Shown one piece after another: positions 1 to 64,000 of a stretch of DNA of 64,000 nt (its first letter is position 1; every line of letters begins with the position of its first letter). This stretch comes from Thermoproteota archaeon (GTDB lineage: Archaea > Thermoproteota > Thermoprotei_A > Sulfolobales > Ignisphaeraceae). Under the pieces are notes generated by a model that saw nothing but the letters and a program-made list of their open reading frames with translations, was not told the origin of the DNA and did not search any database. The stretch is taken from the NCBI GenBank assembly GCA_030550585.1, contig JAUQPB010000002.1, forward strand, positions 96,001-160,000, read 5' to 3'. A program made the translations under genes and the position numbers.

Positions 1-208
1 TTTTTTGAAGGTGATTTGCGATAATTAAATAGGAGTCTGCGAGGTAACGTTCAATGCTATCGATTTTAAAACCATAAAAGACCATGTATGCGAATATATT
101 TGAATTTGGATAGCTCAATAACATGGAATAAAGCTGCAGGAGTATAACACCTAGGATTGCTGTATACGCATGGAAGTATATTAATCTAGAATTATTTCCT
201 TTTCTCAT
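1..208 (-). CDS. partial hypothetical protein with N-terminal hydrophobic segment (runs off window start)
   Basis: ATG at 208-206 opens a frame (MRKGNNSRLIYFHAYTAILGVILLQLYSMLLSY...) with no stop before position 1; divergent from lhr. Confidence 0.4.
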   Translation of the reverse strand, partial: MRKGNNSRLIYFHAYTAILGVILLQLYSMLLSYPNSNIFAYMVFYGFKIDSIERYLADSYLIIANHLQK

Positions 209-306
209 GGCCAACTCTTAGTGACAGTTAAATCTTTAAACCAAGTGTACTATATATATTGTTCTGCATAACAAGATATAACATGCAATCAAGGTCTCAA
301 TGAAAT

Positions 307-3201
307 ATGAGAAACGACGTAGAGGAGGCAGTTTATTGGTTCTCGCGACTGGGCTTTGCATATCCAACAGATATTCAAAGGAAAACTTTTTCCAAGATTA
401 TGGAGCACGACAGAGATTTGATGGTAGTTGCCCCTACCGGATCAGGAAAGACAGAAGCTGTTATAGTACCTCTTCTCGTCAAACTCTCTAGAAAAGGCTT
501 TTTGAGTGGAGGTTCATCTATAACGATTATTTATATTACGCCATTAAGAGCATTGAATAGAGATATTAAATCGAGATTAGAAAATATTTGTGCAGTATTT
601 GGATGTAGGGTGGATGTGTGGCATGGCGATACATCATATGGGGTTAGAAAAAGAATTGTGAATAGCCCTCCAAATATTCTTCTCACAACACCAGAAAGCT
701 TTCAAATACTGCTTATAAAAAATGAATTAAGGAAACATTTAGCAAATCTTTATGCCGTTGTCATTGATGAATTACAAGAGATAGCAAATGATGAAAGAGG
801 TGTAGAGCTTTTCTTATCTCTTGAAAGATTGGATGAAATGTTGAATAGACATATTAGAAGAATAGCATTGTCAGCCTCAATAAACGAATTTGATATAAAT
901 TACATTGGCAACATAATTTTTTCAAACAGGCCTTTCGATATTGCTTTATCGAAAACACAAAAGATTTATGATGTAAAGGTCGGTCTATCAGATAAGAATT
1001 ATCAAGGTGGGATATTCAGTATAGAAAAGGTGGTTGATAAAATTACTGAAATTGTCGAGTCGATGTCCTTTAGACAAATACTAATATTCACAAATACTAG
1101 GACAGCCGCAGAAGAATTGGGATTTATGCTTAGAATGAATAGGAAACTAAGTGAAAACGTTGTTGGGCTACATCATGGATCTCTATCTAGGATTGAAAGA
1201 GAGTCCATAGAGAGGAATTTTAAGGCTGGTTCCCTAAAACTTGTTGTTGCAACATCTAGTCTTGAACTGGGAATAGACATTGGATCTGTAGACTATGTTA
1301 TACAGTATCTGTCGCCTAGGCAAGTTACAAAGCTTATGCAACGTGTTGGTCGTGCAGGGCATAGAGAAGAGAGCATATCTAGGGGAATAATAGTTACCCC
1401 GCCAATAATTTCGGAAATTATAGAGTCTCTTATTATTGCAAAGAGACTCCAAAGAGGTGACTTGGAACGTATAGAAACGCATTTCAATAGCTTGGATGTT
1501 TTGGCTCACCAGTTTGTTGGTGTAGCTATAGAAAGGAGTTCCATTGATGTGAACGATTTTTTCAGACTTGTAAGAAAATCTCCATTCTTTGAGAATATAA
1601 CGCTAGATGATATAGAGAAAATAGTATCATTTATGAATGAAATAGGTCTTATAAAATGTGTTAATGATGGTTATTCAATGCGTTGCCAGAGTACGAAGAG
1701 AGGCTACATATACTATGTTACAACCAACATGATACCAGATACTACACAATATCTAGCAAAGTCTGTAGTAGACCACAAAGTTGTTGCTTCATTAGATGAA
1801 GATTTCGTAGCAACATGTAATGAGAATGACATCATAGTGCTAGCTGGTAGACCTTGGAAAATTATTAGTGTGGAATTTGATGAGAAAACCGTTTGGTTGG
1901 CTCCATATACAGAACTTTCAGAGATTGTGCTACCTAGATGGGTTGGGGAGAATATTCCAGTTGACAGAAAGGTTTCAAGAGAGGTTTGTTCTTTTCTTAG
2001 GCGTTTTTGCACTTGCAGCGAATCTAGTTGCATAGAACATCTTCTAAACTTATACAATGTAGACAAAGATCTCAAGGAATTCCTATTGGCAAATAGAGAG
2101 ACTATTTGCAGAGTTTATCCAAATGATAGGGTTCTTACAATAGAGCTGCTAAGAATACCTAATGAAAATAAATCTCTTCTAGCCATCTACACATGTTTAG
2201 GCTCGAAAGCTTCAGAAGCTTTCTCAGTACTCATATCAAAAATACTGAGAGAATATCTAAAGATGGGGAATACATATAAATCACATCAGCTCGGTACTGT
2301 AATACTTACCGACTCGCCTATTAGTGCCAATGATATTAAAAGAGTCTTGAACATACTTTTTGATATCCATGAAAAGGGGTTAACAAAGGACTTTATCGTT
2401 GAGGAATTGAAAAAGACCTCTATATTCAAAAGAAACCTTATTAATGTTGCAAGAAAAATGGGAGTAGTGTCAAAGGGTAGTGACATCAAGGAGATAAAAA
2501 GGATAGTCGATAGCTTGATGGTGACATCCATTCTCGTTGAAGAGACCATAAGAGAGTTACTTGTAGAGAAAATTGATATTAAAGAGGTTGAAAAGTTTAT
2601 AGATTCGATTAAGAGAGGCATGAAAATTAAGATAGCCATCGTCAAAAAGCCATCTCCTTTTCTACAGGAGATTACACAACTTGGTTCGTTAAGGTATATA
2701 GTTAGAAGTTCTGCAGTATCAAAAGAGTTGGTATTAGAACTTGCAAAGCGAAGACTTCTAAATAAAAGTGTTAAAGCATTTTGCATGATCTGCAATAAGC
2801 TATTTGAAGTAAATATCAATGAATATTTAAGCAGTGTATGCAAAACTGACAATCCCTTTAAATGCTCTATTTCATGTCCTCATTGCGGCTCTAAGGCCAT
2901 AACAATTGTAGAGAACGATGATGAAATAAATACGTTGAAAAAAGTAATTTCAAAAGCCAAAGGTGTTGCTGAATTGGATAAATTGGATATTGAAGAGCGA
3001 AAGATGCTTGAAAAATCTGCTGAAATGGCCAATATGTTAATGGAATATGGTTTAGCCTTCTTAATAGCGTTACAAGGTATTGGTATTGGAATTGAAAATT
3101 CGAAAAAAGTGTTGTCAAAAGCATTCGATATGAATACGCTCATACAAGGTATCTTGGAATATGAAGAAAGGTTTTTAAGAACAAGGAAATATTGGGACTA
3201 G
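307..3201 (+). CDS. lhr: Lhr-family SF2 ATP-dependent helicase with C-terminal Zn finger
   Basis: APTGSGKT, YITPLRALNRD, TTPES, DELQ, HHGSLS, ATSSLELGIDIG, QRVGRAGH motifs; C-terminal CMIC...CPHCGS. Confidence 0.92.
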   Translation: MRNDVEEAVYWFSRLGFAYPTDIQRKTFSKIMEHDRDLMVVAPTGSGKTEAVIVPLLVKLSRKGFLSGGSSITIIYITPLRALNRDIKSRLENICAVFGCRVDVWHGDTSYGVRKRIVNSPPNILLTTPESFQILLIKNELRKHLANLYAVVIDELQEIANDERGVELFLSLERLDEMLNRHIRRIALSASINEFDINYIGNIIFSNRPFDIALSKTQKIYDVKVGLSDKNYQGGIFSIEKVVDKITEIVESMSFRQILIFTNTRTAAEELGFMLRMNRKLSENVVGLHHGSLSRIERESIERNFKAGSLKLVVATSSLELGIDIGSVDYVIQYLSPRQVTKLMQRVGRAGHREESISRGIIVTPPIISEIIESLIIAKRLQRGDLERIETHFNSLDVLAHQFVGVAIERSSIDVNDFFRLVRKSPFFENITLDDIEKIVSFMNEIGLIKCVNDGYSMRCQSTKRGYIYYVTTNMIPDTTQYLAKSVVDHKVVASLDEDFVATCNENDIIVLAGRPWKIISVEFDEKTVWLAPYTELSEIVLPRWVGENIPVDRKVSREVCSFLRRFCTCSESSCIEHLLNLYNVDKDLKEFLLANRETICRVYPNDRVLTIELLRIPNENKSLLAIYTCLGSKASEAFSVLISKILREYLKMGNTYKSHQLGTVILTDSPISANDIKRVLNILFDIHEKGLTKDFIVEELKKTSIFKRNLINVARKMGVVSKGSDIKEIKRIVDSLMVTSILVEETIRELLVEKIDIKEVEKFIDSIKRGMKIKIAIVKKPSPFLQEITQLGSLRYIVRSSAVSKELVLELAKRRLLNKSVKAFCMICNKLFEVNINEYLSSVCKTDNPFKCSISCPHCGSKAITIVENDDEINTLKKVISKAKGVAELDKLDIEERKMLEKSAEMANMLMEYGLAFLIALQGIGIGIENSKKVLSKAFDMNTLIQGILEYEERFLRTRKYWD

Positions 3202-3226
3202 CCATACTATTTCTCTCGAGAAACAC

Positions 3227-3234
3227 TTTATAAA
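3227..3234 (+). promoter_or_regulatory. TATA box of cedA1 (probably leaderless transcript)
   Basis: TTTATAAA ending 25 nt upstream of ATG 3260. Confidence 0.6.
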
Positions 3235-3259
3235 GTCCCTGAATATAACGGGATAAAAA

Positions 3260-3532
3260 ATGGATATTATAGCATTAATAAAGGATTTAATTAGCAAAAC
3301 CGTTATTGTAGCCTGGCTTTTATTTTTCCTTACATGGTTGATAGGCTGGGCTATAAAAGGAGCTCCAATACCAATGGGAAGGGTTAGAAAAGTTGGACAG
3401 GGACTTATTGAGGATGCTGTATGGGGCGCATTTTGGGTGGCTGTGGGGACAACAATATTCTGGCTTATAACGTATATAGCATCTTATATAGGTAATGCTC
3501 TTCCTCCTCCACCATCACCCCAGCTTCCATGA
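3260..3532 (+). CDS. cedA1: DNA import pilin CedA1 (VirB2-like)
   Basis: 90 aa, two TM helices, signature W-x-IGWAIKGAPIP...GQGLIEDAVWGAFW; directly upstream of cedA. Confidence 0.85.
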   Translation: MDIIALIKDLISKTVIVAWLLFFLTWLIGWAIKGAPIPMGRVRKVGQGLIEDAVWGAFWVAVGTTIFWLITYIASYIGNALPPPPSPQLP

Positions 3533-3582
3533 ATATTTTGGAGTTGTTTTAATGTATTCAGCTAAGAGCTTGGGGATGTACA

Positions 3583-4962
3583 TTGTATCTGCTAATAGTA
3601 GCATACTATCTATCAATTCTAACATTTTATATTGGTACGCTTATTTATGCTCTTCCCATACCTTTAACAGGTTTGAAGCGATGGGCTCCAAGGCTGATTA
3701 CAGACGCCTTCTATGTAATGGCGCTATTGTTTAGTTTGTCTTCGATAACTGCGTTGACCAACATTATACAAGGTGTATTAGGTGGAGATTGGAATTTCTT
3801 TTTATCTTACATAAAGGCGGCCATCGCTGGTAGGGCATACATTCTGGTTTCACTAGGTCTTCTCAGAGATTTGCTGGCTAAAACAGTATTCTTGTCGGGT
3901 ATAGCTAGACTCATATCAATGGTTATCAATAGCATTGCGGCTTCGCTCTATATGCTACTAATTATGTATAGCCTATCGGTTTTTGTCAAATACTCTTTTT
4001 GGACTCTATTGTCATTGGGTCTAGCTTTAATGGCAATACCGTTTAGAATATCTCGAGGAGCGGGAGCCTTTCTTATAGCATTTGCATTGGTATTCAACTC
4101 AGCCTTACCATTATACCTACAGTTTGTTAAAACATTGATATTTCCTGCATCTCCTAATATAGGCGAGTTTATTGTATATGGCTCTATAGTTAACATGAAT
4201 GATCAAGTTATTTCACAAGGTTTCATAGGCTTAGAATACAATGGCGAGTACATAGCACCACTACCAGTATATTCCGGGGTTTATGCAATACCAATTGATT
4301 ATAAAGGAAACGTGACTGTATATTTCGATGTGTGTGGTCACATGTTCTATACAAATATAACCAATGTTTCAATATTTAATTTATGCAGAAGCTTAGGCCA
4401 AGGCGCTACACCATTTTTATGCAACTTGAATTTAAAGGTTCTAGGATTGATAGATTATAGAAGGGGTGTTGCTTTACATGCAGCGCCATTTCCGGACCAT
4501 GTAAACGTAACAATCTTCACCGAAAACTATATAGAGGTTTACTTCGTATCCAATCAAAAATTTGATTTATATATTTCTATTGTTGATGCCTACAATGTAA
4601 AATCTTTGAGCCTAGATTCACAAACTATTGAAGATGTTGATAGGTATATAAAGTATAGGTGGCGTTGGTTTGATTTATTTGGAAAGACATATGTAATAAG
4701 TATTCCTGAGGGATTACACAAGGTAGTAATAAACTTAGAACAGAGTGGATATGAGAAGTTCGAGCCAAGCGAAGGACAGATATACATTGCTCAATCTATG
4801 ATAATGAATTATGGCAATCTTCCAGGAATTTTTGATGAGCTTATCCGTATTATATACGCGGATATCATTGGTGCAGCTCTCTACATATCATTGCTTACAT
4901 CGATTTCAATAGGATTGGCTAGGGTAATAGGTGGGGCAGCTAAGCTAAGGATGATAATATGA
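3583..4962 (+). CDS. cedA: DNA import membrane protein CedA with large soluble insertion
   Basis: N-terminus YIGTLIYALPIPLTGLKRWAPRLITD, motif AIPFRISRGAGAFLIAF, C-terminal TM LYISLLTSISIGLARVIGG; follows cedA1. Confidence 0.82.
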   Translation: MYLLIVAYYLSILTFYIGTLIYALPIPLTGLKRWAPRLITDAFYVMALLFSLSSITALTNIIQGVLGGDWNFFLSYIKAAIAGRAYILVSLGLLRDLLAKTVFLSGIARLISMVINSIAASLYMLLIMYSLSVFVKYSFWTLLSLGLALMAIPFRISRGAGAFLIAFALVFNSALPLYLQFVKTLIFPASPNIGEFIVYGSIVNMNDQVISQGFIGLEYNGEYIAPLPVYSGVYAIPIDYKGNVTVYFDVCGHMFYTNITNVSIFNLCRSLGQGATPFLCNLNLKVLGLIDYRRGVALHAAPFPDHVNVTIFTENYIEVYFVSNQKFDLYISIVDAYNVKSLSLDSQTIEDVDRYIKYRWRWFDLFGKTYVISIPEGLHKVVINLEQSGYEKFEPSEGQIYIAQSMIMNYGNLPGIFDELIRIIYADIIGAALYISLLTSISIGLARVIGGAAKLRMII

Positions 4963-5153
4963 GGATGTGTATTGAAAGTAGTTTGTCAAGAAAAATACTA
5001 ATATTTAACATCTTAGCCATATTTACACTATTTATATTAATGCTCGAATCTGATTTACTGTTATCAGATATTTTGGGCGTTTTCATGGTTATAACCATTC
5101 TCATTTCGGTTACATTATTATCTGTAGTATTGAAGCGTTGCGATATTGCCTAG
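4959..5153 (+). CDS. small two-TM protein, candidate CedA2
   Basis: 64 aa, two hydrophobic segments, ATGA overlap with cedA stop; assignment from position and topology only. Confidence 0.45.
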   Translation: MRMCIESSLSRKILIFNILAIFTLFILMLESDLLLSDILGVFMVITILISVTLLSVVLKRCDIA

Positions 5154-5301
5154 GATAAATCAATGCTTAAGATATGTAGTGTTAAATTGATAAGCTTTAC
5201 ACACTCTATTATAATTTATCATCATATGCTGTTTCATTATGAAAGCTTTTAATATGTCAAGCATCTGAATAAATTTGTTGCACCTTAATGAGGGTGCATA
5301 A

Positions 5302-5577
5302 ATGGAGGAGGAAATAGTCTCGTCAGAAACTCAAGAAGAAAGAGAATCAGTCGAAGAAGAGTCTAGCGAAATATATTCTGAAGGTGAAGAGGTGGAATAT
5401 GTAGCGTTCTCACCTCAAGAACTAGAGATTTTTATTCTTCGCTCAGAAACATGGGATAAGCTAGCTAGGGGAGAGATTGCATTAGAAGATGCAAAAAAGA
5501 TTATAGATGAGATTATGCAACAATCTCAAACGCAAGTTGAAGCGACTAAGAGGCGGGGTAGAAGAAAAAGAAAATGA
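5302..5577 (+). CDS. rpo13: RNA polymerase subunit Rpo13
   Basis: acidic N-tail, core SPQELEIFILRSETWDKLARGEIALEDAKK, basic C-tail. Confidence 0.85.
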   Translation: MEEEIVSSETQEERESVEEESSEIYSEGEEVEYVAFSPQELEIFILRSETWDKLARGEIALEDAKKIIDEIMQQSQTQVEATKRRGRRKRK

Positions 5578-5719
5578 TGGAATCAATTACTTAATTATTT
5601 AAGCATTATAATACAATAACGTGTGGCATACAAAGTTACATCAGATTTTTAATTGACATTGCAAGTGGTATAGCAACTTGTTGCATAACTTCATGTTTAC
5701 AGAATTAAGAATAATAGAG

Positions 5720-6088
5720 TCAGCATTCGTCATATTCATAGCCAAGGTTATTCAAAGCATCTTTAATGGTTTCTCTGCTTACAGATCTGTCAAAAACTAT
5801 TACAACCAGTTTGTTGTTGTCTTTTTTAATAAGCTTTACTTTGTCTACTAGTACATTTCCTTTTAATAGTTCGCTAACATTCTTTCTAGGTGTTAGAAAG
5901 TCCTTAAACTTTTTCTGCATAACATTGTAGAAGGTGTCAAAGTGCTGTATCATCCTTATAGCATCTTCCACATCTTCTCCTCCTTTACCAAGCACATCTC
6001 TAAGTTTATTGAGCAGTTCTGGTGCTTTGTTTGCATCAACTTCTAATGCTGTGTATCCGCCAAGTATTGTAAAGACTCTGGGTTTCAT
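5720..6088 (-). CDS. hypothetical protein
   Basis: 122-aa ORF with normal composition, divergent from pcn. Confidence 0.7.
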   Translation of the reverse strand: MKPRVFTILGGYTALEVDANKAPELLNKLRDVLGKGGEDVEDAIRMIQHFDTFYNVMQKKFKDFLTPRKNVSELLKGNVLVDKVKLIKKDNNKLVVIVFDRSVSRETIKDALNNLGYEYDEC

Positions 6089-6163
6089 ATGTAATCGCCT
6101 TGGACTCTTAGACCGATAATTTTATAGATTTGAAAAGATAAAATTTTTGTTTGAGGTAGCACC

Positions 6164-6925
6164 ATGAGTGCAAGAATTACATATCCTGTGGGAGCAGTAA
6201 TAAAGAATGTGGCACAGGCTTTGAAGGGTGTTGTTGATCAAATACCTATTGTGATGTCCTTGGATCAGTTCTCTATTGAGGCGCTTTCCCCTGATAAGGT
6301 GTCTATGATCATATTTTCAATTCCGTCATCGGCATTTGAAGAGTATAGCGTTAGCGAGGAGATAAAAATTGTTGCTGATAGAGATGAGTTTGTCAAATCA
6401 CTAAGAAGAGCTACAAAAAGAGATAAGGTATCATTTGAGTATGTAGCTGGTAGCAGAGAACTAAAGGTTAAGGTTTTTAATGTTAGAAGTAACTTGGAAA
6501 GAGAGTACGTAGTTCCTCTGTCTGAGATCAATTTTGAGAGGATAGGATCGCTAAATGTTGAACTTGAGGTGTCAGCAAATCTTCCAGCCGATGAGCTGGT
6601 ATCCGTTATAAAGGATGTTAGTATTTTGGGTGAGGAAGTATCGTTTATATACTCTTCAGAACTAAATGGGATAAAGGTTGCAGCCCACGGTGATCTAGGG
6701 TCGTATGAAACTATATTGAAGCAGTTTCAACCATTAACATACCTAGAATCTTCTGTGGGTAGTAGCATTGCGAGGTATAGTGTTGAGCATCTAAAGGCTG
6801 TTGCAAAGCTTCTTAATCTTGCAGAGGAATGCAGTATTGCATTTGGAGCAGACAAACCCTTGAAGATCGCTTTTGAAATAACTGGTGGAGGTAGGGTAGA
6901 GGTCTGGATAGCACCTAGAGCATGA
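6164..6925 (+). CDS. pcn: DNA polymerase sliding clamp PCNA (paralog 1)
   Basis: 253 aa; ALSPDKVSM, FEEYSV, YSVEHL, C-terminal WIAPRA. Confidence 0.9.
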   Translation: MSARITYPVGAVIKNVAQALKGVVDQIPIVMSLDQFSIEALSPDKVSMIIFSIPSSAFEEYSVSEEIKIVADRDEFVKSLRRATKRDKVSFEYVAGSRELKVKVFNVRSNLEREYVVPLSEINFERIGSLNVELEVSANLPADELVSVIKDVSILGEEVSFIYSSELNGIKVAAHGDLGSYETILKQFQPLTYLESSVGSSIARYSVEHLKAVAKLLNLAEECSIAFGADKPLKIAFEITGGGRVEVWIAPRA

Positions 6926-7281
6926 TTAATGGTGACTCGATGTACGCTGATGTTGTAAGGGTCGATTCAAAGGGTAGGATAACAATACCATCTACTTTAA
7001 GGTTGTTGCTAAATATTGAAGAAGGGGATCAGCTAGTTCTATTATTTGATGAAAGTACCCAAAAAATTGAAATACTAGGCCCCGGAACCGACAACCCAGT
7101 TGTATGCATAACCGCAAATCCCTTAGAGAATGTACTAGATATTATATCAAATATAGGAAATGATTTGATAGCGGTTACATGCAGACGTATAGACGAAGAA
7201 CGCGGAGAGTATAAATGTAAGATTGTACTCAATAAAAAAGCTCTCGAATTAGGAAAGGCAAAGGGTTTAAAATGTCTATAA
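6922..7281 (+). CDS. AbrB/MazE/SpoVT-family DNA-binding protein
   Basis: VRVDSKGRITIPSTLRLLLNIEEGD motif. Confidence 0.88.
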   Translation: MINGDSMYADVVRVDSKGRITIPSTLRLLLNIEEGDQLVLLFDESTQKIEILGPGTDNPVVCITANPLENVLDIISNIGNDLIAVTCRRIDEERGEYKCKIVLNKKALELGKAKGLKCL

Positions 7282-7341
7282 ACCAAGGCACTCATTTAAG
7301 CGCATTATTTATATTTTGTGTAAAAGCACCTAATCATATTA

Positions 7342-8127
7342 TTGGTGAAAAAATTGAGTAGCACTACAACCATTAGATTTGTATTTGGAGATGCTAGAAT
7401 CTGGAGATATGTTTTAAGAACACTTGCAGATTATTTAGAGGTTGTAGGTATGAAGGTCAGCCCCAATGAAGGTGTTAGGATAAGGGCTATGGATCCAAGC
7501 CGTGTGATGCTTGTCGATTTTAGTATTCCTCCCAATGCCTTTGAGGAGTATGTTGTTGAAAAAGATGAGATACTATTTCTAAATCTAGAGGGTGTTTCGA
7601 AGATACTTAGGAGAGCATCCAAATCAGATAAACTTGCACTATATAGTGACGGCAGTAGACTAAGCCTTTCTCTTATTTCTAAAGGCGGTACGCAGAGAAC
7701 CTTTATATTACCACTTATATCATCTTCATATGAGGAAATACCCGAACTATCTTTAGAATTCAAAGTTGTTGCTAAAATACTTGGCCCGGCACTCTCAGCA
7801 GCTCTATCGATACTAGAGGATGTAGGTGAGGTAGCGAAATTCAAGGCGCTAAAAGATGGTTTAACATTGATGGCATCGACAGAGCTTGGCGAGGTAGAAT
7901 TCATGTTTAATACTTCCACTGGCACTTTAATAGATTATCAGATAGCTGAAGGCGTCGAAGAGTTTGCTAATTCATACTCTATGGAATATATCTCAACATT
8001 GACGCAATTGTCAAAATTTGCGGAAAGTGCTACAATTAAATTAGCACCTGAAATACCTTGTGAAATAGACTTAGATATGATTGGAGGGGCGATATTGAAG
8101 GTTTTCATTGCTCCAAGAATGGAGTAG
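7342..8127 (+). CDS. pcn: DNA polymerase sliding clamp PCNA (paralog 2)
   Basis: RAMDPSRVMLVD, AFEEY, YSMEY, FIAPR motifs. Confidence 0.93.
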   Translation: MVKKLSSTTTIRFVFGDARIWRYVLRTLADYLEVVGMKVSPNEGVRIRAMDPSRVMLVDFSIPPNAFEEYVVEKDEILFLNLEGVSKILRRASKSDKLALYSDGSRLSLSLISKGGTQRTFILPLISSSYEEIPELSLEFKVVAKILGPALSAALSILEDVGEVAKFKALKDGLTLMASTELGEVEFMFNTSTGTLIDYQIAEGVEEFANSYSMEYISTLTQLSKFAESATIKLAPEIPCEIDLDMIGGAILKVFIAPRME

Positions 8128-8148
8128 TGTTATCGTAATAGGATAAGG

Positions 8149-9351
8149 ATGTGGTGTTGTTTGAGCCAAAAAAGAGGTGTACCAGATTTTTTTAAGGAGA
8201 AATTTAGAGAATATTATAGGGGGGCCTCCTTAGAGCTTCCACAAGATCTTCCCTTCAGGGAGGTTGCTTTACAACCTTTTGATGCCGATTATTATGTTCG
8301 TCACTTGTCATTTGATTCTCTGGCACAGCTTAGAGATTATATATCAGCAAATGTCCCCCGACACCTATACTATTCTTCGGCAAAATATCTCTATCCAGGC
8401 AACAATGAAATGTCTGAAAAGGGATGGATTGGTAGCGACTTGGTGTTCGATATAGATTCAAATGATATTCCAGATTGTGGCAAATACGTTATAGACTTTA
8501 GATTTTGTCCTAGATGTGGATATATAGCAAAAAATGATGAGAAAGAATGCCCATATTGTGGCTTAGAACTCAAAAAATTTGAGCACGTAGATAAAGCTTG
8601 CATTGAAAGAGCCTATGATTATCTGCTTAAGCTTATAGACATTATCGAAAATGATTTCGGATTTTTAACCTATAAAGCAAGTTTTTCTGGGAATAGAGGG
8701 TTTCACCTAATTGTTGAGCTACCTCAGCCATTCGACAGAATGGATTCAGAAGCGAGAAGAGAGATAGTTTCATACATAATGCTAAATGATTTTGATAAAA
8801 AACACATCATAAATATGTACATGGACGATGCTAGAAGGCAAAAAGGACTCGGATATATATTGCCAAGAGTTATTGATGGTGGTTTAAGAAGAAGAATAGC
8901 ATTATCACTATCGAAAAGGGTTTCTGACCAAGACATAAAAAGTTTCTTGATGGGCTATAGCGAAAAAATTGATTACCATAAACTAGCACAGTTATCAGAA
9001 CTTATATCAAAGCATATTGAGGAAATACTTAATGAATTATCTATTCCAATAGACTCTAAGGTAACCATAGATATCTCACACCTTGTTAGAATCCCAAATA
9101 GCATAAATGGAAAAACAGGTTGGAAAGCCTTTTTGATTAAAAATATATCAGAATTTGAACTAGACCCATACAACGTCTCAATTAGTGGCAATGAGATGCT
9201 TCAGTTGCGTATCTTAGTAGATCTGCCTCAAATAAGAATAATAGATAGGGAATTTAAAGCAAAAAAGGGAGATGTTATAGTTACAGAATATCCGTACGCC
9301 TCATATCTAGTATTCAAAAACGTGGCAGAACTTATGTCTATAAGGCGATAG
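8149..9351 (+). CDS. priS: DNA primase catalytic (small) subunit
   Basis: HLYYSSA, DLVFDID, FSGNRGFH, IDSKVT...RIPNS; Zn ribbon CPRC/CPYC; C-terminal B-domain. Confidence 0.93.
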   Translation: MWCCLSQKRGVPDFFKEKFREYYRGASLELPQDLPFREVALQPFDADYYVRHLSFDSLAQLRDYISANVPRHLYYSSAKYLYPGNNEMSEKGWIGSDLVFDIDSNDIPDCGKYVIDFRFCPRCGYIAKNDEKECPYCGLELKKFEHVDKACIERAYDYLLKLIDIIENDFGFLTYKASFSGNRGFHLIVELPQPFDRMDSEARREIVSYIMLNDFDKKHIINMYMDDARRQKGLGYILPRVIDGGLRRRIALSLSKRVSDQDIKSFLMGYSEKIDYHKLAQLSELISKHIEEILNELSIPIDSKVTIDISHLVRIPNSINGKTGWKAFLIKNISEFELDPYNVSISGNEMLQLRILVDLPQIRIIDREFKAKKGDVIVTEYPYASYLVFKNVAELMSIRR

Positions 9352-9358
9352 CTAAGCT

Positions 9359-9850
9359 ATGTACCTAGAACTATATGAGAAAATCAAAAAGATTTTCGAT
9401 GCTATATTAAATAATGAGAAGATGAGCTCCAAGGATGTTTACACCATTTTTGAAGTTGCAAACAAGCTGATTTTAGATATGAAGATATGGTGTAATGAGA
9501 ACCAATATACAGAATTAAAAGACCTGTGTACAGACTTCGACAAAAACATTTCGATGATATTGGCCACAATATCTTTATTGATTGCGACAAATGCTATGAG
9601 GGGGGATTTGCAGGTGGATACAGATATTTTTGGCTCTTTTTTGAAAAAACTGAAGGAATCTTTAGATAGCTTTAACAGCATCTTGCGAAACACAATATTG
9701 TTATCAGATGGGTCTGTGTTATGTAAAATATTAAAACCATTTCAAACCAGATTTTCGCTAGCATTGCCTGGTTATGTAGTACCTTTGCCCATAGGCGAGG
9801 CCGCACTTCTTTCAATACTTGGTTTTGTTAAAGTAATTGACTCTTTCTAA
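9359..9850 (+). CDS. GINS subunit Gins15 (Gins51), divergent
   Basis: helical N-domain plus beta B-domain ([15 protein letters not shown]); sits between priS and rpl44e as in the conserved archaeal cluster. Confidence 0.6.
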
Positions 9851-9917
9851 CAATATTGCTTATAAATCCTGCAAAAAGATTGATAATAGAAGAAATAGCT
9901 GGGATGATGTGATTACA

Positions 9918-10205
9918 GTGAAAATACCAAAAGTCATAACAACATATTGTCCAAGATGTAAAACACATACAGAACATAGTGTTACCATATACAAGCATGG
10001 TAAGAGAAGAACGTTGGCTCAAGGACAAAGAAGGTATCTTAGGAAGCAAGAGGGGTATGGATCAAAGAGAAAGCCAGAGCAAAAGCGGTTTGCCAAGGTC
10101 ACAAAAAAAGTTGTTTTAAAGCTTAAGTGCTCTAAATGTGGATATATAGTACATAGAGAAGGTGTAAGGTTGAAGAAAGCGGAACTAGCTGAAAAGCATG
10201 GGTGA
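9918..10205 (+). CDS. rpl44e: 50S ribosomal protein L44e
   Basis: [19 protein letters not shown]...KLKCSKCG; start moved to GTG 9918. Confidence 0.95.
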
Positions 10206-10214
10206 ATATACCGT

Positions 10215-10418
10215 ATGGCTAAGAAAAGGAGGATTTTGATTCCAGAACCACGAAGCAAATTCATTAGAGTAAAGTGCAACGTCTGTGGAAACGAACAACC
10301 AGTCTTTGATCATGCAACTTTTCCTGTAAGATGCCTAGTATGTGGCACAGTAATAGTTCAGCCTACTGGAGGAAAAGCTAAATTAGTTAATGCTGAGATA
10401 GTTAGAATTTTAGGATAG
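10215..10418 (+). CDS. rps27e: 30S ribosomal protein S27e
   Basis: [17 protein letters not shown]...CLVCG...PTGGKA. Confidence 0.95.
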
Positions 10419-10486
10419 TCCAGACGCAAAATGTTTTTGTATAGCCACATACAATATATTTTCATTATAAAGAGGGCGGAACCTTT

Positions 10487-11305
10487 ATGAGTTTGCCTTT
10501 TAGAAAAAAAGGTGTGCCAGAGGTAGGAGAGCTTGTTGTTGCTCAAGTAAAGAAAGTATTTGATTATGGTGCTTATGCTGATCTGTTAGAATATGAAAAT
10601 CTTGAAGCATTTATTCCATGGAGTGAGATAAGCACAAAGTATGTTAAAGATATCAGAGAGATTTTGAAAGAAAAACAAGTTGTTGTAGGTAAGGTAATTA
10701 GAGTAGAAAAGAAGCCTACAAAGATAGAAGTAGACATCTCATTGAAGAGGGTGATGGAAGGAGAGAAAAAGATTAAAATGCTAAGATGGAAAAGATTACA
10801 GAAAGCTCAAAAAATAATAGAATTAGTTTCCAAAAACATGTCAAAAACACTTGATGAAGCATATTCAAAAGTTTGGTCGAAATTTGAAAAAAGTATAGAT
10901 CCGTTGTCTATATTAGAAGAGGTTGTAATGAGGGGGCCTGAAAAGCTGAGGGAGATGGGAATTGAAGAACCTTGGGCTAAGGCAGTTTATGAGGAGGCTA
11001 AAAAGCATATTGCAATAAAAACTGTGAAGATTAGGGGCATCGCAAAAATAGTTTCTTATAAACCAGATGGCATTGATAGAATAAAAAAGATATTAACAGA
11101 GGTAAAAAATGCCTTTGCAAGCTCCAGCATTAAAATAGATATATACACTATAGGAGCTCCAAAATACAGAATCGAAATTGAGTCGCACGAATATAGATCA
11201 GCTGAAGACGCCTTTACTAAGATATCAGAACTCATTGAAAAGCTTTCAAAGGATCTGGAAATAGATTTATATAGTTTTGAAAGAGAAGAATTGCAAAAAG
11301 GATAA
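10487..11305 (+). CDS. eif2a: translation initiation factor aIF-2 alpha
   Basis: S1 domain [26 protein letters not shown]. Confidence 0.95.
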
Positions 11306-11310
11306 GGTTA

Positions 11311-11526
11311 ATGAGATGGAGAATAAGGAAATGTCCAAATTGTAAAACATACACTTTAAAGGAGATATGTCCAAAATGTGGTAATAAAACTATTGTACCT
11401 CACCCTCCAAGGTTCTCACCAGAAGATAAATATGTTGAATACAGGTTATTGAGTAAATATCCAGATCTGTTAAGTAAGGGTGTGAAAATCTCGAAGGAAG
11501 GGCTTTCGAATTCTAGCAATAAATAG
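11311..11526 (+). CDS. nop10: H/ACA RNP protein Nop10
   Basis: [17 protein letters not shown]...[11 protein letters not shown]. Confidence 0.95.
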
Positions 11527-11554
11527 AAGAATAACTTTAGAGTTTGTCTAAGAA

Positions 11555-12175
11555 CTAAGTTTTATAGAGCCATTCTATTCCTTTGCTTGTTATAACAAAT
11601 GGTATTTCATGAGAAATGGCTGGTTTTATAATTCTTATGGTTCTTGTCTTATTTGGAAGCACTTTTATTTCAATTATCTTATCAGCCCAGATATTGAGAT
11701 ACTCATAACCTGCAATTATGTTTTCTTCAAGTTTAACCTGCGCACTTGTAATAATCGCAATCCCTTTTTTATTCAAGGAATCCAGTAGTACAAGGATATC
11801 GACAAAGAGTTTGGATGCATAATCCTTTTCAGATTCAACTCTGTATAAATGGTTAATGCTATCCACAATTATCGTAATTACATTGAATTGCATGCTATCA
11901 AGAATTAAAGAGATTAGATGTTCTTGACTTAAAGCAGATGCAAAGTAAAAATTACTTGATTCAAGGCCTAGCTCAATAGCTCTATTTATAAATACCGGGT
12001 CTTCAGTTGATATATAGACAATATTTTCATTACTTATTTTCGAACATTTAAGGATGTTTAATAAGAAATTTGTTTTTCCGCTACCTGCAATGCCATATAC
12101 AACAATTTTAGATGGTTTAGAGAATAAAATACCATCTAATTGGCTATTGCATGTTGAAAGCATTAAAATACTCAT
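11555..12175 (-). CDS. RecA-superfamily ATPase (RadB-like)
   Basis: YGIAGSGKT Walker A, YISTE, IIVDSINHLYR Walker B; ATPase core only. Confidence 0.75.
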   Translation of the reverse strand: MSILMLSTCNSQLDGILFSKPSKIVVYGIAGSGKTNFLLNILKCSKISNENIVYISTEDPVFINRAIELGLESSNFYFASALSQEHLISLILDSMQFNVITIIVDSINHLYRVESEKDYASKLFVDILVLLDSLNKKGIAIITSAQVKLEENIIAGYEYLNIWADKIIEIKVLPNKTRTIRIIKPAISHEIPFVITSKGIEWLYKT

Positions 12176-12193
12176 TCCTCGTTATAAAAATTG

Positions 12194-12871
12194 TTAAGGC
12201 GAGAATATAAGCTCGTTGTTCACTTTCTTTACAATGCCCTTCTTCACAAGCATGTGTATTGCATCATCAATATACCTTCTGTCCACCTCTATTCCATACC
12301 ATTCCCTAAACGCCTCAATAATCTCGTCTATACCCCACGAACTTTTCTTCTTCTCGTTGTACGTTGACTCTAAGATTCTCTTAATGAATTGTGTAACATC
12401 CTCTAGTCTTGTCCATGGATACTGGAACCAATACCACTCTTTTACTTCCATATAATAGTAATCTGGCTTTATTTTAGCTACGGATGATATCCACTGCAAT
12501 GCAGCAGTTCGCAATTCCTTGGGCTTCCATTTTTTTAGGATATATTCCTTGGCTAATATGACAGATTCTCCCGTATCAATAATATCGTCGACAAGCAATG
12601 CCTTCATATTAGAAAGGTCTATTACATATTCAAATTTTATAATGGCTTTTTCACCCTTCTTTGCAGCCTCGGTCCAGTGCTGGGATTGAATTGATACAAG
12701 ATTTTCAACACCTAGAAAATCGCATAAAAGCCTTGCCGGCACATAACCGCCGCGCGAGATCGCAATTACTACATCAGGAATATAGCCATCATTTTCAATC
12801 TTTTTTGCTAACCCCCAGCTCCATTCCACAATATCGTTCCACTCTACCAGCTTTACAGGTATTTTAGGCAT
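12194..12871 (-). CDS. purine phosphoribosyltransferase
   Basis: AISRGG, LLVDDIIDTGES PRPP motif, WFQYPW. Confidence 0.88.
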   Translation of the reverse strand: MPKIPVKLVEWNDIVEWSWGLAKKIENDGYIPDVVIAISRGGYVPARLLCDFLGVENLVSIQSQHWTEAAKKGEKAIIKFEYVIDLSNMKALLVDDIIDTGESVILAKEYILKKWKPKELRTAALQWISSVAKIKPDYYYMEVKEWYWFQYPWTRLEDVTQFIKRILESTYNEKKKSSWGIDEIIEAFREWYGIEVDRRYIDDAIHMLVKKGIVKKVNNELIFSP

Positions 12872-12977
12872 TGTGAATTACCGTAAAAATAGGATTTGCA
12901 GAGGTATATAAACTTAGCTTGAAATAACCATAAACTAATCTTCAAGGTTTATAAAACGTGTTTTCGATATAGTTATT

Positions 12978-13056
12978 GGCCCCCGAGACGGCCGACCCGT
13001 ATAATTGATGAACCGTTGGCGAGCATGGGTACGGGGTCTCTGCGGGGGCTACAATA
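12978..13056 (+). ncRNA. H/ACA-like guide RNA (single hairpin)
   Basis: GC-rich hairpin GGCCCCCG/CGGGGGCT, upper stem CCCGTA/TACGGG, apical TGATGA...CGA K-turn-like motif, ACA at 13051 15 nt after upper stem, TTTATAAA ~25 nt upstream. Confidence 0.55.
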
Positions 13057-13069
13057 AAGAGCTTGTTGG

Positions 13070-14518
13070 TTAGCCTTTTACAACAGCTATTGGAACCAGC
13101 CTTACAACAGGCTTTACCAAATTAGCTCTTGTTGCAACGTCCACAACTCTGTCAACATCTTTGTAGGCCTCTGGAGTCTCCTCAGATAGCTCTCTCATGG
13201 TGGCAGCTCTTACAAGGATTCCCTTTCTTTCTAACATTTCAACAACTTCTCTTGGGGACTTGGCTCTTATTGCAGCAGCTCTACTCATCCATCTTCCAGC
13301 TCCGTGAGGTGCTGACCACCAAGCGTCTTTCGCTCCAGTGTTTGGTATTGTGATATAGCTTGCAGTTCCCATGCTACCAGGAATCAACACTATTTGTCCA
13401 AATTCTCTATGATCTGCTGGTATTTCAGGATGCTGCGGTGGAAATGCCCTTGTAGCACCTTTTCTATGCACTACCAACTTAATTTTTCTTCCTTCAAATT
13501 CGTGCTCCTCTATCTTGGCAATATTATGGGCAACATCATAAATAATCTTTATACCGAGCTTTTCATAGTCTGCAAAGCCAAAGGCCTTTGCAAAGGACTC
13601 TCTAGCCCAGTGTGTTATCAGCTGTCTGTTGGCCCATGCATAGTTCGCAGCCGCTGCCATAGCGGCGAAGTAGTCCTGCCCTTCAGGGCTGTTGAATGGA
13701 ACTGCCGCAAGCTCTCGGTCAGGCACTTCTATTCCATATCTCTTCATAGCTCTCTCCATAATCATTAGATAATCACTTGCAACCTGGTGTCCAAGACCCC
13801 TTGAACCTGTGTGCACCATTATTGTTATCTGCCCCTCTTCAAATATTCCTATCCTTTTTGCTATATCTGGAAGATATATTCTGTCAACAACTTGGATTTC
13901 TAGAAAATGATTCCCACTACCAAGGGTGCCTAACTGTGGTGCCCCTCTTTCCTTGGCTCTCTTGCTCACCTTTGATGCATCAGCAGCCTCTATTCTTCCT
14001 CTAGATTCCGTATGCTCTATATCATATTCTGTTGCATATCCTTGTCTAAGTGCCCATTGCGCCCCTTCTTCGAGTACATTATTAAGCTCGGCTTCTGTCA
14101 ATCTGATTTTACCTGTTGCACCAACGCCGCTTGGGATGTTTCTGAATACTAAATCAACCAATTCGCGAAGCCTTGGTTTCACATCCTTGACTGTGAGATC
14201 TGTTCTTAAGACTCTCACACCACAGTTGATATCGTAGCCCACGCCACCTGGGCTTACAACCCCATTCTCTAGATCAAAACCTGCTACACCCCCTATTGGG
14301 AACCCATAACCTTGATGACCATCAGGAAGAGTGTAACTGGCTCCTACAATACCCGGTAGACAAGACACATTTGCTGCCTGTTCTAGTGTTGCATCCTCTT
14401 TCATCTTATTTAATAAAAAATCATCAGCATATATAATTGCAGGAACCTTCATACATTTCTTATACTCTTTTGGGATAATCCAAATTACATCACTAATACG
14501 TTTTAAGTTTGTAACCAT
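13070..14518 (-). CDS. rtcB: tRNA-splicing ligase RtcB
   Basis: LPDGHQGYGFPIG, GYDINCGVR, GTLGSGNHFLE, HRKGAT, PGSMG, HGAGR, EETPEAYK. Confidence 0.97.
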   Translation of the reverse strand: MVTNLKRISDVIWIIPKEYKKCMKVPAIIYADDFLLNKMKEDATLEQAANVSCLPGIVGASYTLPDGHQGYGFPIGGVAGFDLENGVVSPGGVGYDINCGVRVLRTDLTVKDVKPRLRELVDLVFRNIPSGVGATGKIRLTEAELNNVLEEGAQWALRQGYATEYDIEHTESRGRIEAADASKVSKRAKERGAPQLGTLGSGNHFLEIQVVDRIYLPDIAKRIGIFEEGQITIMVHTGSRGLGHQVASDYLMIMERAMKRYGIEVPDRELAAVPFNSPEGQDYFAAMAAAANYAWANRQLITHWARESFAKAFGFADYEKLGIKIIYDVAHNIAKIEEHEFEGRKIKLVVHRKGATRAFPPQHPEIPADHREFGQIVLIPGSMGTASYITIPNTGAKDAWWSAPHGAGRWMSRAAAIRAKSPREVVEMLERKGILVRAATMRELSEETPEAYKDVDRVVDVATRANLVKPVVRLVPIAVVKG

Positions 14519-14831
14519 GGTCTTTATTCACCAGCTCTATCTAATACTATGTAAATAACTCTTGACTAATAAGCTTAAGATATGAGCTATATTTCAAGTT
14601 TCACATAATTGTATTTATATACCTAGCTATAAAGACAGCCAATCAAAAACTGAGCTTAATATTCATTTGTATTCATTTGGTGGCAACCGTGTTTACTAGG
14701 TTTAGACGCTCAATAAAGCTTTTATTTCTACTTAATCAAACCACTATATGCTCGATACATGCTTATAAACCATGTTTAGTCTTGAAGTGTGAAATCAAAT
14801 ATAATGTAGGTTGAAAGTGGTGCATAGATAA

Positions 14832-15314
14832 ATGGGGCATTGGCGCTATCCCAAACCCGAAGGTGTGGATGAGACAAAGACAGCTAGAGCTGTTATAAGA
14901 GATGTGCCAATGTCATTTAAAGAGGCTTATGAAGTTTGTAAGGTTATTAGAGGTATGATGTTGTCGGAGGCAAAGGATCTACTTAAAAAAGTTGTAGAGT
15001 TGAAAGAGCCAATACCATACACTAGATACAAGCTTAGTATAGCTCATAAGCGTGGCTTGGCAAGAAGGTGGGATAGGTTCAAAAGTCCTATAGGCAGATA
15101 TCCTGTAAAAGTTGCTAAAAACATTTTAAAGTTATTGGAAAACGTAGAGAATAATGCTGCTAATAAGGGTCTCAATCCCGACAAGCTAAAGATAATTCAT
15201 ATCGCTGCCCATAAAAGCTATTACCTTAAGAAATGGATGCCACGAGCCTTTGGAAGAGCCACTCCATGGTTCAGAACTCACACAAGCGTTGAGGTGATAG
15301 TGGCAGAGGTGTGA
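14832..15314 (+). CDS. rpl22: 50S ribosomal protein L22
   Basis: GRYPVK, NAANKGL, PRAFGRA. Confidence 0.96.
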   Translation: MGHWRYPKPEGVDETKTARAVIRDVPMSFKEAYEVCKVIRGMMLSEAKDLLKKVVELKEPIPYTRYKLSIAHKRGLARRWDRFKSPIGRYPVKVAKNILKLLENVENNAANKGLNPDKLKIIHIAAHKSYYLKKWMPRAFGRATPWFRTHTSVEVIVAEV

Positions 15315-15320
15315 ATTAGT

Positions 15321-15947
15321 ATGGTAAACATAAAGAGATATTTTATTGAACAAGGCATAAAGAAGGTTGCTGTAGACGAGTATCTAGCAAGCAAGTTCTG
15401 GAGAGCTGGATATGCAGGTGTTGATATTATTAGAACCCCACTTGGTACAAGAGTCATAATATATGCTCTGAGACCAGGTCTTATAATTGGGCGTAAGGGT
15501 CAAACCCTAAAAACAATTCAAACTGTATTGGAGAAACTTTTCGGAATTGAGAATCCACAGATAACCGTAGTTGAGGTTGAGAACCCAGATCTTAATGCAA
15601 GGGTTGTGGCTTTCAATATCGCGCTTGCACTAGAAAGAGGTGTTCACTTTAGGAGAGCAGGTTTCATAGCGTTGCGAAGGGTTATGGCAGCTGGAGCATT
15701 AGGCTGCGAAATAGTTATTAGCGGTAAGCTTGTTGCTGAGAGGGCACGTTATGAGAAGCTAAAAGCGGGAAAGGTTTACAAATCGGGAGAACAGAGTCTT
15801 AAACTTGTTGATAGGGCTGTTGCCCACGTTTTGCTAAAGCCTGGTATGTATGGTGTTGAGGTTATAATATCAAAGCCTGGCATCACCTCTGACCACGTTG
15901 AAATCGTTAGCATGTCTCAGACAGGAGGAGAGCAGGTAAGGAGCTAG
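15321..15947 (+). CDS. rps3: 30S ribosomal protein S3
   Basis: KH motif RPGLIIGRKG, HFRRA, GCEIVISGK. Confidence 0.96.
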   Translation: MVNIKRYFIEQGIKKVAVDEYLASKFWRAGYAGVDIIRTPLGTRVIIYALRPGLIIGRKGQTLKTIQTVLEKLFGIENPQITVVEVENPDLNARVVAFNIALALERGVHFRRAGFIALRRVMAAGALGCEIVISGKLVAERARYEKLKAGKVYKSGEQSLKLVDRAVAHVLLKPGMYGVEVIISKPGITSDHVEIVSMSQTGGEQVRS

Positions 15948-15958
15948 GTGAATAAACA

Positions 15959-16189
15959 ATGAGTGACAGACCACTCAAAGCTGAGGAGATAAGATCTATG
16001 AGTATGGAAGAGAGGCTAAGGTTGTTGAATGAGTTGAAATTGGAACTCACAAGGCTCTTGACACAGGCTAGAACAGGAACATTAACCAATGTAGCAAGAA
16101 TAAGGATAGTTAGAAAGAATATTGCTAGAATACTAACTGTAATTAATGAGGAACGCAAAGGTAAGAAGACCCATGATCAGAACAGATAA
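15959..16189 (+). CDS. rpl29: 50S ribosomal protein L29
   Basis: EIRSMS...IRIVRKNIARILTVINE. Confidence 0.95.
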   Translation: MSDRPLKAEEIRSMSMEERLRLLNELKLELTRLLTQARTGTLTNVARIRIVRKNIARILTVINEERKGKKTHDQNR

Positions 16190-16460
16190 GAACATAGTAT
16201 ATCATGAATTAATAGGTTTGCAAGTCGAGGTCGTATCTCACCTCAATCCGTCATTAATTGGCGTAAAAGGCGCTGTTGTAGATGAGACTATGAATACACT
16301 TCGAATAGCTGATGTCAACCGCAGAAAAATTGTAACAGTAATGAAGAGTGGAGGAATATTTGCATTCACTATACCAGAGAGTGGTACAAAGGTTTATATT
16401 GATGGTAGCCAGATAGTTGGAAGGCCTGAGGATAGACTTAAAAAGTTGGCTAGACGATAA
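16173..16460 (+). CDS. rnp1: RNase P protein component 1 (Rpp29)
   Basis: HELIGL, GAVVDETMNTL, GRPEDRLK; start ATG 16173. Confidence 0.92.
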   Translation: MIRTDKNIVYHELIGLQVEVVSHLNPSLIGVKGAVVDETMNTLRIADVNRRKIVTVMKSGGIFAFTIPESGTKVYIDGSQIVGRPEDRLKKLARR

Positions 16461-16487
16461 GGTAATGTCTAAGAAGAGTAGTGAGAT

Positions 16488-16862
16488 GTGATGTCTGCAC
16501 AGCAAAATGTTCAAGCTAGGAACATAGGCATTGTATATCCTGGGCTAAAACCACCCGAGAAGGTTTGTAACGATAAGAAATGTCCCTGGCATGGCAATGT
16601 CAGGGTCAGAGGCTTGCTGCTTGTTGGAAAAGTGATAAAGTCGAGAATGCAGAACACAGTTGTTGTTGAGAGAGAGTATGTGGTTTGGGTAAGGAAGTTT
16701 AAGAGATATGAAAGAAGGAGAAGTAGAATACATGCTCACAACCCTCCATGCATCTCAGCTAAAGAAGGTGATATTGTGCTTATAGGCGAGACTAGACCTT
16801 TGGCAAAAAGTGTGTCTTTTGTTGTGTTAGGTGTGATTGGCAAAGCAAAGGTGGGTGAATAG
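16488..16862 (+). CDS. rps17: 30S ribosomal protein S17
   Basis: CNDKKCPWHG, AHNPPCI, GETRPLAK. Confidence 0.96.
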   Translation: MMSAQQNVQARNIGIVYPGLKPPEKVCNDKKCPWHGNVRVRGLLLVGKVIKSRMQNTVVVEREYVVWVRKFKRYERRRSRIHAHNPPCISAKEGDIVLIGETRPLAKSVSFVVLGVIGKAKVGE

Positions 16863-16865
16863 CTC

Positions 16866-17291
16866 ATGGCTGCTAAGAGGGCGAAGACAGGTGCGGCTTT
16901 TCCAAGAAGAAGAAGAGTTGCTGGTATAATTAATGGGACAAGATTGGTTGTCGCAGACAATAGTGGAGCTAAAGAGGTTATGGTTATAGGTGTTGTAGGG
17001 CTAAAGACTAGGTTAAGGAGGATACCATTTGCAACTGTCGGTGACATGGTTATAGCAACTGTTAAGAAAGGAAATCCTGAGCTGATAGGGCAGATCACAC
17101 GGGCTATAGTTATAAGGCAGAAGAAGCCCTATAGAAGACCTGATGGCACGTGGATAGCGTTTGAAGACAATGCATGTGTGTTAGTCAACCCCGATGGAAC
17201 GCCAAAAGGAAAAGAAATAAGAGGTCCCGTTGCTAGGGAAGCTGTTGAGAGATGGCCCCAAATTGCAAACATGGCAACAATAGTTGTGTGA
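16866..17291 (+). CDS. rpl14: 50S ribosomal protein L14
   Basis: ADNSGAK, FEDNACV, GPVAREA. Confidence 0.96.
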
Positions 17292-17307
17292 GAGAGGTGT
17301 GAGAGAC

Positions 17308-17751
17308 ATGGAGCTCAAAACTGTGCAGCCAAGGAAGCAAAGAAAAAGATTGTTTAACCTACCTCTTCACTTAAGATGGAGATTGCTCACCGCACCTCTA
17401 TCCGAGGACTTGAGAAAAGAGCTAGGAATCAAAAGGCTGTACATAAGGAGTGGCGATGTTGTTAGAATAGTTAGAGGTGATTGGAAGGGCCACGAAGGCA
17501 AGGTCGTTAATGTCGACTTAAAAAGGGGTAGGATATATATAGAAGGTGTAACTATTAAAAAGGCAGATGGAACTGACGTATACTATCCCATACACCCATC
17601 AAAAGTGATTATTGTAAAGCTTGGAGAGGTTGATGAGGTAAGGAGGAAAATAATTGAGAGAAGACAGAAGAGCAGAGAGGAGCTGGTTAAGATCGGAAAA
17701 GCAAAACCTCTTAATGAAGATCAGAAAAAGCTTGTTGAAAAAACCGGATAG
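17308..17751 (+). CDS. rpl24: 50S ribosomal protein L24
   Basis: [26 protein letters not shown]; start ATG 17308. Confidence 0.95.
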
Positions 17752-17760
17752 GTGTAGTCT

Positions 17761-18522
17761 ATGGCTCGAATGGGGGGATCAAAACATCTAAAAAGATTGG
17801 CTGCTCCTTGGTTCTGGCCTATTCTTAGAAAGGAGTATAAATGGGTTGTAAAGCCTTCGCCCGGACCTCATCCAATCGACAGAAGTCTGCCTTTACTTGT
17901 TGTCATAAGAGATGTTCTTGGTTTGGCTGAGACTGCAAGGGAGGCTAAGAGAATAATATTTGATGGAAAGGTTTATATAGATGGGGTAGTTCGAAAAGAC
18001 TATAAATTTCCAGTTGGCGTTATGGACACTATTTCAATACCTGATATAGACTTTTATGCACGGTTTGTTCCATACCCAGTAAAGTGCCTCTGGTATGTTA
18101 ATATACCTAAGGAAGAAAAGTCTTTGAAAATAGTCAGAGTAGAAAATAAGACCACTGTAAATGGAGGAGACATACAATTGAATTTAATGGATGGGAGGAA
18201 TATACAAATCAAGGTTAAAGATCCTACAAAACCTGTTGAAGCATCTAATATATCGACTCTCGACTCTTTATTGATAGAAGTTCCATCGCAGAATATATTG
18301 CAGCACATAAAATTAGATGTCGGCAAGCTTGCTGTGGTAATACATGGTAGAAATGTTGGAAGAATTGGAAGAATAGTAAGTATAGACATCAAGCCAGGTC
18401 TCAAAAAAAGAAGATCTATCGTGATGTTAGAAGATTTACAAGGCCATAGGTTTCAAACAATTTTAGATTACATAGTAGTCATAGGTGAGGATAAGCCCTT
18501 GATAACTGTGGCAGGGATATAG
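17761..18522 (+). CDS. rps4e: 30S ribosomal protein S4e
   Basis: HLKRLAAP, PSPGPH, FPVGVMD. Confidence 0.96.
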   Translation: MARMGGSKHLKRLAAPWFWPILRKEYKWVVKPSPGPHPIDRSLPLLVVIRDVLGLAETAREAKRIIFDGKVYIDGVVRKDYKFPVGVMDTISIPDIDFYARFVPYPVKCLWYVNIPKEEKSLKIVRVENKTTVNGGDIQLNLMDGRNIQIKVKDPTKPVEASNISTLDSLLIEVPSQNILQHIKLDVGKLAVVIHGRNVGRIGRIVSIDIKPGLKKRRSIVMLEDLQGHRFQTILDYIVVIGEDKPLITVAGI

Positions 18523-18534
18523 GGTGGTAGCTCA

Positions 18535-19164
18535 ATGTCGTCAATGGCAATAATAAAGAACGGATGTATAACACTGTCTTCGGTGCCAGAGACATATTCA
18601 AGCTCTATTTTAAACCAAGAAACTGTCAACTCTATAATTAAGATGTGGAGAGAAAAGCCTATGACAATACCAAGAATAGCTAAGGTAACAGTAAATATTA
18701 GTGTTGGGGGAGCTTCGGAAAGACTTGAAAAGGCTGTGAAATTGCTTGAGCAGCTAACAGGTCAAGAACCATCTATACGCAAAGCTAAGAAGACTATTAG
18801 AGAATTTGGCATTAGTAGGAGGCAACCTATAGCTGCTGTAGTCACTCTTCGTGGACAAAAGGCACTAGAATTCCTTAGGAAGGCCCTTTATGCCGTTAAT
18901 AACACGCTTAAGTTAACCTCTTTTGATGATTATGGCAATGTCTCTTTTGGAATTAAAGAGCATTTGCTATTGCCTGGTGTAAGATACGATCCAGAGATAG
19001 GCATATTTGGAATGGATGTTGCTCTAACCTTTGAAAGGGCTGGTTTCAGGGTTATGAGAAGACGTAGGAAAAAGGTATCATCAATACCGCGAAGACATAG
19101 GGTAAGGAAGGAGGAGAGCATACTCTTGCTAGAGATTTTATTTAGGGTTCGTGTTACGAGCTGA
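18535..19164 (+). CDS. rpl5: 50S ribosomal protein L5
   Basis: KVTVNISVG, VTLRG, GNVSFGIKEH, GIFGMDV. Confidence 0.95.
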   Translation: MSSMAIIKNGCITLSSVPETYSSSILNQETVNSIIKMWREKPMTIPRIAKVTVNISVGGASERLEKAVKLLEQLTGQEPSIRKAKKTIREFGISRRQPIAAVVTLRGQKALEFLRKALYAVNNTLKLTSFDDYGNVSFGIKEHLLLPGVRYDPEIGIFGMDVALTFERAGFRVMRRRRKKVSSIPRRHRVRKEESILLLEILFRVRVTS

Positions 19165-19178
19165 GGGAGGTGAGTTAA

Positions 19179-19343
19179 ATGGGTAAGTATAGACCTCCTG
19201 CAGAAAGAAAATATGGACGCGGTGCACAAGTATGTAGAAGATGTGGTAACAGGGATGCGGTAATACAGAAATATGGTATATACCTCTGTAGGCAATGTTT
19301 TAGAGAGGTAGCTATGGTAATGGGGTTTAGAAAGTATAACTAA
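19179..19343 (+). CDS. rps14: 30S ribosomal protein S14 (not in ORF track)
   Basis: read by hand: MGKYRPPAERKYGRGAQVCRRCGNRDAVIQKYGIYLCRQCFREVAMVMGFRKYN; GGAGGTGA SD. Confidence 0.95.
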   Translation: MGKYRPPAERKYGRGAQVCRRCGNRDAVIQKYGIYLCRQCFREVAMVMGFRKYN

Positions 19344-19348
19344 GGTGA

Positions 19349-19756
19349 ATGTCTATGACAATGTTAGATACACTTGCAAATGCACTTGCAACAATCACAA
19401 ATGCTGAGGCTAGGAGGAAATCAGAGGCGCTGATATGGCCAGCTTCAAAACTCATAATAAGGGTTCTAAGAGTTATGCAAAAATATGGTTATGTTGGAGA
19501 ATTTGAGTATATAGATGATGGTAGATGGGGAAAGATACTAGTTCAGTTAATGGGCAGGATAAACAAGGCAGGTGCTATAAAGCCTAGGATTGCTGTTTCA
19601 TATAGAGATTTGTTGCAGATGCCTCACTATATAAGAAGGTACTTGCCCTCGAAAGACATTGGAATACTAATCCTATCGACAAACCAGGGCGTTCTCTCCC
19701 ATAAAGAGGCTATAGAAAAGAAAATAGGCGGCATTCTAATAGCCTATGTCTACTAG
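19349..19756 (+). CDS. rps8: 30S ribosomal protein S8
   Basis: [28 protein letters not shown]. Confidence 0.96.
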
Positions 19757-19758
19757 CA

Positions 19759-20316
19759 GTGGTGAAAATGGCTAAGGCAGTGCATTTAGTTGATCAAATA
19801 GAGATTCCAAACGGTGTTGAGGTAGAGGTAAACAATAAAATAGTTAGGGTTAAGGGACCTAAGGGAGAGCTCGTAAGAGATTTTAGCTATGCGAAAAACA
19901 TAGATATCAGAGTGGAAAATGGTAAAGTAGTTCTAGAGACCTTCTTTGCTAACAGCAAGACAAAAGCATTGTTATACACAATTTCTTCTCATATAAACAA
20001 TATGATAATCGGTGTAACGAAAGGTTGGAGATACAAGCTCAAGGTTGTTTCTTCGCACTTTCCTGTTACTGTTAAGGTTTCTGGAGATAATGTGATTATC
20101 GAGAACTTTCTTGGTGAAAGAGCTCCTAGAAAGGCAAAGATATTAGAAGGTGTTAAGGTTAAGGTTGAGGGCAAGGACATAATTGTTGAGGGAGTGGATT
20201 TGGAGAAGGTTTCGCAAACAGCTGCAAACATAGAAATTGCTACTAAAGTTAAAGACAAAGATAGGAGGATATTTGTTGATGGTATATACATCTATGAGAG
20301 GGGTGTAGCAGAATGA
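19759..20316 (+). CDS. rpl6: 50S ribosomal protein L6
   Basis: [21 protein letters not shown]. Confidence 0.96.
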
Positions 20317-20744
20317 GTGCTGATTATAAAGAGATGTTAGCAAAAAGAATAGAAATATTAAGAAGTTTGAGAAAGAAAAGAAGGGTATTGCTATTGAAAA
20401 TGCGTATGAGAAAACCAGAGTTTCTTAGATGGCTGTGGTGGAAGTTTGCAAAGTTTGAAAATAACCTGAAGTGGAAAAGGCCTAGGGGAAAAGATAATCC
20501 AGTTAGGTTAGCGCTGAAGGGTTATCCACCCAAAGCGTCTATAGGTTATGGCACACCAAATGAAATTAAGGATCTTCATCCCAGTGGGTTAAAGCCGGTA
20601 GTGGTTGCAAACGTGGCAGATCTGAATAAGCTTGATCCATCAAAGCATATAGTTTATATAGCCTCAAGCGTAGGCCTTAAAAAGAGACTAGAGTTAGTTA
20701 AGCTAGCTAAGTCAAAGGGTTTAAAGGTAGCTAATGAGAGGTGA
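20313..20744 (+). CDS. rpl32e: 50S ribosomal protein L32e
   Basis: [24 protein letters not shown]. Confidence 0.95.
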
Positions 20745-20752
20745 GGTTATTA

Positions 20753-21211
20753 ATGGATCTCAGTTATCAAAAAAGGTTGGCGGCTGAGATACTGGGTGTA
20801 GGAGAATCTAGGATAAGGTTCGATATCTCAGCTATTGATAGAATAGAGGGTGCTGTAACAAAGGAGGAAATAAGGAGACTGATAAAAGATGGTGTCATAT
20901 ATGCTGAATATGCGAAGAGCAATTCGAGAGGGAGATGGCGAGAGTTTCACGAGGAAAGAAAGGAGGGACGGCATAGAGGACAAGGGAAGAGGAAGGGTGC
21001 TAAAGGAGCAAGAACAGATCCTAAAAGACTATGGATAAATAGGATCAGAAAGATTAGGAGGTATCTCAAATGGCTCAGAGATAATGGAGTCATAGACAAG
21101 AAGACATATAGATTGTTGTATAGGAAAGCAAAAGGAGGAGCGTTTGACAGTCTAGCCTCTTTAAAAAGGTATATGAAGGAACAAAATATTCTACCTCAAA
21201 ACGCTAGGTGA
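20753..21211 (+). CDS. rpl19e: 50S ribosomal protein L19e
   Basis: QKRLAAEILGVG, GRHRGQGKRKG, YRKAKGG. Confidence 0.95.
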   Translation: MDLSYQKRLAAEILGVGESRIRFDISAIDRIEGAVTKEEIRRLIKDGVIYAEYAKSNSRGRWREFHEERKEGRHRGQGKRKGAKGARTDPKRLWINRIRKIRRYLKWLRDNGVIDKKTYRLLYRKAKGGAFDSLASLKRYMKEQNILPQNAR

Positions 21212-21215
21212 TTAG

Positions 21216-21878
21216 GTGAGTAAATTGGCTCATGGGCCAAATTATAAAGTAGCTAGAAGGAGAAGAAGGGAAGGGAAGACAAACTACCATAAAAGATATA
21301 AACTTGTGAGAAACAAACACATAATTCTAGTAATCAGGAAGACCAACAAGTACATAAATGTTCAATTCGTTTATCCAACACCTATAGGAGATTACACAAT
21401 AGCATCTGCTCACAGCAGAGAGCTCATAAAACTATTTGGATGGAGAGGTGGAACAAAGAATACGCCAGCAGCATATCTTGTAGGGCTTTTGGCTGGCTTA
21501 AGAGCGAGTAAACTGGGAATTAAAGAAGCTATAGCTGATATAGGTCTTCATAGACCTGTCAAAGGGTCGAAAGTATTTGCAGTAATAAAAGGTGTTATCG
21601 ATGGTGGTGTAAAGGTTCCTGTGGATCAAGAGATGCTACCGAGCGACGATAGAGTGAAAGGTGTTACGATAGCCGAATATGCTAAGATGCTAAGTGAAAA
21701 AGATCCAGAGAAGTTTAATAGGCAATTCTCTATGTTGCTTAGATCAGGTTTTGATCCAAGGAACATAGTTGAACACTTTGAACATGTAAAGAATGCAATA
21801 ATAAACGTTTATTCCTCTATACCGGAGAATAAAAATGTTGCAAACATCATTGAGAGTTTATTGAAGAAAGGCGTGTGA
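21216..21878 (+). CDS. rpl18: 50S ribosomal protein L18
   Basis: [23 protein letters not shown]. Confidence 0.95.
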
Positions 21879-22531
21879 AAGGTGATGAAATGGCTATGAG
21901 TATAAATGTTGAGGAGTGGACTCCTAGGACAAGACTTGGCTGGATGGTTAAAGAAGGCAAGATAACATCAATAGACCAAGTATTCGCTATGAATGCAGTA
22001 ATAATGGAGCCTGAAATTGTTGATATTCTCCTTCCCAATTTAAAACAAGAGATTTTAGATGTTGTGCTAGTGCAGAAAATGACTGATGCCGGCAGGATTT
22101 CAAGATTTAGAGCTGTTGTTGCTGTTGGTAATGAAAATGGATATATCGGTCTAGGCATAGGAAAGGCAAAGCAGCTGAGGACAGCCATAGAAAAGGCTGT
22201 TATAGATGCTAAGCTGAATATAGTTCCTGTTAGAAGAGGTTGTGGAAGCTGGGAATGTAGCTGTAATGAACCTCATTCAGTTCCATTTAGAGTTCGCGGT
22301 AAATCTGGCAGTGTGGAAATAACATTAATTCCTGCGCCGCTTGGCGTAGGGATAGTCGCAGGAGAAGTTGCTAAAACAATTTTGCGTTTAGCTGGATTAA
22401 GAGATGTATGGACTTTCACAAAAGGCGAGACAAGAACAACAATAAATTTTGCTAAGGCTGTATACAACGCTCTTAAAAACACAAACAAATTTGTGACACC
22501 AGTTGACTGGGGTAAGAAAGCATGGGAGTGA
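21875..22531 (+). CDS. rps5: 30S ribosomal protein S5
   Basis: [24 protein letters not shown]. Confidence 0.96.
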
Positions 22532-23013
22532 GCATAACAAAGTTGTATGCAATTATAAGGCTAAGAGGCGTTGTGGGAACTCCAAAAGATGTAGAGTATA
22601 CTCTACGTCTTTTGAGACTTACAAGAAAGTTTCACTGTGTTATATACCCAGCCACACCAGCGATAGAGGGAATGTTGGAAAAGGCTAAGGATTGGATTAC
22701 GTGGGGGGAGATAGATCTTCCTGTTTTAACTCAGTTACTTAAAACTAGGGGTAGAATAGTTGGAGGCAAACCGCTAACCGATGAATATGTTAAGAGGGTT
22801 TTAGGATTTGAAAATATAGATGCGTTAGCAAAGGCTATATTTGAGAATAAAGTGTTTTACCATAAATTAGAAGATTATGGAATAAAACCTGTGTTTAGGT
22901 TACATCCACCATCAAAAGGCTTCAAAGGAAGTATCAAAAAACCTTATAAAGATGGTGGAGAATTGGGATATAGAGGTAGGGATATAAACGATTTGTTGTT
23001 AAGGATGATGTAA
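22522..23013 (+). CDS. rpl30: 50S ribosomal protein L30
   Basis: IIRLRG, TWGEI, FRLHPP, GELGYRG. Confidence 0.95.
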
Positions 23014-23014
23014 A

Positions 23015-23458
23015 ATGGTTGTTAGAAGAGAGAAGAAGAGTAGAAAAATGCATGGGTATAGAAATCGAGGCTGGGGTAGCATAGGACAACACAGGAAGTC
23101 TGGGTCAAGAGGAGGTAGAGGGGCAAGCGGTATGCATAAACACAAATGGTCTTGGGTATTAAAATATTTCAGGGATTGGTTTGGAGACAAAGGTTTCATA
23201 TCAAGGAGTAGGAATACAATGGTGAAAGCTATAAATGTTGGTGAATTGAATGATATTGTTGCAAAATTGATGCAAAGTCAAAAGGCTGTTATAGAAGACG
23301 GTAAGGTGGTTATAAACCTATCCGAACTAGGTATAAACAAGCTTCTTGGGGGAGGAACAATTGGGTATCCAGTCAAGGTTTTTGTTGCATCATTTTCTAA
23401 AAAAGCTAAAGAGAAAATAGAAAAAGCAGGAGGTGTAGTACAAAAAATACTCCAATAG
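23015..23458 (+). CDS. rpl15: 50S ribosomal protein L15
   Basis: GQHRKSGSRGGRG, KLLGGG, KIEKAGG. Confidence 0.95.
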   Translation: MVVRREKKSRKMHGYRNRGWGSIGQHRKSGSRGGRGASGMHKHKWSWVLKYFRDWFGDKGFISRSRNTMVKAINVGELNDIVAKLMQSQKAVIEDGKVVINLSELGINKLLGGGTIGYPVKVFVASFSKKAKEKIEKAGGVVQKILQ

Positions 23459-23534
23459 AGTATTTATATTTTCCAGTCTTATACCAAACCTTCAAGATTT
23501 AAACTGACTGACTTCAGTTAATCATAATAGGTGT

Positions 23535-24914
23535 ATGAAGTTGGGGATAATCGAGGCTTTGGCAAAAATAGGGCTTGTGATACCATCTGCTCCAAGACCT
23601 GCTAGAAAAGTCTCTTTAGGAAAAAGGCTCTTGTTTACAGCACTAGTGGCAATAGCGTACGTTATGTTGGCTTCAACAAAGCTTTACGGCATTCAAATGG
23701 CTGGCAGGGGAACAATATCTCCGATTATAAGCATTATTTTGGCTATGCAGTCTGGAACTTTTGCACAGCTTGGTATCGGCCCTATAGTTACAGCTGGTCT
23801 GATTCTGCAGATACTTGTTGGTGCAAAGATATTAAACCTAGATTTAAACGATCCTGAAGCCAGAAAGAACTTTACATTGGCTTCCAAAGGTCTTGGAATA
23901 ATATTAGCTGTTGTAGAGGCAACGGGTTTTGTGGTGAGTGGGGTTTACTGGTACGTTCCCCAAGCTGTCCCCATATGGATTAAGATCGCTGTCGTCCTTC
24001 AGCTTCTGTGGGGTGGAATAGTGATTATAATGCTTGATGAGGCTGTACAAAAAGGTTGGGGGCTTGGCAGTGGTGTAAGTCTCTTTATTTTAATAGGTGT
24101 TGCATGGAGGTTTTTCAGCGATCTTTTCACGCCTTATCCTCTTCAGACTGGAGGGGAAATATATGGGCTGGTACCATTTGTTATAACCAGTATTAGAAAT
24201 GGTGCATTAAACTTTTGGTACATTTTCATAGAGAGGCTTGCAATGGGCTATCCAACAATCGTTGGTTTTGTGACATCTATAGCTTTGATAGCAGCATTAT
24301 CTTATCTTAATGCTGCAAGAATAAATATACCAATAGTTGTGAGTAGATATGGAGGTATAAAAACTAAGGTTCCTCTACAACTTCTCTATGTAACTAACAT
24401 CCCTGTTCTGCTTACAGGTATACTGATATCAGATATATTACTCTTCTTGAATTTGTTTCAAAACTATATTGGAGCCAATACCGTTAACACTATTCGAGCC
24501 TATCTCTCCCCACCCACGCTATACGCGTTCATAATAAGGCCGTGGGAGTCTATAGCATATACGGTACTGTTTATGGCTCTGTGCATTCTGTTTGGCTTGT
24601 TATGGGTTGAGATAGCTGGTCTAAATCCGGAGGCTCAGGCAGAGAATCTAATAAAATCTGGGCTGGATATACCAGGTATGAGGAGAAACCCAAGAGTGTT
24701 AGCATCATATTTAGCAAGATACATATATCCACTTACAGTGTTTAGCTCAATAGTTGTAGCCTTGATATCGCTCATCGGCGATATATTCGGTAGTTATGGC
24801 ACTGGAACAGGATTATTGCTTGCAGTAGGGATAGTCTATAACTACTATCAGATACTACTGTATGAGAGAACACTTGAGATGTATCCAATGCTCCGAAGGT
24901 TAGTAGGTGAATAG
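23535..24914 (+). CDS. secY: preprotein translocase SecY
   Basis: LGIGPIVTAG, GLGSGVSLFI, LYVTNIP, IPGMRR, GTGLLL; multiple TMs. Confidence 0.96.
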   Translation: MKLGIIEALAKIGLVIPSAPRPARKVSLGKRLLFTALVAIAYVMLASTKLYGIQMAGRGTISPIISIILAMQSGTFAQLGIGPIVTAGLILQILVGAKILNLDLNDPEARKNFTLASKGLGIILAVVEATGFVVSGVYWYVPQAVPIWIKIAVVLQLLWGGIVIIMLDEAVQKGWGLGSGVSLFILIGVAWRFFSDLFTPYPLQTGGEIYGLVPFVITSIRNGALNFWYIFIERLAMGYPTIVGFVTSIALIAALSYLNAARINIPIVVSRYGGIKTKVPLQLLYVTNIPVLLTGILISDILLFLNLFQNYIGANTVNTIRAYLSPPTLYAFIIRPWESIAYTVLFMALCILFGLLWVEIAGLNPEAQAENLIKSGLDIPGMRRNPRVLASYLARYIYPLTVFSSIVVALISLIGDIFGSYGTGTGLLLAVGIVYNYYQILLYERTLEMYPMLRRLVGE

Positions 24915-24932
24915 AATCTGAATGCTGTAGTC

Positions 24933-25382
24933 ATGCTAGCACTTACAATAAGTCTTACAGTAAATACCCTAGCTCTCTATGGTACAATAAATGTTGTTAA
25001 ACGATATAATATTTCAAAGCAGAGTGCTATGATTGAGCGAACAGTTAGAAAGGCTTATATAAGCAGAAAGAAATATATTGTTGCCTCGTCACAAGTGCGG
25101 AAGATTAGGGGAAGCATTTTTAAGTTATCAATGTTTCAATTTATAATACCATTCACCTTCTACATCATAGCACTTGTCCTATATGCATTAATAACTGCAA
25201 TTCTTTTTGGAAACTACGTTGATGTGATAAAAATCAACAGTGTTTGTATAGCTCCCATTCCAATAGCGTTTCCAGCGGGGGGTGCATGTAGCCTATCAGT
25301 TGTATGGATACACTTCCTAGTATTCCTATTATATCTGCCCCTATATGACTACTATGCTAAGAGGTATCTTGGTCAATATTAA
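24933..25382 (+). CDS. membrane protein, probably DUF106/EMC3-TMCO1 family (short)
   Basis: three hydrophobic segments; position between secY and rpl34e. Confidence 0.5.
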   Translation: MLALTISLTVNTLALYGTINVVKRYNISKQSAMIERTVRKAYISRKKYIVASSQVRKIRGSIFKLSMFQFIIPFTFYIIALVLYALITAILFGNYVDVIKINSVCIAPIPIAFPAGGACSLSVVWIHFLVFLLYLPLYDYYAKRYLGQY

Positions 25383-25495
25383 GTTGTGTATTCTATAAAC
25401 AACAAATAGTAAATAGGTTCATCATTTAAAGCTTATAAGCGTGGGCATAGCAACATTTTGTATATAGTAATGGCTAAAGCTGGTGTTTTTAATAT

Positions 25496-25771
25496 ATGAC
25501 GAGACCTGCTCTCAGGTCAAGATCCTATAAGAGGGTGTATAGAAGGACACCAGGCGGGAAAACTGTTGTGCACTATGAGAGAAGAAAGAACACCCCAATG
25601 AGATGTGCCAGATGTGGTACAATATTAAATGGAGTCCCGATAAAAGATTATCTGAGAAGGAAATTGCCTAAGACATTAAAAAGACCTCAGAGAATGTTTG
25701 GAGGCGTTCTCTGTGCTAATTGTTTGAGAGAGGTTCTAAAGATTGTGGTGAAAGAATCTGTCGCAAAATAA
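25496..25771 (+). CDS. rpl34e: 50S ribosomal protein L34e
   Basis: RRTPGG, CARCG, RPQRMFGGVLCANC. Confidence 0.95.
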   Translation: MTRPALRSRSYKRVYRRTPGGKTVVHYERRKNTPMRCARCGTILNGVPIKDYLRRKLPKTLKRPQRMFGGVLCANCLREVLKIVVKESVAK

Positions 25772-26315
25772 GAAAATTGTTATAGCAATAGGTGGTCCAC
25801 CAGGTAGTGGAAAAACAACGGTTGCAAAGCTTGTTGCTCAAAAATATGGTTTAAGACATGTTTCAATAGGGCAGATTTTTAGACGCATAGCTAGTGAACG
25901 AGGTCTTTCTCTTGCTCAGCTAACTGAGATTGCAGCTAGGGATCCGTCCATAGACTTAATGCTAGACTCTATTGCAAAGGAAGAGGCAAGAAAAGGCAAT
26001 GTGGTTATAGATGGCCATGCAGCTCCTTGGCTACTGAAAGGGCTTGCAGATCTAAGAATAGCTATAGTTGCGAGTTTTGATGTTAGGATCCAAAGGCTTG
26101 CCGAAAGAGATAAAAGACAGCTTGAGGAGGTTCTAAAAGAGACTAGGCTAAGAGAAGAGATAGAGAGGCACAGGTTTCTAAAACTTTACAACATCGACAT
26201 TAGTGATTATACGGACTTCGACCTAGTGATTAATAGTGAAAGATTTACCCCCGAAGAAATTGTTGAGATTATAGACAAAGCACTTGAAATTATATCTAGA
26301 AATACTAGAAAATAG
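25758..26315 (+). CDS. cmk: cytidylate kinase (probable non-canonical CTG start)
   Basis: frame extends upstream of the tracked ORF through P-loop IAIGGPPGSGKTT; in-frame TGA at 25749; GGTGA SD 6 nt before CTG 25758; syntenic between L34e and L14e. Confidence 0.85.
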   Translation: MSQNKKIVIAIGGPPGSGKTTVAKLVAQKYGLRHVSIGQIFRRIASERGLSLAQLTEIAARDPSIDLMLDSIAKEEARKGNVVIDGHAAPWLLKGLADLRIAIVASFDVRIQRLAERDKRQLEEVLKETRLREEIERHRFLKLYNIDISDYTDFDLVINSERFTPEEIVEIIDKALEIISRNTRK

Positions 26316-26362
26316 CTTAAAAACCTTTCCAATTATTAAAGATATACCACAGCAAAAATGAG

Positions 26363-26674
26363 GTGGCAGATGTGCCAGCAATAGAAATTGGAAGAATATG
26401 TGTAAAGATTGCTGGTAGAGAAGCTGGTAGAAAATGTGTGATAGTAGATATAATAGACGATAACTATGTACTTATAACAGGGCCAAAACAAGTTTCTGGA
26501 GTGAAAAGAAGGAGATGTAATATAAATCATATAGAGGTGCTCGACAAAAAAATTGAGATACAAAAAGGAGCATCAGATGAAGAAGTTGCCAAGGCTCTAG
26601 AACAAGCAGGACTTATAGAGTTTATGAAGGAGAGGATAAAGGTTAGGCTAACACCAGCGCTGCTCAAGAAATAA
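26363..26674 (+). CDS. rpl14e: 50S ribosomal protein L14e
   Basis: [24 protein letters not shown]. Confidence 0.95.
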
Positions 26675-26750
26675 TCATTCTGTTGCATGGGAATATTTTA
26701 CATTTCTAACAAAAATATTTCTAGTAAATATGAAAATTTGTGGGAGGGTT

Positions 26751-27835
26751 ATGAATATAGAAAGTGAAAAAGGTTTCAATTTTTTAAAGAAGCTAGATGA
26801 AATAGCGGGTAAGACACGTAATTATATAGTCAAGTCAGAAGCTGAAACAGACCCTAGATATGGGTTCTACCCACCTGAAAGACCTATCGACATTTATATA
26901 AGTTACGGGTTTATTCCACTAGACAAGCCCCCTGGTCCAACAAGTCATGAAGTTGTGGCATGGATTAAGAAAATGTTTGGAGTCTCTAAGGCTGGGCATG
27001 GAGGTACCCTAGAGCCCAAACCCTAGATGGGTTTGGGCGGGGAGACCCAAAGGTTACAGGAGTACTTCCAGTAGCTCTAGAAAATGCTACTAGAGTAATA
27101 GGATTGCTTATGCATTCCTACAAAGAGTATGTGGCTTTAATGGAGCTTCACGATAAGGTTGAAGTGGATAGGCTTATAGAGGTCATGAACATGTTTGTTG
27201 GCAAGATATATCAAAGACCACCCCTAAGATCATCTGTTAAAAGATCTTTGAGAGTCAAGGAGGTATATTCAATAGAGGTTCTAGAGATTGAGGATGGAAA
27301 ACATGTTCTGTTTAAAGTTAGATGTGAGTCTGGAACTTATATAAGGAAGCTTTGTCATGATATAGGTCTTCTGCTTGGTGTTGAAGCACATATGAGGGAG
27401 TTGAGAAGGACTGCAGTTGCTCATATAAGGGAGGATCTACCTGTTGTAACTATGCATGAGGTTAGCGAAGCTCTTTATCTTCATCGTAAATATGGGGATG
27501 AGACCCTCATTCGAAAGGTTGTTCTACCAGGAGAATTTATAGTTGCTCACTTACCAAGGATTATAGTAAAAGATTCTGCTGTTGGCGCTATAACACATGG
27601 TGCTCAACTTGCGGCACCTGGTGTAGTTGCCTTATCGAATGACGTTAAAAAAGGTGATAGGGTAGCTATATTCACATTGAAGGGAGAGCTTATAGCTGTT
27701 GGCAAAAGTGTTATGGATGTGGATGAAATTATGAAAAGTGAGAAGGGTATTGTGGCAAATATCGAGCGTGTTGTTATGCAACCAAATATATATCCACCTA
27801 TGTGGAGGAAAGCCAAGAAAGCAGAGGGATCATGA
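26751..27835 (+). CDS. cbf5: H/ACA pseudouridine synthase Cbf5, two exons (join ~26751-27012, 27045-27835)
   Basis: [18 protein letters not shown][D]PKVTGVLP restored after removing 32 nt, GTYIRKLC, C-terminal PUA domain. Confidence 0.93.
27013..27044 (+). other. 32-nt BHB-type intron in cbf5 pre-mRNA
   Basis: CCCT-AGA bulge, 10-bp hairpin GCCCAAACCC/GGGTTTGGGC, GGGG-AGA bulge; removal restores the frame and the Asp codon GAC. Confidence 0.9.
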
Positions 27836-28440
27836 CAGATTCGCACTATTATTCGAGAAAGGTAAAGAGAAGAGGTAACTATGCATTAATATCAGATGTT
27901 ATTAGAGGGATTACAGTAGAGTTTGAAGTTGTGCCAGGCCTATTCTCATATAAGAGAATTGATGAAGGCACAAAACTTCTTCTAGAACATGCTGAAGTAC
28001 CTGAAGAAGGTGTGGTACTCGATATGGGGTGTGGCTATGGTGTAATAGGGATTACCATAGCTAAGCTAAATCCAAAGCTAAGGGTTTATATGATAGATAT
28101 AAATGAAGAAGCTGTGAGACTGGCAAGAAGAAATGTTATCAGAAACAAACTAGATATAAACTCTATTATAGTTCTACATGGTAATTTATATGAACCAGTA
28201 GCGAACATGGCTTTTGACGCAATATACAGCAACCCACCCTTTGCAGCAGGTTCAGATGTTGTAGAAAGGATAATAGTAGAAGCACCAAAACATCTAAATA
28301 TAGGAGGAACGCTACAAATAGTTGCAAGAAAGGGCGCTGAAAAAATTGAGAAATTAATGAAACAGACCTTTGGCGAAGTAGAGATAAAAGCCTCTAAAAA
28401 AGGCTACAAAGTGCTTCTCGCACGAAAATTAAAATTATAA
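27832..28440 (+). CDS. class I SAM-dependent methyltransferase (RsmC/MTS-like)
   Basis: PGLFS..IDEGTKLL, VLDMGCGYG, SNPPF. Confidence 0.9.
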   Translation: MTDSHYYSRKVKRRGNYALISDVIRGITVEFEVVPGLFSYKRIDEGTKLLLEHAEVPEEGVVLDMGCGYGVIGITIAKLNPKLRVYMIDINEEAVRLARRNVIRNKLDINSIIVLHGNLYEPVANMAFDAIYSNPPFAAGSDVVERIIVEAPKHLNIGGTLQIVARKGAEKIEKLMKQTFGEVEIKASKKGYKVLLARKLKL

Positions 28441-28508
28441 GCCATTTTCATAAACAATTAAAAACAAAACAACTAGAAAAACAAAGTGAGTGTAACAAAC
28501 ATCAATGC

Positions 28509-28596
28509 GCCGGGGTGCCCGAGCGGTCTAAGGGGCTGGCCTTGAGAGCCAGTGGGGTATATCCCCGCGCGGGTTCAAATCCCGCCCCCGGCGCCA
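28509..28596 (+). tRNA. tRNA-Ser(UGA)
   Basis: acceptor GCCGGGG/CCCCGGC, anticodon arm CTGGC-CTTGAGA-GCCAG, long variable arm, GGTTCAAATCC, encoded CCA. Confidence 0.96.
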
Positions 28597-28794
28597 AACA
28601 ATCGTTCCAAATATTATCTCAAGTAATATTCATCCGGGTGAATGATATTAACGTTGTGAATTTTGAATAATGTGAATAATTATGTTAGTAGAGCTTTAGA
28701 GAATATTATGTGCAGACATGCCAAGAACAATATTTCAAAAGCAAAAATGAAGGTCTGTCATGTATTATGAAGAGGTTGAAGCGGTTATATATTC

Positions 28795-28830
28795 AAAAAA
28801 CTGTTGTCATGGTGATTTCAACAGTTTTTT
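28795..28830. repeat. perfect 12-bp inverted repeat upstream of the glycosidase gene
   Basis: AAAAAACTGTTG-N12-CAACAGTTTTTT. Confidence 0.7.
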
Positions 28831-28981
28831 ATAGAGTATGAATAGGTAATGCTAGGAATACCTTAGTATACTCTACATTGATAATTTACAGCTATAAAGA
28901 TCAGTTTTTGTTGCATATAAAATAAGATTTATTTTTTTAAATAAAGCATAGAGTAGCACACTGAGTGTTGGGTGGGTTCAT

Positions 28982-31900
28982 ATGGGACTTTCAAGCAAAA
29001 GAATAGCATCGGTGATTATGTCAATATTAATGCTCTTAATAGCAATGTTATCGATGACCATGTTAATTATCGAACAGAGATCTAATGTTTTAGCGCAATC
29101 ATCTGTTGAGTACTTTGTTGAAAATGGGGAGGTGTATATGAAGCTGCCAGACGGTACCACCAAAGCAATATATTTAACAGGTGTTAACTGGTTTGGCTTT
29201 GAGACAACAAATTATGTTGTTCACGGTCTTTGGGCTAGGAATTGGGTGGATATGCTAAATCAGATGAAGAGCCTAGGCTTCAACGCTATAAGATTACCCT
29301 TCTGCCCGCCCTCTGTAACACCAGGTACAACACCTTCATCCATAGACTATAACAAGAACCCAGATCTGCAGGGGCTCGACTCAGTGTCTATTATGGAGAA
29401 AATCATACAAAAAGCTGGTGAATTAGGGATCTTCATAATTCTTGACTTCCACAGGATTGGCTGTAACGATATAGAGCCACTATGGTATACAAGCTCGTTT
29501 ACAGAGCAAGACTATATAAATGTCTGGAAATCAGTGGCTCAAAGATTTGGTAAATACCCAAATGTGGTGGGGGCTGACCTCAAAAACGAGCCTCATTGCC
29601 CTATTGGAATGTCTAGACAAGACTGCTATACAAGTGGCCAGGGAGCAACATGGGGTGTAGGTAACCAGAAAACTGACTGGAATCTAGCCGCAGAGAGAAT
29701 AGGTAATGCTGTCCTTAGCGTTGCTCCTCACTGGCTAATAATCGTTGAAGGTACTCAATACACAAATCCCAAGTCTGACAACGTATCCTTGTATCCAGAT
29801 GCTGTTTACTGGGGCGAAAACCTAAGGGCAGTAAAAGACTACCCTGTAAACTTGCCTAGCAACAAACTACTCTACTCGGCACATGAATACGGACCTGACG
29901 TATATGTACAGCCATATTACAACGACCCGAATATATATCCAAATAATTTAAATCTAATATGGGAGCAAAATTGGGGTTATGTTAGAACAAAGCTGGGACT
30001 ACCAGTATTCTTAGGCGAGTTTGGAGGAAAATATGGACATGGGGGAGATTCACGAGATGTTACATTCCAGCAGAAACTCGTAGATTACCTCATAAACACA
30101 GGAATATGCTGGTGGACATACTGGAGCTGGAACCCCAACAGCGGAGACACAGGCGGAATACTGCAAGATGACTGGATCACAATATGGCAAGACAAATACA
30201 ATAACCTCAAGAGGTCGATTGATTACTGCAAATCCAAATACGGGGAAGTGTGGGCGCCAAGTGCAACTACATCTCCAACTACAGTTACAGCAACTATAAT
30301 CACCACTACGACTGCTACGACGACCACATCTCCAAGAACAACCACTACAACTTCTCCGACAACCACTACACAGGTGACAACAACTGCTACTACGCTTAGG
30401 ACAACTACTACTACTGTAGTTACAACTACGGCTTATACGAGTTATGTTACTGTGTTGTCTGGTGTTGTTAGTGTTCCTGTTACTGCTTCTGCTGTTTTCA
30501 CTATTACCTCTCCTGTTACCACTACTGTAACTGCTGTTACAACGACTACTGTTCCTGTGACGATTGTTGCTACAGTTACATTAACAGTTCCGGTAACAAC
30601 AACTGTTACACCAACAACTACAACTACTACCACTACCACTAGTACAACAACCACAACTACACAAGTAACAACAACTACTACAACTACTTCGGCTGCTGGT
30701 CTTGTTTCTGCTCCTTCGACGAAGGTTGTTGTTGTTGCTTCTAGGCCTGGTGGTTTGTCTGGTGTTTTGCAGTTCAAGGTTTTGAGTGGTGGTACTATAT
30801 CTACCTCCTCTGGGAGTATATCAATTCCGAGTGGTGCTACTGTTTCAATTGATTTTGCTAGTAGTAGTGGTTCTCTTTGGATTGGTGCAGATGGTTGGAT
30901 GTCTGCATCTGGTATAAGCGTTAAAGCCATATATGTTAATGGTAATCAGGTTGCTGGCTCAACAACTATAACGGGTGTTACAAATGTTAGAGTAGATCTA
31001 TCGTCTATAATGACGTCTCTGACGCTAACAATATCTGGTAGTGGTTGGACACAGATAACATATGGTGGACAAACACTTGTTTCTGGCTCGAACAGCCAGA
31101 CAATTGTCATTCCAAACATTGGTGCAACATCTAGCCAACCACTAAACCTGAACATGGGAAGCAACAGCATATACCTAGAAGCAACATCTAGCCAACCACA
31201 AATAGGAGCTACAACAACCACAACAACTACCACTACTATGACCACTCCAACGACTACTCCTACAACTATAATCACTACTACATCTCCGACAACCACTACT
31301 ACGACTACTACTACGCCTAGAACGACGACTACTACAACCACATCTCCAACAACTACAACTACTCCTACAACTGTATCTCCAACGACAACAACCACAACTA
31401 CACAAGTAACAACAACTGTAGCATCAGCAACCATCATTACTGCTATTCCTGGTGTTAACGATGTTACTGTTGTTGGAGATGCGAATAATATATGGCCTTG
31501 TGGTTTGATAGGTAATGAATTCTATGCTTGTGTTAATTTATGGGGTCTTAGTAATTATCAGGGTCGGTTTAGTGGTCAAGTGGTTATGGTTCACAGGGCT
31601 GGAGGTCCGCTGATAGTTAATAACAGCCTTGTGTTAACAAACATAAATCTAAATCCATGGGATGTGATAGCGTATCACGAGGTTGTATATGGGGCATCTC
31701 CATGGGAGTCTCAGACACCTTATAGTAAGGGTGTTAGCGCGCTACTTATGCCTAGAAAGGTGAGCGAGTTTCCGAGAGTTATAGCATATTTAGACTACTC
31801 ATTCGACAAGTTTAACACAGCTGTGAACTTCGCGTTTGATTTGTGGCTCAAGAGAAATCCATCTACAGCTGGTGTTCAGCAAGGAGATATAGAGCTTATG

Positions 31901-32323
31901 ATATGGACTTTCAGCGGCAACGGTGCTGCACCAGGAGGATACCAGGTAGGGTCAGTAACAATACCGGTTCTTATCAATGGCCAGCTAGTCAATATGCGGT
32001 GGAATGTGTACTTCGGCTATCCATGGGGCAGTGGCTGGGTGTACATAGCCTTCTTCCCATCACAGCCTCTACAGAGGGGATCGATAGCTCTAGACATAAG
32101 AGCGTTTATAGAGAAGGCTGCAGAGATAATAAACCAGCAAAGAGCTGATCTAGGAATCAACCCATCGACAATAGGAAACTTCTACGTGATGACAATAGAG
32201 TTCGGCTCTGAAGTCTTCTACACACAGAATGTTGATGTTGATTGGGCTATCTTCAGATACTATCTAGCATTATATCCAATATCAGTGGACACAGTATCAG
32301 CATTAACATCGCTTCCAAAATAA
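28982..32323 (+). CDS. secreted multidomain endoglucanase: signal peptide, GH5, Thr-rich linker, unknown beta module, Thr-rich linker, GH12
   Basis: GH5 motifs GVNWFGFET, HGLW, DLKNEPH, GEFGG, WSWNPNSGDTGG; GH12 motifs FAFDLW, ELMIW, IEFGSE. Confidence 0.9.
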   Translation: MGLSSKRIASVIMSILMLLIAMLSMTMLIIEQRSNVLAQSSVEYFVENGEVYMKLPDGTTKAIYLTGVNWFGFETTNYVVHGLWARNWVDMLNQMKSLGFNAIRLPFCPPSVTPGTTPSSIDYNKNPDLQGLDSVSIMEKIIQKAGELGIFIILDFHRIGCNDIEPLWYTSSFTEQDYINVWKSVAQRFGKYPNVVGADLKNEPHCPIGMSRQDCYTSGQGATWGVGNQKTDWNLAAERIGNAVLSVAPHWLIIVEGTQYTNPKSDNVSLYPDAVYWGENLRAVKDYPVNLPSNKLLYSAHEYGPDVYVQPYYNDPNIYPNNLNLIWEQNWGYVRTKLGLPVFLGEFGGKYGHGGDSRDVTFQQKLVDYLINTGICWWTYWSWNPNSGDTGGILQDDWITIWQDKYNNLKRSIDYCKSKYGEVWAPSATTSPTTVTATIITTTTATTTTSPRTTTTTSPTTTTQVTTTATTLRTTTTTVVTTTAYTSYVTVLSGVVSVPVTASAVFTITSPVTTTVTAVTTTTVPVTIVATVTLTVPVTTTVTPTTTTTTTTTSTTTTTTQVTTTTTTTSAAGLVSAPSTKVVVVASRPGGLSGVLQFKVLSGGTISTSSGSISIPSGATVSIDFASSSGSLWIGADGWMSASGISVKAIYVNGNQVAGSTTITGVTNVRVDLSSIMTSLTLTISGSGWTQITYGGQTLVSGSNSQTIVIPNIGATSSQPLNLNMGSNSIYLEATSSQPQIGATTTTTTTTTMTTPTTTPTTIITTTSPTTTTTTTTTPRTTTTTTTSPTTTTTPTTVSPTTTTTTTQVTTTVASATIITAIPGVNDVTVVGDANNIWPCGLIGNEFYACVNLWGLSNYQGRFSGQVVMVHRAGGPLIVNNSLVLTNINLNPWDVIAYHEVVYGASPWESQTPYSKGVSALLMPRKVSEFPRVIAYLDYSFDKFNTAVNFAFDLWLKRNPSTAGVQQGDIELMIWTFSGNGAAPGGYQVGSVTIPVLINGQLVNMRWNVYFGYPWGSGWVYIAFFPSQPLQRGSIALDIRAFIEKAAEIINQQRADLGINPSTIGNFYVMTIEFGSEVFYTQNVDVDWAIFRYYLALYPISVDTVSALTSLPK
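30259..30690 (+). repeat. Thr/Val-rich low-complexity linker 1
   Basis: runs of ACN codons, including a Val-Thr alternating stretch. Confidence 0.85.
31209..31430 (+). repeat. Thr/Pro-rich low-complexity linker 2
   Basis: runs of ACN codons; shares a 33-bp exact repeat with linker 1. Confidence 0.85.
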
Positions 32324-32587
32324 TTTAAAAAATAATTTAATTTTTAATAAAACTTTTCTATCCTATTGATTAGCTCCGATATTCTGGAAACCCACTAGAT
32401 TGTATGTTTCGCCAACTAAAGCTTATACATATTGTGGCATATCATTTCTTGAGTTGTGGAATTTATTTACTGTTCTATTCATTTACATGTTCCATGAAGC
32501 TAAAAAGATAAAAAGATTTATGAGGGCAGGTCTTAAGTCTATTTTCAAGTACTTTTTAAATATGTTTTCAATGATTGGGGAATTACC

Positions 32588-34324
32588 TTGCGTTCGTTTA
32601 GGGGTGGCAAACTTGATGTAGGATATTTTATTGGTCTTGCAGTATCATTATTTGTTCTGGTTTCCGAAACTGTATTGTTGGTTCTTAACATAGATTTGGT
32701 CAAGGTTAATTCAATTAGTGAGTTTATAAGCAATGCATTGAAATTTTCGCTTCTTTGTTCATATATAATGACGCTCTTTGGTATACCAGCGTTAATTTCT
32801 TGGTCTAGCGATGCGGCGAGAAATATTGTTAATTTATATAGAAGGTATTCTATTATGAGTCTCACCTCATTGGATGAGAGTAAAATAAGAGTGGGAATAA
32901 ACGTTCTCTTTGTAGTGATATCAATATCTCTTTTCATGGTGATACTATCAATAATTTATAGGACTCCCATATTGTCTATAGCATCTTTTGTACCGCTATT
33001 TGTATTTATATTCATTCTGATGAAACCGGTTATTGATGTTAAGCATCATAGTAGTTCTGTTGATGCAGAATTGAAGTGGTTTATGATTTTGCTTCTTGTT
33101 GTAGAGTATGTTGGAAGTGGAATAGATTTTCTTGTGAAAAAGATCTCCAGATCTAACCTTCTACGACATATTTCAAGAGAGTTGAGTGTTATTAAAAGAG
33201 ATGCTCTGCTATATTTCCAATCTTATGTCGAAGCAATTATTCAAAGAGCCAAGACAACGCCTAGTGAGAAGCTTAAGAGAATATTATTAGGGTATGCTAT
33301 GAGACTTAGAGAGGGTGGGGATGTTGTAGCATGGTTAAAAACAGTATTAGGAGAAGAGTTGATCAAATGGGAGTGGGAGACAAAGATATATTCTGAAAGA
33401 GTGGCACTCATAGTTCTTCAAATAGCTATTGCAGTATTTGTCTTGCTGCCAACATTAGTAGTTGCAATACCTATCATAAGTTGGAGAATAGCTATAATGG
33501 CGGTGATTTTGGCAACACCGCTGTTATGTATAATAGCTTATGCCACTAGGCCAAAATCGTTAAATAGAATTAGCAGTAGTATGTTGCTAACCCCGCTAAT
33601 TGTATTAGGTGTCACATCATCACTGTTGTTTATATATATTGGTAGCCAGGGCATAGTTTTGGGATGGATCATAGCATCTATAGCAAGTATAAACGTGAAT
33701 AAGCAGTTAAAGGAGATAGAAACTCTTGATAGAGAGTCTCTAGAGATTCTAAAAATGGCTGCTGAGCTTAAGAAACATGGTTATGAAATTCCTAGGGCAT
33801 TGAGCATCATAGCAAACAGCACATCAATTAGCGCAAAAACGTCTAGGCTTTTAAAGCATATAAATTCAATAGTTGAATCCGGACACGGTTTTGATGAAGC
33901 AATAGCTGTTGTCTCCTCACCTTCGTTTCAATTCAATTTTGTGTTGCTACTTCTAGGGTTAATGTATGAGAGTGGCGGAGGCGATGAAGAGGCGATACAA
34001 ACAGTGTATGAGTACTTGTATAGATACAAAGCATATGAAAGCAATATCAAGAAAGCCTCATATATATTTGAATTCTTTGCTGTAGCCAACCTAGCTATAA
34101 TCTTGTGGGTATGGAGGACACTACATCCAATGTTTGCTTCAAATATTCTTCAGTTTGTAGCTATAACATTATTGCCAAATAGTGCTATAGCACTTATAAT
34201 TGTGGTATCTTTAATCGGATACTCGTTAGTATCTTCAATTATTAGAAGTGGATTCCCAGTAATAGATGCTGTGAGAAGCATACCACTAGCATTACTCGCC
34301 TCGCTCGTAATTTCATTCCTATAA
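32588..34324 (+). CDS. type IV pilus/T2SS F-family (TadC/ArlJ-like) membrane platform protein
   Basis: multi-TM with two cytoplasmic TadC-like repeats (RAKTTPSEKLKRILLG...EGGD; MYESGGG); followed by pilin genes. Confidence 0.78.
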   Translation: MRSFRGGKLDVGYFIGLAVSLFVLVSETVLLVLNIDLVKVNSISEFISNALKFSLLCSYIMTLFGIPALISWSSDAARNIVNLYRRYSIMSLTSLDESKIRVGINVLFVVISISLFMVILSIIYRTPILSIASFVPLFVFIFILMKPVIDVKHHSSSVDAELKWFMILLLVVEYVGSGIDFLVKKISRSNLLRHISRELSVIKRDALLYFQSYVEAIIQRAKTTPSEKLKRILLGYAMRLREGGDVVAWLKTVLGEELIKWEWETKIYSERVALIVLQIAIAVFVLLPTLVVAIPIISWRIAIMAVILATPLLCIIAYATRPKSLNRISSSMLLTPLIVLGVTSSLLFIYIGSQGIVLGWIIASIASINVNKQLKEIETLDRESLEILKMAAELKKHGYEIPRALSIIANSTSISAKTSRLLKHINSIVESGHGFDEAIAVVSSPSFQFNFVLLLLGLMYESGGGDEEAIQTVYEYLYRYKAYESNIKKASYIFEFFAVANLAIILWVWRTLHPMFASNILQFVAITLLPNSAIALIIVVSLIGYSLVSSIIRSGFPVIDAVRSIPLALLASLVISFL

Positions 34325-34361
34325 CATTTTATAAATCTTGCATCTAAACCCGGGGGAGCAG

Positions 34362-34853
34362 ATGAACAGTCAGATAAATAAAGGTATTAGTGAACTACTA
34401 GCAATAGTACTTGGCATTGTAATAACTATAGCAATCGGTATGGCACTGTTCACATTGATTCCTGGATACTTCAACTCATTGCAACAACAGCAAAGGATTG
34501 CAATAACTGGTTTCAATATAAATGCAGTAGATAATAAGGTAGCTATTGCAACAGTCAATATAAAGAACTTGGGCACAAAGGACATCAGCAACATAACTAT
34601 TTATATCAGTTCTTCGAGAAACGTAAGTTATATTCTATTACCTATAAACAAGATTGAGGGAGTATGCTATAATAATAGTGCTGCGGTGGTATGTTCTGTC
34701 TCCATAGCTCCAGGACAAGAAACGTCTATAGCTCTCCAGCTAAAATCCGCAGGCCCCTCTATTGTTATAGGCGATAAAGTTGTTGTAACGGTTGTTGCGA
34801 CATTTGTTGACAAAAGCATCTCAACAGGCTCTGCCACAGGATACATATACTAG
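34362..34853 (+). CDS. archaeal type IV pilin (probable major pilin)
   Basis: class III signal peptide NKG/ISELLAIVLGIVITIAIG, VNIKNLG motif; own TATA (TTTATAAA ~34328) and SD. Confidence 0.85.
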   Translation: MNSQINKGISELLAIVLGIVITIAIGMALFTLIPGYFNSLQQQQRIAITGFNINAVDNKVAIATVNIKNLGTKDISNITIYISSSRNVSYILLPINKIEGVCYNNSAAVVCSVSIAPGQETSIALQLKSAGPSIVIGDKVVVTVVATFVDKSISTGSATGYIY

Positions 34854-34869
34854 CTCTAAAATGAGATAG

Positions 34870-35325
34870 GTGTTTGAAGCAATGTACAAAACATCATCTT
34901 TTTACATACACATACATTTATACAAGGCTATAACAGGATTTGTCGCACTATTAATTCTTCTTTCAATAAGTGTGGTAATAGGTGTTGCCGTCTTCCTAAA
35001 TCTTAATAAAATGTATAACATATCTAACCCATTTATCAATGAGAGAGTAGAATTAAAGATTAGGTGTTTTCTGGTTACAGCCGACGGATATTTATGCATA
35101 GCTTCAAATCCGTTGGGCAGTCCAATCAACATTAGCCTGCATTTAGTCAATGGAAGCATCTATGAATTTGTTGTACAACCAAACACTGTTACTCCAGTAC
35201 CATGTACACCCTCTGGACTCTGTGGATATTTTCGAGATAAGATTATTTATGGAGAGGCTGCAGCTGTAGAAGGTATAGCCAACTCATTTAATGGAAAAAT
35301 TTATGTAGTTATCGACTATGGGTGA
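34870..35325 (+). CDS. pilin-like protein
   Basis: YKA/ITGFVALLILLSISVVIGVAVF class III-like peptide; Cys pairs in the soluble domain; start uncertain. Confidence 0.6.
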   Translation: MFEAMYKTSSFYIHIHLYKAITGFVALLILLSISVVIGVAVFLNLNKMYNISNPFINERVELKIRCFLVTADGYLCIASNPLGSPINISLHLVNGSIYEFVVQPNTVTPVPCTPSGLCGYFRDKIIYGEAAAVEGIANSFNGKIYVVIDYG

Positions 35326-35331
35326 GAAAAC

Positions 35332-36636
35332 ATGCTTGTAAGGGCACAAGGGGAGTATGTTTCAGCAATTATAATGATCATTATAATGGTTCTTTTCACG
35401 ATCTTAGCATCTGAGTGGGGTACATACATTACGCAACTAGGTTATAAAATGATTAATGATATGAAATCATCTAAAGAGAATTTGGATTTAGACCTTCAAT
35501 ATGAAGATAATGGATATAAACTATTTGTGGTGAACAAATGGAGTGGAACATCAATAATAAAGGGTCTTATCATTCTATACAACGACTCTATGGCGCAATA
35601 TATAAACATGTCTAGTATAATAGTGCCTGTAGGTAGTGCTACAACACTAAGCATTAATTTGTCTAATTATCCAAATGTAGATAGGGTTTGCATATACACA
35701 AGCAACTTAAACCTCTTCTGCCGCCCCCTTTCAAAATCTCATCAATTAACACTAAATGTAGAAGAAGGCTATTGGTATGCCATACCAAAAAGTATTCTTG
35801 GAAACTCGAGTGGCTATAAAATTATAGAATCTAGAACAGGAAAAGAAATACAAGCATATACATGGGATGCCAATAGAAGTTACATAATCTTCTATGCAGA
35901 CACCTCAACTACTTTTACTATTCAAAAAAGCGACGAGCAATTGCCAATATTAGATACAAAGTCGTGGTTTAAGCCAAATATTGTCGCACCTCTATTAGAA
36001 CTGGATGTGGTACACTCGTTTGATTGGACGATTAATAGCGTCTGTGGTGTAGGGCCTGTCTATGGCTGTGGATATGCATATCAATATGCATATACAGATA
36101 TCAAAGAAGAGTCTTTTTGGTTTGATGGCAAAGCTGTACACTATGTAGCAACAATAGAATACTCTTTCCCCAACCAAATTGAATTCTATTATTATGCAGG
36201 AGGAGAAATAACTAAGATTTCGCTTAAGCTATTCGGTACTGACAATATACCAGAATGGAGTGATTGGTCTTCAAAGATAAAAATAATTAACATCGAAATA
36301 GCAGCCAATTTAGGTGCCTATATAAATGGGGATGCCCGGATCATGAACAAGCAATTCACATCCCTCGGCAATCGATGTGTCCTCAGAAGCGATGTGGAAG
36401 GCGCATATTTTAGTTATGCGCCATCACAAGTAGAAATAACATCAAATACCACTGCAATTATAACCACGAGTAATAGTGAAGGAGCTATATGCGCATTCGA
36501 GCCATATAATATAGTAAAAGTTAAAGTCGAAAGCAACTTACCACTTGTATCTATACACATCAATAAGATTTATCAGAGCAGTCAACAAGGAATTATATTT
36601 GCTCCTAATGGAAATAAAATTAGAATAATTGGCTGA
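35332..36636 (+). CDS. large pilin-like protein (putative adhesin/minor pilin)
   Basis: RA/QGEYVSAIIMIIIMV class III-like peptide, pilin-like N-domain, ~290-aa aromatic-rich extension. Confidence 0.65.
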   Translation: MLVRAQGEYVSAIIMIIIMVLFTILASEWGTYITQLGYKMINDMKSSKENLDLDLQYEDNGYKLFVVNKWSGTSIIKGLIILYNDSMAQYINMSSIIVPVGSATTLSINLSNYPNVDRVCIYTSNLNLFCRPLSKSHQLTLNVEEGYWYAIPKSILGNSSGYKIIESRTGKEIQAYTWDANRSYIIFYADTSTTFTIQKSDEQLPILDTKSWFKPNIVAPLLELDVVHSFDWTINSVCGVGPVYGCGYAYQYAYTDIKEESFWFDGKAVHYVATIEYSFPNQIEFYYYAGGEITKISLKLFGTDNIPEWSDWSSKIKIINIEIAANLGAYINGDARIMNKQFTSLGNRCVLRSDVEGAYFSYAPSQVEITSNTTAIITTSNSEGAICAFEPYNIVKVKVESNLPLVSIHINKIYQSSQQGIIFAPNGNKIRIIG

Positions 36637-36727
36637 TCTATTAACAAACTAAACTTTTTATCTTAATTATATATCTTCAGCATTGTATTTGTTTACCTAT
36701 CGATGCTTACATAAAGTAAAGCTTTAG

Positions 36728-36813
36728 TCCCGCCGGGGGGACTTGAACCCCCGACCACCCGGTATCCGCCCGCCTCACTACAGCCGGGCGCTCTGCCGCT
36801 GAGCTACGGCGGG
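36728..36813 (-). tRNA. tRNA-Tyr(GUA) with 14-nt intron at 37/38 (36764-36777)
   Basis: reverse complement CCCGCCGTAGCTCAG...CCCGGCTGTAG[TGAGGCGGGCGGAT]ACCGGG...GGTTCAAGTCC...GGCGGGA; CCA not encoded. Confidence 0.95.
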
Positions 36814-36917
36814 TTTTGCCAATCAAGTTCTATATATTTTTAGCTTTATAAGGTTTTATTCTCATTATTCAGTATACTAAAATATAATAAAATAGTCAGC
36901 AAGTTTTTGGTGTTGAT

Positions 36918-36975
36918 AAGATGATGAGGGAGGTGATCTTATTTGATTGATGATAGAAGATCAACCGACTGAATA
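36918..36975 (+). ncRNA. box C/D sRNA; guides complementary to the 16S rRNA 3' and 5' ends
   Basis: ATGATGA-GGGAGGTGATCTTAT-TTGA-TTGATGA-TAGAAGATCAACCGA-CTGA. Confidence 0.75.
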
Positions 36976-36977
36976 GG

Positions 36978-37032
36978 TTTTCAGCCCATGAAAGTTGCAT
37001 CATCTTTCAGAATCTGCCGGAATCATCATGGC
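36978..37032 (-). ncRNA. box C/D sRNA (Sulfolobus sR1-like D guide)
   Basis: reverse complement ATGATGA-TTCCGGCAGATT-CTGA-aag-ATGATGC-AACTTTCATGGG-CTGA. Confidence 0.85.
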
Positions 37033-37077
37033 AAAACGAGTTCTTCTAAGCATTGTACTATTTATTAACTCGGTATT

Positions 37078-37950
37078 TTATGCTTTAGGTCTTTCTTTCA
37101 AGTAGTTGAGAATGGCAAGCACTATTAGTACAGCCTCCTCTGTTCTAATACTTTCAACACCTTGGCGTGGAACAAAATTGACTATATGGTTACAATAATC
37201 ATTTATGTTTATACCACTTTTTTGCGCTATTTCATCTACATCTAGTTTTGGCCCTCCGAATACCACATTGAGTTTGTTGTACATCTTCAGTTCTTTGCTA
37301 AGGATGTTTTCAACTTCATATATCATCTCACCCTTTTTTGATGCACATATCACTAGATATCCACAGCTTTTGAGAAACTGTAGAAGCTCTTTCATATCTT
37401 TGAAAATTTTTGTTGTGAACCCCCAATAAATATCAATGCTATTTCTATCTATAGGAATACCAATATAGCTATTGTCAAGCTCTTTCTTCAATACCACAGT
37501 TATCCGTTTTCCTATTGGCAAATGTTTATATACTATAACATGTTTTTTCATCCCAACATCAACAACGCTTTTTATATCATTAGATGATATGACAACGCCT
37601 TCTCTAATATTTGCTCCAAATGATTCTGGTACGTGATGAACACTTTTGAGTGGCTGTAGAAGGCCTGCAAGCCTCAACTTAGGATCTATTTTAATTATCT
37701 TTTTTCTCAAATAAGGTGGTGTTTCTTGATATTGCAACAAAGAGTTTATGTACTCGGCATTATCTTTAGAATCGTCTGCATATATCATAATCTCTTCAAC
37801 TCTAAATATTGCAGCGGCTCTTCCAACATAACCTATCTTTCTAACCTTCTCTCTATCGTCAAATACATCACTTATTAATGATGATGGGATTGAAAATGTA
37901 GTCAAAGGAAAGGTTCTCCAGGGCTTTGTCAGATCATCCATAGCGATCAT
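37078..37950 (-). CDS. SPOUT-family RNA methyltransferase (DUF171/C9orf114-like)
   Basis: GRAAAIFRVEEI, ETPPYLRK, YWGF, VVFGGP, QGVESIRTEEA. Confidence 0.9.
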   Translation of the reverse strand: MIAMDDLTKPWRTFPLTTFSIPSSLISDVFDDREKVRKIGYVGRAAAIFRVEEIMIYADDSKDNAEYINSLLQYQETPPYLRKKIIKIDPKLRLAGLLQPLKSVHHVPESFGANIREGVVISSNDIKSVVDVGMKKHVIVYKHLPIGKRITVVLKKELDNSYIGIPIDRNSIDIYWGFTTKIFKDMKELLQFLKSCGYLVICASKKGEMIYEVENILSKELKMYNKLNVVFGGPKLDVDEIAQKSGININDYCNHIVNFVPRQGVESIRTEEAVLIVLAILNYLKERPKA

Positions 37951-38071
37951 CTGCTTTGGTTGCTAAAAACAGATTTTAGGCTATCTACATCATCTCTCTG
38001 TAGCAACTTATTAAACGTAATATTGTGTAGCAACAGGATATGCCCTACATAGGGATTAGAGGTTGATTGAT

Positions 38072-38126
38072 TTTTCAGTCCAGAAACCGTTCATCACAAA
38101 TCAGGTTATCTAGCCATCATCACAGA
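38072..38126 (-). ncRNA. box C/D sRNA
   Basis: reverse complement GTGATGA-TGGCTAGATAAC-CTGA-ttt-GTGATGA-ACGGTTTCTGGA-CTGA; canonical boxes, 12-nt guides. Confidence 0.88.
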
Positions 38127-38130
38127 TGCA

Positions 38131-38769
38131 TTACAATTTTACTTGGCCTGTCCTTGCGGATTCTATAGTTCTAACTAGTCTAATCCTAGATAAAAGGTCT
38201 ATCAGCAACTCTCTCCAGTCATCTAAGACTTTTCTATATACATCAATTTTCCTTTTTAAGCCTGGAACAACATTTTCTAAATGGCCCAATTCAGAGACTT
38301 CATTGAATATCTTCTCAGCAAGTTTAAAGATCTTCAAACTTTCATCATATTTATCTTTCTCGATAAGTTCAAGAGAATATCTCTTTAACTCGCCAATAAC
38401 ATCAAGAAGCCCTAAGATGTAAGATGCTGGGCGCACAATGTTTAACTCGTTAAATGTTTTGAATTTATTCTCGGCAACAATATGATAAAATGTTATAGCC
38501 TCAACATATTCTGCCTCTACCGAAGTATAGAAATTAGAGTAAAGCAATTCAGGATGCTGCATTACCTGCTTTCTGAATACTGAAAAAGCTTCTTCGAGCT
38601 TCTTAGCATATTCAGTATTGCAATCATTATATAAGCAACTTATTATTAAACGTCTACAATAAACTAAAATGTCTCTACTAAGCTTTATCGCATTTTCTTT
38701 GGCATTACTAAGGATCTCTAAATAGGTTTTCACATCATTTATTACGTGAACCTCATTTTCATTACTCAT
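38131..38769 (-). CDS. translin/TRAX family protein
   Basis: EYVEA, YILGLLDVIGELKR, GLKRKIDVYR; start trimmed to MSNENE. Confidence 0.85.
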   Translation of the reverse strand: MSNENEVHVINDVKTYLEILSNAKENAIKLSRDILVYCRRLIISCLYNDCNTEYAKKLEEAFSVFRKQVMQHPELLYSNFYTSVEAEYVEAITFYHIVAENKFKTFNELNIVRPASYILGLLDVIGELKRYSLELIEKDKYDESLKIFKLAEKIFNEVSELGHLENVVPGLKRKIDVYRKVLDDWRELLIDLLSRIRLVRTIESARTGQVKL

Positions 38770-38807
38770 CCAAACCCATCTCAAAATATTGTATACTAGG
38801 GGGCTCC

Positions 38808-38852
38808 CCCCACCACATACAACCCCATTATGCGGGGCGCAATTTGGTGGGG
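38808..38852. other. GC-rich hairpin upstream of the translin gene
   Basis: CCCCACCA/TGGTGGGG outer stem and CCCC/GGGG inner stem in AT-rich background. Confidence 0.55.
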
Positions 38853-39000
38853 TACAACACATATGATATACTATAGAGGTTATAAGACTTTATAATCAAC
38901 ACATCAAAAATTTGTAATGCTCGATTACCCATGAAGTAGATAAAGTTGCTTTGTTAGGTGCTATCATGATTTCTGTAGTATGAGTGATAAATTGAATGAA

Positions 39001-39056
39001 TATTCAGTTTAGGACCACTACATCATGTGGTCAGGCGCTCGACGGATCATCATATA
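39001..39056 (-). ncRNA. box C/D sRNA (probable 16S central-domain targets)
   Basis: reverse complement ATGATGA-TCCGTCGAGCGC-CTGA-ccac-ATGATGT-AGTGGTCCTAAA-CTGA; guides resemble complements of archaeal 16S GCGCYCGACGG and AGGACCAC. Confidence 0.85.
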
Positions 39057-39412
39057 GCTGCTTAGCCCGTCACATTCTTTTTAAATTATAGTGTAAACAT
39101 TACAGCTAGGACTAAGCTATTATATAACTACATTACTATAATCAAATTTATAAAGTTTTAATTATAGTATACAGTTCAGCTAAGATTAGTTAGAGAGTAG
39201 CTTGCATTTTCATATATGTGAAGGGATTCAATTGTAAGACCATCACTTATAATATTTAATCATTTCAGAGTTGGTAAATGAATGGTGTTGTATTGGTCTC
39301 CATTTAAATTTAATTCTGTAATGTTGGCTTGACATTTTTAAACATTTTAGGGATTCATTAAGACTTATTAATAAAGGTACATAAACAGCGTAGATCTTAA
39401 GCTAATGTCAAT

Positions 39413-40594
39413 ATGTGTCTGGTGGGCGATATGAGTGGAGATAGGAACAAGAAATGGCTTTATGTTTTTATTTTGCTGGGACTCGTTTCATTAACAGCAG
39501 ATATGGTATATGAAGGTGGTAGATCTGTTGGCGGCTCTTATATAGAATCTCTTGGCGGCTCTGCAATAGCTTCTGCCATTGCTGGCTCAGGCGATTTAAT
39601 TGGATATGGACTTCGATTTGTAAGTGGTTTTCTAGCTTCTCTCTTTGCTTCTTCAGCTATTTTCTGGGGCTTCACCATATTGGGATATGCGATAACTGTT
39701 TCAGCTATTCCTCTTCTATCTTATGCAAATTCGTGGGAATTGGCAACACTGTTGTATCTTCTAGAGAGAGTGGGGAAGGGGCTTAGAACTCCTACAAGAG
39801 ATGTTATATTGGCTGAGGTCACAGAAAATATTGGTAAGGGCAAGGGATTTGGCATACATGAGCTAATGGATCAAATAGGAGCTGTTGCAGGGCCGGTCTT
39901 AGTATCAATTGCGCTGGCTGTTTATGGATATAAAATAGCTTTTATGTTGCTTTTAGTACCTGGAGTAGCATCAATGCTATTTCTATTGGTTGCATATCTT
40001 CTTTACCCATCGGTAAAATCGGTGGAGGTTTCTGTACCTAAGATAAGCTTTAGTGGCATGGGAAAGAAGTTTTGGTTATACATAGCCTCCATGATAATGT
40101 TTTCATTAGGCTACATACATTGGATGGTTGTATCATATTATTTGAAATACTGGGGCGTACTTACAGATCCTGAAGTAGCTCTAGCATATACACTAGCAAT
40201 GTTAACTGATGCTGTTGTTGCTGTACCCATAGGCATTATTTATGACAAACTAAAGTTTAAGAGTCTCTATATAGCTCCTCTAGCAGCATTAGGAGCAACA
40301 CTAACCCTATTAGCAAACTTGCACAATCCCGTAAAAACCATGGCACACGCTTCATCAGCTTTCTGGGGTATTACAATGGGATGCTTTGAAACAATTATGA
40401 GAGCCTCCATAGCAGATATCTTACCTCCAGACAAAAGAGCTATGGGCTATGGCATCTTTGGCCTCATATATGGCATTTCATGGACACTTGGAGCATTTGT
40501 TTTCTCATATCTCTTACAGTTATCAGTTGTGGCCACAGCAGTTTACGCAATAGTGACGCAAATTACTTCAATAGCGTTAATAACGCTTATATGA
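39413..40594 (+). CDS. MFS transporter
   Basis: ~12 TMs; DMVYEG, ERVGKGLRTPTRD, GFGIHELMDQIGA. Confidence 0.9.
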   Translation: MCLVGDMSGDRNKKWLYVFILLGLVSLTADMVYEGGRSVGGSYIESLGGSAIASAIAGSGDLIGYGLRFVSGFLASLFASSAIFWGFTILGYAITVSAIPLLSYANSWELATLLYLLERVGKGLRTPTRDVILAEVTENIGKGKGFGIHELMDQIGAVAGPVLVSIALAVYGYKIAFMLLLVPGVASMLFLLVAYLLYPSVKSVEVSVPKISFSGMGKKFWLYIASMIMFSLGYIHWMVVSYYLKYWGVLTDPEVALAYTLAMLTDAVVAVPIGIIYDKLKFKSLYIAPLAALGATLTLLANLHNPVKTMAHASSAFWGITMGCFETIMRASIADILPPDKRAMGYGIFGLIYGISWTLGAFVFSYLLQLSVVATAVYAIVTQITSIALITLI

Positions 40595-40726
40595 GAGAGA
40601 TATGGTGGCCAACTATCTGCGACTTAGAACCACATGTTTATTTAAACATATTAAAACTACTAATAATGGTTTATACATTATAAAAACTTTTATTCAGAGG
40701 CATGAGAATGTTTAACAAATCTTGTT

Positions 40727-41665
40727 GTGGTTGATAGTATGAGTGTTGAGGTAAAATGGCCCAAATACGCGTGGATTAATGGAAAAATAGTTGAGTGGGA
40801 CAATGCAAAAATCCATGTATTTTCCCACGGACTTCACTATGGTACCGGAGTATTCGAAGGTATAAGAGGATATTATGACAATGGCTACATAAAGATCTTT
40901 AGACTAGAAGACCATATGAAAAGGCTATTCAAATCCGCTAAAATTATTCATATGCAGATACCATACAAACTAGATGATTTGATTAAGGCTGTAATAGATG
41001 TTGTAAAGGCAAATGGATTTACTAATGACATATACATAAGGCCAATAGCTTTTAGAGGTCTTGGAAGCTTTGGCTTAAGAGCTCAAAACCCTGTTGATGT
41101 TGCTATAATAGCCGTTGAATTTGGTAAATACTTGAAGAAGACAGGGGTTAGATGTACTATATCTAGCTGGAGAAAACCCGCGGCCGATTCATTCCCAATA
41201 TATGCGAAGGTAACTGGAATGTATCTACTTTATCATTTGGCATCCCTCGAAGCCTCTATGAATGGATATGACGAGGCAATCTTGCTGGATTCAGATGGTT
41301 TCGTTGCAGAAGGATCTGGAGAGAATATATTCATAGTTAAGGACAATACGTTGATAACACCGCCAACATATGATGCAATCCTAGAGGGAATAACGAGAGA
41401 CACGGTAATCAAACTAGCTAGAGAAGAGCTTGGCCTGGTAGTCATCGAAAGAAGAATTAGAAGAGAAGAACTCTATACAGCTGATGAAGCTTTCTTTACC
41501 GGTACAGCCGCAGAGATAACACCCATAATTGAAGTTGATGGCAGACCTATTGGAAATGGGCAGGTGGGCACCATAACTGAAAAGATTGTTAAACTCTATA
41601 ATGATGTTGTACTTGGAAAAATAGAGAAGTATAGAAAGTGGATTACAGAAGTGAAAATAATATAA
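40727..41665 (+). CDS. ilvE: branched-chain amino acid aminotransferase
   Basis: LHYGTGVFEGIR, YIRP, AKVTG, EGSGENIF, LEGITR, TGTAAE. Confidence 0.95.
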   Translation: MVDSMSVEVKWPKYAWINGKIVEWDNAKIHVFSHGLHYGTGVFEGIRGYYDNGYIKIFRLEDHMKRLFKSAKIIHMQIPYKLDDLIKAVIDVVKANGFTNDIYIRPIAFRGLGSFGLRAQNPVDVAIIAVEFGKYLKKTGVRCTISSWRKPAADSFPIYAKVTGMYLLYHLASLEASMNGYDEAILLDSDGFVAEGSGENIFIVKDNTLITPPTYDAILEGITRDTVIKLAREELGLVVIERRIRREELYTADEAFFTGTAAEITPIIEVDGRPIGNGQVGTITEKIVKLYNDVVLGKIEKYRKWITEVKII

Positions 41666-41720
41666 AATCAGAATTCCGCCGTCTAATCATCGCCTCATCC
41701 CCAATAGGCATCATCACTTT
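41665..41720 (-). ncRNA. box C/D sRNA
   Basis: reverse complement GTGATGA-TGCCTATTGGGG-ATGA-g-GCGATGA-TTAGACGGCGGAATT-CTGA. Confidence 0.75.
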
Positions 41721-41762
41721 TTATCTGCTTTAAAAAATACAGCTACACAGGTTTCTATTTTT

Positions 41763-42632
41763 ATGCTATTCTACGCCTATAAATATATTGATGGCGTAGT
41801 TTTAACGAAGTGGGATTTAGACGACATACTTAAAAACATTAAAAATGGTATTAAAGAATTTGAAATTGTGACAGATCTCGGCACAAAAACGCGGGTCGTG
41901 AGGACAACAAATAGTTCTGTTATAATAGATGAAGCAGAAATTTCGTTTGATGAGCTAACATCTCTAGAATATGGATTTGTATACAAGTATTTGAACGGAA
42001 AGCTTTATAGAATTGATCTATATGATAGTGGAAACTACTATAAACTTAAACCATTATCAAATAAAGATCCTCCGACGCTAGAGATAAACGGTATTCAAAT
42101 GCATAGAACTGTAGATGTTAATCCATGGAAAGACACTATTTTGAAAGTGTCTTCGCTCGGCTCTTTAAGAGGTAAAAGAGTTCTAGATATATGTACTGGC
42201 CTTGGATACTCTAGTATTGTTGAGGTTTTGAGAGGAGCTAAAGAGGTTATAAGTATAGAGAAGGATCCAAATGTTCTATATATAGCATCATTGAATCCCT
42301 GGTCTAAAGGACTTGAAAACAATAGAATTAAGATAATATTGGAAGATGCTACTATAGCTATAAAGAATTTTTTAGATGAAGAATTTGATGCAATATTTCA
42401 TGATCCTCCAAGATATAGCATTTCTGGAGACCTATATAGTCTAGAATTTTACAAGGAACTGTATAGAGTTTTGAAGAGAGGGGGTATGCTATTTCACTAT
42501 ACCGGTGAGCCAGGAAAACATTCAAATATGGGTATTGTTAGAGGTATTAAGAGGAGGTTAGAGCAAGCTGGATTTGAATATGTTATTTGGGTAGATAAGG
42601 CAAAGGGCTTCAAAGCAATAAAACTACATTAG
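41763..42632 (+). CDS. archaeal SAM-dependent methyltransferase (COG2521-like)
   Basis: PTLEINGIQMHR, VLDICTGLGYS, HDPPR, LFHYTG. Confidence 0.88.
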   Translation: MLFYAYKYIDGVVLTKWDLDDILKNIKNGIKEFEIVTDLGTKTRVVRTTNSSVIIDEAEISFDELTSLEYGFVYKYLNGKLYRIDLYDSGNYYKLKPLSNKDPPTLEINGIQMHRTVDVNPWKDTILKVSSLGSLRGKRVLDICTGLGYSSIVEVLRGAKEVISIEKDPNVLYIASLNPWSKGLENNRIKIILEDATIAIKNFLDEEFDAIFHDPPRYSISGDLYSLEFYKELYRVLKRGGMLFHYTGEPGKHSNMGIVRGIKRRLEQAGFEYVIWVDKAKGFKAIKLH

Positions 42633-42639
42633 GATTTAT

Positions 42640-44256
42640 CTATACAGTTACAGCTCTGAAATATGCATATTGTCTTGCTTTCTCATAGCACGACTGCAGG
42701 AGTTTGGCTAGGTTATCTTCTCTAAAACTTCTGTTGATCCAGTTGACACAGTTCAATCTAATATTAATATTAGCATTTCTTTTAACTACCTCACGAGCCC
42801 AGCCACTCCTCAATCTATCAAATTCGCCTCTGTTACCAGAGTCTATTGCTTCAGTAAATTTTGTTATATCATCTATAGCCTCTCCAAATGCATAAACATC
42901 ATCTGGTGCAATAACAGTACCTGTGCCATTGGTGTAATCCCACTTCAAATCTATGACCGTTTCAGGAAGACCCCCAATTCCTGAGACAACCACTGGTGTG
43001 CCAATGGCCTGGGCCTCTATAGAAACCATGCCAAAGGGCTCATATCTAGATGGAACGACAAATGCATTTGAGGCGAATATAACAGCCTTCAATATTTTAT
43101 GATCAACAGCCTGTGTAAAGAGTAAGACTCTTCCCCAACGTTCGCTAATGAGCGTGGATAGGTAGTGTTCATAGCCAGAATCTCCAATGGGTAGCCCAAA
43201 TATGATTGAGCACACATCTTTTGATGTATAGTCCAATGACTTTATAAGGGTGTCAAAGCCCTTTGCAGATGTCAGCCTACCTGCAGCGGTAATTATATAT
43301 TTGCATTTATCATTCAGATACCCTATTTTTGACACATTTAGATTGTTTATCCACCCCCTAATAATGACCTCTCTAGCACTTTTTCTATTACTTGTTCCAA
43401 AGAGGGCTAGACTATAATTAGCCGCTTCATCTTCTTTCCAATCGGTAACGTTGTGAATTACAAAAGATTTTTCCTCTAGCCAATTTCCAAATCTTGATAA
43501 TAGCTCTCTTAAATAACCCCAGCTGTTAGTAGCCATAACATCTGCTTCAATAGAGGTAAAAGCGTCGACATCGCCTCTTACACCATCCCATAGCATTCTT
43601 GTGCAGGTGAAGATATGTTTGTTTGGAATCCAAATTCTGTGGCATGCGTCTGGGATGCCACACCACTCACAAGATGCATAGTGCCATGGAAATGATTTTC
43701 CGGATAGCAAGTGAATTGAATATACAAAAGGAATTGCATATCCCCTCAACTCATACAATATTTTAGCCATCGCTCCTGCCAAGGCAGAGGCCCAGTCATT
43801 AGCATGTATGAGGTCGGGTACGTCATTTGTAATCTCTATCCAATGTTGCAACCCTCTTGCAAATAAACACGCTTTTTCCTCAGCATAAGCATATATATAC
43901 CAATTATCAAGGAATTTGCCAGTTGCTATATCAAGGCCTTTAAACATAACAACTTTAATGCCATTCACGTTAGCCTCCTCAGCACCAATACAATAGTTAT
44001 ATGTGTTTCCGTCAAGCCCTTTTCTAGATCTGCATACCTTAAACCATTCAATTGGTTTGATATTAAAAATTTGTCTGTGCATAGGCGAGAGATGTCTGCC
44101 GTGGGATGGCATGAAAACTGTTACATTGTAGCCAAGTCTTTTCAGAGTTTTTGCATATAGCGTTACAGCTCTTCCTAGACCTCCCAATGATGCCAGTTCG
44201 TCAAATTCGAATGTTAATAGCCATACATTATTAACTTTTGTAGGTGCAACAATCAC
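42640..44256 (-). CDS. GT-B glycosyltransferase, glycogen/starch synthase-like
   Basis: LGGLG, VFMPSHG, IHANDW, GRLTSAKG, PSRYEPFGMVSIEA. Confidence 0.85.
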   Translation of the reverse strand: MIVAPTKVNNVWLLTFEFDELASLGGLGRAVTLYAKTLKRLGYNVTVFMPSHGRHLSPMHRQIFNIKPIEWFKVCRSRKGLDGNTYNYCIGAEEANVNGIKVVMFKGLDIATGKFLDNWYIYAYAEEKACLFARGLQHWIEITNDVPDLIHANDWASALAGAMAKILYELRGYAIPFVYSIHLLSGKSFPWHYASCEWCGIPDACHRIWIPNKHIFTCTRMLWDGVRGDVDAFTSIEADVMATNSWGYLRELLSRFGNWLEEKSFVIHNVTDWKEDEAANYSLALFGTSNRKSAREVIIRGWINNLNVSKIGYLNDKCKYIITAAGRLTSAKGFDTLIKSLDYTSKDVCSIIFGLPIGDSGYEHYLSTLISERWGRVLLFTQAVDHKILKAVIFASNAFVVPSRYEPFGMVSIEAQAIGTPVVVSGIGGLPETVIDLKWDYTNGTGTVIAPDDVYAFGEAIDDITKFTEAIDSGNRGEFDRLRSGWAREVVKRNANINIRLNCVNWINRSFREDNLAKLLQSCYEKARQYAYFRAVTV

Positions 44257-44332
44257 GGAGGTTTCCTAGTAGTTTTAGTGTACTCTAAGATTATAAGTCT
44301 AGCTAAGTAAAACATTTATTTGAGGAGCATTT

Positions 44333-45520
44333 ATGGAATCGGGTTTCGCAGAACTCATTTTACATGATGGCAAGGTTCCTCCACATCTTCTATACTATAT
44401 GAAGAGATTATCTCATGCAATACTTAGCTACATATACGAGGTTTTTGGACCCGATGAAATTGTGAAGAGGGTATCAGATCCTTACTGGTTTCAAGCATTT
44501 AATAATGTAATTGGGATGGACTGGGATAGTAGCGGGTCTACGACAGTTGTTATCTATATGCTAAAGAATTTTGCAGATGCAAGTTCTTTTAAAGATATTG
44601 GAATAGCTGTGCTAGGGGGTAAAGGCATTGATGCTAGAAATAGTGTTAATGAAGTAAAGAAACTTGGTGATAGCATCGATCCTAGTTATATTGAAACCAT
44701 TAGTAGGCTGGGCGCTAAAATAGATGGTGTTGCACTACAAGATGGCTACGCACTCTACATACACAGCATTGTAGTGAGTGAAAATGGCCTTTGGACAATA
44801 ATTCAGCAAGGGATGAACACAAATGCAAAACTTGCCAGAAGATATCATATTCATGGAAATTCGATGATAAGAATTGATGGGGATCCGCATAGCGGCATAG
44901 CATGTGACAATATCGGTTTAGCGTTAAATCTAATTGATCGCGAAGCGGAGCAAAGCAGGAAAACAATACTAGAAATAATATCATCAACTCCATATAATAG
45001 TTTGTTAAAGGATATAGCATATGCAAATAGGGTAATCAGAGGCGATAAAGGTCTTGAGCAATGGCTTTCAGATAAAGTCCAACCCAACTGGAAAAGCACA
45101 CAAGGTGTAGAAATAAAGGAAATTAGGCATAGAATCTATAGGCCAGTATTAAACATGGCAAGAATAGAACATATATTAAAAAAACTATATGAGTTAAAGC
45201 CTCATACATTTGAGGAACTTCTTCTACTAAAAGGCGTAGGGCCGGAGACTATTAGAGCGCTGGCCCTAGTAGCTGATGTAATATATCATTCGAGGCCTTC
45301 ATTTAAAGATCCTGTAACACACCCTCTCAACCCATTCATATATTCGTATGCCCATGGAGGAAAAGATGGAGTTCCATACCCAGTTAGAATAGATTTAATG
45401 AAGCAAACCATAAACTTTCTTGAAGAAGCCATTCAAGAGTCGAAGCTAGACATTAATACAAAGAGAAGAGCATTAGAAAAATTGCATAAAATGTTTAGAG
45501 AAATAGCAAATAGTGAGTAA
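44333..45520 (+). CDS. DUF763 family protein
   Basis: SDPYWFQAF, GMDWDSSGSTT, QQGMN, ARRYH, GVGPETIRAL, SYAHGGKDGVP. Confidence 0.9.
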   Translation: MESGFAELILHDGKVPPHLLYYMKRLSHAILSYIYEVFGPDEIVKRVSDPYWFQAFNNVIGMDWDSSGSTTVVIYMLKNFADASSFKDIGIAVLGGKGIDARNSVNEVKKLGDSIDPSYIETISRLGAKIDGVALQDGYALYIHSIVVSENGLWTIIQQGMNTNAKLARRYHIHGNSMIRIDGDPHSGIACDNIGLALNLIDREAEQSRKTILEIISSTPYNSLLKDIAYANRVIRGDKGLEQWLSDKVQPNWKSTQGVEIKEIRHRIYRPVLNMARIEHILKKLYELKPHTFEELLLLKGVGPETIRALALVADVIYHSRPSFKDPVTHPLNPFIYSYAHGGKDGVPYPVRIDLMKQTINFLEEAIQESKLDINTKRRALEKLHKMFREIANSE

Positions 45521-45649
45521 ATAGAATTCAGCAAACGCAAGGCAAATCATATTGCAATACTATATTATAGCATGCAAAGAGCTCTATGATACATTTGTTT
45601 TCATGTTTTTAAGCTTGTTTTCTTCTTATTTCTTTTTTCGGTGGTTTGA

Positions 45650-45835
45650 ATGGCCTGTACAAAGCCTGTTAAGGTTAAGCTGCCTGATGGTGGGGAGAAG
45701 GAGCTGGTTCCAAAGAAGGTTTGGAGCCTATCTCCAAAGGGTAGGAAAGGAGTTAAGATAGGGCTGTTCCAAGACCCGGCATCAGGAAAGTACTTCAGAG
45801 CTAAGGTACCAGACGACTACCCAGAATGCAGCTAA
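45650..45835 (+). CDS. creN7: chromatin protein Cren7
   Basis: [39 protein letters not shown]. Confidence 0.95.
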
Positions 45836-45863
45836 AAATATCTTCTTACTCTAACATATAAAA

Positions 45864-46559
45864 ATGGGTTTATCAGCTGTGGAGTTACTTAATCTACATG
45901 ATATTTTGTATGATATTCAAAAGAATAAGAAATTAGTGATATATTCACCTTATAGCAATTTTAATGCAGTCTTATCATTATGGTTCTTTAAATTGCTTGT
46001 TGAGGAAGGTAGAAAGCCTTGTATTCATACTGATGATGTGCATATTGAGTATGTAGTGAATGATCTATGTAGAGAAAAATACCCTGAAATCCATATTTGT
46101 GTGAATGCATTGAAATCTCATGATTGTGTAATCAACATAACTAACAGTTTTTCGAAGTGTGCTGGAGACATTGATGTTAATAACTGTTGTGTAATATGTA
46201 TAGCTAATGATTGGAGACCTGTTTATAATCGTATGCATGGAACTATTTACCAAATTAAAAGAGTTGGTTCAAATCTGTACAGGGTACTGAGGGTGGAGAA
46301 TGGCAAGGCAAAAGGCTATGCGCTACTAAAAATGCAGGTGTGTGAGGTTTTTCAATACGAAATGCCTTCGGATCTTAGAATCATTTACGAGGAGCTGAGT
46401 GAGATTGTTAATGAATTTGGATCTATAAAGGCAACAGATTTTCTCAAGTATATAACTAGGAAAAGGAATATGGATAGAGAACATGCTTTAAATATGATAA
46501 GGCTGGCTATATCTATGGGCATTATAAAGTATTCCAATGGTCATCTAACGATTTATTGA
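45864..46559 (+). CDS. hypothetical protein (Cys-rich; possible C-terminal winged helix)
   Basis: 231-aa ORF co-oriented between cren7 and glmS-like gene. Confidence 0.6.
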   Translation: MGLSAVELLNLHDILYDIQKNKKLVIYSPYSNFNAVLSLWFFKLLVEEGRKPCIHTDDVHIEYVVNDLCREKYPEIHICVNALKSHDCVINITNSFSKCAGDIDVNNCCVICIANDWRPVYNRMHGTIYQIKRVGSNLYRVLRVENGKAKGYALLKMQVCEVFQYEMPSDLRIIYEELSEIVNEFGSIKATDFLKYITRKRNMDREHALNMIRLAISMGIIKYSNGHLTIY

Positions 46560-46609
46560 AAATTTAAATACTGATTGTGTTACTCGAAAATATAATGAGG
46601 GTTAATCCA

Positions 46610-48430
46610 ATGGGTGGGGTATTTGCTGTTTTATCCTTGAAAAAACTTAATGTTGTAGATATTGTTGTTAAAGGTCTTAAGCTCCTCGAGTTCAGAGGCT
46701 TTAATGGAAGTGGTGTAGCAGTTCTAAATAATGATAATGTTGCTGTGTACAAAGATGCTCAAAAAATAGATAATGTTTATGAAAAATACAAGCTAGACAA
46801 GGTTTCTTCATGGATCGCATTGGGGCATACAAGGTATGCAACTCATGGTAAGCCACATATAGATAATACCCATCCCCATGTTGATTGTAGTAATAGAATA
46901 GCAGTCGCTGGGGATGGAGCTATAGCTAATTATGAATCCTTGAAAGATGAAACTATTATGAGAGGGCATAGAGTTGTTTCTAGATCTGACTTTGAGGTTA
47001 TAGCTCATATTATTGAGGATCAAGTAGGCAAAGGTCTTGATCTTTTGTCCTCATTTAGAGAGGTTTTAAAAGATTTGGATGGATTTTACAATATAGTTGC
47101 CTTGGATTCTAAATGCAAATGTTTAGCGGCTTATGTACATGGCCCCCCTCTTTATGTAGGTGTATCCAGCGAATATATAGCAATTTCGTCAGGTAAGGGA
47201 GCATTATATGGTGTTTCAGATAGGTATTTCAGACTTGAAGATGGCGAAATCTTAGCGGTCAGCGAGAATGGGCTTGTTGTTGAGAATTTGAAAGGAGATA
47301 GAGTTGCTAAGGAGCTTAAGCCTATAGATATAGATCCTAGGTACATCGATAAAGATGGATATCAGCACAACATGCTAAGAGAAATTTACGAGATACCAGA
47401 AGCTCTTTTACGAACACTGTACTCTGTACAGGAAAAGTACTTGTCCTTTGCAGCTAAACTCGTTAATGACGCAGAAAAAATTTTTATAATAGGCAATGGA
47501 ACAAGCCTCCACGCAGCTTATATAGGCTCCTACTACCTCTCAGAACTAGCTGGCATAACATCTATTGTTGTAAGTGCTGCTGAATTTCCTCTATATCATG
47601 TAGATAATGTCGGCCCTGGAACAGTAGTTATAGCAATTTCCCAATCTGGTGAAACAGGGGATGTGCTCTCATCTGTGTTTGAGGCCAAGCTAAGGGGGGC
47701 AACAATTCTTGGGCTCACAAACTATATTGGCTCTAGACTAGCTAACCTCTCAAACCTCTATCTTCCAATTGGCGCAGGCCCAGAAGTGGCTATACCAGCC
47801 ACAAAAACATTTACATCTACATTGCTGCTCCTCTATTTAATTGCTTTAAGAGCTGGAAGAAATAATGGTAAGATCAGTAGCGATGAATATAAGGCTAGAA
47901 TAGAAGAGATTAAGAGATTAAGCAAAGATCTCAAAAATAATATTCCACTAATTGAAGGTGTTGCTGAAGTCGCGGCTAAGAAAATAGCTGAGTGTAGAAG
48001 TGGATACATAATATCAAGAGGAATCACATATCCACTAGCTTTAGAGGCAGCGCTAAAAATAAAGGAAGTAGCATACATGCATGCTGAAGGTGTTGAAGCA
48101 GGCGAATTTAAACATGGTCCACAGACAATAATTGAGAAAGGAATTTTCACAACGTTTATAATGCCTGTCGAAAAACAGGCTTTGCAGGCAACATATGAAC
48201 TTATAGCAATGGCCCAAGAAAAAGGTTCTTCAACAATCATTGTAGGATTTGAGTCAGACATTAAAATTAATGAGGTATCTAATGCTATAAGAATATTGAT
48301 TCCATATACATCAAGGTATTTAGCGCCAATAGCATTGATTATCCCACTGCAGTTGACAGCCTATAAACTGGGGCTAATCTTAAACAGACCTATAGACAAT
48401 CCGAGATATTTAACAAAAACAGTACACTAA
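46610..48430 (+). CDS. glmS: GlmS-like glutamine-fructose-6-phosphate transaminase lacking catalytic Cys1
   Basis: LEFRG, GHTRYATHG, HPH, two SIS domains SQSGET, ATKTF, EAALKIKE, KHGP; N-terminus MGGVF. Confidence 0.82.
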   Translation: MGGVFAVLSLKKLNVVDIVVKGLKLLEFRGFNGSGVAVLNNDNVAVYKDAQKIDNVYEKYKLDKVSSWIALGHTRYATHGKPHIDNTHPHVDCSNRIAVAGDGAIANYESLKDETIMRGHRVVSRSDFEVIAHIIEDQVGKGLDLLSSFREVLKDLDGFYNIVALDSKCKCLAAYVHGPPLYVGVSSEYIAISSGKGALYGVSDRYFRLEDGEILAVSENGLVVENLKGDRVAKELKPIDIDPRYIDKDGYQHNMLREIYEIPEALLRTLYSVQEKYLSFAAKLVNDAEKIFIIGNGTSLHAAYIGSYYLSELAGITSIVVSAAEFPLYHVDNVGPGTVVIAISQSGETGDVLSSVFEAKLRGATILGLTNYIGSRLANLSNLYLPIGAGPEVAIPATKTFTSTLLLLYLIALRAGRNNGKISSDEYKARIEEIKRLSKDLKNNIPLIEGVAEVAAKKIAECRSGYIISRGITYPLALEAALKIKEVAYMHAEGVEAGEFKHGPQTIIEKGIFTTFIMPVEKQALQATYELIAMAQEKGSSTIIVGFESDIKINEVSNAIRILIPYTSRYLAPIALIIPLQLTAYKLGLILNRPIDNPRYLTKTVH

Positions 48431-48533
48431 CACCAGCATCCCTACAAACAAAGCTATGAAGCCGCAACTTTAAATGAATTTCTATTACAACTACACTATT
48501 TGGATTATCTGATATAGGCAATGGTGGCAAACA

Positions 48534-49007
48534 GTGGTTGTCCTATCACCAGAAACTATAATGATGCTATTTGGTCTTAAAGAAGAAGATGTAGATTGTA
48601 GTGGAATTAAACTACATCTAGATAAGGTTTTTGTCTTCAAAGGAAAGGCGTTGATAGCTAAAAATTCTAGAAAGCTTGCAGAAGTCGAAGAAGTTGAAGC
48701 AGATAACGACGTATATCATCTGATGCCTGGGGCATACAAAATCAGATATAGGGAAATTGTGAAAGTGCCAAATAATGCAATAGCTCTTGCAATACCAAGG
48801 TCTACCCTACTAAGAAATGGCGCAACAATATACACGGCTGTGTGGGATCCAGGATATGAAGGGAGAGGAGAAGGGCTTCTAACAGTATTCAACTTGAATG
48901 GGATAGACATAGAAAAAGGAGCTCAAATAGCTCAACTTGTTTTCATAAGACTTGATAGGGAAACGAAATTTGTCTATAGAGGAATCTATCAAAGAGAAAA
49001 CATATAG
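48534..49007 (+). CDS. dut: dUTPase (dCTP deaminase/dUTPase family)
   Basis: PRSTLLRNG, AVWDPGYEG, AQLVF, YRGIYQ. Confidence 0.9.
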   Translation: MVVLSPETIMMLFGLKEEDVDCSGIKLHLDKVFVFKGKALIAKNSRKLAEVEEVEADNDVYHLMPGAYKIRYREIVKVPNNAIALAIPRSTLLRNGATIYTAVWDPGYEGRGEGLLTVFNLNGIDIEKGAQIAQLVFIRLDRETKFVYRGIYQRENI

Positions 49008-49036
49008 TTTTGTATCGCCATATCAATGTATTAAAA

Positions 49037-49396
49037 TCACTTCTTTGATTCTATGCCAAGCTCTTTTAGCACTTGCTCTAGTATCCTTGATCGCAACTCC
49101 TGATCATTAACATTATTCATTAGTTGAACGAGGCTCAAAGTCTTCAAGCTTCTTCTGGTAACAGAAGCTAGCCCATCTACAGAGTCTCTGAGCTCTCTTA
49201 TACTCTGAATCACATGAATAAGAAGCTCTTGTATATGAGCTAACTGATGTGAGATCATGCCAAGATCTGCTGCAGGAGTAGCTTCATGCTCATGTTCATG
49301 CTCTTCTTCAGCACCTTCGCTTTTCATTATCTCCTCACTAATTTTCTGAATGTCCTCCTCACTTTTTGGAATATTCATTCTGCTAAATTTAGACAT
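49037..49396 (-). CDS. hypothetical coiled-coil protein with His/Glu tract
   Basis: EEEHEHEHE followed by a heptad helix; SD-like GAGGT upstream. Confidence 0.7.
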   Translation of the reverse strand: MSKFSRMNIPKSEEDIQKISEEIMKSEGAEEEHEHEHEATPAADLGMISHQLAHIQELLIHVIQSIRELRDSVDGLASVTRRSLKTLSLVQLMNNVNDQELRSRILEQVLKELGIESKK

Positions 49397-49543
49397 TTCA
49401 ATAACCTCACATAAGCCTACAAGTGCTATAACTAGAAGGTTTTGGCTAAAGACACTTATAAATTTAATTAGACATTATGATATGCTAACTCACGTTCATG
49501 GCTTCAGAAGTTGATTTAAAGAGGAGATAGTATGTGAATTATT

Positions 49544-50914
49544 CTATAGCACCTCTAAAAGCGCGTAGAAAAATCCGTAGGTTCCATGTCTATGAGGCCA
49601 TGCTCTCATGGTTCCTGGAATGAATCCTTGGTCGAATGGGCCATTGAGAGAAACCAATCTTAGTCTACCGCGATATTTTGTAAGGATTTTTTGGATGACA
49701 TCTTCATTTTCTTCTCTAAAGAGCGAGCATGTTGTATAAAGTATTCGACCACCTTTCTTGGCAAGTTTTATAGCGGTCTCTAGTAGCTCAAATTGAAGCT
49801 GTGTTAACTCATCTATTTTCTCTTGCGTAATTCTCCACCTTAGTTCCTGATTCTTCATTATAGTTCCACTAGATGAACAAGGAGCATCAAGCAGCACCTT
49901 ATCTGCTATTTCCTCGCCTAGGATATCCGGCGCTTTCCTAGCATCTTCCTTAAATATCTTCACGATTTTAATCCCTGTTCTACTTAAGAGTTCTTTCATT
50001 CTTTTTATCCTCAATTCGTCTATGTCAAAAGCATATATGACCCCCTCGTTATTCATTAATTCTCCCATATGCTCTGTTTTACCTCCTGGTGCTGCACATA
50101 AATCAACAACAGTTTCACCAGGTTTTGGACCTAGTACTATTGAGGCCATTGCCGATGCCTCTTCCTGAATAACTATTTTTCCTTCCTTGAAGAGACTAGA
50201 ATTGTCGAAGTCATAGGGACCTTTAAACTTGAGAATTGTTGGAACATATTTACCCCTCTCTGGTTTAACACCATTTTTTCTAAGCTCTTCTTCAACCTCC
50301 TCTACAGAGCTTTTCAGAATATTTACTCTGATGCTTATGGGATACACCTTGTTGAATTCTTTGAGAATTTTCCTAGTCTCATCAACTCCTACAAGATTCA
50401 GTAGCTTATTTATTATCAGCTGTGAAACCATGTATCTATACTCCCATTTCTCACTAAGGGTTTTCGGAATCCATTTGTATGCAGCTATCTTATCTACAAC
50501 CTCCCAGAAATAGGCCCCAACATAGGGGTGGGTGTTATCAGAGAGGACTTTAGCTATTCTTCTCTTAAAATATTTTACAAAAAGATCTTTAGAATCTCTA
50601 TACCTAGCTTCCTTAATAAATCTCTCAAAAACTAGAATCTCTATTGCAACTCTCAATGCCGCTCTTAGCCACGGATCTAGGATAGCTATATTGGGAATGT
50701 TCGTTATCTCAGAAGCTATCCTATCTATTATCCCTATTCTCCTCCAAATATCATAATATATCGCCGTAAGTATTCTATCTTTATAGGTTCCACTAATTCC
50801 ATATTCCTTAAACACATCTCTTTTTGCTTGTTGGCTTGGCTTAATTTCTTCCCCGAGTTTAACTGCTTTAACGAGGGCTTCAATATCCTTCTCTGTGAGT
50901 ACGATGAAGCTCAT
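49544..50914 (-). CDS. RsmB/NOP2-family RNA m5C methyltransferase
   Basis: IRVN, QEEAS, DLCAAPGGKT, DAPCSSSG, YTTCS. Confidence 0.93.
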   Translation of the reverse strand: MSFIVLTEKDIEALVKAVKLGEEIKPSQQAKRDVFKEYGISGTYKDRILTAIYYDIWRRIGIIDRIASEITNIPNIAILDPWLRAALRVAIEILVFERFIKEARYRDSKDLFVKYFKRRIAKVLSDNTHPYVGAYFWEVVDKIAAYKWIPKTLSEKWEYRYMVSQLIINKLLNLVGVDETRKILKEFNKVYPISIRVNILKSSVEEVEEELRKNGVKPERGKYVPTILKFKGPYDFDNSSLFKEGKIVIQEEASAMASIVLGPKPGETVVDLCAAPGGKTEHMGELMNNEGVIYAFDIDELRIKRMKELLSRTGIKIVKIFKEDARKAPDILGEEIADKVLLDAPCSSSGTIMKNQELRWRITQEKIDELTQLQFELLETAIKLAKKGGRILYTTCSLFREENEDVIQKILTKYRGRLRLVSLNGPFDQGFIPGTMRAWPHRHGTYGFFYALLEVL

Positions 50915-51008
50915 CTATTGGCCCCTTTATTATATTTTTTGACAGAATTTGGTTACTGGTTATGAAGATTCAAATACCCCTATGCAAATTGTTAGCATTG
51001 TGTATTAA

Positions 51009-51716
51009 ATGCTAAAAACACTAAAAAGCGAAACTCCACATATATCTTTGATAGGACTTACTGTTGGACATATGAAGAAGTTAAAGAAGCTATTTAGAGA
51101 TAGCATTTTCTCAGAAAGGTATATAGTTTTCTATGGTTACTCAAAGTCTAAAATAATAGAAAAGGTGCCTACATTTTACATAGATCCACCTCTTATTAGA
51201 GGCTATGCCATGAGAAAAGCTATGGAAATTGCGCGCCAGCCACTAGTTGTATTGGTTAATGCTGATTCTAGGTGCGTTGACAGATCAACTATAAAGAGAG
51301 TTATTGAGGACATAGAGCTGGGCAAATACAAAATGTTTTTAGCCGCACCCCTCACATCCAAAGGCTTTGATAGACTATATAACAACATTGTCATTCCAAT
51401 ACTAAAAAGCGTCTTAGGTACGCAGGAACTAGCCTTTCCATCGTATTCCATTATTGTTGGACCTAGGAAGTACCTCGATGTCAATGAAAATACTCTATGG
51501 AGTTACGAGCATTTAGCGGCGTTGAACATTCTGATCAATGACAAGTCTAGCATTAGAATCGAGAATAACAACTGTATAGATACAGTTCCTGATATTTTTA
51601 ATGGAATGGAGGATCTGTTCATAAAATCTTTAGCAAGAAGCATTATAAGAGTTTCTACTAGATATGGGATTATTGAAAAAGATTTTGGAGAAAAGCTTGT
51701 AGAGGGTTTGCAGTAG
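51009..51716 (+). CDS. hypothetical protein, degenerate GT-A glycosyltransferase-like
   Basis: RGYAMRKAMEIARQPLVVLVNAD resembles GT2 KG.A...DxD region. Confidence 0.45.
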   Translation: MLKTLKSETPHISLIGLTVGHMKKLKKLFRDSIFSERYIVFYGYSKSKIIEKVPTFYIDPPLIRGYAMRKAMEIARQPLVVLVNADSRCVDRSTIKRVIEDIELGKYKMFLAAPLTSKGFDRLYNNIVIPILKSVLGTQELAFPSYSIIVGPRKYLDVNENTLWSYEHLAALNILINDKSSIRIENNNCIDTVPDIFNGMEDLFIKSLARSIIRVSTRYGIIEKDFGEKLVEGLQ

Positions 51717-51717
51717 A

Positions 51718-52452
51718 TTGAAGGTGTTTATAGCAGTAAGCAAGAAGCATGCAAGACCTGTGCTGGATGTGGTTCATACGCTTAAACCAAGACCTAGGGT
51801 GCTGGTTGTAAGTTATGACGAAGAAGTAGAGGCTTTGAGTAAACATTATGGATACGAATTCAGATACCTAAGGGATAATCTAGAGCAGTTATCATCGATT
51901 CAAGAATTGCAAGAATATGATATGGCCATACTTGCACAAGACGAAGACTCTAAAAATGTGGCTATACTGAAAGCCATAAAACAGTTTGCAATACCAGTAA
52001 TAATTGTTTTGCTTCATAATACCAATAACAGAGATTTTCTAGCAAATGAAGGTGCTACATACATCATAAACGTTGATGAGTTTCTCTATAACAACTTATA
52101 TACACTCATATATCCAGATACATGGATTGAACTATCGCCTATAGCGGCTCTACCCAAATTTAGAATAGCCATGTATAGAGTACTTAGAAGAGCATTGTTT
52201 AACATACCTGTCAGCGAGATTATGAAAGTGACTGGGGAACACGAGCCAGGAGTTGCAGTGTTTTGTTTTAGCAGATTTGGAAATAGGATTTCCAATGATT
52301 CTGCACTTGAAACTGGTAGCTACATAGTTTTAGCAGGTTTTGAAGAAGATGTTGAAAAAGCTTTGAAGGAAATTGAAAAGCTTTTTAGAAAGTATGAAGA
52401 GGTTTATGCGAGAAGGTACTCAGACATAATTAGATTGAGAGAATATGGTTAG
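51718..52452 (+). CDS. TrkA-like RCK regulatory protein
   Basis: Rossmann-like N-domain (YDMAILAQDEDSKNV, GATYII) plus TrkA-C-like tail. Confidence 0.65.
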   Translation: MKVFIAVSKKHARPVLDVVHTLKPRPRVLVVSYDEEVEALSKHYGYEFRYLRDNLEQLSSIQELQEYDMAILAQDEDSKNVAILKAIKQFAIPVIIVLLHNTNNRDFLANEGATYIINVDEFLYNNLYTLIYPDTWIELSPIAALPKFRIAMYRVLRRALFNIPVSEIMKVTGEHEPGVAVFCFSRFGNRISNDSALETGSYIVLAGFEEDVEKALKEIEKLFRKYEEVYARRYSDIIRLREYG

Positions 52453-52459
52453 GTAAACC

Positions 52460-53212
52460 ATGAACGAATTACTCAACGCGCTATTACCACTAATCTACAG
52501 GATTATTGCAGCTACAATAGTAATTGTGGCTGTCTACGCCATCGCAAGATTCTTAACCAAACTACTACAAATGTTCTTTAAAGGGGCTGAGGCCGAATAT
52601 ATTGCTCGCCTTACCGAGCTTCTAAAACTATTTCTATACTTAGTTGCCGCAATAGTTGCTGCCAGTATAATTGCTCCAGAGATCCAAATATTTTCCGCAT
52701 TGCTTCTAGTAATAGGAATAGCAATAGTGGTTATGTTAAACGATGTGCTTAGAAACATTGGTGCAGAGATTTATGTAAGACACCATGGTGTTGTGCGAAG
52801 GGGTGATTGGATTGAGATAGAGGGGCAAAACATTCGTGTGCTAGACTTTGGCGCTCTTGGGATTTGGGGTGAAACAGCAAAATCTGAGAAGGTCTTTGTC
52901 CCATATTCAAAGATTTTGAATAGTATTGTAACAAATAGACTTACAATACTTGGGCTCTTAACAAGAATTCAAATACTGATACCATCATCATACAGTGTTG
53001 AATATGCGGAAAAGGTTGTTAGGCAAGCAATAGAGAAAATCAAAGAAGATTTGGTTACAGAACCAGAAATTAATTATGCTGGAACAGTAGGAGAGTCATC
53101 TGTGTTCCTAGTAGAGATTCGCATTATTAACTATAGAAAACTGGAAAAAATTATCGCATTGCTAGAAAAAGAAATTCAGACTAGAATTCCTGAGGTAAGA
53201 ATCAAGGCGTAA
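52460..53212 (+). CDS. small-conductance mechanosensitive channel MscS family
   Basis: three TMs, then RRGDWIEI, VFVPYS, IVTN. Confidence 0.85.
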   Translation: MNELLNALLPLIYRIIAATIVIVAVYAIARFLTKLLQMFFKGAEAEYIARLTELLKLFLYLVAAIVAASIIAPEIQIFSALLLVIGIAIVVMLNDVLRNIGAEIYVRHHGVVRRGDWIEIEGQNIRVLDFGALGIWGETAKSEKVFVPYSKILNSIVTNRLTILGLLTRIQILIPSSYSVEYAEKVVRQAIEKIKEDLVTEPEINYAGTVGESSVFLVEIRIINYRKLEKIIALLEKEIQTRIPEVRIKA

Positions 53213-53250
53213 AATAGCATTAATAAGAATTGTGATAGTGAGGATTTGAA

Positions 53251-54444
53251 TTGGATAGAGAGTGGATTAAATACTACAGAATTTGGGTTGTACACTCCAT
53301 CTTCTACAGTTTTTCAACAACAATTTCTATTACATATTACCAGCCATATGCAATAAAAGTTCTAGGATTTGATACCAACAGCTTAGGAAATATAACTTTG
53401 TTCAATCTGCTAATGGTTTCTCTAGGAAATGTTCTGGGATCATACATTGTTAATAAATTTAGAGCTCGAAGAGTAACCGTGTGGAAGATATTCACATCAA
53501 TGAACCTTCTTTTTTGGGCGTTAACAGGATTTTCTGATACCGTCAATGAGAATTTCATATATCTTTTCATCTCATTTGCACAGCTTGCAGGAGCCGTAGG
53601 CAATCTAGCATATGTTGACACCATTGGCGATATGATACCAGTGCAAGAAGCTGTCAAGACTTTTGGTAAAGTCAATTTCTATACACTAGCATCGTCCGTC
53701 TTAGCGCTGTCCATCTCTCTAGCTATATTCAATTTTTATGATATTCACCATGCATATAGAATTGCATATGCAATAGCCCTTATTACAGCAATAGTTTCAG
53801 CAACGTTCTTATTTCTCATGAAGGACTTGAGTAGGAAGGAAAACAAAAATTTGTCTATCTCTATACTATTTAGAGAATTCAAGGAGCTCCTTAACAGTGA
53901 TGCTATCAAAGGGTATATAGTATTCATGACCATCTTCACATTTTTTGTCAACCTGCCTAACGCTATATGGAACTTTTACATAATAAAAGTATTTAATGGC
54001 AACGAAAATTGGATATCCTTAAACACAATCTCAAGCACATTAGCTAATGCTCTAGGAAACTACATATTGGGTAGGGTATCGCATAAGATCTCTAGGAAGA
54101 AGGTAATAACATTCAGCACAATTCCAATTTCTCTTGTTCCAGCATTTTTCTTGGTATCATCGACTATGGATAAGCAAATTGCACTAAATATATTCTCAGG
54201 ATTTAGCTGGTCAGCTTTTAACCTCGTAACAGGCGTTTACAACATATACCTTGGTAGAGAACGTAGAATATTCATGGTTTCGTTACTTGGTATTTTAACA
54301 AACATTTCTGCAGGAATAGCATCAAAAGTTGGTGCCTCAGTTGCGTCAATAAGCCTCATGATGATGAACCTAGTGTTCATATTATCCTTCATTGGAAGAT
54401 TGGTCATGTACTTCTACGCTAAAAAGAATATAGTTGAACTTTAA
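53251..54444 (+). CDS. MFS transporter
   Basis: ~12 hydrophobic segments, 397 aa. Confidence 0.75.
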   Translation: MDREWIKYYRIWVVHSIFYSFSTTISITYYQPYAIKVLGFDTNSLGNITLFNLLMVSLGNVLGSYIVNKFRARRVTVWKIFTSMNLLFWALTGFSDTVNENFIYLFISFAQLAGAVGNLAYVDTIGDMIPVQEAVKTFGKVNFYTLASSVLALSISLAIFNFYDIHHAYRIAYAIALITAIVSATFLFLMKDLSRKENKNLSISILFREFKELLNSDAIKGYIVFMTIFTFFVNLPNAIWNFYIIKVFNGNENWISLNTISSTLANALGNYILGRVSHKISRKKVITFSTIPISLVPAFFLVSSTMDKQIALNIFSGFSWSAFNLVTGVYNIYLGRERRIFMVSLLGILTNISAGIASKVGASVASISLMMMNLVFILSFIGRLVMYFYAKKNIVEL

Positions 54445-54553
54445 AGCAATATGGTAATTGATGTACTTTACATTTTGAATTATTTTATGTGTCAAGCACC
54501 TTTTTACTATTTCACTATTATAATGCTAGAAAACATGAGAATGGGCTACAACA

Positions 54554-55720
54554 ATGATGTGGTACATCATATCGACAATAGCATACGGAATGCTATCTGC
54601 ATTAGACCCTCTTTTATTTATTTACATAGCATATTCTCTAAATGTTAACGGAGTCTATCTGGGCATTCTAAGTACTATGTGGAGTATTGCATACATAATT
54701 GCTAACAAAGCTTTAGACGCATTTGCTGATCGTGGATCAAATAGAATGCTCTGTGCATTAACACTGCTTTGCGTGTTTCTCATAACATACTTCTTCAATA
54801 ACATTAACTTCGTTATAGGCTTTCTTCTCTACATATTACATGCGGTTGCCATAGCTTCTTTAAATTTAGCCATAAGTGTTACAACATTGGAAAGTTTTGA
54901 CAGCGATTCATGGAACAGAATGACATTGTACAATAAAGTGATAAGTAATATTGCTAGAGGTTCAACCCTAATCATCGCATCCATGCTTAGTGTAGCATCT
55001 ATTATCAATCTATTTTATGTAGTTTTACTAAACATTGCAATAACAGCTATCTTAATGCCTTCACTGGTCATAGCATTTGAAAGGAGGTTCTTCAAATTGA
55101 ATAAAACATTAGATAGAATAGGATATTATATAAAAGCCTCTTCATCTCTGCTATATATAGATAGACCAAAGACTGCTATGGAAATATTTGCTAGGTTTTG
55201 GGATAGTGTTGAAAACATCTCACCTATAAGGGTATTGATCTCCATAACAGGGGGTGTTGCAGTAGGAGATTATGTATTTACTATAGTACCGTTGGTTGTA
55301 AAATCCAAGATTGTAGTAACCGATATGTGGAAGGTTTATGGGATAGCAGCCATAATATCTGCTTTAATAAGTTTTTTACTGAGGAATGCAGATTTCTCGA
55401 GTAGAATATTCGCATTTACAGTATCCCTTCTGCGCTTAGCAATTCTCACAATAGGTTTTGGTCTCATATCAAATGTGTTGTATCTGTTGTTATACATAGT
55501 GATTACATCAACGCTTTTCATGATGCTAGATATAACCCTTTACAACATTTACATATCTACACAGGCGGGTTATGGAACATCAGCATACTTTATATTTAGA
55601 GAAATAGGATCAGTCATAGGTTCGCTGATCGGAGGTTTTGCGATAGGTCTGGGTCAACACACATTCTTGTCAATAGCAATAGCAATTGGTTTGGCAACTG
55701 CAATTCCTCTTGTATTGTAA
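54554..55720 (+). CDS. MFS-like membrane transporter
   Basis: multi-TM, ADRG loop motif, REIGSVIGSLIGG. Confidence 0.7.
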   Translation: MMWYIISTIAYGMLSALDPLLFIYIAYSLNVNGVYLGILSTMWSIAYIIANKALDAFADRGSNRMLCALTLLCVFLITYFFNNINFVIGFLLYILHAVAIASLNLAISVTTLESFDSDSWNRMTLYNKVISNIARGSTLIIASMLSVASIINLFYVVLLNIAITAILMPSLVIAFERRFFKLNKTLDRIGYYIKASSSLLYIDRPKTAMEIFARFWDSVENISPIRVLISITGGVAVGDYVFTIVPLVVKSKIVVTDMWKVYGIAAIISALISFLLRNADFSSRIFAFTVSLLRLAILTIGFGLISNVLYLLLYIVITSTLFMMLDITLYNIYISTQAGYGTSAYFIFREIGSVIGSLIGGFAIGLGQHTFLSIAIAIGLATAIPLVL

Positions 55721-55730
55721 TATCTTGAGG

Positions 55731-56588
55731 CTAAGGTGGTGAAACATTATAAAACCTAGCAATATTGTCAACATTCAATCTCCACAAATAACTTTCATCG
55801 ACGACATTTTCATGTAATAGCTTCAACTGGTTTTCAACTATTTGCCACGGATACGAAGATACACCAGGCCTTTTTGGATCATCAATGAAATCGCTTTCAA
55901 CAATATAGTCTGGTGAAAGTCTTCTAAATGCTTCTTTTAAGACTTGGTATTTTCCAGGAATTGTAAAGATAAAGCCTCTTTTCAAAGCTTCTTCCGATGT
56001 TGGAATGTCGGAATGGTGAAGCACTATCTTATATCTGTTAATATTGTAATCCTTCACAATGCTCTCAATATCTAAGACTGTTAGATATCCTCCCTGCTCA
56101 AGATGAAGATGTACAAAACAATTTAGATCTCTGGCTAGGGCTAGTGCATATCTTAAAATAATTGAATTTGCTATGAAAGATTCTGGGATTGTCTTATAAT
56201 GCGGTCTTCCAATTTCTCCAATGCCATCTATTAAACCATTCTTGACGAGCTTGCCAATGTGGTTCAGTATATTTTGAGCCATGTCCAAGATCTTTTCTCC
56301 ACCTCTTGGATTCCTAACAATCAAGTCATCTATATCAGCAGGGTGTATACCCGATAAACAAATAACCTTTAACCCCTCTTCCCTAGCCGCTTCGCACTCC
56401 TTAAGCAGCACATCAATGCTTTTTACATATCCATCAAAATTCATATCAAAACCTAGATGCTTTGGCGACAGACCTACTAATACCATGAACCATCCATTAA
56501 CCTCTTTGAACTTCTTTGCAACGGTTCTAGCGCCCAGACCTTTAACAGGGTTTGTATGTAGGTGTCCATCTGCAAAAAGCATCTTCAA
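55731..56588 (-). CDS. TatD-related metal-dependent hydrolase
   Basis: DGHLH, GIHP, GIGEIGRPH, HLH, HH, ESDFIDDP.RPG. Confidence 0.88.
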   Translation of the reverse strand: MKMLFADGHLHTNPVKGLGARTVAKKFKEVNGWFMVLVGLSPKHLGFDMNFDGYVKSIDVLLKECEAAREEGLKVICLSGIHPADIDDLIVRNPRGGEKILDMAQNILNHIGKLVKNGLIDGIGEIGRPHYKTIPESFIANSIILRYALALARDLNCFVHLHLEQGGYLTVLDIESIVKDYNINRYKIVLHHSDIPTSEEALKRGFIFTIPGKYQVLKEAFRRLSPDYIVESDFIDDPKRPGVSSYPWQIVENQLKLLHENVVDESYLWRLNVDNIARFYNVSPP

Positions 56589-56645
56589 GATATCACCATC
56601 TCAGAAAATTCATTTCATAGAAAATAAAAATATAATGTTTTGCTA

Positions 56646-56700
56646 TATTCAGCTGAGGATAATGCAATCATCGATCATGTCGGCTCTTCTTCATCATTTT
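56646..56700 (-). ncRNA. box C/D sRNA (23S peptidyl-transferase-centre targets)
   Basis: reverse complement ATGATGA-AGAAGAGCCGAC-ATGA-TCGATGA-TTGCATTATCCTCAG-CTGA; first guide complements 23S GUCGGCUCUUC. Confidence 0.85.
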
Positions 56701-56722
56701 TCTAAGCTATAGCAGTAAAATT

Positions 56723-57013
56723 CTACTGTTTTCCAAGCTCTTCTTCAGTTTTCCTCCTCTTAACAGCTCTATCAAACAATATCCAGTTCCTATACCACTC
56801 TTCATTTTCTTTTCGTAGCAACTCTAAAATCATCTTGGTCAGATCTTTAGCGCTGACCTCATTAATATTTTGCTCCAAGAGTTTTGCCTCAACGATTTTA
56901 GCTATTTTTCTTGCAGCCTCTACCGTTGCGCCGGCCTTTAGGCAACTAACAACTATTTTCTCAGGTATAAACTCCTCTTTAGATCCATCCCTTTTCACAA
57001 CTATTATACCCAA
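56723..57013 (-). CDS. stand-alone ATP-cone domain protein
   Basis: VVKRDGSKEEFIPEKIVVSCLKAGA. Confidence 0.9.
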   Translation of the reverse strand: MGIIVVKRDGSKEEFIPEKIVVSCLKAGATVEAARKIAKIVEAKLLEQNINEVSAKDLTKMILELLRKENEEWYRNWILFDRAVKRRKTEEELGKQ

Positions 57014-57081
57014 CTTTTCACCCCGAAGACACTTAGAGAATTTTTATAAGCATTATAAACTTTTCAAAAAATGGTGAGAAA

Positions 57082-57957
57082 TTGAACAATGCGAGCATAG
57101 CGTTGGTCTCTGGTCTTTTAACCTATGATTCGGGAAAGACATGGTTTGTAATAGGCTTAGCCAAGAGTATTATAGAGAAGGGTTATAGTGTAGCAGTTTT
57201 CAAGCCTGTTGCAGGCCACAATCTATGGAGCCAATACAAAGCCTTTCAATATAGTGTAAAGGCTGGGATGCTTCTAGGCGAAGACGTTGGCAAATACATA
57301 TCGTATTTAAAGCTAAGTGATCAGCCGCAGATTATGAACCCCATTGATATATTGTTGGCTCCTCCTGATCCAGTGAGATACATATCGAATAGAGATTTGA
57401 TCAGCTATCTAGAGGATCTGGAAAACCAGTTTAAGCAAATGGTACTGGCAAGATATAGCGATTGTGAACATAGTACATCAAAACACTATGTTTTCAGCTC
57501 TAACATAGCAAAGTTATCGCCTCACATCAAGAGAATTGTAGAAAAGCTTTCATTTGCTGTTGAGGCGGAGGATGCAAGTGCTGAAGACTTTATCGCAAGG
57601 TTGAAATCCGCTAGCGCCGAAGAGAATATTGATAAGTGTTTGTCAAAACTGATGCAGGGAAAGGATTTGGTCATAGTGGAATCTTTTAACGATGCTATAA
57701 CACCATACATTAGATTATTAGACAAGGTGGCAAACATCTTTGTTGTTATGCCAGCGGCTGTTGCTATTTATAGTGACATCGTAAAGGTGAAGAATGTTGT
57801 TATAGAAAATGTCAAGAGATTTGGTGAACTAGGTCTGAAAGCATATAATCTTCTCCAATATTTACCTCCTGATAACGTTATGAGTTTAATGCCTAGAACA
57901 AGCGAAATAGAGTATGATAGTGTATTCGAAGAATTGATAAAAATATTGTTTAGTTAG
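57082..57957 (+). CDS. P-loop ATPase (COG4028/dethiobiotin-synthase-like fold)
   Basis: YDSGKT, FKPVAGHN, NPID, VESFND. Confidence 0.8.
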   Translation: MNNASIALVSGLLTYDSGKTWFVIGLAKSIIEKGYSVAVFKPVAGHNLWSQYKAFQYSVKAGMLLGEDVGKYISYLKLSDQPQIMNPIDILLAPPDPVRYISNRDLISYLEDLENQFKQMVLARYSDCEHSTSKHYVFSSNIAKLSPHIKRIVEKLSFAVEAEDASAEDFIARLKSASAEENIDKCLSKLMQGKDLVIVESFNDAITPYIRLLDKVANIFVVMPAAVAIYSDIVKVKNVVIENVKRFGELGLKAYNLLQYLPPDNVMSLMPRTSEIEYDSVFEELIKILFS

Positions 57958-57967
57958 TTTTCCACTA

Positions 57968-58594
57968 TCAATGGATTTCATGCAAAAATTTAACTAACTT
58001 GGATAGAAATTGAGCATATGCTAAATCCTCTAGAGATTCTACAATCATTTCAGCCTCGTATATGTCTCTTCCCATACCAATAACGCCATGCTTTTCAAGA
58101 ACTATTGCATTGCAACCAGTAGCGGCTTTCTCACCTACAAGCCTTGCAAGCGCTTCTGTACCTGGCTCCACATAGGGAATATATTCAATCCTTTTTATGA
58201 ATATCATGACTTCAGAAAGCAGAGATTCATCAAGTCTTAGACCAGCAATAGAATATGCCACAGTTATGGGGTTATGAGCATGGATAACAGCGTTTACATC
58301 AGGTCTAGCCTTGTATATGGCTACATGAAACCTCCACTCACTCGATGGTTTTCTAGAACCTTCAACAACATTTCCATTCAAATCGATTTTAACAAGATCA
58401 TCTACCTTAAGACCACCTTTGAACACCCCTGATGGAGTAATCCAGACATAGTTTGTCCCAGCAACTCTAATACTTGCATTGCCAGACAAGGCAGATACTA
58501 GACCCCTTCTATACAAATTTCTCATAACATTGACTATATCCTCCTTAATCTTCTCCTCACTATAGACAAGGCTTGACATAGATAGGACAACCAA
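57968..58594 (-). CDS. class II aldolase/adducin family protein
   Basis: SGNAS, ITPSG, PSSEWRFH, HAH, PGTEAL, HG. Confidence 0.92.
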   Translation of the reverse strand: MVVLSMSSLVYSEEKIKEDIVNVMRNLYRRGLVSALSGNASIRVAGTNYVWITPSGVFKGGLKVDDLVKIDLNGNVVEGSRKPSSEWRFHVAIYKARPDVNAVIHAHNPITVAYSIAGLRLDESLLSEVMIFIKRIEYIPYVEPGTEALARLVGEKAATGCNAIVLEKHGVIGMGRDIYEAEMIVESLEDLAYAQFLSKLVKFLHEIH

Positions 58595-58825
58595 GATGAT
58601 AGGACTTTCCTAAAATATAAAAATTTTGGTATATAAAATTATTATCAAACACACTCTTACAACATATAAATATAGCAATTATTACAATAAACAACTTTAT
58701 TATTATTTGCCTATTATTTGGTTTAAGTTTTCAGAACGTATTATCGGGCTATTAGATACATTGAATTGCCTTGTGTAGAAAATGAAGCAACATCTCATTT
58801 AGCCTTGGAGAATCTTCGATAGGTG

Positions 58826-58884
58826 TCTTCAGATGGGTAACCGCTACATCACCTTTCATTGCTCCCCGAAAAGCTCATCATCGT
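58826..58884 (-). ncRNA. box C/D sRNA
   Basis: reverse complement ATGATGA-GCTTTTCGGGGAGCA-ATGA-aag-GTGATGT-AGCGGTTACCCAT-CTGA. Confidence 0.8.
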
Positions 58885-58941
58885 AAAGATGTAGTAGAAG
58901 TAATATTGCATTATAAGCTTTTGCATTTAATTAGAGATTTT

Positions 58942-60204
58942 TTAGTAGGTGCCGGCTCTTTTCCTTTGTATAAGCGAAAGTCTTATTCCTGTTATCACTA
59001 TGTCACTGTTAAATATACGCGTTGTTATAGCAATAATAACAATACATGTTATTATCGAGGATGCAAGTGATGTTATCACAAGTTGTATTGCGTTAGACAG
59101 TTTCGCTATGGCAAGAACATATATCGTTGGCGCAACTAAAACTCCATATAAAATTGATGTTGCTATATTGAGTGGCATGGAAATGAATAGAGCTGCAATA
59201 CCAAATCCAAAATAGAGAAGCGTTATCGGCATTGCTAAAATACTAGCCGTTCTTTCATCAGATGATATAGAACCTATTAAGACTCCTACAGCGCCGCTGT
59301 ATATCAATCCTATGATAAGCGATGTTATTACGAAAACTATGAAATCAGGTGTGAATATTGTCAGGTTAAATGATGCTTCAACTAGATTTGGTTCGCTAGT
59401 CACGGGTTGTGAGATTTGGGCTATCATAAAGAACATTGCTAGGAAATATATAAAACCTGTTATAAAAGCCATGATGACAGAGCTAATGATTTTCGCGATT
59501 ACGATATCTCTTCTTGGGATTGGCTGAGAAAGAAGCATTTCAAATGCCTTTTCAACCTTCTCTATAGCTGTGATGCTGGTAGCAGAAGATGTTGTGAGTC
59601 CCATCATAAAAGACAGGATGAAAATTAGTGCTGTGACTACCTGGATATAGCTATTTAGTTGTTGCGAGTTCAGCACCTTCCCGAACGCAACCATATTTTG
59701 GTTTATGATAACAGGCCTTTCTTGGGGTATTGAAATATTGTTTAAAATGCTTATTGTTTGTGTAATAGTCTTTGACAATATTGATGCAATTGTTTGAAGG
59801 ACTCCGGTCTTTGTTTGTATGCTTATTTGAGAAAAATCATTTATTTTGGCATAGCCCCATATCATAGCAGGTCTTCCCACAGTTGCATTATCTGTGAAAC
59901 CTCTTGGAAGTACTATAACGTACAAACTCTTGTTCAATGCAAGGTCAATAGACGGGTAAACCTTAACACCGCCACCTAAAGACGTATTCAGCCTATTTAT
60001 TAGAAGTTTCACAAATTGGTTATTCTCCTCAGCCACAACCCCAACATCTAGTCTCATTGTTTCCTGCACAGCTTGCGAAATACCTGCTCTAGTAATCCCT
60101 CCAATGAATCCGTAAAAGAAGAATATGAATATTAACGATACTATAAAAGCAGGGTTTCTAATCATCGCCTTAACTTCTCTTATAATGAGTTGTCCAAGAG
60201 GCAT
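58942..60204 (-). CDS. ABC-2 type transporter permease (NatB-like)
   Basis: REVKAMIRNP, EKVEKAFEMLLSQPI.R..IVIAK; one plus several TMs. Confidence 0.88.
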   Translation of the reverse strand: MPLGQLIIREVKAMIRNPAFIVSLIFIFFFYGFIGGITRAGISQAVQETMRLDVGVVAEENNQFVKLLINRLNTSLGGGVKVYPSIDLALNKSLYVIVLPRGFTDNATVGRPAMIWGYAKINDFSQISIQTKTGVLQTIASILSKTITQTISILNNISIPQERPVIINQNMVAFGKVLNSQQLNSYIQVVTALIFILSFMMGLTTSSATSITAIEKVEKAFEMLLSQPIPRRDIVIAKIISSVIMAFITGFIYFLAMFFMIAQISQPVTSEPNLVEASFNLTIFTPDFIVFVITSLIIGLIYSGAVGVLIGSISSDERTASILAMPITLLYFGFGIAALFISMPLNIATSILYGVLVAPTIYVLAIAKLSNAIQLVITSLASSIITCIVIIAITTRIFNSDIVITGIRLSLIQRKRAGTY

Positions 60205-60333
60205 AAACCACTCCTTAGCGATACTAATCTATAGAATTATAAAATTGCTGGACTAATAAAATAAATCTATATGAGTTTTGTGAAGCTGTTCCTTATCGAA
60301 TAAAATGAATATAAAATTAATTAATTGAATATG

Positions 60334-61536
60334 TTATAGAGCTTTTTCTGAAACAATCTTTTCTATAGTTTCTATATAGTTTCTTACCTTTTCAGGCAAG
60401 CCACTTATATCTATGGTTGCAAACCCTCTTACCAATGCTGAAATAGCTTCGTCTCTAGAAAAACCTTTGCTAATCAGATAGTTTATCTCGTCTTCTGCAA
60501 GCCTCCCTATAGATGCTTCATGAGTTAAGATTACATCGGGGTGTTTAGCTATGAGCTCTGGGACTGTTTGTATAAGTGAGTTATTTGACATCATAAGACC
60601 TCTACAGTCAATATGGCCTTTGCCCATTCTTCCACCAGTGATTTGGGCCCTCATAACGATTTTTGACTCATCCCTTGCAATAGCTCTTGAAACAAGTTCT
60701 GCTGATGCTCCATCTCCCTCTATATATGCTGCACTACCAACATCTATATCAGAATCCTCCAAGCCAAGTATAATAGATGCTAAGAACGCCCTTGAATTGC
60801 TTGAGAGATAAACCTTTGGGTAGGTCTGAAGTGTTTTAACTTTTGATATATTGACATAGTATGAAACATACTCTCCCTCTTCATCAACACTAACAACAGT
60901 TCTTGGCCTTACATGCGCAACTTTATTCCATGAATGGACCATCACAAATCTGAGCTTGGCCTTTCTACCAACAAAGAATTCTGATATCCCAACATGGAGT
61001 CCTAGAACCTCTGGTGCAATTGTACAGCCAGTATAGACAGTTGCTTCAGCACCATCTTCAACAACAACTATGTTATGTGGTGCTTGAAGACCCTTATAGC
61101 TCATATACAAGCAAGCCATTATAGGCTCGTCAACTTTACTGCCTTTCTTAACTCTTATGAAATACCCTCCCCTACCTCTAAGATAAGCCAAAGCTGTAAA
61201 TTTATCTGTAGATGGGTCAATAAGCCTCCATGCAAATTCCATTGCCTCATCAGGTTTCTGCTCAATGAAATCCTCAATCCTATACACCTCAACGCCAGGG
61301 ATCCTACTCAAATACTTAAAGTAGCTTTGATCAACCTGTATGTACAAGGCATTCGCATTCAGGTTGACTCCAACTTCCTCGGCTTTAGATACATCAAGAA
61401 GACCCTTAGATCTATTCCCAACTTCCTCGGCTTCCAGATACTGAGATATATCTATGTCTAAACCATATGGAGATGGCTTATCCAGCGCCTTTACTGCCTT
61501 TTCTCTTAATTCGCTATGCCAATCCTTTAAACCCAT
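60334..61536 (-). CDS. sufB: Fe-S cluster assembly SufB/SufD-family (SmsB-like) protein
   Basis: TGCT, HVGISEF, HVRP, GHIDCRGL, LTHEASIG. Confidence 0.9.
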   Translation of the reverse strand: MGLKDWHSELREKAVKALDKPSPYGLDIDISQYLEAEEVGNRSKGLLDVSKAEEVGVNLNANALYIQVDQSYFKYLSRIPGVEVYRIEDFIEQKPDEAMEFAWRLIDPSTDKFTALAYLRGRGGYFIRVKKGSKVDEPIMACLYMSYKGLQAPHNIVVVEDGAEATVYTGCTIAPEVLGLHVGISEFFVGRKAKLRFVMVHSWNKVAHVRPRTVVSVDEEGEYVSYYVNISKVKTLQTYPKVYLSSNSRAFLASIILGLEDSDIDVGSAAYIEGDGASAELVSRAIARDESKIVMRAQITGGRMGKGHIDCRGLMMSNNSLIQTVPELIAKHPDVILTHEASIGRLAEDEINYLISKGFSRDEAISALVRGFATIDISGLPEKVRNYIETIEKIVSEKAL

Positions 61537-62221
61537 ACTTCATCACCTTGTATAACAAGTTTTCATCTCCACAGGTAGAAATGGTTCCATTGATCATTAT
61601 GCACACCCTACTGGGCTCTATAAATCTGGTTATAAAGGCTGAGTGAGTGACTATAATAATTGATCTAAATGGAGACTCTTCAACCAATTTTTTCAAACCT
61701 TTTGCAATAATTTCTATAGAATCCACATCAACACCTGTGTCAGGCTCATCAACTAATGCAATCTTGGGCTTTTGTGCAAGAAGTGTGGCAATCTCAACTC
61801 TTTTTAACTCACCTCCAGAAAAGCCCTTACCAAATTCTCGATGAAGCAAATGCTCTATAGACATTTCCCTCGCTATTTCATATACATCGCATTTATTCTT
61901 CTTACAAAGCATTGATAACATATCGAAAACCTTTATCCCTAAGAGCTTTGGAGGTATCTGATGACCTATTGCAATACCCTTAGCAACCCTATACTCAATT
62001 GGCTTGTCAGTTAAATCTTCACTTTCGAAAATAATCTTACCAGAAGATATGTTGTATCCAGGATAGCCAACAACAGCCCTTAAAAAAGTTGTTTTTCCCG
62101 CGCCATTAGGACCTAAAAGAAATACTATGTCATTTTCATAGACATCTAAATTAGCACCTCTAACAACAAGCCTTCCTCCAGATACCACGTCCAAGTCTTT
62201 AACGCTAAGCACAATACTCAT
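61514..62221 (-). CDS. sufC: Fe-S cluster assembly ABC ATPase SufC (SmsC-like)
   Basis: GPNGAGKT, GFSGGELKR, VDEPDTGVD, VTH; overlaps sufB. Confidence 0.9.
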   Translation of the reverse strand: MSIVLSVKDLDVVSGGRLVVRGANLDVYENDIVFLLGPNGAGKTTFLRAVVGYPGYNISSGKIIFESEDLTDKPIEYRVAKGIAIGHQIPPKLLGIKVFDMLSMLCKKNKCDVYEIAREMSIEHLLHREFGKGFSGGELKRVEIATLLAQKPKIALVDEPDTGVDVDSIEIIAKGLKKLVEESPFRSIIIVTHSAFITRFIEPSRVCIMINGTISTCGDENLLYKVMKYGFKGLA

Positions 62222-62508
62222 ATGATCACCTGCCTCTAGAGAGTGGTTGATACCTTAAATATGCATTTTATGGAAAAATTTAGCCATTCCGCACATGAAG
62301 TTATTTCTACGGAGTATAAATAAGCTCATCATAAAAATAGATTTAAACCAGAAAATGCTGGGCAACAGAAATCAATGATAATAAGAAACACTAGGAAGGT
62401 AAATCAAGGTGTTGTAGAATTAACAATATAAAAAATTTATTTTTGGGCTAGATATGCAAATAATGAATTAAAGGCTATGTTCAAAACATCTTGCTACATA
62501 GGTGGTAA

Positions 62509-62874
62509 TTGATGGCTACTGCAAAACAGGTTTATTTAGCTAAAAAACTTGAGGAAAAATATGGTGCTATAGGCAAAGTTGCAGGAAGGTACTTAGAAGC
62601 TGGGCTATCGATAGAGATAAACCATCCAACGAGATATGGGCCAATACATATCGTGGCTAGAGGAGGTAAAAATATTTATGCGATAGAAGTTGTGGATAAG
62701 CCGGGAAAGCTAAGTTTAGACGTAGTAAGAAATTTGGTTGAAAAGGCAAAGATAGTAAAAGCAAAGCCTATACTGGTCTTGTGCTCCAATGCTATTAGCG
62801 TTGGCGATGAGGTATACAAGTTCTGCATTGAGAATGGTGTAAAAATTAAATTGTTTAGAAGTGGTGAGAAATAG
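62509..62874 (+). CDS. restriction-endonuclease-fold (PD-(D/E)XK-like) protein, probably inactive
   Basis: GPIHIVARGG...YAIEVV pattern with the expected D and K replaced. Confidence 0.5.
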   Translation: MMATAKQVYLAKKLEEKYGAIGKVAGRYLEAGLSIEINHPTRYGPIHIVARGGKNIYAIEVVDKPGKLSLDVVRNLVEKAKIVKAKPILVLCSNAISVGDEVYKFCIENGVKIKLFRSGEK

Positions 62875-62888
62875 CAGGTGGCAAAACT

Positions 62889-63410
62889 ATGGCACATGGG
62901 ATCAATGATGGTCTAATTCGCGATTCTATACTAAATGTTGCAAATCTAATGGCGATATCTGCTATAACAGCTCCCAAGGCAAGAGGGGTAGACAATATTA
63001 TAGTCAAGGTTATAAGTGATGAGAAGGAGATTGAACAACTAGCTAAGAAAATGGAGGAGTTGTCTAAAGAATATGGCGAGTTCTTTTCAAGAGATGCGAA
63101 TAATGTTAGGAGAAGTGTGGCTGTGGTTTTGATAGGTTGTAAGAATGTTAAAATGGGGCTGAAAACGCCATTGAAATGGGCATTGGATGCAGATACTGTG
63201 TGTAGCTTGGTTAATCTTGGTATAGCCATAGGATCAGCTGTAAAAACAGCGTCTATGCTGAATGTTGATAATAGGATAATGTTTAGCGTTGGTGTCGCGG
63301 CTCAAGAGCTTGGTCTTATAGAGGCGGATTATGTGTTCGGGATACCACTTTCTGCATACTCAAAGAACATATATTTTGATAGAGTATGGCCCCAGCCAAA
63401 AAGCTCATAG
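62889..63410 (+). CDS. DUF2148/COG4739-like protein
   Basis: SAITAPKARGVDNI, NLGIAIGSA, VDNRIMFSVG, KNIYFDR. Confidence 0.85.
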   Translation: MAHGINDGLIRDSILNVANLMAISAITAPKARGVDNIIVKVISDEKEIEQLAKKMEELSKEYGEFFSRDANNVRRSVAVVLIGCKNVKMGLKTPLKWALDADTVCSLVNLGIAIGSAVKTASMLNVDNRIMFSVGVAAQELGLIEADYVFGIPLSAYSKNIYFDRVWPQPKSS

Positions 63411-63421
63411 AGATAGGGAAA

Positions 63422-63931
63422 ATGGACTCCGCAACAATAATTCAATATGCTATGATATTTGTATTGTCTTTTCTACCCATATCTGAAGTGAGAGGGGGTA
63501 TACCATTAGCATTCTTTTATTTTCATGAAGACTTCGGCAAACTAGCACTTGGGATTGTAGTTTCAGTTATAGGAAATCTTCTTGTAGCCCCCTTTGTTCT
63601 ATATCTATTGAAATACATTGATAATTTTATCAGAAATTATAGATTAGTTCCAGAGAAGATCAGAAGGGCATACATATGGGTTATGGACTATGTCAAGAGG
63701 AAAAGCAAGAGCTTTGAAAAATATGAGATGTTGGGACTTGCAATATTTGTTGCCATACCCCTTCCAGCAACAGGTGCTTGGACAGCATCGCTCATAGCAT
63801 TCTTGATAGGAATGAATAGGAAAAAAGCCTTGATATCGATAGAAGCAGGGGTTATTGGGGCGTCAGCAATAGTGGCAATAGTGTGTTTATTGGGCTTAGA
63901 AATACTTAAAAAATTGTTTCTCATACAATAA
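63422..63931 (+). CDS. small multidrug export-like membrane protein (COG2426)
   Basis: LPISEVRGGIP, FVAIPLPATGAWT. Confidence 0.88.
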   Translation: MDSATIIQYAMIFVLSFLPISEVRGGIPLAFFYFHEDFGKLALGIVVSVIGNLLVAPFVLYLLKYIDNFIRNYRLVPEKIRRAYIWVMDYVKRKSKSFEKYEMLGLAIFVAIPLPATGAWTASLIAFLIGMNRKKALISIEAGVIGASAIVAIVCLLGLEILKKLFLIQ

Positions 63932-63934
63932 AAA

Positions 63935-63989
63935 TGGATGATGAGTCCTAGACCAAGCCAAAAGGTGACGAATCTCCGTTTTCTGATCA
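63935..63989 (+). ncRNA. box C/D sRNA (possible tRNA D-loop target)
   Basis: ATGATGA-GTCCTAGACCAAG-CCAA-aag-GTGACGA-ATCTCCGTTTT-CTGA. Confidence 0.7.
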
Positions 63990-64000
63990 AGATACTGATT

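Follow-up and report, generated by a model that had tools for sequence, protein, structure and literature searches.

In the window, the whole 64,000-nucleotide stretch of DNA analysed here, the element at positions 36921–36972 of the forward strand is, judged from its sequence, a real archaeal box C/D RNA gene, measuring 52 nt from box C to box D. The gene is intergenic; the tRNA gene on one side of it is divergent and the protein gene on the other is convergent. The preliminary description had claimed C and D boxes, and both are there, box C (RUGAUGA, reading ATGATGA) at 36921–36927 and box D (CUGA, CTGA in the DNA) at 36969–36972, together with both guide words. Between the terminal boxes and on the same strand lie the 12-nt D′ guide (36928–36939), a degenerate box D′ (TATT, 36940–36943), box C′ (ATGATAG, 36950–36956), which was placed by comparison with homologs, and the 12-nt D guide (36957–36968). 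The terminal boxes, the guide lengths, the length of the RNA and the Watson–Crick duplex at position N+5 are all those of an archaeal C/D guide, and the genes for Nop5 and fibrillarin are present in the host genome. A TATA-like A/T box at 36882–36887 (plus strand), a motif match 39 nt before box C, is a possible but weak candidate for the gene's own promoter; a similar box stands at −39 in the homologous locus L075, and its placement is inconsistent across the family. Here and below, L and G numbers denote loci and genomes, and f and g labels are codes for families and genera.

At gathering thresholds, Rfam recovered two tRNAs only in the whole window. The C/D RNA reached no Rfam cut-off (sR14, sR49, sR1, snoPyro_CD), the best score being 17.4 bits for sR49 against a cut-off of 50, and the sub-threshold hits are generic C/D matches. 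A tRNA gene at 36728–36813 (minus strand) was called Thr(agt) by ARAGORN; we read it as tRNA-Tyr(GUA), which is 72 nt long when mature, after removal of a 14-nt intron from the anticodon loop.

A second gene for a box C/D sRNA, not annotated so far, is predicted on the minus strand at 36981–37029, convergent with the first and 8 nt from it. Its guides are predicted for 16S U15 (nt 14–21) and U52 (nt 49–58), sites that Pyrobaculum is predicted to target with two different sRNAs, Pca sR19 and sR18 (PMC4644070 supplement). In 15 of the 21 homologous loci it was detected no more than 300 nt downstream, and its best Rfam score, 23.3 bits for snoPyro_CD, lies below the 45-bit cut-off. Taken together, the first and second RNA cover both strands of helix 1. 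Three further C/D candidates on the minus strand of the window, at G000:C7:134123 and 135053 (about window 38123 and 39053) and at C7:154881 (about window 58881), have predicted double targets in 23S or 16S. A genome-wide C/D scan yielded 63 candidates; 23 of them had two matches that reached at least 8 bp, and in 10 of these the matches lay within 100 nt. Since the scan mis-parsed the D box of the first RNA and 8-bp matches are common in shuffles, these counts give no rate of long-range guides. Elsewhere in the window, the forward strand at 28982–32323 holds an ORF of 1113 aa with long Thr-rich linkers, by eye presumably a secreted multi-domain glycoside hydrolase (cellulase-like).

The targets were tested on the host's own 16S, a single gene at G000:C7:16349–17857 (G000 being the host genome), and on its rRNA operon. 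The first guide was expected to match the 16S 3′ end with the anti-Shine-Dalgarno (anti-SD) sequence and the second the 5′ end at helix 1, and the genome's own 16S bears out both. The D′ guide (36928–36939) pairs with local 16S positions 1498–1509, the anti-SD and its 5′ flank, over 12 bp (10 Watson–Crick and two terminal G-U), and the D guide (36957–36968) pairs with nt 5–13, the 5′ strand and loop of helix 1, over 9 bp, all Watson–Crick. Both sites are the top matches for their guides across the whole rRNA operon. Shuffled guides matched as long anywhere in 16S and 23S in 40 of 1500 trials for the first guide and 23 of 1500 for the second, so the pairing of one copy taken alone is suggestive; it is the conservation described below that decides the matter. 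In the D′ guide the N+5 base is G36935, opposite local C1502, which corresponds to E. coli C1533 by numbering derived from the fragments listed in PMC5389701 (available in part); in the D guide it is A36964, opposite U8, about U13 in the E. coli alignment of the PMC4644070 supplement.

Several other pairings were considered and set aside. The two guides had also been noted to pair with each other; the sequence does contain this complementarity, but its full 7 bp recur in just two of the 21 homologs and the pairing is broken in four, and with +0.1 kcal/mol at 85 °C we rejected the duplex as a functional stem. The guide–guide pairing arises because the two 16S target sites are themselves mutually complementary over 6 bp. 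Among tRNAs the best match was 7 bp (tRNA-Ala), which is chance level; several of the ARAGORN calls with long introns used in this check were spurious. An 8-bp site in the 16S–23S spacer was likewise at chance level. About 113–135 nt past the 16S 3′ end (G000:C7), the spacer has a hairpin in which 8 nt match the D guide, and a TGATGA resembling box C comes immediately after it. Box C/D-like motifs are known in archaeal rRNA spacers.

Regarding conservation, the first homologs came from a BLAST-type search of 41 relatives with no motif fixed. A pattern search with both guide cores and CTGA then detected the pair in 21 of 26 family genomes and five of six genera, while the reversed control gave 0 of 26, so that homologs do keep both complementarities. 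The pattern fixes the guide cores and box D, and the column conservation of those cores is therefore partly by construction; box C was absent from the pattern, and RTGATGA is found in 21/21. Box C to box D measures 49–62 nt in the homologs, and the loop between the inner boxes varies from 3 to 16 nt while box C stays constant. Guide changes in L081 and L018 still pair with the target through G-U. Relaxed searches recovered neither guide from the five family genomes without a match to the pair, of which three are 70–81 % complete and two 93 % and 98 %; the two near-complete ones, G016 (93 %) and G006 (98 %), belong to the same genus as the host.

The same homologs bear on the idea that there is no RNA gene here, GGAGG being the SD of a 9-codon TTG ORF at 36943 and the boxes a product of chance. 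Such an ORF exists in this species. It recurs in three of the 21 homologs, whereas nine have no start codon 3–13 nt downstream and the remaining ones have frames of 1–58 codons, mostly opening at an ATG or GTG of box C′. What is conserved are the boxes, the spacers and the second guide, with the loop length left free, and we therefore give this idea hardly any credence. The small ORF had been named in advance as a possible refutation of the RNA, and since it is not conserved the RNA reading stands.

The register of box D′ was determined by covariation. With C′ fixed, D′ position 1 and C′ position 6 form a Watson–Crick pair at a spacer of 12 nt in 19 of the 21 homologs, in three pair types (C-G in 12, T-A in four, A-T in three); other spacers gave 3–14 of 21 and one or two pair types. 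Many members of f3, and lineages further removed, have a canonical CTGA D′ in this register. This 12-nt register leads to C1533 (local C1502) and U8 as the predicted methyl sites. GA at D′ positions 3–4, which bears on the ability of D′ and C′ to form a K-loop, occurs in 12/21 homologs and is missing in this species, where the box reads TATT. A TTGA three bases on (36943–36946) was rejected as the family D′, since the resulting 15-nt register fits 5/21 homologs against 19/21 at 12 nt; it may serve in this species, and N+5 would then fall on G1530, where the duplex ends.

Taken together, we consider it probable that the RNA is a dual 2′-O-methylation guide for 16S U8 and C1533, acting on pre-16S whose ends are already adjacent. 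We infer transcription, RNP assembly and the two methylations from the N+5 rule, from Cm1533 of Ignicoccus hospitalis and from the in vitro activity of Pyrococcus furiosus sR26. L7Ae, Nop5 and fibrillarin would load on the RNA, and U8 and C1533, the latter beside the anti-SD tail, would be 2′-O-methylated. This would take place on pre-16S, probably before helix 1 and the tail are locked. The processing stem or circularisation at a bulge-helix-bulge (BHB) would bring the sites to within 88 nt, and the RNA would then be a double guide of the ordinary 'closely linked' type, with a linkage that crosses the junction; if the ends were held at all, this would be a transient by-product of methylation. 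Several observations count against a dual methylation guide, namely the degenerate D′ in this species, a mismatch two bases from N+5 in four of the 21 homologs, the failure to find Um8 on record for any archaeon in the literature covered, and two features described below, the bulge in many f3 D guides and the persistence of the pair across three families. PMC7005279, PMC11698992 and PMC3996153 hold no data on the U8 or C1533 sites in their accessible parts. As D′ lacks GA here, the C1533 half is less sure for this species than for the family, and we lean only somewhat towards its being active in the host.

The distribution of the two guides was followed beyond the family. Among 161 genomes of the order, 35 yielded an anti-SD guide preceded by a C-type box, with 10/12 in f1, 21/24 in f3, 1/1 in f4 and 2/4 in f9, and in none of the remaining 119 order genomes; f2, f6, f7, f8, f10 and f13 gave 0/111. 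In other orders about a dozen loci carry it, with unrelated D guides. Within f3, a D′ anti-SD guide is present in 44 of 52 genomes searched, and by eye 19 of these have a 5′-end-type D guide and 25 something else. The linked pair also occurs in f4 (1/1), and its pattern was found class-wide in 17 of 201 genomes, all from f1, f3 and f4, two of which look like chance. In many f3 D guides (e.g. L200, L202) a bulged G is inserted and the distal GGAT on its far side is retained, suggesting that the pairing itself is kept, beyond methylation alone. Three f3 5′-end D guides have drifted to G-U pairs, with N+5 still opposite U8. One f3 genome, G486, also contains six dispersed, near-identical repeats of 46–47 nt that start with an SD-like word and are not C/D-like.

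The U8 guide before a D box was matched in 69 of 161 order genomes, with many control matches; this search and the phylum search (42/401) include matches that arose by chance, and we relied on them only once the loci had been read. Fifty outside U8-guide loci were read: the partner guide points to 16S about 523–533 in 13, to about 27–39 in eight and to one of those two regions in nine, while 20 have other guides or no C/D frame. None of the 50 has an anti-SD partner. Family f9 and genus g173 keep both guides on separate sRNAs. In g173 (L124–L127) a short sRNA has the U8 guide as its D′ guide, beside a different D guide, and the anti-SD guide belongs to another sRNA. The U8 guide and the 523–533 guide of f9/f10 form another long-range pair (L108, L110, L111, L113–L118, L132–L134, L137), the latter region being one which we take to adjoin the central pseudoknot. 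The guide pair is thus an old feature of one clade, outside which each of the two guides occurs without its counterpart.

As a further step we modelled the precursor. The 16S flanks are predicted to form a long stem with a BHB, whose cleavage and ligation would yield a circle of 1582 nt that includes 39 nt from the leader and 34 nt from the trailer. C1502 and U8 are 1494 nt apart in mature 16S; on the predicted circle C1502 lies 88 nt before U8, and the earlier idea of a circular precursor that joins the ends thereby gains a number. This distance falls inside the 100-nt window by which linked targets are defined (available text of PMC4644070 and PMC6009581), and circular pre-16S has been described (PMC8339473, seen in excerpt). 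In the definition of Dennis 2015, a long-range chaperone-type double guide has its targets separated by over 100 nt of sequence and near each other in the structure. The proximity makes an end-holding role plausible.

One may accordingly ask whether the linkage itself is selected. An RNP on both ends of a stem-closed or circular pre-16S could be an assembly chaperone or checkpoint that covers the anti-SD and prevents the 5′ strand of helix 1/2 from closing, its ordered release after methylation timing the pseudoknot and end maturation. Three families retain the linked pair, a persistence that exceeds the lifetime of most guides (PMC6009581) and fits a function for linkage. The 88-nt spacing on the predicted circle and the coverage of helix 1, with the D guide on its 5′ strand and the convergent neighbour on its 3′ strand, point in the same direction, as does the release of D after D′ in sR26; a similar checkpoint has been proposed for Neq sR13 (both from partly available sources). 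The distribution speaks against it. In 25 of the 44 f3 genomes, and in distant lineages, the anti-SD guide is combined with unrelated partners, all 50 outside U8 loci combine the U8 guide with partners other than an anti-SD guide, g173 and f9 have the two on different sRNAs, no anti-SD guide was found in six families (0/111), and searches of G006 and G016 found neither guide.

A misfold between the 16S ends was also considered as a reason for the linkage. Pairing of 10–14 with 1498–1502, which the RNA could block, reached a probability of 0.57–0.78 in a truncated-ends model, but fell to 0.05–0.07 in the full pre-16S model; in linear mature 16S it was 0.94–0.96 at 37 °C and 0.31–0.39 at 80 °C. 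As the value depends on the model, the misfold was not counted as support. A 1990 paper reportedly described an alternative 5′/3′ pairing of small-subunit rRNA. On balance we regard selection for the linkage as unlikely, and we are rather doubtful of its most specific form, in which the sRNP would read pre-16S as a circle, grip both mature termini across the processing stem until they are methylated and so time end maturation, a checkpoint reminiscent of U3 and built of ordinary guides. If it were true, it would offer a handle on the step that opens circular pre-16S, and if linkage matters in any form, modification would be shown to happen on a circular or stem-closed precursor.

The D′ guide is in addition a perfect extended SD, whose duplex amounts to −20.7 kcal/mol at 37 °C, and the RNA might be thought to mimic an SD and occupy the anti-SD of mature 30S, damping the translation of leadered mRNAs. 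At 85 °C the same duplex reaches only −5.8 kcal/mol, the guide sits in a methylation slot at fixed register in many lineages, and we saw no sign of free-RNA behaviour. Regulation of this kind is in our view extremely improbable.

The RNA was also compared with the eukaryotic U3 snoRNA. U3 is a non-methylating RNA, much longer, which uses its 5′ domain and pairs with the 5′ ETS. A true analogue would be a non-methylating C/D RNA for pre-16S cleavage and pseudoknot control. There is a likeness in the paired region, helix 1 and the central pseudoknot, where the D guide pairs with 16S 5–13; the helix 1/2 region is also under U3 control (PMC8339473, in part), and the degenerate D′ of this species would suit an RNA that does not methylate. 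In contrast to U3, the antisense stretches of this 52-nt RNA stand directly before D′ and D in canonical guide slots with Watson–Crick N+5 pairs, the RNA lacks an antisense 5′ domain beyond its boxes, and the best matches are in mature 16S, with none in the ETS. The RNA is moreover patchy across the order, and methylation by the same guides is on record elsewhere. Two reviews (PMC8339473, PMC3608112) state that no U3-like RNA is known from archaea, and we consider a U3 analogue very improbable. The preliminary description had favoured a U3-like RNA or a special mask of the anti-SD. We did not retain either, in view of the ordinary methylation geometry (12-nt spacers, Watson–Crick N+5), of the precedent for the anti-SD guide as a methylation guide (Pf sR26, and Cm1533 measured elsewhere, from sources available in part), and of other lineages in which each guide has an unrelated partner or the two lie on different sRNAs.

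Each guide by itself has been described from other archaea. The D guide of Pf sR26 shares 11 of 12 nt and the N+5 base with the D′ guide described here; it methylates its substrate in vitro, with D release ordered after, and dependent on, D′ (PMC4836650 and PMC7089733, partial texts). It differs in having the anti-SD guide in the D slot, next to a partner guide that bears no relation to the 16S 5′ end. In I. hospitalis, Cm1533 was measured by RiboMeth-seq and its guide given as an unknown sRNA (PMC5389701, partial text). The sR305 of that species has the D′ guide as here in the same 12-nt register, and its sR155 carries the U8 D guide, so that the two guides are on separate sRNAs, unlike here; both IHOsR305 and IHOsR155 were entered without target prediction (PMC4644070 supplement). 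D′ and C′ of IHOsR305, as well as those of L024 and L171, are paired as in the host family, and IHOsR305 is likely the missing guide for I. hospitalis Cm1533. For the U8 guide, Rfam sR14 (RF01145) has a consensus D′ guide that resembles it and scores 25.2 bits on L137 (E 2.3e-5), which is below the 38-bit cut-off, and the slot and the partner are different. The guide words had no match in a Pyrobaculum supplement, whose tables may not give the sequences as text. The pairing of the two guides on one RNA was not found in print, nor any description of one guide RNA on both 16S termini, in the mostly open-access literature searched. The present annotation therefore adds an unlisted, old sRNA family with two predicted 16S methyl sites, and points out the likely guide type (Iho sR305) for a measured methylation.

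Other archaeal RNAs come close in part. The Nanoarchaeum equitans sR13 and sR20 are also C/D guides on the anti-SD region, with Am1534 and Gm1530 measured, and an RNA-based maturation checkpoint was proposed for them; they differ from the RNA described here in methylating other bases and in their partners, A1408 and 23S C1920, which are not at the 5′ end (all from the available part of PMC5389701). Double guides on distant sites, Neq sR15 and sR17 and Pca sR53 and sR56, have been proposed as folding chaperones (PMC4644070 Table 3 and PMC6009581, in part), an idea summarised in PMC7994747 (partial text), and none of the long-range guides in the accessible part of that Table 3 links the 5′ and 3′ termini. 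As linked and split versions of the present pair both occur in nature, they provide a test case for the long-standing, unproven idea that double guides act as folding chaperones.
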